In this document: in pieces, positions 1-32,000 of the stretch
How the letters are laid out: the number at the start of each line of letters is the position of its first letter
Position numbering within the stretch: position 1 is the stretch's first letter
NCBI GenBank assembly: GCA_041494705.1
Contig: JBGQBI010000006.1
Span: 120,001 to 152,000 of the forward strand
Direction of reading: 5' to 3'
DNA from: Candidatus Methanoperedens sp.
Lineage (GTDB): Archaea > Halobacteriota > Methanosarcinia > Methanosarcinales > Methanoperedenaceae
DNA length: 32,000 bases
Made by a program: the position numbers and the translations under genes
The notes under the pieces: model-generated
The model's input: only the letters and a program-made list of their open reading frames with translations
The model's database searches: none
Told to the model about the DNA's origin: nothing

Positions 1-42
1 TTTGCGTCCTTTGCGCCACAACCCCTATCAGCTTTCCGCCCT

Positions 43-786
43 TCAAATCCTTCTCTGCACCCTCTTCCACGACTCCGTAATAAGAAAACTCTCCTCCATG
101 TTCTCAACCATTCTCTCAAACTTATTCATGGGCACTGCAAATGTAAGTTCATCCTTTGCTACAAAAGGACGTGCAGAGACATCAAACATCCCGATAACTC
201 CCTTCGGGCGGGAAGACTTCAGTTCAAGATAAGGATACTGGACAATCGTGCTGCAGCCAGCGCCAAAAGGTGACATAACCCCATCAGGCTCGGACTCATC
301 AAAATTCGAAAGTGTGAAAAGACCGGAGAGGACATCCGGCTTTGCAAAAAAGATTACAACTTGAGGCTCATCAGATTCCTCAAGCATATCCCATCTTTTG
401 AACACAATGAATTTAGCCGGGGCTTTAAATGCAGGCTGTTGTTTCATAACTTCCTTAACAAGTTCAGGGGATTTTTTATAACGCTCGCCTTCAAGCTTTC
501 CCGGAATCCCGCATGACAGGAAATATTCAAAGTTTGGCATTATTTTTTCAGAAAAACCAAGAAATCTTTTTCCGCCAAAGCAGCCGATTGATTCTGCATT
601 GAAAGAAAACGAGTGTCCTTTCCTGACTTTTGATAAAGCGCCGATAACGCATCTGGGTGTTGATTCGGGCTTTGCAAGTTCGGCATGACTTTCCTCATCT
701 GTGTAATAAAAAGTGATGGGCAATTCAGCGTTGTTAAAATATTTTTTCCAGAGTTCATTAAATTTCTCTTTGAATTTCATTTCCAT
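43..786 (-). CDS. DUF169-family protein (function unknown)
   Basis: The track ORF is 43..813 with a TTG start. An ATG at 786 sits 8 nt downstream of AGGAGG, so it is preferred. The sequence pattern (PITFYYTDE..., GAGCSTI core) is recalled as DUF169 and was not searched. Confidence 0.55.
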   Translation of the reverse strand: MEMKFKEKFNELWKKYFNNAELPITFYYTDEESHAELAKPESTPRCVIGALSKVRKGHSFSFNAESIGCFGGKRFLGFSEKIMPNFEYFLSCGIPGKLEGERYKKSPELVKEVMKQQPAFKAPAKFIVFKRWDMLEESDEPQVVIFFAKPDVLSGLFTLSNFDESEPDGVMSPFGAGCSTIVQYPYLELKSSRPKGVIGMFDVSARPFVAKDELTFAVPMNKFERMVENMEESFLITESWKRVQRRI

Positions 787-825
787 AAAATAATCCTCCT
801 CTATTCCTTCCAAATTTTTCCATCT

Positions 826-1242
826 TCATACATATAGCCTTGTGTATATATGCAGCCCCAATACCAATGCCAGCACCCATAAACCCAGCGCCGTTCTCAT
901 GAACATGCGAAAATTACCAGGCATTCTGATTATGTTGCCAAATGCCAGGTTGATGTATATCCAGAGCACAACTACCAGCAGCCCGAGGGTATGGTGTATG
1001 AACAGCTCAGCTTTAAATATTCCAAATGGTTCAATTATGATATATCCAAGCAATGATGGAAGCATAACTGCAATTATAGCCAATACCTGTAGTGGCACTG
1101 CCATCCTTACCATAGCACAGTGCTTAAGAGGGTTTCCTTTTTTTACAAAATATACCGCCTGAAATACAAACGCAATAAGAAATATCTGGATTCCAAGGTT
1201 TGCCATTGCAAGAGTCTTTACATCAAAAACCATACTTTTCAT
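826..1242 (-). CDS. small integral membrane protein, about 4 TM helices, unknown function
   Basis: A 138-aa ORF that is almost entirely hydrophobic helices with an HH pair in one helix. It is co-directional with the DUF169 gene and lies directly upstream of it. Confidence 0.5.
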   Translation of the reverse strand: MKSMVFDVKTLAMANLGIQIFLIAFVFQAVYFVKKGNPLKHCAMVRMAVPLQVLAIIAVMLPSLLGYIIIEPFGIFKAELFIHHTLGLLVVVLWIYINLAFGNIIRMPGNFRMFMRTALGLWVLALVLGLHIYTRLYV

Positions 1243-1364
1243 CCTCTATGGAATATTGTCAATTATAATCTTTATACTAATTGTTCCTTTCCATCCACAT
1301 AGTAAAATAAAAAGATTAACAGAATAATTAATATATCTTCGGCTCGTTTCCCAGCCCGGTTAAA

Positions 1365-2963
1365 ATGCCTGTTATTACAATATATTACGATGACCTTGAA
1401 GAACTCTCAGGGATAGATAAGGAGACGGTAATCCGGCGCATCCCGATGATGGGGTGCGACATCGAACGTATCGGGGATGACCACATTGATATCGAATTCT
1501 TCCCAAACAGGCCAGACCTTTACAGCACAGAAGGCGTTGCAAGAGCGCTCAAGGGATTTCTTGGCATTGAAACAGGAATCCGGGAATTCAAGGTCGCGCC
1601 TCCCGTAATCAAAATAACAAAAGATAAGGAAATTGAAAAAATCCGTCCATACCTAGCCTGCGCGGTAATCCGGGGAATGCAGTTCAATTCACGAAGCATC
1701 GAATCCCTGATGGCACTCCAGGAATCGCTTCACTGGGCTGTGGGGAGGAACCGCAGAAAAGTATCCATAGGCGTGCACGACCTTGCACGAATAAAACCGC
1801 CTTTTCGGTATATTGCGCAGCATCCTGATTTTAAGTTCACGCCGCTTGATTTTACAGAGCCGATGACGATGAGGGAAATCCTCGAAAAACATCCAAAAGG
1901 CGTCAAGTTCGCGAATATCCTTGAAAAATTCGATAAATACCCCCTTATTCTTGATGCAGAAGAGAATGTACTCTCGTTCCCACCGATAATCAACGGCGAA
2001 CTAACGCGGGTGACTGAAGAGACCACCGATCTCTTCATTGAGGTAACAGGTCTTGACAAATCCGTGTCAGTTGCTTTGAACATCGTAGCGGCATCGCTTG
2101 CAGAGCGCGGAGGAAGAATCGAATCCGTTACCATCGACGGAGAGTCGAAGACGCCGAAGCTTGAACCCGCTATCATGAACCTTGAAAATAGCGAGGTAAA
2201 AGAACTTCTTGGATTCGATATCACAGATGAAGAGATAATATCATGCCTCCAGAAAATGAGGTACGGAGCAAGAACGTCAGGCAACACGATTGAAGTATCA
2301 GTGCCGGCTTACCGCTCCGACATACTGCACAACTGGGACCTTATCGAGGATATCGGGATAGGCTACGGTTTTGATAAAATCAAACCTGAACTGCCTTCAA
2401 CTTCCACAACAGGTAAATCCCACCCCATTTCAAAGCTTCGGGATTCAATCCATGAAATCATGATAGGGCTTGGTTATTTTGAGGTAATGCCTTTCACCCT
2501 CACAAGCGAGAAGGTTCAATTTGGCATGATGCGCCGCGAAAAAGAAGAGGGTATCACCCATATCCTGTATCCGATAAGCGAAGACCACACTATCGTACGT
2601 ACCACAATCCTTCCCAACCTGCTTGAAATCCTGTCAATTAATAAGCACCGTGAACTCCCGCAGCGGATATTCGAAGCCGGAGAGGTTGTACTGGACTGCA
2701 GGACGCAGCAGCAATTGGGCGCCGCTGCCATCCATCCGCAGGCTAATTTTACTGAAATCCAGGCTGTTGTAGATGCAGTTTTGAGGGAGAGGCGCATAGA
2801 ATATGAGGTTGCAGAGTCAAACGACCCGGCATTCATCGAAGGCAGGCGCGCCGATATAATAATAAAAGGCGAGAAGTCCGGGGTATTTGGAGAAATCCAC
2901 CCCGGGGTTATCTCGAATTTCGGGCTTGAGCACCCCATCATAGGGTTTGAATTAAGATTATAA
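1365..2963 (+). CDS. pheT: phenylalanine--tRNA ligase beta subunit, archaeal type
   Basis: A 532-aa ORF. The N-terminus ([14 protein letters not shown]...[17 protein letters not shown]) and overall length are typical of the archaeal/eukaryotic-type PheRS beta chain. An AT-rich TATA-like stretch lies about 29 nt upstream of the ATG. Confidence 0.9.
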
Positions 2964-2972
2964 TCTAACAGA

Positions 2973-4220
2973 TTACAATCCTTTTTTCTTCTTCAAATAA
3001 TATCCTGCCACTACTGCTCCAACAACCACAAAAATACCCATCACTGCCAGAGGTGAAGTCGAATTTGTTCCCGGATTCACGGTTATCGGGACTGTCCGCC
3101 TGAAAATCACCACGTTATTCTTTTCATCTATGCCCCTCAGTTCAACATCCAGCAGGTACTTCTTGGCAGCGGCATTTTTATCGACTGTCACTTTCAATAC
3201 GGCATCCCCGTTTTCACCCGGTTCAAGCTTTCCCACGAAATCTGATTTTTCATCGAATTCAAAAGGCTGGGATGCGTCTTTGAATACGCGTAATGAAACG
3301 GATTCAGCCTTTTCAGTGCCGTTGTTGCCGACATTAATCCTGAACTCGGCTTTGTCTCCAGGTATTAGTTTTGCAGGAATGGTTGTTACTGATTCCACTA
3401 TGAGATAAGGCGCCGGCTTTATCGGGATACTGAGAGTGAGGTTTTTCATCCTGTACGTATTTGCCTCGTCGTTTACATCCCTGTACGTAATCTCAAGTTT
3501 TGCGCTGTAATCTCCTTCTTTTAAGTTCTCATCAGTGTCAACATAAAAATCCGCTTTTTTACTGCCGCCCGTTTCAATTATACCAAGACTGTCCTCATCA
3601 GAATAACTGTAAGTCGGCTTGAATCCTGCGGGCATTATGAGTTTTACCTTAACGTTCTCAGCATTGCCTTTTCCGATATTGTCGATATTCACCGACAGCG
3701 TTGCTTCTTTTGTATCGGCTATCAATTTATCGGGAGATGTGACAAGTGCCCCGACTACGAAATCAGCCCGCTTCGGGTCGATGTAAACAGGGAAATCCTT
3801 CTTTGTCCACCCCTCTCCCGTGTCCCAGTTCAGGGTTACGTTGTAAGTCCCTTTGATAGCGTTATCGGCTACCCTGAGTTTGTAGTGCAGCACATAGAAA
3901 ACCTGGTTATCGTTAGTGCCTGCGGATGCGCCTAAATCCTTATCCGGGGAATCCCCGGCTTCGAATAAAAATGGGTATCCCACATCAAGATGGAATTTTA
4001 AATTATCTATTGTGCTCGACTGGGTGTTTACAACCTGCCATCTCAGGTCCACATCTTTCCCGGCATCAGCAGGGTCGGGGTCCTGGCTCATGAAATTCGC
4101 GTTGACCCTGTTTCCCTGAACTCCAGTGAACGGGGCACCCAGAACGACAGCGGCAGCCATTGATAAAAGTACTATCAATACGCCCAGTATTGAAATTTGT
4201 GTTAATAATCTGTTCTTCAT
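2973..4220 (-). CDS. secreted, C-terminally anchored cell-surface protein with CARDB/COG1361 S-layer-domain-like repeats
   Basis: A 415-aa ORF with an N-terminal hydrophobic signal-like segment. It has repeated beta-rich modules with the pattern V.N.G...AENV.V/SV.L.V. The C-terminus is a TM helix followed by a KKKKGL tail. Its start overlaps the stop of the upstream exporter gene by 4 nt. Confidence 0.6.
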   Translation of the reverse strand: MKNRLLTQISILGVLIVLLSMAAAVVLGAPFTGVQGNRVNANFMSQDPDPADAGKDVDLRWQVVNTQSSTIDNLKFHLDVGYPFLFEAGDSPDKDLGASAGTNDNQVFYVLHYKLRVADNAIKGTYNVTLNWDTGEGWTKKDFPVYIDPKRADFVVGALVTSPDKLIADTKEATLSVNIDNIGKGNAENVKVKLIMPAGFKPTYSYSDEDSLGIIETGGSKKADFYVDTDENLKEGDYSAKLEITYRDVNDEANTYRMKNLTLSIPIKPAPYLIVESVTTIPAKLIPGDKAEFRINVGNNGTEKAESVSLRVFKDASQPFEFDEKSDFVGKLEPGENGDAVLKVTVDKNAAAKKYLLDVELRGIDEKNNVVIFRRTVPITVNPGTNSTSPLAVMGIFVVVGAVVAGYYLKKKKGL

Positions 4221-5374
4221 GTTCTTACCTCAAATCTGTTCATTATTTTTGTATATGTATCTTTTATATTCATAGTATCAATTATAATTACAAGTGCAGG
4301 GACAATGGTTATAGCCGCTACCATGCTTGCAGCGACCCCATAGCTCATTATTGTCCCCATATCGCCGAGGAAGGTCAATTTCCCAAGGGACATTGCCTGG
4401 AATCCTATCAGGGCAGCCAGCGTTGTTGTGGACATGGGGATTATAACGTTGTTCAGAGTCATTGCCATGGCATCCCTGGGAACAAGTTTGTTTTCCAGTT
4501 CAAACCTGTACCTTGTGACAACCTGGATCCCGAAGTCTATGCCTATTCCCATTATCATGGATAAAACGCCGGACGTCTGTGAACTCAATCCCATTCCGAT
4601 GAGCCCGACATATCCCATCGCCCAGAGCGTCCCGAAAATTATGGTTGTCATGGGCGTTAATCCGTATTTGATGGAACGGAAAAGAACCAGTATTATTATC
4701 AGGATCCCGATAAGGGAATACAGTGACGTCTTTGCCATATCCGGTCCGATACTTTTTTCCATGACCGTACTTTCCATGGCGTTGCCGCCAAGAGCTACCG
4801 TAATTCCAGGCGGCTTTGGGACTTCCATGATTATCTTGTTAAGCTCGACTTCAAGCGCTTTCAGGTCAGCGTCATCGGTTGTCTGGATTTTAACCAGGGC
4901 AAGAGTGTAGTCTTTGCTGACATAACTCCCAAGAAGCCCGTTTTTGTCAGTAAGTGCGGAAATCTCTCTTACGGACTGGGGCAGCCGCCCATTATTAATA
5001 GTTTTCAAAACCGAAGCCGCACTTGAGACATCAATAACTTTATCGGTATGCTGCGCCAGCTCCGAAAGCTGGTCCATATACCGTATGATTTTTGGGTCGC
5101 GAATGTCCCGCGTCTCGTCAGAACCATTATATTGAGGATCTAATTCGACTGCAAAGAATACTGCATTGGTGCTTCCGAACTCGTTTTCAATGCTATTCAG
5201 CGTGCCTATGGATTCAACGTCATTGGGAAGCATTGATTTCATATCTGATTTTTTTGTTTCGATAGTGCCTGCCATCTGGATGGCAAAAAATGAAACGACA
5301 AGCATGATTATAAGCACTGTAACCGGGTGGTTGGTGACAAATGATGAATATTTTTCAAGACTTTCTTTAATCAT
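4217..5374 (-). CDS. MMPL/RND-superfamily exporter, half-size subunit (1 TM + large loop + 5 TM)
   Basis: A 385-aa ORF whose topology and sequence resemble one half of a COG1033-type RND exporter. It sits between a second half-size gene and the surface-protein gene, with a 3-nt gap on one side and a 4-nt overlap on the other. Confidence 0.7.
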   Translation of the reverse strand: MIKESLEKYSSFVTNHPVTVLIIMLVVSFFAIQMAGTIETKKSDMKSMLPNDVESIGTLNSIENEFGSTNAVFFAVELDPQYNGSDETRDIRDPKIIRYMDQLSELAQHTDKVIDVSSAASVLKTINNGRLPQSVREISALTDKNGLLGSYVSKDYTLALVKIQTTDDADLKALEVELNKIIMEVPKPPGITVALGGNAMESTVMEKSIGPDMAKTSLYSLIGILIIILVLFRSIKYGLTPMTTIIFGTLWAMGYVGLIGMGLSSQTSGVLSMIMGIGIDFGIQVVTRYRFELENKLVPRDAMAMTLNNVIIPMSTTTLAALIGFQAMSLGKLTFLGDMGTIMSYGVAASMVAAITIVPALVIIIDTMNIKDTYTKIMNRFEVRT

Positions 5375-5377
5375 TCT

Positions 5378-6559
5378 TTACCTCCCTCTCCGGACATGCT
5401 CTTCTTTTTTGGCTGCAAGTTTCTGGAGTTTTCTATGAGTATTCCAGTACTCAAAATCCTCTTCAAGCAGTATGAACACGGGATTGACAATGAGCGCGGC
5501 GAGAAGGCAATAAGCTATACCCAGCGCCAGTGTCTGGCCAAGGTGCTGTATAAGCGGGACGGATGCGAATGACAGCACACCGAAACCCACAATCGTTGTC
5601 AGCCCTGACCCGATAACGGCTGTACCTATTGAATATACCGTGGTTTTCATCGAATCAAGCTGGTTATAATTTTTAGCCCTTTCTTCATTGTACCTGCTCA
5701 ACACGAATACGCCGTATTCCACACCCAGACCCAGAAGCATTGAGCTAAGAGCCACCGTGGCAACCGATAAAGGAATACCCAGCCACCCAAGGGTACCCAT
5801 CGTCCAGATTAATCCTATAGACAGCGGGGCGAATATCAAAAATGCCTGTGTATATGAGCGCTGCATGACGAAAAGAAGGAGCAAAATGATGATTGCGGCA
5901 ACCGCAAGAGTATAAACGGCATCCCTTTTGAGTAAATCAAAAATAGTCATCCTGAGAATCGGCTGCCCTGTTATGCCGAACTTTACCCCCGGAGGCTTCG
6001 GGGTGTAATCGATACGCTTCTGTGCAAGTATATTGAAATTCTGTATCTGGTCCTCTCCCGAGCCTATATCCGCTGCAACATACATGAGTACCATTTTATA
6101 ATTTCGGCTGAAGAATGCATCCGCTGCAGAGGTGTTTCGCAGGGTTTGCATTATCTCCTCATCCGAATATGCATTCTTGCCCCTGAAAAAACTTGCAGGA
6201 GATGTTACGCTCGTAACAGTCGTTTCGCCCCTAAGTTCCCTATCAAGGAAAATCAGTGATTGTATCACCCTCGGGTCCCGGATATCCCTTACAGCTTCTT
6301 TTGAATCCACAGACTCATCAATTTGCACGGCAATGACTACAGTATCCGCGCCCCCGAATTTAGCCGATACCTTGTCATTGAGCGCAAATATGGGAAGTTC
6401 CTTTGGCATCTCTTTCCTGAAATCCGAGTTAATGGTCAGGTCCTTAAGCCCGATACCCAGAATAATAGTAAGAATTATAACTATGACTGCGAGCAGTTTT
6501 GTATGCTTTTTCTGTATTTCAGCAAGGTTCATCAAATACGTTTCAAGAAAGGTTGCCAT
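5378..6559 (-). CDS. MMPL/RND-superfamily exporter, half-size subunit (1 TM + large loop + 5 TM)
   Basis: A 393-aa ORF, paralogous in layout to 4217..5374. Both share the pattern DIRDP..I......L and a C-terminal 5-TM bundle with G.G.(D/E)(F/Y)G motifs. Confidence 0.7.
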   Translation of the reverse strand: MATFLETYLMNLAEIQKKHTKLLAVIVIILTIILGIGLKDLTINSDFRKEMPKELPIFALNDKVSAKFGGADTVVIAVQIDESVDSKEAVRDIRDPRVIQSLIFLDRELRGETTVTSVTSPASFFRGKNAYSDEEIMQTLRNTSAADAFFSRNYKMVLMYVAADIGSGEDQIQNFNILAQKRIDYTPKPPGVKFGITGQPILRMTIFDLLKRDAVYTLAVAAIIILLLLFVMQRSYTQAFLIFAPLSIGLIWTMGTLGWLGIPLSVATVALSSMLLGLGVEYGVFVLSRYNEERAKNYNQLDSMKTTVYSIGTAVIGSGLTTIVGFGVLSFASVPLIQHLGQTLALGIAYCLLAALIVNPVFILLEEDFEYWNTHRKLQKLAAKKEEHVRRGR

Positions 6560-6658
6560 CTGTTCTCCGTTTATTCTCCGCAGTGCTTCCCTGTTTATTC
6601 ATGCAGGTATTAAAATGTTATGTTTCTAAACAACTCTAAAGTGGTTTAATTACAAAAC

Positions 6659-6666
6659 TTTAAATA
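6659..6666 (+). promoter_or_regulatory. archaeal TATA-box-like element (TTTAAATA) preceded by an A-rich BRE-like stretch
   Basis: TTTAAATA ends 23 nt upstream of the GTG start at 6689. This spacing fits a leaderless or very short-leader transcript. Confidence 0.4.
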
Positions 6667-6688
6667 GCAAAATATGAATTAATCCCAT

Positions 6689-7540
6689 GTGCTTGAAAAA
6701 CTAAAGAAACTCGGTCTTACGAGCTATGAGTCATCGGCTTATCTTGCGCTCCTGAAGCTTGGCGATGCCGAAGCGGATGAGATAGCGGATAATGCAAAAA
6801 TACCTATGGGGCGGATTTATAATGTGCTTTCAAGCCTTGAAGAAGACCATTTGATACGTGCGCAGGACACAAGACCGAGAAGGTATGCATGCGTTGAGCC
6901 TGCCGCGGCGCTTGAGCGGCTTTCAAAAACAAGGCATGAAGAACTGACACAGGCATCGGTTGAACTGGAAAACCTGGTTTCTGACCTGAAATCCGAACTT
7001 TCAGGCGTTGAGCCAAGAAAGCCTGATAAGACTTTCTGGACTGTCGCAATAGGCGAAGAATCCCATGAACTTGTCCGTGAGTGCATATCAGGGTCTCAAA
7101 AGGAATTGCTGGTTTTTATGGCTCCCAAGATGAACTCCGAGCGACTGAAAAAAGATTTGATGAAAGAATGTCATGCCGGAATCCTCAAGGCTCTTTATGA
7201 AGCTATCAAAAGGGGCGTGGAAATCAAAATTATCCTTAACAAAGACGTGGATTTCAGTTTACTGGAGGAATATCCGATTGTAAAACAACTGCTTGTGCAT
7301 ATGGGGGATAAATTCAATTGCAGGTTCGCTGCGATACCTGCCACACCGTTTGATATAATCGATAGTGAAAACGTCCTGCTCCAGATGTTGAATCTCATTA
7401 ATCCTGAAGAGCTTTTTGCAGTGGTGAATATCAGGGATACCAAGCTTGCGAAAGAGCTTCGGAAAAAGTTTTTTGCTATATGGGAAAAGGCGGAGCCGTA
7501 TTCTGGAAACAGTTGTAATAAAAGTTGTAATAAAAATTAA
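6689..7540 (+). CDS. TrmB-family transcriptional regulator
   Basis: A 283-aa ORF with a GTG start. The N-terminal winged-HTH (LGLTSYESSAYLALLKLG...IPMGRIYNVLSSLEEDHLI) is typical of TrmB. It is divergent from the exporter/surface-protein operon. Confidence 0.8.
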   Translation: MLEKLKKLGLTSYESSAYLALLKLGDAEADEIADNAKIPMGRIYNVLSSLEEDHLIRAQDTRPRRYACVEPAAALERLSKTRHEELTQASVELENLVSDLKSELSGVEPRKPDKTFWTVAIGEESHELVRECISGSQKELLVFMAPKMNSERLKKDLMKECHAGILKALYEAIKRGVEIKIILNKDVDFSLLEEYPIVKQLLVHMGDKFNCRFAAIPATPFDIIDSENVLLQMLNLINPEELFAVVNIRDTKLAKELRKKFFAIWEKAEPYSGNSCNKSCNKN

Positions 7541-7604
7541 TCCGATTTCCTGCTGCCATGCAGTAATCGGTCAGGACTGAATCGCTGGAAATAGGAAATA
7601 AATT

Positions 7605-8120
7605 TTAACCTATATAACTCGCGCTTCCCCTGTCAAAACCATCCACAAGCTCAAGATTCATATCGTCTGGCTGCCACGTTGCGTTTGGATACACGAGATT
7701 CTTAAAGTATAGGGTGGTATCTTTTGCTATTTTTGTGGCGAGATGCTCTTCGCCAAAGACCTGTCTTGTAATCTCATGAGCCATCTGCCTTACGCCGCTT
7801 TCGCTCAGGTAACCCAGCGTATGCAGGTACTCATGGAGCAGGACATGGAATATATAGGGTTTGTAAAGCTCAGGTCTTGTTTCCTTGATTCTCTCAAGAG
7901 GGATTTTATTCATTACTATGACGTTTGAGCCCACAGGATAGAAACCGCCGAAAAATCCCTGCGGATTGTTCCCGAGGTTGGCAAGTCCAAGCATCAAACC
8001 TGCGCGGCTTTTTCTCTGGCTCTCCCAAACGGCAGCTTTTACAACCTCGAAGATGTCTGCGAGGGTTTTTGCATTTTCCAAACGGGTATGAAAGTTTGTC
8101 CTTATGTTTTCTATTTCCAC
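7605..8120 (-). CDS. conserved hypothetical protein with an HExxH motif (putative zinc metallopeptidase-like)
   Basis: A 171-aa ORF containing HVLLHEYLHTLGY (HExxHxxG). It lacks the HExxHxxGxxHC signature, so it is not archaemetzincin. No signal peptide is evident. Confidence 0.4.
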   Translation of the reverse strand: MEIENIRTNFHTRLENAKTLADIFEVVKAAVWESQRKSRAGLMLGLANLGNNPQGFFGGFYPVGSNVIVMNKIPLERIKETRPELYKPYIFHVLLHEYLHTLGYLSESGVRQMAHEITRQVFGEEHLATKIAKDTTLYFKNLVYPNATWQPDDMNLELVDGFDRGSASYIG

Positions 8121-8306
8121 TGTTACCTCTTTAATTATTCGTTATTCTACGAACATTATATTGATGGGCTATGATTAATAGGTTTTGGTCGTGTGAGGCT
8201 GTTAAAAAGTTTGGTGTCAAGTAATGGAGGATTTCCAATACTTTATGAAAGACAATCAATGGTCTTTATATGAATAAAGAGAAAATAATAGATAAGGTGA
8301 GAAAAC

Positions 8307-8555
8307 ATGAAAGCGGAAAAATTGCTTGAACGCATCACTCTTGATCCCAATGTTATGACCGGAAAACCTGTAATCAGGGGAACAAGACTTACGGTGCAGT
8401 TCATCCTTGGATTATTAGCGCATGGCGCTTCTATGGAGGAAATCCTTGAAGAATATAAAGGATTAACCAGAGAAGATATAAAAGCATGTTTGCTATTTGC
8501 AACAGAATCCCTTGAAGACACCACATTTATGCCTTTGACAGCAGAGGCTTGTTAG
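8307..8555 (+). CDS. DUF433-family protein (antitoxin-like)
   Basis: An 82-aa ORF. The pattern PNVMTGKPVIRGTRLTV...ILEEY..LTREDI is recalled as DUF433. Its stop codon directly abuts the ATG of the next gene. Confidence 0.7.
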   Translation: MKAEKLLERITLDPNVMTGKPVIRGTRLTVQFILGLLAHGASMEEILEEYKGLTREDIKACLLFATESLEDTTFMPLTAEAC

Positions 8556-8909
8556 ATGCGGTTCCTTGTGGATGAATGCACAGGGCCTTCTGTTGCACAA
8601 TGGTTGCGTCGGCAAAATCATGATGTGATTTCTGTATTTGATGAAATCAGGGGAGCAGATGATAGAGAGGTTATCCAGAAAGCCTATGAACAAAATCGCA
8701 TCCTGATCACAAATGACAAAGACTTTGGTGAGCTTGTTTTTCGAGAGAAAAAGCCACATAAAGGTGTGATACTTTTGCGTCTTGAAGATGAGCGAGCTGC
8801 AAACAAAATAGCTGTACTGAAGCGCTTGCTTGAAAAATATGAAAATTCCCTCCCAGGATATTTCATTGTTGTTACAGAAACTACTGTCAGAATAGCGGGA
8901 AAGACGTGA
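8556..8909 (+). CDS. DUF5615-family PIN-like protein (toxin-like)
   Basis: A 117-aa ORF. The pattern MRFLVDEC...ILITNDKDFGELV is typical of the Mut7-C/PIN-like DUF5615 partners of DUF433. Confidence 0.65.
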   Translation: MRFLVDECTGPSVAQWLRRQNHDVISVFDEIRGADDREVIQKAYEQNRILITNDKDFGELVFREKKPHKGVILLRLEDERAANKIAVLKRLLEKYENSLPGYFIVVTETTVRIAGKT

Positions 8910-8955
8910 ATCAAGAACATCAATTATTAAACTTGTTGATGCGCTAAAATCCAGA

Positions 8956-9438
8956 TTATAGTTTGCCTTTTCTCCTCTTTTTCATAGGCGACCCGCATAC
9001 CGGACATTCATCCCCCTCCGGGAACCGCCGCTTGCACCCGATACACTGCTTTTCCCAGAGGAGCACATCTTTTATCTTCCTCTGACCCGCAGGCATCACC
9101 TTGATACCAAGCTGGATGGCGGTATTCTGTACCGCAAAATCATCAGTGACCAGAATAGTCTGTTCGCGTCCTGAATACTCAAGCGCTTTTGCGAGGATAT
9201 CGACGTCCGTTGCTGAAAGCTCTTCGCTGTCCTTCGTGACTCCCGCTTTTGTCCTGACCTCTTTTTTGAAGCTTTCAAGAGGAGGCTCGACTCTTACGTT
9301 CATTAATTCCATGGTTGTGCGGGCGTTCTCATCCCTGAGTTCTTCGACTACGGAGGGCGTAGTTACAATGCTGCCTTCAAGGCGCTTTCGGATGATGAAG
9401 AGGGAGGAGTCGGCAATGTAGGTCATCTTCTTTTCCAA
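8956..9438 (-). CDS. nob1: endoribonuclease Nob1 (PIN domain + C-terminal zinc ribbon), small-subunit rRNA 3-prime end maturation
   Basis: A 160-aa ORF with an N-terminal PIN-like region (YIADSSLFI...VTDDFAVQN) and a C-terminal CIGC...CPVC zinc ribbon with a basic tail. An alternative ATG lies at 9426. Confidence 0.75.
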   Translation of the reverse strand: MEKKMTYIADSSLFIIRKRLEGSIVTTPSVVEELRDENARTTMELMNVRVEPPLESFKKEVRTKAGVTKDSEELSATDVDILAKALEYSGREQTILVTDDFAVQNTAIQLGIKVMPAGQRKIKDVLLWEKQCIGCKRRFPEGDECPVCGSPMKKRRKGKL

Positions 9439-9450
9439 AAAAATAATACT

Positions 9451-10089
9451 TTACCTGGAATCACGTTCGTTCCCATACGCAGTCCCCGGCGCGACTGCTG
9501 CTGCTATTGCCGATGCGATAAGCGCCTTATACAAATCAACAGCTATGAAAGGCAAAACCCCGAGCTCGATTGCCCTCTCTGCATTCACGCCAAGCACAAA
9601 TGCCAGTTGAACAGCCCCGAACAGGTAAACCATCACAATTCCGAGCAGCATTATACTGAACATCCCTGCAAAACTGCGTGATTTGACATACATGTCTGTG
9701 AACCAGCCTATAATAAGTGATGCGACAATAAACCCGATGATGTAACCACCGTCCACGCCTGTGAGAACTTCCATTCCGGCTGTTCCGCCTGCAAACCATG
9801 GCACGCCTATTACACCGAGAACTGTGTAGAATACCTGGCTCATTCCGCCGTACCATTTTCCGAGAATCACACCTGAAAGAAGAACCGCGAAAACCTGTCC
9901 TGTTACCGGCACCGGCGTGTAGGGTAGGTAAAACCGAAGCTGGGCAACCAGTCCGGTCAAACACGCAAAGCCAAGCGCCATGATGACCTTATTCACAAAA
10001 GTGGATTCAAATCGCCATTTAAATAAATTATATCTGGCAGATTCATATTTTTCAAATACGTTTTTTATCCCGTTTCCAAATTCTGACAT
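9451..10089 (-). CDS. bioY: biotin transporter BioY (ECF S-component family)
   Basis: The track ORF is 9451..10131 with a TTG start. The ATG at 10089 follows GGTGA. This is a multi-TM protein with a BioY-like pattern (VPVTGQVFAVLLSG..LG...G). Confidence 0.75.
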   Translation of the reverse strand: MSEFGNGIKNVFEKYESARYNLFKWRFESTFVNKVIMALGFACLTGLVAQLRFYLPYTPVPVTGQVFAVLLSGVILGKWYGGMSQVFYTVLGVIGVPWFAGGTAGMEVLTGVDGGYIIGFIVASLIIGWFTDMYVKSRSFAGMFSIMLLGIVMVYLFGAVQLAFVLGVNAERAIELGVLPFIAVDLYKALIASAIAAAVAPGTAYGNERDSR

Positions 10090-10196
10090 AAATTCACCGA
10101 TTGTAAACTTTTTATTTCTTAAAGTAGACAATCTTTATAAATCAATCGATTTGATTCATGAGACTTTTTGATTTTTTCTGGGTAAATGAATCCAGA

Positions 10197-10275
10197 TAAG
10201 GATAATCGACCACAGAGCACACAGAGAGCACTGAGTTGTAATAGTTCTCTGTGTCCTCTGTGCACTCTGTGGTTT
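10197..10275. repeat. palindromic interspersed repeat, family A, copy 1 (imperfect hairpin followed by a T-run)
   Basis: The sequence is TAAGGATAATCGACCACAGAGCACACAGAGAGCAC..CTCTGTGTCCTCTGTGCACTCTGTGGTTTTTTT. The first 35 nt are identical to the copy at 11606. Confidence 0.85.
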
Positions 10276-10346
10276 TTTTAACCAGAAGATAATAAAAACG
10301 CTCTGATTCATTTCTGAATAGTCATAAAACTAAACAATTTTACTAT

Positions 10347-10417
10347 CTTTGCGACCTTTGCGCCCTCTGCGGTGAGTAAAATCAAACACCGCAAAGCACG
10401 CCAAGAACGCGAAGGTT
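10347..10417. repeat. palindromic interspersed repeat, family B (CTTTGCGACCTTTGCG...CGCAAAG...GCGAAGG)
   Basis: An imperfect inverted repeat. Its left end matches window positions 1-17 at 16 of 17 nt, and shares a 12-nt core with 16076-16087. Confidence 0.6.
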
Positions 10418-10438
10418 TCATACGGATTCATTATCCGG

Positions 10439-10765
10439 CTATGGAATGCCCCAGATTATCACAATGCCCCCAATAAGGACAAGCGCCCAGAATAAGAGCT
10501 TCTGCGTCCTGTCCCCTATCCCTAAATCGATTGCGAACACCCTGAAACCGTTCAAGGCGTGGGGAAGTACGAGCAACAGTAGAATAATAACGGCTGTCTT
10601 GAACTCTACGAACATGAAATCAAAAGGCGTTTTAATACCATGCGCCCATACGATATGGATGAACAGGTAGAACACAAGCAGGATACCCGTGACGCGCTGG
10701 AGCAGCCATGCCCACATCCCTGTTCCGTAAGCCCTTTCTTTTTCCATTGTCACCTGATTAGTCAC
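10439..10765 (-). CDS. sdhC: succinate dehydrogenase/fumarate reductase membrane anchor (cytochrome b-type, 3 TM)
   Basis: A 108-aa ORF with three hydrophobic helices and a WLLQRVTG motif like the SdhC (H/Q)R.(S/T)G signature. Conserved His residues lie in the helices. Its GTG start overlaps the sdhB stop (GTGA). Confidence 0.65.
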   Translation of the reverse strand: MTNQVTMEKERAYGTGMWAWLLQRVTGILLVFYLFIHIVWAHGIKTPFDFMFVEFKTAVIILLLLVLPHALNGFRVFAIDLGIGDRTQKLLFWALVLIGGIVIIWGIP

Positions 10766-11508
10766 CTGATTATATGTTTAATCTTATGTAAGATAATTTT
10801 CCTCATGAAACCCGTGATGGCATTGGTGGGTGGCACTTTTTTAGGGCAAACCTCAACGCACCGGTAAACCTCATCGCATGCCCAGACACCTTTTTCCGTC
10901 TCCACCCGTTTTAGCATCCCGACTGTGTCATTATATCTCGTATCTGCATAAAAGCGCCATGCTTTTGCAAGCGCCGCAGGTCCTGAATAATCTTTATCCC
11001 TTGCTGCTACGGGACATGCCCCGTAGCAAAGGCCGCACAGGATGCACGCTGCATACTTATCGACTTTCCTGACATCAAGTTGGGACATTGACATATCCCC
11101 GCCTCCCTCAAACCAGGGATGTACATCCTCATAATGCTTGAAAAAAGGTTTCAAATCCACTACCAGGTCTTTGATTACAGGGAGGTTTGGGAGGGGTTCA
11201 ATCAGTATTTCCTCGCCGGTCTTTAATTCAGGTTTCGCAACAGGGCCATATGGTGATAGGGTCAATACCCGTTCACCTGCGATTTCAGAGACTTGAGTGC
11301 GGCATGCAAGTCTTTGTTTCTTGTTGATGAGCATGGCGCATGAACCGCAGACAGCGCCGCGGCATGAATACCTGAAGGCAAGAGAGCCGTCCTGCTCATC
11401 CTGTATCTGGAAAAGCGCTTCAAGAACAGACATGTGCGGTTTGGGTTTTACTTCAAACGTATGGAACCACGACTTTTCCCCGTCAAATCTTTTGATCTTG
11501 AATTTCAT
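10762..11508 (-). CDS. sdhB: succinate dehydrogenase/fumarate reductase iron-sulfur subunit
   Basis: A 248-aa ORF with a 2Fe-2S motif (CRGAVCGSCAM...C) and cluster motifs CILCGLCYGACP and CVEVCP. Confidence 0.9.
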   Translation of the reverse strand: MKFKIKRFDGEKSWFHTFEVKPKPHMSVLEALFQIQDEQDGSLAFRYSCRGAVCGSCAMLINKKQRLACRTQVSEIAGERVLTLSPYGPVAKPELKTGEEILIEPLPNLPVIKDLVVDLKPFFKHYEDVHPWFEGGGDMSMSQLDVRKVDKYAACILCGLCYGACPVAARDKDYSGPAALAKAWRFYADTRYNDTVGMLKRVETEKGVWACDEVYRCVEVCPKKVPPTNAITGFMRKIILHKIKHIIR

Positions 11509-11605
11509 AACCGTCGTTCAATAGTTTCTTTTCCGCATTATATAAAACACATGGTTTGTAAAAGAAAGAGTTCCTAATTTCTTCTTCTAAATAATTGAAT
11601 CGTAG

Positions 11606-11678
11606 TAAGGATAATCGACCACAGAGCACACAGAGAGCACGGAGCTATGACGCTATTCTCTGTGCCCTCTGTGGTTTT
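11606..11678. repeat. palindromic interspersed repeat, family A, copy 2
   Basis: It has the same 35-nt left end as 10197 in the same orientation. The right arm is shorter (TTCTCTGTGCCCTCTGTGGTTTT). It lies in the sdhB-sdhA divergent intergenic region. Confidence 0.85.
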
Positions 11679-11717
11679 CCCGACCATCATGTTTACAATA
11701 TCCCTGATGATAACTAC

Positions 11718-11727
11718 TTTTATTATA
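11718..11727 (+). promoter_or_regulatory. TATA-box-like element (TTTTATTATA) upstream of sdhA
   Basis: It ends 23 nt before the ATG at 11750 and no Shine-Dalgarno sequence lies between. This suggests a leaderless transcript. Confidence 0.35.
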
Positions 11728-11749
11728 CCAGCCAAACCTGACTATAATT

Positions 11750-13423
11750 ATGTTCAAGCACGACATCATAATAGTGGGCGGGGGTCTCGCGGGTTTGCGC
11801 GCCGCTTTAGCAATCAGGGGTGCCGATGTGGCAGTCATATCCAGGGTCCACCCGTTGCGCTCGCATTCGGTAGCAGCCCAGGGCGGTATTAATGCAGCGC
11901 TTGGGAAAAACGACAGGTGGGAAGACCATGCCTTTGATACGATAAAAGGAAGCGATTATCTTGCAGACCAGGATGCTGTGGCTTTGCTGTGTCAGGATGC
12001 GCCGGTGCGTGTCATTGAGATGGAGCAATGGGGGGCGCTTTTTTCAAGAACCGATGAAGGAATGATTGCCCAGCGCCCTTTTGGCGGCGCAGGCTATCCG
12101 CGCACCGCTTACGCAGAGGACAGGACAGGTCATGCGCTACTGCATACGATGTATGAGCAGGCTCTTAAAAATGGCATCAAATTCTATGAAGAATGGCTGG
12201 TAACACGGCTTGCTGTCAATAATGGCAGATGTTCAGGCGTTGTCGGATACAACATCGCAGACGGGCAAATAGAAGGCTTTCAGGCTAAGGCAGTGATTTT
12301 CGCTACAGGCGGATACGGAAGGATATACAGGCGTTCAACGAACTCAATGATAAACACTGGATTCGGGTGCGTCGTGGCATACCGAAGCGGCGTTGCGCTT
12401 TCGGATATGGAATTCGTTCAGTTCCATCCCACCACGCTTTACGGCACGAATATACTTATTACAGAAGGCGCCCGCGGCGAAGGAGGTTTCCTCACGAATA
12501 AACACGGCGAGCGGTTCATGGCGCGTTATTCTCCCCATTTGCTTGACCTTGCACCGCGGGATATAGTGGCGCGGGCGATACAGACCGAGATAAACAAAGG
12601 CAGGGGATTTGAGGGAGGTTACGTTCACCTTGAGTTGATGCACATAGGCGAGCGGAAAATCAAAGAGCTTCTGCCCGGAATAAGGCAGATAGCTATGGAT
12701 TTTGCGAATATCGACCCGATTAAAGAGCCGATACCCATCCAGCCGGCGCAGCATTATTCTATGGGGGGCATTGCCTCAAATAAAAACTGTGAGACCTCAC
12801 TTTCAGGATTCTACGTGTGCGGTGAATGCTCCTGCCTCAGTGTGCACGGGGCGAACAGGCTTGGCGGGAACTCGCTGCTTGAGACAATAGTTTTCGGGAA
12901 GCTCGCCGGGGAAAATGCAGCGACATTCGCGAATGGAACCGACTTTGAAGCAGCAGATATATTGGAAAAAGCGGTGAATGGGGAAGTGCAGCGGGTTTCG
13001 GCGCTTCTTGGCAAGAACGAAGGCGAGGCATTCTTCAAAATCCGCGATGAGCTAAAGGAATTCATGGATGAAAAAGTGGGAATATTCCGTGATGAAGAGA
13101 ACCTGAAGGCGGCGCTTGGTAAAATAAGGGAACTCAAGATGCGCTACGGGAATGTGTATGTCAGGAATAAAGGCGCTGTTTTCAACCAGGAACTCGTGAA
13201 TGCGATTGAGCTTGAGGGCATGCTGGATATTGCAGAGGTTATTTGCATCGGGGCAATTGAGCGGAAGGAAAGCCGTGGTTCCCATTTCAGGCTTGATTAT
13301 CCCGCAAGGGATGATGCGAACTGGCTCAGGCATACGCTGGTTACTTTTGCGCCTGAAAAGCCGCGCGTAGAGTACAAGCCTGTGAATATAACGATGTATC
13401 CACCCAAACCGAGGGAGTATTGA
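11750..13423 (+). CDS. sdhA: succinate dehydrogenase/fumarate reductase flavoprotein subunit
   Basis: A 557-aa ORF with an FAD dinucleotide fold ([15 protein letters not shown]). It has the covalent-FAD histidine context [13 protein letters not shown] and the catalytic region HPT...GEGG...RFM. Confidence 0.92.
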
Positions 13424-13446
13424 GCAAGAATCTACTGAAAATAGGT

Positions 13447-13941
13447 TTACCTGTACGCCTTTAATATCTCAATACCCCTTTTTGGAAGTTCAAGAATATC
13501 CCTGCGAAGACAATCCTTATCGTTGCAAATTTTTTTACCCATTAAGGCATCCATGTGCTCTTTATATACCTCATGGGGGGTCTTTTTAAAATCATTGTGA
13601 TAATACGTTTTAATAACAAGGTTACTTAAATCGATACTCCCGTTGAACGAAGGCTCTTTCTCAAATAACGCCGGCACTGTAATTAGTTTTTTCCCATCGT
13701 CAAGCTCTGAAAGGAAAACAAAAATCGTCCTTCCAACGTAAGCCTTTGCAGCCGCAGCTTCTATACATCCTCTCAAACCCTTTCCATTGACACCATCAAT
13801 TAATAATCCGCAGTATCCCACTCCCTTTCCATTCAGGAAATACCTTGCCCTGATGGATAATTCCACATGCATGATAGGCACTGTAATCTCAGAATGCTGA
13901 TTATCGCCTTTTATCTCATCAAAACCATCTAAAATGTCCAT
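13447..13941 (-). CDS. hypothetical protein
   Basis: A 164-aa ORF with ordinary coding-like composition. I recognise no motif. Confidence 0.4.
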   Translation of the reverse strand: MDILDGFDEIKGDNQHSEITVPIMHVELSIRARYFLNGKGVGYCGLLIDGVNGKGLRGCIEAAAAKAYVGRTIFVFLSELDDGKKLITVPALFEKEPSFNGSIDLSNLVIKTYYHNDFKKTPHEVYKEHMDALMGKKICNDKDCLRRDILELPKRGIEILKAYR

Positions 13942-13953
13942 AAATATGAGTAA

Positions 13954-14364
13954 TTACTGGCTTATTTTTTCAAGCCTTATCCTGAACTCTTTCCTGTGCC
14001 TTTTCTCTTCATCCAGTATATGTTTTAACACCCCGACCACTTCAGCATCGTCTATCATTTCAATATGCTTTTTGTATCTCTCGATTGCCTCTGTTTCAAG
14101 CGCTTTTTGCTTTTCCAGTTGGCCCTTGAGGTTGTCTCCCCCGAAATCAAGCTCTTTATGTTCCATACACGGCTTCCCGCCCCGTTTCACGATAAGCTCG
14201 GCAAGCCAGTTCATGTGCCTCATCTCATCAATAGAAATCGCTTCTGTGACCCTGCTCGGGTCGCACCTGGGCATGATAAAAGCATTCCTGACGTAAATCA
14301 GGGTAGTTTCGATTTCCATTACATAATCTTCATTCAATAAACGGATTATTTCTCCAGCTTCCAA
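13954..14364 (-). CDS. ferritin-like diiron-carboxylate domain protein (bacterioferritin/rubrerythrin-like fold)
   Basis: A 136-aa ORF with two E...ExxH-type motifs (IDEMRH and DEEKRH) in a four-helix pattern. The TTG start at 14364 lies 6 nt after GGAGGG. Confidence 0.6.
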   Translation of the reverse strand: MEAGEIIRLLNEDYVMEIETTLIYVRNAFIMPRCDPSRVTEAISIDEMRHMNWLAELIVKRGGKPCMEHKELDFGGDNLKGQLEKQKALETEAIERYKKHIEMIDDAEVVGVLKHILDEEKRHRKEFRIRLEKISQ

Positions 14365-14462
14365 ATTCAGCCCTCCGTGGTTACAAGATGATTGAGCATA
14401 TGAGTATTTATCTTTAATTGAATACTCATCATTTTTATAGCAAGTATGTATATTTCAGGTCT

Positions 14463-14915
14463 ATGTTAGAATCCCTTCAAACCATCCTGTTAAATTACGG
14501 TTACTTCGGCCTTTTTCTTGCGAGTTTCCTTGCATCTACTATATTGCCTTTCGGGAGCGAGGGGATTCTGGTGTTTCTCGTTTACGAGAAGTTCAATATC
14601 CCTGCCCTTGTGCTCGTCGCATCGGCAGGAAATTACCTCGGCGCCTGTACAACTTATTATATAGGGTTAAAAGGAAGAAGTTTTGCAGAAAAATATCTCT
14701 CTATTAACCCCAGGAATCTTGAAAAAGCAGAGAAATATTTCTCAAAATACGGAGCCAGCGTGCTTTTATTTACATGGCTGCCAATTATAGGAGATGCATT
14801 TACCGTCTTTGGCGGATTACTGCGGTTTAAGTTCTGGATTTTTTCTGTTCTTGTTTTCACAGGAAAGTTTTTACGTTATCTGGCTGTGGCATATCTTGCA
14901 GCGGCTGTTCTTTGA
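14463..14915 (+). CDS. YqaA/DedA-family membrane protein
   Basis: The ATG at 14463 lies inside the track ORF 14418..14915. The pattern YFGLFLASFLASTILPF.SE...GNYLG....Y.G is typical of YqaA (COG1238). Confidence 0.65.
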   Translation: MLESLQTILLNYGYFGLFLASFLASTILPFGSEGILVFLVYEKFNIPALVLVASAGNYLGACTTYYIGLKGRSFAEKYLSINPRNLEKAEKYFSKYGASVLLFTWLPIIGDAFTVFGGLLRFKFWIFSVLVFTGKFLRYLAVAYLAAAVL

Positions 14916-14939
14916 TGAATCTCTTTTGTCTCTTAATAT

Positions 14940-16022
14940 TCAAGGGATAATCTCGCACCCGTTATTGAATTCAGGATATTCAAAATCCGACCTGCTTACA
15001 GAACCATTCTCAATAAGCGCCTGAACTTGCGGCAAAGTCTCCTGCAACTTCCGCACAAGATGCCTGACCGTAGAGCAAATCAGGGCATATCCGTTCTCCC
15101 GGAGCATTTCCTGCGACCTGTTCACAAAAAGACACCTGCCGCCGCAGATATGGAATATGTCACAGGATACGCATGGTTCGCCAACTGCGGCTTTATCGCA
15201 AAGCGAGTGCGGAGTATTGTCAAATATCGAGCCTATTACTGAAAAATCAAAATCAATGGATACGGGACATGCAGAAATCCTTCCGTCAGGCATAACTGAA
15301 AAGAAATCAATTCCTGAACCGCATCGCAAGCGCGATTTCTTACCTGAAAGAAGCGAATTCATAACGCCGATAAACGGGACTATCCCGCAAACGCGATTTG
15401 AGCGCGACATCTCATCCACCCACCAGTCCACAAGCAAAGAGATGCCGCAATTATATGCAGCAATCCACTCCACAAGTCCAGGCTCTGTATTTTCCCAGGC
15501 TTCCCAGAACATTTCAAAGCTGAGCTGCCAGTGAACATGGTCAAAAAGCCCAATACCCAGAAGATGCCGCACGTTTTCGTAGATATCCGTGCCCTGAGCC
15601 ACCGTCATCCTTGCAACGAGGTCGCCGCAAAAGCCTTTTTGTTTTATGAGTTTTGAATTATGTATGATGCGGTCATATACGCCATTTCCCCGCCATTTGT
15701 CCGTAACTTCCTTTGTCCCGTCGATTGATACGAGGATGGAATGGAATTTTTCCAGATATTCTGGTTCGATTTTATCTAAAAGCAGGCCATTTGTCTGGAT
15801 AACGAATCGCCCCGGAATCGCATCCATGATATTTTCCATGACCTTGATGCGAAGGAGGGGTTCGCCGCCGTAAAATTCGATAACGGGGTTGCTGTCCAGC
15901 GATAAGAAAGATTTGAGGTCTGCAATAGAATACCGGATTTCTTTTGGAGGAGTGTCGCTTCCTCCGCCGCAGTAATTGCAGTTGAGATTGCATTCTTTTG
16001 TCAGGATTATGTGGTAGTGCAT
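14940..16022 (-). CDS. radical SAM enzyme with C-terminal SPASM-type auxiliary-cluster domain (peptide/protein-modifying maturase type)
   Basis: A 360-aa ORF with an N-terminal CNLNCNYC (CxxxCxxC) motif and a GGEPLL motif. The C-terminus is Cys-rich (C.SG...C......CVSC....CGGRC). The substrate is unknown. Confidence 0.75.
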   Translation of the reverse strand: MHYHIILTKECNLNCNYCGGGSDTPPKEIRYSIADLKSFLSLDSNPVIEFYGGEPLLRIKVMENIMDAIPGRFVIQTNGLLLDKIEPEYLEKFHSILVSIDGTKEVTDKWRGNGVYDRIIHNSKLIKQKGFCGDLVARMTVAQGTDIYENVRHLLGIGLFDHVHWQLSFEMFWEAWENTEPGLVEWIAAYNCGISLLVDWWVDEMSRSNRVCGIVPFIGVMNSLLSGKKSRLRCGSGIDFFSVMPDGRISACPVSIDFDFSVIGSIFDNTPHSLCDKAAVGEPCVSCDIFHICGGRCLFVNRSQEMLRENGYALICSTVRHLVRKLQETLPQVQALIENGSVSRSDFEYPEFNNGCEIIP

Positions 16023-16073
16023 GCTTTCGGGCTCTTTCGCTGTTTTATGTTAAAAAGGATTCCCAAAAAATAA

Positions 16074-16106
16074 CTCTTTGCGACCTTCGCTCTGGTGAAG
16101 CATTTG
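16074..16106. repeat. partial family B repeat
   Basis: CTCTTTGCGACCTTCGCTCTGGTGAAGC shares the CTTTGCGACCTT core with 10347 and with the window start. Confidence 0.35.
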
Positions 16107-16113
16107 TTTTGTA

Positions 16114-16845
16114 TTAAATCCCATAAACCGTTGTCGGGAAATACGGGGATAGCCATCTGATAATGAGTTTATCTATTCCGAATAAAAGCATTATCCCGAC
16201 CATTATCAGCACCAATCCTGACAGTTTTTTAAGAAGCTCCCCGTTCCTTGAAAACCACTGGTACCTGTTCGTAAATTTCTTGCCATAATAAGCTATGGAG
16301 AGCATGGGGAGGCTCATGCCAACCGAATAGACAAAGAGCATCCACGCGCCGTAGCTCATATTGCCCACGGACGCGACATAAGCAAGCACCGCGCCAAGTA
16401 TCGGCCCGACGCAGGGAATCCAGAGGACGCCAAGCGACATCCCGAGGAAAAATCCGCCAAGCAGGCTCCCTTGCGGCAAGGTTGATGAGTATTTGTTCAA
16501 AAAACCAAAATTCTGCCTCAAACCCTGTGTTATGGAGCCAGAGAGTTTTATGAATTCTATGTTTATATCGTCGTCAAAGAGCACAGCGCCCATACCGATG
16601 ATGAAGAGGATTGCAAGGCTTCGCAAAGAATCGGTGAAGCCTGCAAACGTGGCGCCAAACGCTGATACCAGCACCCCCATGGTCGTGAAGGAAAGAGCCA
16701 GTCCTGAAACGATAGCGAGAGGTCGCAGCCTGTGCCCTGCCGAGCCTGAGAAAACCACAGGCACAAGCGGGAGGCAGCACGGCTTCATGATGGTTACTAT
16801 GCCTGCCAGGAAAACGAGAAATATCGAGGGTGCTGATGGTTCCAT
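16114..16845 (-). CDS. ccdA: cytochrome c biogenesis thiol-disulfide transporter CcdA (DsbD family)
   Basis: A 243-aa six-TM ORF with the two hallmark Cys motifs in TM helices (MKPCCLPLVP and WIPCVGPILG). Confidence 0.8.
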   Translation of the reverse strand: MEPSAPSIFLVFLAGIVTIMKPCCLPLVPVVFSGSAGHRLRPLAIVSGLALSFTTMGVLVSAFGATFAGFTDSLRSLAILFIIGMGAVLFDDDINIEFIKLSGSITQGLRQNFGFLNKYSSTLPQGSLLGGFFLGMSLGVLWIPCVGPILGAVLAYVASVGNMSYGAWMLFVYSVGMSLPMLSIAYYGKKFTNRYQWFSRNGELLKKLSGLVLIMVGIMLLFGIDKLIIRWLSPYFPTTVYGI

Positions 16846-17511
16846 GTGTGATTTAACCTGTGATATAGAAGGAAGGTTGTAATAAAAGCATGGGTTTACA
16901 TACGATGTAAAGCAATATATAGGTTCGCTTTATAATCGCACAGTATCGTTTTCTTCCAGATACATTCTGCATGAACGGTTCAATATTATGGTGAAATAAA
17001 AAATGAATGAACGAAAGAATGGTGCTGAAAAAAATCGGCAAAAAAATATCCGTACTCTACATCAGGACTCTAAAGTCGAAAGATTTATCTATAATTAACA
17101 TCACAATAATAGTGATGGTGTTAACACCGTTAACTTAGAACCCTATAGATAAGGTGTTCCTCTCTCGCCTAATAGCGATTTGGAAATTGTATCTCTCTTT
17201 AAGTTAACAGAACTCACTAACACAGTCATATTAAAGTGGATAGGAAAGCAGTTATTTGCAATTACTGATACTCCAAAAAAGATACAGAACTAGATTGCAT
17301 CATAAAAAAGAGTTATAAGAAATTGCAGTATTCCATAATAAGAGCCAGAGTGAGTTAAACGCGATAAATAGGAGTCAAAAAATGCAGGGTTACGATAAAG
17401 CATCAATGACGTGTACCTTTCAAACATTATCATATCATCAGATAAAAGGAATAACCTTCTTCTACTGACGACAAGGACCTAAAACAATGGAAGATATTAA
17501 ACACCCTCTTA

Positions 17512-18327
17512 ATGTTACGTCTATCGGAATATATGAAAGCTAAGGGGTTATTAAGTCTTCTGGCATTTTCTGAAAAAAGAAGAGTTATCCTTTTAATGCT
17601 GCAGGAGGAACCAAAAACACTCAGAGAAATAAACGACTATTTCAAAGCAACATCTCCCGAAATGATTCCTCAAATAAGAAAATTAGAGAAAGGAAATTTA
17701 ATTTCTCAGGAAGGTAAGAAATACGTTTTAACAGAAATTGGAGAAATAGTATCTCAGTCCTTTAATCAACTATCCCAAACTTTAAAAATATTTGAAAGTA
17801 ACATGAGATTCTGGAAAGAACACAGCATTAGTGGAATTCCTCCGGAATTCCAGATGCGACTTTATGAATTGGGAGAGTACAATATTTTAGAGGGTACCCT
17901 GACCGAGATTTTTAAGCCACATGAAGAGTATATTAAAAACCTTTTAAAATCAGAACGGGTAAGGGGAGTCTCCCCAGTACTACATCCCGAATATCCAAAG
18001 GTTGTGACCATGCTGGCAGAAAGAGGCGTAGACATATCAATTGTGGTACCAAGAGAGATTTTCGAAAAATTACAAAAAGAGCATAAAAAAGAACTACAGG
18101 AGTACCTAAGTTATGGAAATGCCTCTATGAGAACAAGCGACGAACAGATTAAAATCTCCTGCACCACATCTGACACATTTCTCTCAATGCGGCTTTTCTT
18201 AAAAGACAATACTTATGACTTCTATAAGAATATCATAAGCTACGAAATATCAGCTTTGAAATTGGGTGAGGATATGTTCAACTATTATGAGAAGCGTTCT
18301 GAAAAAATTGAATTGCAAGATATCTGA
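17512..18327 (+). CDS. winged-HTH transcriptional regulator with DUF1724 domain (FilR1/Msr-type family of Methanosarcinales)
   Basis: A 271-aa ORF with an N-terminal ArsR-like HTH (SEKRRVILLMLQEEPKTLREI) and a long C-terminal domain of the DUF1724 type. The region is about 33% GC by spot count. An alternative ATG lies at 17533. Confidence 0.65.
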   Translation: MLRLSEYMKAKGLLSLLAFSEKRRVILLMLQEEPKTLREINDYFKATSPEMIPQIRKLEKGNLISQEGKKYVLTEIGEIVSQSFNQLSQTLKIFESNMRFWKEHSISGIPPEFQMRLYELGEYNILEGTLTEIFKPHEEYIKNLLKSERVRGVSPVLHPEYPKVVTMLAERGVDISIVVPREIFEKLQKEHKKELQEYLSYGNASMRTSDEQIKISCTTSDTFLSMRLFLKDNTYDFYKNIISYEISALKLGEDMFNYYEKRSEKIELQDI

Positions 18328-19159
18328 ATGCGAGTATGTATGTCCACTCTCCATGAACTATTAAACTTCTAAAAATTGTTTTCTTGCGGTTGGCGTATCG
18401 GGAAATGTAGATTAAACCAGCTACCCAGCTATAAAGTAAAATAATAATATCGAATTTAACTAAACCTGAAAGAACAGAAGCCACAAAGATGAGATGAAAT
18501 GAAGAATTTAAAAATTGAAGGATTATTCTTGTTCTTTGCTCTCCAAAATAAACTGGAATGGTGGTCAATCCTGCTGCTGAATCCCCTTGTATGTCTTTGC
18601 AATCAAATAACACTGTATTTATGAAGCTTTTGAAGAAGAAAAAAACGAAGAACCAAAAGCTTTGCAAATAATTCTCAGTAAAATTATATATAAATACCAT
18701 GATTGTAAAAGCCCATGTAAATGCCACTATGAAGTTTTTAATACCCAATCCCTGTTTAAATCTAATTGAGATTCTACCAATTTTAAATCCTTTTGAATAT
18801 AAAAAACCAATAACAAATGGAAATAGTACTACAAGTGGAGACACTTTTTTTAATACAAGAAGCAAAGATGCGGTAAATAAAAGAACGGATATGATGAAAA
18901 AAACAATATTCTTATCGGCATTTTTTTCTTCAGGTCTATTTATCTCATCTTCTTTTGATTTTAAAGTACGATCTAAAGTATAGACTGAGTATACAACAAA
19001 AGAGAAGGCAAAGCATAGAACTAAATCCGAAGCTTTTCCTGTAAGAAGAAAAGCTATGCATAATCTGAACCAACCAGAAATCCCATTTATAATAGAACTC
19101 TTCAGAACTTTTAGTGTAGCCGCAAACCTCATGCTCAATGAATTAACTATGCATATCAA
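18278..19159 (-). CDS. UbiA-family aromatic/isoprenoid prenyltransferase (substrate unknown)
   Basis: A 293-aa polytopic membrane ORF. It has a first Asp-rich region (LDRTLKSKEDEINRPE) and a second motif (DCKDIQGDSAAGLTTIPV) like UbiA/DGGGP-synthase signatures. Its 3-prime end overlaps the convergent regulator gene by 50 nt. Confidence 0.6.
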   Translation of the reverse strand: MICIVNSLSMRFAATLKVLKSSIINGISGWFRLCIAFLLTGKASDLVLCFAFSFVVYSVYTLDRTLKSKEDEINRPEEKNADKNIVFFIISVLLFTASLLLVLKKVSPLVVLFPFVIGFLYSKGFKIGRISIRFKQGLGIKNFIVAFTWAFTIMVFIYNFTENYLQSFWFFVFFFFKSFINTVLFDCKDIQGDSAAGLTTIPVYFGEQRTRIILQFLNSSFHLIFVASVLSGLVKFDIIILLYSWVAGLIYISRYANRKKTIFRSLIVHGEWTYILAFRYLAIQFFQNASHNS

Positions 19160-19393
19160 TATTAGTAATGACGCATAATTTTAGTTTAATGATATAATTT
19201 CAGTTCAATGATATAATATTATAAAAAATTACTAATATATACTTCTGAAAACAGTGTAACTCAAATAAATAGGGAATTGGTTGCAGTAGGATAGGCGGCA
19301 ATTGCCCACGTCTCAATTGATCCATATCAATATATAACAATCATGAACGGGTATTACAGTATTTATGTTCCACTATGTCATATACAAACTAAA

Positions 19394-19428
19394 ATCAGCA
19401 TCAATGTGATATGATGCTGATTTAAAGT
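19394..19428 (+). promoter_or_regulatory. perfect 10-bp inverted repeat abutting a TATA-like box upstream of the first octaheme cytochrome gene
   Basis: ATCAGCATCA (19394-19403), an 8-nt spacer, then TGATGCTGAT (19412-19421), running directly into TTTAAAGT (19421-19428). The ATG lies 85 nt downstream and is preceded by GGAG. Confidence 0.3.
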
Positions 19429-19512
19429 AAAACCTTAAAACACGGATATCACCATCCAGTGACAGTCCATGTTAAATGGCATAGTGGTAATAAGCGATAG
19501 GAGAAAAAAAAT

Positions 19513-21141
19513 ATGAGAAAAATTTACTTAGCAGCCGCTATCGTCTTTCTGGCGTTAGTAGGCTTAGCATGGGCGTTTACACCGCCACCGCCGCCGGTAC
19601 CTCAGAACCTTGGTTTATATGATACCGGGATAGACCATCTTCAGACCACTGCAATCGACCAGAGTGCATGTAGAGTCTGCCATCAAACATCAGGAACAAA
19701 TATTAGTGGCGGATACGCCAATACCGTTGGCGGAGTGCCAACAAGGCATCATAGCCTGTTGCCTGGAAATGTGAAAAATCCATTAACCGGTGCTACATTC
19801 GGTTGTACGGATTGTCATCCATCAACTCCAGGAGTAGGCAATGGAATATTGTTAGACAGAAGCTGTGTAGATTGCCATAATGGATCAACTTTCTGGGGCA
19901 ATTCGATTGGCGGACATGTAGGTAATTTCAGCAGACCTCATCATGTCAATACATCATATGCCAGTTCACATATTGGAAATCCTGCTGCAAACAGGACTTG
20001 CAAATTCTGTCACGGCAGTTTCGTGGCCAGCTACAACGATGGACATTATAAACCAGCATATGATACATCGTTCATGATAACGCCATTCGCCAGCTTTAAG
20101 GTTACCGACTTCTCCACACCTGATGGACTTGGCGGCAATAAGGTATGGGGCGGTTGTTATTCATGCCATCTTCCCAATCCTAATGCAACACCAAGTGTAA
20201 TTGACAGCAACCATGACACCCATCACAAGGAAATCTTGGGTCTTGGCAAATTTGGCGGTCAAACCGTATTCCAGAATGCATCCACTCCAGGTGCGGATTG
20301 TTTCTGGTGCCATGTAATTGCACCAGGCAGCACAAGCCCGTTGAGATTCAATATAACCAATCCATTTACTGGCGAGCTCATCGTCAAGGCGATGGAAGTC
20401 AGGAACTCAACTATTGAAGCAACAGATGTGTTTGAACCAGGGACGACTAATATCACCTTTAATGGTACAGGTTGCGAGAAATGCCACGATGTCAAGTCAA
20501 TCCATAACATCCAGTATAACTATGTCCAAAATGGTCCGGCTGGATTTGGCCATATAAACAACAATTCGGATTGTTCTGGCTGTCATGATTCATGGGTTCC
20601 AGCAACGGACTTTGTACCCGGCGCCCTTGTTCCATATGTGGATACGGTGAGCCCGTCAGCAATAGCAGTAAACACTGCTACGACTCTTACCATCACAGGT
20701 TTGAACTTCGTGAATGATCCATATACATCTGTAGTAACCGTAGATGGAACGACATATACGTCGTCATCCATAACAGATACGCAGATAGTAGTTGACATTC
20801 CGGCACTCAGCGCAGGTGCCCATGAACTGCAACTTGTGAAAGGCGGAGATACTCTCAGCAAACTGTATACATTGATTGTTGCACCAAATTCAAAGATAAC
20901 AACCGCGAAGTTGAGCAGTGGAGTAATAACCATAACCGGTTTGAACTTCGGAACTAAGCCTGCAACAAATGCACAGTATTACGTAAGCGTCAATCATGGA
21001 GGAAACCAAATCCGCTCTACCGCAATCAACAGCTGGAGCAGTACTCAGATAAAAGCAACGAATTCTGCTGCTGCAGTAGGCGATTGGGTAACAGTGATGA
21101 CTAAGGATGCTGGCGAAGTAAGGGCAGTAATAACCCGATAG
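19513..21141 (+). CDS. secreted octaheme c-type cytochrome with two C-terminal Ig-like (IPT/TIG-type) domains, paralog 1
   Basis: A 542-aa ORF with an N-terminal signal-like segment and exactly 8 CxxCH motifs (CRVCH, CTDCH, CVDCH, CKFCH, CYSCH, CFWCH, CEKCH, CSGCH). All 16 Cys residues are in these motifs. The heme-free region from about 20626 has ITITGLNF-type beta modules. There is no TM anchor. Confidence 0.9.
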   Translation: MRKIYLAAAIVFLALVGLAWAFTPPPPPVPQNLGLYDTGIDHLQTTAIDQSACRVCHQTSGTNISGGYANTVGGVPTRHHSLLPGNVKNPLTGATFGCTDCHPSTPGVGNGILLDRSCVDCHNGSTFWGNSIGGHVGNFSRPHHVNTSYASSHIGNPAANRTCKFCHGSFVASYNDGHYKPAYDTSFMITPFASFKVTDFSTPDGLGGNKVWGGCYSCHLPNPNATPSVIDSNHDTHHKEILGLGKFGGQTVFQNASTPGADCFWCHVIAPGSTSPLRFNITNPFTGELIVKAMEVRNSTIEATDVFEPGTTNITFNGTGCEKCHDVKSIHNIQYNYVQNGPAGFGHINNNSDCSGCHDSWVPATDFVPGALVPYVDTVSPSAIAVNTATTLTITGLNFVNDPYTSVVTVDGTTYTSSSITDTQIVVDIPALSAGAHELQLVKGGDTLSKLYTLIVAPNSKITTAKLSSGVITITGLNFGTKPATNAQYYVSVNHGGNQIRSTAINSWSSTQIKATNSAAAVGDWVTVMTKDAGEVRAVITR

Positions 21142-21159
21142 ACATAACAAAATGAATGA

Positions 21160-21197
21160 GAGAAGGGATTGAAAAGATCTCTTCTTTCAATTTTTTT
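21160..21197 (+). terminator. putative terminator: conserved 13-nt motif, weak AU-rich stem and T7 run
   Basis: GAGAAGGGATTGA starts 19 nt after the stop codon. ATTGAAAAGA/TCTTTCAAT can pair with one bulge, and TTTTTTT follows at 21191-21197. Confidence 0.35.
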
Positions 21198-21272
21198 AAA
21201 TTACATTCATAATTCATATTAAAGAAACGAAAAAAGTAAGAAAAAGGAATGATATAAGGAGGAGAGGCAAAC

Positions 21273-22757
21273 ATGAAACTAAAAGGAAAAATTCTGATAC
21301 CGATTTTTGCTCTGGCATATTTGGCATTATTAGCAATTGCTGCTATTCCGCCGCCACCGGTTAATCAAAATTTCGGTATTTACGATACGGTAATGATGAA
21401 TTATAATGAGACATTGTGCAGAGGTTGCCATAATTCTACATCCAGCCCCTTGGTGACCGGTGGAGTACCGACAAGGCATCATAACCTTGTTGCAACAGGT
21501 GCTATAAATCCATACACAAATCACCCATTTGTATGCACAGATTGCCATCCATCAACCCCAGGAAACGGAATGGGAATATTATTGGTCAGAAATTGTATGG
21601 AATGTCATAATGGAACAGCTTTCTGGGGCAATTACCAGGGTGCACATGTAAGCAATTTCACCAGGCCTCATCATAACACTACGCAGGCACAGATGAGAAA
21701 TTGCAAATTCTGTCATGGTGCCTCAGTGGATGATTATAATGACGGACATTATATACCTTCTTATCCTCCAAGCGAAGTGACACCCAGCGCATTGTACAAA
21801 GCCAGTAATCTCACATCTATGAGAGTATGGGGAGGTTGTTTAGCCTGCCACGCAGAGAATACATTAGCAACTCCACCGATTTACTATACTCACACAAATG
21901 GTTTTCCACCGGTGGCAGATGGCATGAATAATAGTCACCACAATGAGATAGTTGGAATAACTGGTGGTACGCCGATAGGAGATCAGTGCTTATGGTGCCA
22001 TGTCGATGTAGTAGATGTTCTTGGTATTAGAGGATGCGAAACGTGTCATAGTGTGAGGTCTATTCATAATGTTCAGTTCGACTTTGCAAATACCAGTACA
22101 TTACGTGGATATGGTCACATAGGATCAAATAATCCTTCAGATCCGGCAAACAATTCATGGGATTGCAAGGGGTGTCATGCATGGTATGATGCTGGTGATG
22201 TAAACCCATTCGCAGGAGCTATTGTTCCAGATGTTCAATTGGCAACTCCGGCTGTATTCAATTCCAATACCCCGACAGTTTTGACTCTGACTGGGATCAA
22301 CTTTGTACAGGCAAACTCTACAACCGTTGTAAATGTAGACGACACTACAAATCTAACTCCAACTACTTTGACAAATGGACAGATAACTGTCACAGTGAAT
22401 CTGCCAGCAGGCAACCATTATATCAAGGTTGTAAAAACCGATTCTGTAGAGAATGTACCTAAACCAAGCGATATCAAACCGCTGACAGTCGTAAGCAGAG
22501 TGACAATAACGTCTGCCACGCTGAGGTCTGGAGTCATAACTATCACAGGTTCAGGATTCGGAACTAAACCTGTAACGAATGCCCAGCAATACGTCACCAT
22601 TAAACATGCAGGAACCGTGTACTATTCCGATAGTATCAGCTCCTGGAGCAGTACTCAGATAAAAGCAAAGAAAACCTCAACCCCGGCGGCAGTAAGAGGC
22701 GACATAGTGACGGTGATAACAGCAAATAGCGGCGAAGCTTCGGCTACTATTACATAA
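21273..22757 (+). CDS. secreted octaheme c-type cytochrome with two C-terminal Ig-like (IPT/TIG-type) domains, paralog 2
   Basis: A 494-aa ORF with a GGAGG RBS, a signal-like N-terminus and 8 CxxCH motifs (CRGCH, CTDCH, CMECH, CKFCH, CLACH, CLWCH, CETCH, CKGCH). It is collinear with paralog 1 (GGVPTRHH, CTDCHPSTPG, FWGN, RPHH, YNDGHY, VWGGC). Confidence 0.9.
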   Translation: MKLKGKILIPIFALAYLALLAIAAIPPPPVNQNFGIYDTVMMNYNETLCRGCHNSTSSPLVTGGVPTRHHNLVATGAINPYTNHPFVCTDCHPSTPGNGMGILLVRNCMECHNGTAFWGNYQGAHVSNFTRPHHNTTQAQMRNCKFCHGASVDDYNDGHYIPSYPPSEVTPSALYKASNLTSMRVWGGCLACHAENTLATPPIYYTHTNGFPPVADGMNNSHHNEIVGITGGTPIGDQCLWCHVDVVDVLGIRGCETCHSVRSIHNVQFDFANTSTLRGYGHIGSNNPSDPANNSWDCKGCHAWYDAGDVNPFAGAIVPDVQLATPAVFNSNTPTVLTLTGINFVQANSTTVVNVDDTTNLTPTTLTNGQITVTVNLPAGNHYIKVVKTDSVENVPKPSDIKPLTVVSRVTITSATLRSGVITITGSGFGTKPVTNAQQYVTIKHAGTVYYSDSISSWSSTQIKAKKTSTPAAVRGDIVTVITANSGEASATIT

Positions 22758-22782
22758 GGTGATCAGCAAAACTATGGCTATG

Positions 22783-22827
22783 AGAAGGGATTGATTATTT
22801 AAATTAATTCCTTCTTATATTTTTTTT
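22783..22827 (+). terminator. putative terminator: hairpin plus T8 run
   Basis: AGAAGGGATT (22783-22792) pairs with AATTCCTTCT (22806-22815) with one G-U pair. TTTTTTTT follows at 22820-22827. It contains the same GAGAAGGGATTGA motif seen after paralog 1. Confidence 0.4.
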
Positions 22828-22882
22828 ATTTATTAATTTATAATGGATGTTTGAAAAATACAGATAGGATAGGCGATGAAAA

Positions 22883-24268
22883 ATGAATAAAAGACATATT
22901 ATATTATACTATTTAATGCCGATAACAGTAGGCCTGATACTGGTGGGTTTGGCATTTGCACTACCTCCTCCGGTAGATCAAAGAATGGGGGTCTATGATA
23001 CTTTATTCGGCAATCTGGTTGAGAGTAATTGCAGAGGGTGTCATGCATTGGGTGTACCTGATTCTCATCATAACCTCGTGCGAATAGGAGAATACGGTTG
23101 TACAGATTGTCACCCTGTGCTTCCAAATGGAAGCGGTATTACACTGATCAGGAATTGTCTGCAATGCCACGATAATACCTTTAATGGAATGGCTATTCGA
23201 AGACCGCATCATGAAACACAGGCTGCAACGGTCGGGCATTGTAATGCCTGCCATGGAAGTGTAGTAGATAATTATGACGATGGACACTATACACCAACCT
23301 CTCCGCCGTCCAGTATGGCACCTGATACAAAATTTAAAGTAATCAATCAAACAAGTGGCAGGAAATGGGGTGGTTGTGAGTCGTGCCATGAGGCGAATTC
23401 CACAGCGAGTCCTCCTACAGCCTATAATAATAAGACACATCACAGGTTAGGAAATTTGAGCGGATTCAGGAATAACGATATTACAAAATGTGCTATGTGC
23501 CATGATATGCATAATGCCACATACGGATCTGATTCTATAAGATATTGTGAACGATGTCATGGTTATAGTTCTCTACATAATATTCAGTGGGATATAACCA
23601 ATACAACCCAAATGTCAGGCTACGGTCATCTTGGACCCAATGATTGTCAGGGCTGTCATGCATCGTATGTAGCAGGCAGTTTAGCACCGGGAGCAGATCT
23701 TATTGTACCATCTATTGACCACCTTAGCACAAATCTGGTACTAATAGGTGAGGCAACGGAATTGACCATCGATGGAGATGATTTTGTGACAACAGTTGAT
23801 GGTATTAATCGTTCATCAGTTGTAGCCCTTACAAACGGAGTTATTACAAACGGAACAACTTCAACTAATATTACGATAACTCCGACTAATATAACCGCTT
23901 CTGAGATTGTTGTAACGATACCGCCACTGGATAAAGGGTTGTACGCAATATATGTTATAAAAGATGGAAATGTAGAAAGTAATAAAAGACCATTAGCAGC
24001 CGGGCCGGCAATGATCGTTACCTCTGCGATAATTAATTCTACGACAGTTGCGATCAATGGTTCAGGATTTGGAACATATGATCCTGCATATAATAATTGG
24101 ACAAATGTGACGATCAATATCAATAACGGAACTATATTCCGGTCTGTACAGGTGATAAATTGGTCAGAAACGTCTATTAATGTCACGAGTCCTGATGCAA
24201 TGACCGGGGATATAGCAACAGTCAATAGCATGTATGGTACCAATTCTACACAGGTCACAGGAGGATAG
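22883..24268 (+). CDS. secreted octaheme c-type cytochrome with two C-terminal Ig-like (IPT/TIG-type) domains, paralog 3
   Basis: A 461-aa ORF with 8 CxxCH motifs (CRGCH, CTDCH, CLQCH, CNACH, CESCH, CAMCH, CERCH, CQGCH). It has the most compact heme region, about 245 aa. The stop codon lies 5 nt before the protease ATG. Confidence 0.9.
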   Translation: MNKRHIILYYLMPITVGLILVGLAFALPPPVDQRMGVYDTLFGNLVESNCRGCHALGVPDSHHNLVRIGEYGCTDCHPVLPNGSGITLIRNCLQCHDNTFNGMAIRRPHHETQAATVGHCNACHGSVVDNYDDGHYTPTSPPSSMAPDTKFKVINQTSGRKWGGCESCHEANSTASPPTAYNNKTHHRLGNLSGFRNNDITKCAMCHDMHNATYGSDSIRYCERCHGYSSLHNIQWDITNTTQMSGYGHLGPNDCQGCHASYVAGSLAPGADLIVPSIDHLSTNLVLIGEATELTIDGDDFVTTVDGINRSSVVALTNGVITNGTTSTNITITPTNITASEIVVTIPPLDKGLYAIYVIKDGNVESNKRPLAAGPAMIVTSAIINSTTVAINGSGFGTYDPAYNNWTNVTININNGTIFRSVQVINWSETSINVTSPDAMTGDIATVNSMYGTNSTQVTGG

Positions 24269-24273
24269 ATGAT

Positions 24274-26121
24274 ATGAAAATACCACAAAAAGGTAAAGTG
24301 GTTCTGAATGTGGCTCTCTCAACCTGTGCTATTATCATTATTTTAAGCGGAATGGCACTTGCAGCAGATCGTGACGTTATAATCGGTTATCACAAATCCT
24401 CCGGAACCTCAGAAAAGGAATTGGTCGTCCAAAGTCATGGCGGTAAGATGAAAAAAGAGTTTCATCTGATAAATGCAGTCTCTGCCAGAATGCCTGAAGA
24501 TAAAATCGAAGAGATGAAAAAAGATATTAGAGTTGCATATATAGTAAATGACACTATTTTCAGGATGACAGATGAATATTCCAGTTCCTGGGGAGTCCAG
24601 TCTATCGGAAGTGAGCCTGTACATAACCAGAATATCAATGGAACCGGAGTAAAAATAGCGGTGCTTGATACGGGAATCGATTATAACCATCCGGACTTGG
24701 CTGGAAATTATAAAGGCGGATATGATTTTGTCAACGATGATCCGGATCCATGGGATGACAATTGCCTGTCATTTTTTAGAACATGTCACGGGACACATGT
24801 TTCTGGTATTATAGGTGCCCAACATAATGGCATTGGAGTCGTAGGAGTAGCGCCCGGGTCAAGTTTATATGCAGTCAAAGTATTGGACGGAGGCGGTTTT
24901 GGAACTGCCAGTTTAGTCGTATCCGGTATAGAATGGGCGAAAAACAATGGGATGAATATCATTTCCATGAGCCTGGAAAGTACTGAAAATAATACTGCGG
25001 TACTCGATGCGGTTAATGCCGCATATGATTCTGGTGTATTATTAGTTGCGGCGGGAGGAAATACCGGGGGAGGCCCTGTTTTATATCCTGCAGCATATGA
25101 TTCTGTTATTGCTGTGACTGCTATAGACCAGAATGGTCAGAGAGCAAGTTTCTCTCCAATAGATCAGAAGATTGAAGTTGCCGCTCCCGGGGTAAGAATA
25201 AATTCTACGATACAGGGAGGATATGGTTTTTTGAGCGGAACATCTATGGCGGCTCCACATGTGACAGGTGTAGCAGCTCTCATATTTTCAACAAATTTTC
25301 CTGATGTCAACGGTGATGGATTAAGGGATAATAAAGATGTCAGAGAAATAATCAGGAATACGGCATTCGATGCAGGAATTCCAGGTAAGGATGATATATA
25401 CGGATATGGTATAATAGATGCATCTAAAGCTCTTCTTGGAACTTCGGCATATGAAACTGCTGACTTATCGATTACTAAAGATGACGGTGTATCTAAGATC
25501 ATTGCAGGAGACGGGAATACCTATACTTATATTATAACTGTAAAGAACAACGGTCCTTCGGGTGCCTCAGGTGTACAAGTACTTGATACATGGCCGCCTG
25601 GATTCATCCGGGGAATTGTGACAACATCCCAGGGAACATGCGACATAGCAGTGAACTTTACCTGCGATCTGGGAACTATCCCGAAAGACGGAACGGCAAA
25701 TATCAATGTCAGTTACACAGTACCAAATACATCCATAGGAAACTACACAAATAGAGTTGAAGTAAAATCGACCAGTGCTGACAATAATGCGAGTAACAAT
25801 ATAGCTGAAGATAAAAATATAGTTGATATCATATTAAATCTCATCGTTAAGTCAGATTCGCCAGGTAAAAATGCGAAGCAAGTTTCTCTTTTAAAAGGAA
25901 ACTATTCAGTAACCATAACTAATAGCAACCTAGAAAAAATTAGTATGAATGTTTATGAAAATGGTGTCCTTAGAAAGGATATATCCTCCAAATATGAACT
26001 TAAAAAAAACCAGGTTGTAAATTTTAATATTAATATTGAATCCCCGCAACTTGATTTTATTTTTATCCCATATGGAGATAAAAGATCAACGGGAACAGTA
26101 GCGATCAGGAGGTCATCATGA
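24274..26121 (+). CDS. secreted subtilisin-like serine protease (peptidase S8) with I9-type propeptide and C-terminal DUF11-like and beta-rich domains
   Basis: A 615-aa ORF with a signal-like N-terminus and a propeptide-like region (VIIGYHK...AYIVNDTIF). Catalytic motifs are VAVLDTGID (Asp), CHGTHVSGII (His) and SGTSMAAPHVTG (Ser). A DUF11-like module follows (ADLSITKDDG...TYTYIITVKNNGPSGASGV). A GGAGG RBS is present. Confidence 0.9.
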   Translation: MKIPQKGKVVLNVALSTCAIIIILSGMALAADRDVIIGYHKSSGTSEKELVVQSHGGKMKKEFHLINAVSARMPEDKIEEMKKDIRVAYIVNDTIFRMTDEYSSSWGVQSIGSEPVHNQNINGTGVKIAVLDTGIDYNHPDLAGNYKGGYDFVNDDPDPWDDNCLSFFRTCHGTHVSGIIGAQHNGIGVVGVAPGSSLYAVKVLDGGGFGTASLVVSGIEWAKNNGMNIISMSLESTENNTAVLDAVNAAYDSGVLLVAAGGNTGGGPVLYPAAYDSVIAVTAIDQNGQRASFSPIDQKIEVAAPGVRINSTIQGGYGFLSGTSMAAPHVTGVAALIFSTNFPDVNGDGLRDNKDVREIIRNTAFDAGIPGKDDIYGYGIIDASKALLGTSAYETADLSITKDDGVSKIIAGDGNTYTYIITVKNNGPSGASGVQVLDTWPPGFIRGIVTTSQGTCDIAVNFTCDLGTIPKDGTANINVSYTVPNTSIGNYTNRVEVKSTSADNNASNNIAEDKNIVDIILNLIVKSDSPGKNAKQVSLLKGNYSVTITNSNLEKISMNVYENGVLRKDISSKYELKKNQVVNFNINIESPQLDFIFIPYGDKRSTGTVAIRRSS

Positions 26122-29100
26122 AGGGGAAAAATAATAGAATATATGGAACATTAAACTTGAGCATAATTCTATCTATTTTATTCTGCACAATAATCTTTTC
26201 AGCCAATGCAGCAAGTGCTGCGGATAAAACGTATTACTGGATCCAATCCTCAGGAGCTATAGATTCATCGGGATTTACAGCCAACTGGGGAAATTGTGGG
26301 GCACTGCCAACTTCTTATAGAATTACTACGCTAAGCAGTACAGGGTTTACATGCAACAGCGATCGATTAACAACGACTTCATCCGGAGACCAGTTTTTGG
26401 CAATTTATCCAACAGCATATAGTTCTGATACTCAAATAACAGGCAAAACAGGTGCTACTTTTTATTTATCAAGTCAAAGAAGCGGCTATACTGCGACATA
26501 TCGTTTTGATCTGGGATATGCTCAAGGAGGCACTTTTACATCATTGGGATACGTGACCACGAGTGTATCTTCTTCTAGTGGTCAAAGCTATACCATAGAT
26601 ATGAGTAGCATTATTGGCACTGCTCCTGCGAGTTCATATCCAGCGCTAAAAGTCTCAGTTACAACTTCACGAGGAGGAAGAGTGTATCTTGGAACAAATG
26701 GTGGATCTACAGGCTCAAATAGCGGCCGTTTCTATGTCAATGAGACCGTAACAACCCCAACTCCCACTCCAACTCCCACTCCAACTCCCACTCCAACTCC
26801 CACTCCAACTCCTACGCCAACCCCAACGCCAACTCCTACACCAGCACTAATCGGAAAAATCCTCGTTGCCACAAATAGATATGTCGTACTTGACGACCCC
26901 AATACAGGTTCATTCTCTGGAACCGGGTTCAAGAATCCGTCCAGCAATTGGGGCACTAATAACTTTAATGGCGTCGAGACAAACATAACCATGTGGGCAT
27001 TGGTTATCGATAGCAATGGAATGCCGGTGGCGAATACCAATGTGAATTTCACTTTAATGAACCCTATAGGGACGACGGATTATACGATCATCACATCCAC
27101 GGACAGCAACGGTCTTGTCAATATAACCCGCGACATGAATGCAAAGAACTATTACGGTAACTGGAAGGTCACAGCCAATGCCACGGCGCTGGGTGTTAGT
27201 GATAATACTTCGTTCATCTACAATTGGTGGGGCTGCGGAGGTGGGGCAGGTTGCACTGGCCACTCATCCAAATCTCTCACATCAGGAGCGCCTGTGAATT
27301 CACCGTATGCGACCGGGCATGATGCTGTAGTAGGCTCCAATAATGCTCATTATTCAAATACCAGTGGCTGTATGTTCTGCCACCTTTCCTATAACGGGCA
27401 GGGTTCAACTCCTTCCATGGGGACGGCAGATGTGCATAGAAATCTAACCTGCGATAACCCGAGCTGTCATGGAAGTTTCACGCAGCATCGAACCAATATG
27501 GTTATAGGTTCATGCAGCAACTGCCATAACAGGACTGATATAACAAAGAAGACCACTTTGAACGGCATAGTCTCCAACTATTCCACGACCTCGGATTACC
27601 ATGATAATAATTCCACAATTCCCTGCATCGTCTGCCACGGGCCGATGCACAACATAACAAAACCGGATGAATCCCAGAGGTTTGTGAAGAACAACATCAC
27701 TGAGGACACTCAATGTACTACCTGCCATCAAAATTATAATAAGCACAATACAAGCGTGAACTGCACGCTCTGCCACAGCGACGACGTGCATGTGATACAG
27801 GTGTTCTCGCAGAGCGCGGGATACGTGAACCGCGGAAGCCCTGCTCAAGGCAATTGTACCAACTGCCACCAGAATTCCACGTTCCTTAATGCCCTCAATT
27901 CTTCGCCCAGGGCGGGCAACTATTTTGGGAAACCGGCGCCACAGATACCCGACCCGTTGAAACACAGTGCCAATCTCTCAAACGGCACGATATGGGGTCA
28001 GTTCTGGACCGGAGAGACGGGCTCATGTTATTACTGCCACGGGAATACGAAGCATAACAGCACGGCACTTGGACTTGTGAATAACCTCCTCCTCACAGAC
28101 CCGACAAATGTAAGGAACGGCGCGACCACTGCAACAACCTGGTGCGCTGACTGCCATTACAATGCATCGATAAATACAAATTATAATGGTACCCGGTGGA
28201 ACCCTGCCCCACCCCTGATCACAGTCGATAATACCGGCAAAGCGGGCTGGCAGGATCACAGCGGTTTCCTGGGAGCTGGTTACAAGGACAGCGACTGCCA
28301 GTCATGCCATTCATTGAACGGCACATACTCGTCCACTTCATTGAACCTTTCCCACAGCCTCAATGAAGGCAGGGCAGGGGGTGCGAATTGTATATCCTGT
28401 CACGATGCCGGAGGCACGCTTGGCGGTGGGAAACAGGTTAATTTCACTGCCATGAACGATACTGCTGATATTCACAAGAACCTAAACAGTGGAACCAGCA
28501 CAAGCCTGGCCGCTCAAAATAAGAAATGCTGGGCATGCCACGGCAACGGTAATGAACCCGCAAGCGGTCATCCGTCCAATTACAAGACACCGTACAAGTG
28601 CGTGGACTGCCATGTTTCAGATGCAGGCAACTTTACGCCGACTTCCATACTTACGGTCTCACAGCACTACTGGAACGGTACCAGCATAGATACAGCAAGC
28701 GTGACCAGCTGCTATTCCTGTCACAACAGGACAGAGATGATGGTGGGCAGCTTCGACCCGGATGGTGCGGCCAGCGTATATGGCGGAGCCAATGGCGGCA
28801 ATAACAGTGTCAGCCATTACGGCAAGAAGAGAACCGACATGGCAAGCCTGGATGCCACTACATACTGCAGCTATTGCCACAATACCACTACCAACAACGC
28901 CACATTCTATGTCAGCAATTTCAACAACACGATCATAAACCATACATCAAGAGCGACCACGCCATTGTGCTCGGATTGCCATAACACGGGCAGGATTCAT
29001 AACAACACGTTAGCCAAACCCGTGAGCAACGATACCTTATGTTCGACATGCCACGGGCCGGGTGGTTCTGCAACTACAAACAACAAGGTAGAGCACAAAA

Positions 29101-30371
29101 CTCTGTACTGTACAGAATGCCATGCCAACAATACGATTGGAAGTAAAGCAGGCAGGGATATACATGGCATAAAGTTCCTCCAGAAGGACAATACATTCTC
29201 TCAGAGTAATGTAAATGCTGTAGATTGTACGACATGCCATCAGTCAAATGTTGTAGATGGCTCTCTTGGAATAACTCCAATCAAAGTAAGCAACCCATTG
29301 CATCATTCGGATGATCTGCTCAATGGATCGAAATGGGGCAGCTACTGGACGAATCAGACCGGTTCTTGTCTATATTGCCATAATGACACGAAACATAGTT
29401 CGACACCTTTAGGCAGACCATTGATATGGAATCCATCATATGTGCTCAATTCTACCATTAGCAGTGGAACTAATTGTGCAGATTGTCACTATCAAGGGGA
29501 TAGCAATTATAGTCAGATGAGTTCTGAATTTACAGGTGTCGGGCTTGGTTTATCTCCAGAGATCACCAACGGTAGCTGGAATGGCAAACCTGGCTACTAC
29601 AATCATACCTTGAGTGATTATACAGATTCTCAATGTAAGTCATGCCACGACAAATCCGGAAGTACGACTGTTGGTCAACTGATGCACAATAACTCTGTAG
29701 GGTCAGCAGGAGGTCCTGATTGTAAGGCATGTCATGATGCGGGAGGTACTGCACCCAAACTTGTCAATTTCAGCACTGCAAATAATTCAGCACATAAGAA
29801 TTTAAATAGTGGAGCATCTTCGACTGTAAATGCTGAGAATAAGAAATGCTGGGCATGTCATGGAGATGGTACTCAACCTGGAAGCGGGCATCCTTCTGCA
29901 TATATGACACCGGATCCTTGTGAGAATTGCCATACAGGTACAGGAGGATATAATGCACCGCTGGTGAAAGAACATATCCAGAATGGAAGTGATGTACAGA
30001 CCGCCGCAGCCTGTAATCTGTGTCACGACAACAATGGAATGTCTATAGGGAGTGGAGGTATCGGTACAATAACACATTACATCAAAAATGTGACTGATAC
30101 AATGACAACTCCATATGGACATTTTGGTACGATTGATACTACCAATTGTCTCATTTGCCACAATGACCAATATACAGGAAATGCATCATGGGGCTCACCA
30201 GTAAATATTACGACAAGTTTAAAGAGAAAACATACTGAAACGACAAATGTACAATGTGACGGCTGTCATAAAGACGATACCATTAGTACGCTGGCTAATG
30301 TTGATTTCCATAATGCATCACTTAGTAATTTTGGAGGCAATTGTCTGGATTGTCATGCTAAGGCAGAATAA
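26118..30371 (+). CDS. giant secreted multiheme c-type cytochrome (28 CxxCH + 1 CX4CH)
   Basis: A 1417-aa ORF whose ATG overlaps the protease stop (ATGA) and is preceded by GGAGG. Domain order is a signal-like N-terminus, a roughly 200-aa heme-free Ser/Thr-rich region, a (TP)n linker, an Ig-like beta domain, then the heme region. Heme motifs were counted by hand. There is no C-terminal TM segment. Confidence 0.92.
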   Translation: MKGKNNRIYGTLNLSIILSILFCTIIFSANAASAADKTYYWIQSSGAIDSSGFTANWGNCGALPTSYRITTLSSTGFTCNSDRLTTTSSGDQFLAIYPTAYSSDTQITGKTGATFYLSSQRSGYTATYRFDLGYAQGGTFTSLGYVTTSVSSSSGQSYTIDMSSIIGTAPASSYPALKVSVTTSRGGRVYLGTNGGSTGSNSGRFYVNETVTTPTPTPTPTPTPTPTPTPTPTPTPTPTPTPALIGKILVATNRYVVLDDPNTGSFSGTGFKNPSSNWGTNNFNGVETNITMWALVIDSNGMPVANTNVNFTLMNPIGTTDYTIITSTDSNGLVNITRDMNAKNYYGNWKVTANATALGVSDNTSFIYNWWGCGGGAGCTGHSSKSLTSGAPVNSPYATGHDAVVGSNNAHYSNTSGCMFCHLSYNGQGSTPSMGTADVHRNLTCDNPSCHGSFTQHRTNMVIGSCSNCHNRTDITKKTTLNGIVSNYSTTSDYHDNNSTIPCIVCHGPMHNITKPDESQRFVKNNITEDTQCTTCHQNYNKHNTSVNCTLCHSDDVHVIQVFSQSAGYVNRGSPAQGNCTNCHQNSTFLNALNSSPRAGNYFGKPAPQIPDPLKHSANLSNGTIWGQFWTGETGSCYYCHGNTKHNSTALGLVNNLLLTDPTNVRNGATTATTWCADCHYNASINTNYNGTRWNPAPPLITVDNTGKAGWQDHSGFLGAGYKDSDCQSCHSLNGTYSSTSLNLSHSLNEGRAGGANCISCHDAGGTLGGGKQVNFTAMNDTADIHKNLNSGTSTSLAAQNKKCWACHGNGNEPASGHPSNYKTPYKCVDCHVSDAGNFTPTSILTVSQHYWNGTSIDTASVTSCYSCHNRTEMMVGSFDPDGAASVYGGANGGNNSVSHYGKKRTDMASLDATTYCSYCHNTTTNNATFYVSNFNNTIINHTSRATTPLCSDCHNTGRIHNNTLAKPVSNDTLCSTCHGPGGSATTNNKVEHKTLYCTECHANNTIGSKAGRDIHGIKFLQKDNTFSQSNVNAVDCTTCHQSNVVDGSLGITPIKVSNPLHHSDDLLNGSKWGSYWTNQTGSCLYCHNDTKHSSTPLGRPLIWNPSYVLNSTISSGTNCADCHYQGDSNYSQMSSEFTGVGLGLSPEITNGSWNGKPGYYNHTLSDYTDSQCKSCHDKSGSTTVGQLMHNNSVGSAGGPDCKACHDAGGTAPKLVNFSTANNSAHKNLNSGASSTVNAENKKCWACHGDGTQPGSGHPSAYMTPDPCENCHTGTGGYNAPLVKEHIQNGSDVQTAAACNLCHDNNGMSIGSGGIGTITHYIKNVTDTMTTPYGHFGTIDTTNCLICHNDQYTGNASWGSPVNITTSLKRKHTETTNVQCDGCHKDDTISTLANVDFHNASLSNFGGNCLDCHAKAE
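26751..26843 (+). repeat. in-frame tandem repeat encoding a (Thr-Pro)n linker
   Basis: The 12-nt unit CCAACTCCCACT is repeated four times perfectly (26757-26804), followed by degenerate units. The translation is TTPTPTPTPTPTPTPTPTPTPTPTPTPTPTP. Confidence 0.95.
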
Positions 30372-30384
30372 GGGGGAAAAATAA

Positions 30385-30531
30385 GAACATAAAAGACCCC
30401 ATAGTTCTCTCAAAGGAAAAACACCAGCCGAAGCCGCAGGAATTAAGCTTGACCTTACAAACAGATGGGAGAGCTTGATTGATTTGGCTACGAAATGGAA
30501 AGCGAATAAAACCATAACAGAAGTATGTTAA
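30385..30531 (+). pseudogene. C-terminal remnant of an integrase-core (rve/DDE) family transposase
   Basis: The frame opens after a TAA at 30382 and reads EHKRPHSSLKGKTPAEAAGIKLDLTNRWESLIDLATKWKANKTITEVC*. RPHSSL.GKTP is the classic C-terminal signature of rve-type transposases. No room exists upstream for the catalytic domain, because the cytochrome gene ends at 30371. Confidence 0.55.
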
Positions 30532-30541
30532 AGGAGATATT

Positions 30542-30703
30542 ATGACAGATAAGGGATTGAGTACAACAGCGCAAGAATCAAAGGGAAAATTCACTACACC
30601 GATACCGACAGCACTTGTTAATTTATTAGGAATTGAAAAAGGTAATAAGCTTGTTTGGAATTTAAACAACGGTGAAATAACAATAAAGGTTGTGAAAGTA
30701 TGA
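30542..30703 (+). CDS. small AbrB/SpoVT-like DNA-binding protein (antitoxin-like)
   Basis: A 53-aa ORF below the track's length cutoff. GGAG lies 7 nt upstream. The pattern FTTPIPTALVNLLGIEKGNKLVWNLNNGEITIKVV fits the swapped-hairpin AbrB fold. Confidence 0.5.
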   Translation: MTDKGLSTTAQESKGKFTTPIPTALVNLLGIEKGNKLVWNLNNGEITIKVVKV

Positions 30704-30919
30704 CTAAAGATGTTGAAGGGGAATTGTCTCATCTCGATAAAATGATAACATCGCTTGTTGAAATCTTAAATAGGAACAATAAATAATAATGCTATAATTA
30801 TTGCTAATAGATTGTCTTTAAAGGAACCCATAAAAAACGAAAATCCTATCAAATACAATAACCATTCATTTCTTGACCGTCGCTTTAGTAACTCCTCCAG
30901 TTAGCTGGGCATCAGCCAT

Positions 30920-31438
30920 TCATTCACTCCCACAAAATAGCAACCGATTTTTGACAGCGATTCGGAAATGCCTGAGCAACCGAAGACTTGACAGAGCCAC
31001 CCATCGGGTTCTGTCAAGTCTTCGTCGGTTAATTTTTGTGTCAAAATCCGTCGGATATGGATTTAAGATTATTGTTTTTGATACTACAAATCTATATTCG
31101 ATACCATCTTGACCAATAGCGATGATAACTTCAGAATGGGGTTTATAATAACAAATAATAGGAATTTCTGCAATTCCCGTTAAATCCTTCGATAAATAAC
31201 ATGGAAAAATCTTTAATTTAGATTTTTTCTCAGACTTGATAATCCTGTAAAGAATACCATCCCAACCTTTAATTAAAAGGATATTATTATACGCATCTAT
31301 GACTTCAAAATAATGTTTAATAAATATTTCTTTTATATTTCCAACTTTTTCGATGTTGGAAAGGTGGCATTCGTGTGAATCAAAAAACTCTGATGATATA
31401 GTACTACCACATCGCTCACATTTTATAATATTTTTCAT
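30920..31438 (-). CDS. hypothetical protein with N-terminal CxxC...HxCH zinc-finger-like motif
   Basis: A 172-aa ORF in AT-rich DNA whose start overlaps the upstream gene's stop (ATGA). The last 45 or so codons run through a GC-richer repeat and hairpin patch, so the C-terminal tail may be fortuitous. Confidence 0.45.
   Translation of the reverse strand: MKNIIKCERCGSTISSEFFDSHECHLSNIEKVGNIKEIFIKHYFEVIDAYNNILLIKGWDGILYRIIKSEKKSKLKIFPCYLSKDLTGIAEIPIICYYKPHSEVIIAIGQDGIEYRFVVSKTIILNPYPTDFDTKINRRRLDRTRWVALSSLRLLRHFRIAVKNRLLFCGSE
30939..31024. other. structured repeat patch: two direct AGCAACCGA-N3/4-TTGACAG repeats and a perfect 15-bp stem-loop
   Basis: Direct repeats lie at 30939-30957 and 30975-30994. 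The stem is CGAAGACTTGACAGA (30981-30995) pairing with TCTGTCAAGTCTTCG (31010-31024) across a 14-nt loop. A T-rich tract follows on the + strand. Confidence 0.6.
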
Positions 31439-31854
31439 TCAACATCACCTGTAAAATGCGGGGACATCTGTTCAAGTTCTTCGATTTTATTCTTAGCGTC
31501 TATAAGTTCTATATTTACCCTTTCAAGCTCTTTTGTAAGTTCGATATTCATATCAGAACATTCCTTTAATTTTTTGACTACTCCTTCCCCAGGTTTTACA
31601 ATTCCATGTGTAAGAGCTTGATTTATAATAAGTAAACATGTATTTGCAGTCACCCATTTACTTAATGGGTCGGAGATTTTTGCTTTCATTTCATATTCTG
31701 TCATTGCAATGGCTAAGTAATCTGACATTTCATCTTTTTTGTCCACAACCAATTCAAGATTTCTCATACGTTGGATAAAATCTTCTATTTGTATATATAT
31801 GTCTGATTTGAATAGGTCTTCTGATATCTTTTCTTGTTTATCCAATGCAGTCAT
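31435..31854 (-). CDS. hypothetical alpha-helical protein with C-terminal coiled-coil-like segment
   Basis: A 139-aa ORF with ATGA overlaps to both neighbouring genes. I recognise no family. Confidence 0.5.
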   Translation of the reverse strand: MTALDKQEKISEDLFKSDIYIQIEDFIQRMRNLELVVDKKDEMSDYLAIAMTEYEMKAKISDPLSKWVTANTCLLIINQALTHGIVKPGEGVVKKLKECSDMNIELTKELERVNIELIDAKNKIEELEQMSPHFTGDVE

Positions 31855-32000
31855 TTTGTAGCCTCCGCTTTTTTTATCTTAGCTATTTTTTTACCCTTCT
31901 CTATTTCCATAGTCCATTCGAGCTTATCTCCAGCCTGTATATCAAGAAATTCCACTATACCTTCAGGTACTGTGGCTCTAAGTGATTTCGTGCCGAGTTT
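31851..32000 (-). CDS. AbrB/SpoVT-like small protein, N-terminally truncated by the window edge
   Basis: My reverse-strand translation is KLGTKSLRATVPEGIVEFLDIQAGDKLEWTMEIEKGKKIAKIKKAEATK*. The motif LR.T.P..IV..L.I..GD.L.W is AbrB-like. Its stop overlaps the next ATG. Confidence 0.5.
   Translation of the reverse strand, partial: KLGTKSLRATVPEGIVEFLDIQAGDKLEWTMEIEKGKKIAKIKKAEATK

Follow-up and report, generated by a model that had tools for sequence, protein, structure and literature searches.

A probable OmcZ/OzpA-type extracellular-cytochrome module in Methanoperedens, with one canonical octaheme precursor and two divergent paralogues

The window, i.e., the entire 32,000-nucleotide stretch of a Candidatus Methanoperedens contig analyzed here, carries on its forward strand three tandem genes coding for octaheme cytochrome precursors of the OmcZ family: the divergent P1 (19513-21141, 542 aa) and P2 (21273-22757, 494 aa), and P3 (22883-24268, 461 aa), a canonical OmcZ orthologue. 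Motif counts agree with an earlier note on this DNA in finding exactly eight CxxCH motifs per protein, which span residues 53-358 in P1, 49-302 in P2 and 50-259 in P3 and contain all 16 cysteines of each; by a rough, tool-free estimate, only about 0.001 such motifs would be expected by chance in a protein of this size. P3 opens with a Sec-type signal peptide (aa 1-26; 22883-22960), read from the sequence as MNKRH, a hydrophobic core and AFA, the end of which directly precedes a conserved (L)PPPV N-terminus, with P28-P30 and Q33 conserved in the family alignment. In P1 the signal peptide covers approximately aa 1-21 and an enlarged heme domain extends up to about aa 368. The window, with a GC content of about 43% and housekeeping neighbours, is chromosomal rather than part of a Borg.

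The octaheme domain of P3 (aa 27-268; 22961-23686) is defined by its eight CxxCH motifs together with nine further histidines (H62, H63, H109, H110, H135, H186, H187, H232 and H249), all of which are invariant across 106 archaeal homologues and also across 39 archaeal and bacterial homologues. These include the invariant pairs H62/H63, H109/H110 and H186/H187, and the nine suffice for eight distal ligands; assignment of individual ligands is precluded by the poor AlphaFold model of the heme domain, which stays at low confidence, with pLDDT mostly below 60. With this model, Foldseek did not retrieve the processed OmcZ structure 7lq5.

In P3, heme 8 is connected to the first Ig domain by a short linker (23672-23710; YVAGSLA/PGADLIVP), delimited by the HMMER alignment to the full-length OmcZ entry 8d9m and by the family alignment, which occupies the position matching the FGNSS cleavage site of Geobacter (PMC9473688 and the Borg preprint, bioRxiv 10.1101/2023.08.01.549754). 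The residue before the cleavage-equivalent site is 368 in P1, 311 in P2 and approximately 268 in P3, such that the tails start at nucleotides 20617, 22206 and 23687, within about 15 nt of the starts (20626, 22221 and 23699) that the earlier note had given for its Ig-like tails. Linker length and small-residue character are conserved across the family alignment, and the two-domain tail is likewise retained in P1 and P2. The heme-free tail of P3 (aa 269-461; 23687-24265) is a 20 kDa region with a pI of 4.1 and 12 N-glycosylation sequons in its 193 aa. That this tail consists of two Ig-like modules, as proposed earlier, is borne out by Pfam TIG matches (E 1e-14 in P1, slightly below the curated cut-off in P2 and P3), by an AlphaFold model in which P3 residues 277-460 form two beta-sandwiches with pLDDT mostly 80-95, and by Foldseek, which matches the P3 tail to the IPT/Ig tandems in Met and plexin and also lists the S-layer proteins SbsC and Sap. 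The predicted masses for P3 are 51.3 kDa for the precursor and 31.3 kDa for the octaheme core with its 8 hemes; larger cores of about 42 and 36 kDa are predicted for P1 and P2, respectively. P1-P3 contain no C-terminal transmembrane segment, sorting signal or sortase-type anchor, and match no anchor family in NCBIfam.

The gene starting 5 nt past the P3 stop codon (24274-26121) encodes a 615-aa OzpA-like secreted subtilisin, and Pfam, active-site residues and coordinates together uphold its prior description as a secreted S8 protease with an I9-like propeptide and an intact triad. A signal peptide is followed by the I9 propeptide (aa 47-97; 24412-24564; Inhibitor_I9 E 7e-5), the catalytic domain (aa 123-379; 24640-25410; Peptidase_S8 E 6e-61) with D132, H172, S324 and the oxyanion Asn263, a DUF11 domain (aa 397-512; 25462-25809) and, at the C-terminal end, one more domain of about 100 aa. 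Residues 32-363 align with pro-subtilisin E (3whi) at E 5e-66, and the catalytic domain is 52-54% identical to S8 proteases encoded beside OmcZ genes of Desulfuromonadales and Myxococcota, and 45% identical to subtilisin BPN'. Additionally, the whole protease is 77% identical to the OmcZ-adjacent S8 of METP1, published as an OzpA homologue. It is an intact pro-subtilisin of the type that succeeds OmcZ homologues in archaea and bacteria. A protein of the MAG GCA_041480985.1 is 100% identical to it.

The stop codon of the protease gene is overlapped by 4 nt by the start codon of a gene for a giant multiheme cytochrome (26118-30371, 1417 aa), with 28 CxxCH motifs and one CX4CH, a heme-free domain at the N-terminus, a linker of the form (TP)15 (26754-26843), an Ig-like domain and an internal duplication at 42% identity. 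Terminator-like hairpins with T-runs follow P1 (21157-21199, a 14-pair stem and then ATTTTTTTAA) and P2 (22779-22829, an 18-pair stem and then TTTTTTTTAT), and the two sites have the arm GAGAAGGGATTGA in common. By contrast, no terminator-like site interrupts the genes for P3, the protease and the giant cytochrome, which are spaced at +5 nt and -4 nt, and these three genes look like one operon.

In phmmer searches of the PDB, OmcZ is the sole significant match for each of the three cytochromes. Against full-length OmcZ (8d9m), P3 aligns over residues 14-456 at E 8.8e-61, P2 over residues 18-486 at E 8.4e-46 and P1 at E 4.5e-37, with the alignments covering both the heme domain and the tail; against the processed form (7lq5) the values are 4e-33, 1e-27 and 4e-15 for P3, P2 and P1, respectively. 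Judged by these alignments, all three proteins are homologous to Geobacter OmcZ over their full length, and the earlier note, which disclaimed any sequence homology to OmcZ, was too cautious in this respect. Its suggestion that the proteins are pro-forms handled according to an OmcZ/OzpA logic gains, through homology and synteny, more support than it had claimed, because the resemblance is one of homology and not of analogy. The chains of OmcS, OmcE and the archaeal tetraheme filaments gave no PDB match up to E 10 with P3 and P1 as queries. The proposed function of these filaments, including those of Pyrobaculum calidifontis and Archaeoglobus veneficus, is alike, i.e., that of an extracellular stacked-heme polymer, but their heme number differs. 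None of them is known to have a tail that is removed by a protease. Scores for decaheme families of the MtrC/OmcA or DmsE type stay below the family cut-offs, with PF22113 scoring 27.6 and 22.5 bits (cut-off 30) and TIGR03508 scoring 21 bits (cut-off 192).

Protease adjacency across relatives, which the earlier note had named as one of the tests of its reading, proves to be conserved: of the loci that could be assessed, all 19 archaeal ones and three of five bacterial ones have an S8 gene directly downstream of the OmcZ homologue, and the bacteria with this order belong to Desulfuromonadaceae, Trichloromonas and Myxococcota. The module was probably acquired through transfer between bacteria and archaea. 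A large multiheme cytochrome orthologous to the giant cytochrome of the window follows the S8 gene in four loci (L001, L002, L003 and L005), whereas in ANME-2a/2c and in bacteria the S8 gene succeeds the OmcZ homologue without an adjoining giant cytochrome (in L016, for example, the ORF that comes next is free of heme motifs, and no such cytochrome is present in L022 or L023); therefore, OmcZ is the constant partner of the protease. No prolyl isomerase domain was found in window ORFs of at least 120 aa, in the 10 kb downstream, or among called genes within 10 kb on either side in L034.

These features may be compared with the G. sulfurreducens pair OmcZ (GSU2076; 7lq5, 8d9m) and OzpA (GSU2075), which likewise combine eight hemes, conserved His pairs, an N-terminal PPPV exposed by signal peptide removal, two Ig-like domains attached through a short linker, an immediately downstream gene for a subtilisin, a precursor of about 50 kDa and a core of about 30 kDa. 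Geobacter OmcZ is processed from 50 to 30 kDa and has a tail of two Ig-like domains (PMC9473688); in its mature form it begins at PPPPVNQ (P27 according to PMC9473688), which is homologous to the N-terminus of P3. Identity to OmcZ is about 33-35% overall and about 45% in the heme domain. The two systems differ in that heme 2 is bound by CxxCH here but by CX14CH in Geobacter, that the archaeal host has no outer membrane, that no prolyl isomerase adjoins (one is reported in the assembly cluster, as an accessory and not a defining component), that the protease here has added DUF11 and C-terminal domains, and that a translationally coupled 29-heme cytochrome lies downstream and two extra divergent paralogues upstream.

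The OmcZ/OzpA interpretation is already in the literature (Chadwick 2022; Gu 2023; Ouboter 2024; the Borg preprint), and such clusters have been published for ANME and Methanoperedens. On electrodes, upregulation by more than 3.5 log2-fold is seen for the METP1 cluster, which comprises Metp_02468 (OmcZ homologue), Metp_02469 (OzpA homologue) and 37- and 15-heme cytochromes (Ouboter et al. 2024, PMC10874420). L001 reproduces this cluster, including the OzpA homologue and both large multiheme cytochromes alongside OmcZ, and is orthologous to the present one: P3 is 78% identical to its METP1 counterpart and the order of OmcZ, S8 and giant cytochrome is kept, whereas the giant cytochrome has 36 CxxCH as against 28 here and the 761 bp of sequence that L001 offers ahead of its OmcZ gene contain no P1/P2-type paralogue. 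The OmcZ homologues found in ANME-2a/2b/2c (Chadwick et al. 2022, PMC9012536), in Borgs and in the Methanoperedens that host them (bioRxiv 10.1101/2023.08.01.549754) are 41-47% identical to P3 and also have an S8 downstream. The Borg paper further describes variants in which the CXnCH motif is missing, and it locates the point of cleavage through alignment with FGNSS; its Black Borg precursors reportedly carry four beta-rich C-terminal domains versus two here.

In light of the above, the locus is likely to be an OmcZ/OzpA extracellular-cytochrome module of Methanoperedens (ANME-2d), and we infer for the archaeon a maturation by cleavage and polymerisation. Each precursor would be exported by Sec and loaded outside the membrane with eight bis-His c-type hemes, while the C-terminal IPT/TIG pair would keep it from assembling. 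The subtilisin, once freed of its own I9 propeptide, would cut where the short linker follows heme 8 (near residue 268 of P3, between YVAGSLA and PGAD), and the released core of about 31 kDa would polymerise into a conductive filament. This filament could take electrons from methane oxidation past the S-layer, with the co-encoded giant multiheme cytochrome probably serving as the cell-surface conduit. Against such a mechanism count the lack in archaea of the periplasm and outer membrane where the Geobacter process occurs, as well as the plain CxxCH of heme 2, the missing prolyl isomerase and the low-confidence heme-domain model. Further, a 2026 review notes that Methanoperedenaceae have so far yielded no images of filaments of this kind.

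The extent to which P1 and P2 participate in this process is a separate matter. The earlier note had described the arrangement as present in triplicate, which holds for the number of octaheme paralogues but not for their uniformity: P3 is the only canonical orthologue and apparently the only one co-transcribed with the protease, whereas P1 and P2 are older, Methanoperedenaceae-specific paralogues with enlarged heme domains that may be alternative or additional filament subunits. Short of an even chance, but to be taken seriously, is the explanation that P3 is the sole nanowire subunit, and that P1 and P2 have diverged into soluble or loosely bound carriers, or subunits for other acceptors, which are left unprocessed by the protease of the window. 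Consistent with this, P1 and P2 share 38-48% identity with P3 and with one another and fall into a clade of their own, confined to Methanoperedenaceae, while P3 clusters with OmcZ copies located directly before S8 genes. P1 and P2 also have several insertions in the heme domain that could prevent OmcZ-type packing, among them one in P1 that puts about 45 extra aa between hemes 6 and 7, in addition to their own terminator-like sites, linker residues differing from those of P3 in the family alignment, and tails with pI values of 7.3 and 9.3, respectively, as opposed to 4.1. In the MAG bin_184_1, moreover, the P1 and P2 orthologues form a cluster of their own together with another S8 paralogue (L025, where the P2 orthologue is 74% identical). 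However, P1 and P2 have lost none of the heme motifs and none of the nine extra histidines, and they keep both the length of the linker and a tail of two domains, as would be expected if the same maturation logic applied to them. That both are matured by the same single protease, to form distinct filaments or co-polymers with P3, appears doubtful; if true, it would equip the archaeon with several nanowires suited to different acceptors or potentials, an elaboration on the archaeal side for which no Geobacter counterpart has been described.

An unlikely alternative to the OmcZ/OzpA module is that the cytochromes remain full-length at the cell surface and form no filament, with the IPT/TIG tails acting as adhesion or S-layer-binding modules toward the surface, minerals or partner cells, and the subtilisin acting as a general exoprotease or on other substrates. 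IPT/TIG and Ig-like domains are indeed common among cell-surface and S-layer proteins, as reflected in the presence of SbsC and Sap in the Foldseek list; the density of sequons in the P3 tail is typical of exposed archaeal surface domains, and the filaments are, as noted, unseen in this family. However, the tail is homologous to that of Geobacter OmcZ, which is removed and absent from the filament (PMC9473688), the proteins have none of the C-terminal membrane segments or sorting signals sought, and a generic exoprotease leaves unexplained why the adjacency is kept across envelopes as different as those of archaea and bacteria. More improbable still is that the subtilisin acts mainly on the downstream giant cytochrome or on other surface proteins, with OmcZ adjacency owing only to joint regulation within an operon for extracellular electron transfer: the 4-nt overlap, the recurrence of a large cytochrome after S8 in the four loci and the DUF11 and C-terminal domains of the Methanoperedens S8, missing from shorter relatives, would fit, but the ANME-2a/2c and bacterial S8s adjoin an OmcZ homologue in the absence of any giant cytochrome, and the homologous Geobacter protease is reported to process OmcZ (PMC9473688).

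Conceptually, the locus adds nothing new beyond the published ANME and Methanoperedens OmcZ/OzpA clusters. It does offer a clean and complete example, namely an apparent operon of P3, protease and giant cytochrome together with two older paralogues, and possible constructs for work on cleavage and assembly in archaea. Export of electrons by methane-oxidising archaea to minerals, electrodes or partner bacteria limits the release of methane from sediments, and filaments of the OmcZ type are foremost among its molecular candidates.

Inspection of the PDB by sequence search places the three tandem octaheme cytochromes on the plus strand, P1 (19513-21141, 542 aa), P2 (21273-22757, 494 aa) and P3 (22883-24268, 461 aa), in the same family as the Geobacter sulfurreducens cytochrome OmcZ (GSU2076). 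P3 matches full-length OmcZ (8d9m) over residues 14-456 with an E-value of 8.8e-61 and the processed filament subunit (7lq5) with 4e-33, while P2 and P1 recover OmcZ with E-values of 8.4e-46 and 4.5e-37, and nothing besides OmcZ was significant in this search for any of the three. The earlier note had disclaimed homology to OmcZ, a position which these values reverse. The alignment takes in a PPPV(N/D)Q motif near the signal peptide, all the heme motifs, a short linker and both C-terminal Ig-like domains. P3 is closest to other 'Ca. Methanoperedens' proteins (96% identity), and those of ANME-2a/2c come next.

Each of the three proteins contains exactly eight CxxCH motifs, in agreement with the previous count, and no cysteine outside them. 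These motifs are invariant both in 106 archaeal homologues and in a set of 39 archaeal and bacterial homologues drawn from genome loci. Nine non-motif histidines are likewise invariant, three adjacent His-His pairs among them, a number which suffices for the all-bis-His heme ligation described for OmcZ (PMC9473688). The second heme motif differs, being CX14CH in Geobacter OmcZ as opposed to a plain CxxCH in the window proteins, a variant already noted in a preprint on Borgs (bioRxiv 10.1101/2023.08.01.549754). In two successive AlphaFold models, the first built on 15 aligned sequences and the second on 106, the heme domain (residues 27-270) has pLDDT values mostly below 60. A Foldseek search against the PDB returned Ig/IPT matches to the tail only and not 7lq5; this has no bearing on the heme fold. 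Fold servers are noted to return nothing for OmcZ itself on account of its low secondary-structure content (PMC9473688). As to the start of P3, the public annotation of an identical locus (GCA_041480985.1) begins at Met12 to give 450 aa, and an exact-sequence look-up with P3 found no match. The ATG at 22883, which is conserved in homologues, supplies a charged n-region (MNKRH) and is the more plausible start (22883-22915). Minus-strand ORFs lying within genes (e.g., 23656-24288) were dismissed as frame shadows of the plus-strand genes.

The gene following P3 (24274-26121, plus strand) starts after 5 nt and encodes a 615-aa subtilisin, here S8, in which a signal peptide and an I9 propeptide precede the Peptidase_S8 (E 6e-61) and DUF11 domains. 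Residues 32-363 match pro-subtilisin E, and D132, H172, N263 and S324 sit in canonical subtilisin motifs, which bears out the initial description of a secreted, closely spaced protease with an I9 propeptide and intact triad (D132/H172/S324). The protein is 100% identical to one on contig JBGPBB010000005.1 of GCA_041480985.1, where the gene order is the same. Its catalytic domain is 52-54% identical to those of the S8 proteins adjoining bacterial OmcZ genes and 45% identical to that of subtilisin BPN', the latter a rough calibration only.

The earlier note had held that failure of this adjacency to be conserved in relatives would count against its reading, and on this point the reading stands. 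ORFs of 33 loci from species-representative genomes were searched by BLAST with the window proteins; among the archaea (Methanoperedens, ANME-2c (Methanogaster) and other Methanosarcinales), an S8 homologue lies downstream of the OmcZ homologue in 19 of the 19 loci with enough downstream sequence. The gap is usually no more than about 125 nt, and in one locus an 11-heme protein intervenes. Among bacteria, S8 was found in Desulfuromonadaceae, Trichloromonas and Myxococcota; the contig of an uncultured Geobacter ends too early for a call. In two Planctomycetota (L030, L031), S8 is absent within 9-10 kb downstream of the OmcZ-like genes, and the protease link appears to be broken in this lineage; both loci carry two tandem OmcZ-like octaheme genes, of ~480-500 aa and 660-700 aa. 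A small 4-heme ORF directly follows the OmcZ homologue in the uncultured Geobacter (L021, 11363-12097) and in a Myxococcota MAG (L026, 3859-4674), in the latter case between the OmcZ homologue and S8.

The C-terminal 170-190 residues of the cytochromes (P1 20617-21138, P2 22206-22754, P3 23687-24265) lack heme motifs and score as IPT/TIG domains. They are modeled by AlphaFold as two beta-sandwiches (pLDDT 80-95), for which Foldseek recovers tandem IPT/Ig domains; hence the heme-free Ig-like tails proposed previously hold, with boundaries within ~15 nt of those re-derived here. Across the family, heme 8 is joined to the invariant proline opening the first Ig domain by a short linker in which small residues are abundant. 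Geobacter OmcZ is cleaved after FGNSS, at S284 (PMC9473688); by alignment, the equivalent position in P3 is ...YVAGSLA|PGADLIVP..., after residue 268, and the Borg preprint likewise sets its cleavage site by alignment to FGNSS. Without its signal peptide, P3 is predicted to form a holo-precursor of 51.3 kDa comprising an octaheme core of 31.3 kDa and an acidic tail of 20 kDa, which parallels the processing of Geobacter OmcZ from 50 to 30 kDa. An alternative is that the Ig-like tails simply tether the cytochromes; however, the ends of all three tails display neither a hydrophobic anchor nor a known sorting signal, which argues against simple tethering. The tails differ in their N-glycosylation sequons (12 in P3, none in P1, two in P2) and in pI (4.1, 7.3 and 9.3, respectively), and the three may face different partners or environments.

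The three octaheme genes described earlier as a triplicate are indeed present, but not as a recent triplication. In a rough neighbor-joining tree, P3 clusters with the Methanoperedens copies directly preceding S8, a group which is sister to the ANME-2a/2c proteins, and P1 and P2 belong to a clade of their own restricted to Methanoperedenaceae. Pairwise identities among the three paralogues are 38-48%. P1 and P2 have several heme-domain insertions, with predicted cores of ~42 and ~36 kDa. Taken together, the tree, identities and insertions indicate that the array is one canonical orthologue (P3) and two ancient paralogues. Other Methanoperedens genomes (L002-L005) likewise carry OmcZ-like genes in arrays of two to four. 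In MAG bin_184_1, P1 and P2 orthologues (54% and 74% identity) occupy their own cluster (JAWOKW010000405.1, 7829-16017). This cluster also encodes an 11-heme protein (800 aa) and a second paralogue of S8 whose catalytic domain is 60% identical to that of the window S8, and a P3-type cluster is found elsewhere in this MAG. As the two cluster types lie apart there, the five-gene array of the window may be a merger of two clusters. P1 and P2 are each followed by a spacer with a long plus-strand hairpin and a T-run (21157-21199 and 22779-22829); the two hairpins have the arm GAGAAGGGATTGA in common, and AT-rich sequence comes next. The spacers resemble terminator and promoter units that have been duplicated, on which account P1 and P2 would be monocistronic, in contrast to the tight spacing of P3 to S8 (+5 nt) and of S8 to the next gene (-4 nt).

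That gene (26118-30371, plus strand), whose start overlaps the protease stop codon by 4 nt, encodes a giant cytochrome of 1417 aa with 28 CxxCH and one CX4CH motif and a (TP)15 linker (26754-26843); several Methanoperedens loci likewise have an orthologue after S8. Within the protein, a ~240-aa module is duplicated (aa ~635-875 versus ~1082-1310; 42% identity, E 3e-54). On the L034 contig (GCA_041480985.1), which is identical to the window, the giant cytochrome gene is followed at a distance of ~1.8 kb by an IS240-family DDE transposase (17867-19036). The wider neighborhood includes PheRS beta, the flavoprotein and iron-sulfur subunits of succinate dehydrogenase/fumarate reductase, BioY and CcdA; these chromosomal housekeeping genes, together with a GC content of ~43%, rule out a Borg origin and place the locus on the host chromosome. 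Upstream of the array are a CcdA/DsbD-type cytochrome c biogenesis membrane protein (16114-16845, minus), a FilR1-family transcription regulator (17512-18327, plus) and a UbiA prenyltransferase (18278-19159, minus). FilR1, UbiA, CcdA and radical SAM genes were looked for across the other 33 loci and none was found near OmcZ, so any link of the upstream genes (16114-19159) to the array may be particular to this genome. The prolyl isomerase of published related clusters was found neither among window ORFs of at least 120 aa nor among the genes called within 10 kb on each side in the matching L034 contig.

Such systems have been described for ANME and Methanoperedens, and the novelty here is hence low. 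Very close OmcZ homologues were reported in ANME-2, with interdomain transfer proposed (Chadwick et al. 2022, PMC9012536), omcZ-ozpA operons were stated to be widespread across Bacteria and Archaea (Wang et al. 2022, PMC9473688), and clusters of OmcZ, peptidase and isomerase in Methanoperedens and Borgs were analyzed in the Borg preprint. The METP1 locus, where the OmcZ homologue shares 78% identity with P3 and the S8 77% with that of the window, and which also encodes a cytochrome with 36 CxxCH and a further one with at least 12 hemes, matches the published METP1 cluster of the OmcZ/OzpA homologues Metp_02468/02469 with 37- and 15-heme cytochromes, which is strongly induced in growth on electrodes (Ouboter et al. 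2024, PMC10874420). According to a 2026 review, filaments have still not been visualized in Methanoperedenaceae.

Homology and conserved synteny thus support the OmcZ/OzpA-type reading of the earlier note, and from these and the predicted sizes we infer cleavage and polymerization of the core in the archaeon. The precursor would be exported by Sec and loaded with hemes outside the membrane, where its tail might keep it autoinhibited until cleavage by the subtilisin; the freed core would then polymerize, with the giant cytochrome, presumably co-transcribed, as the likely surface conduit.
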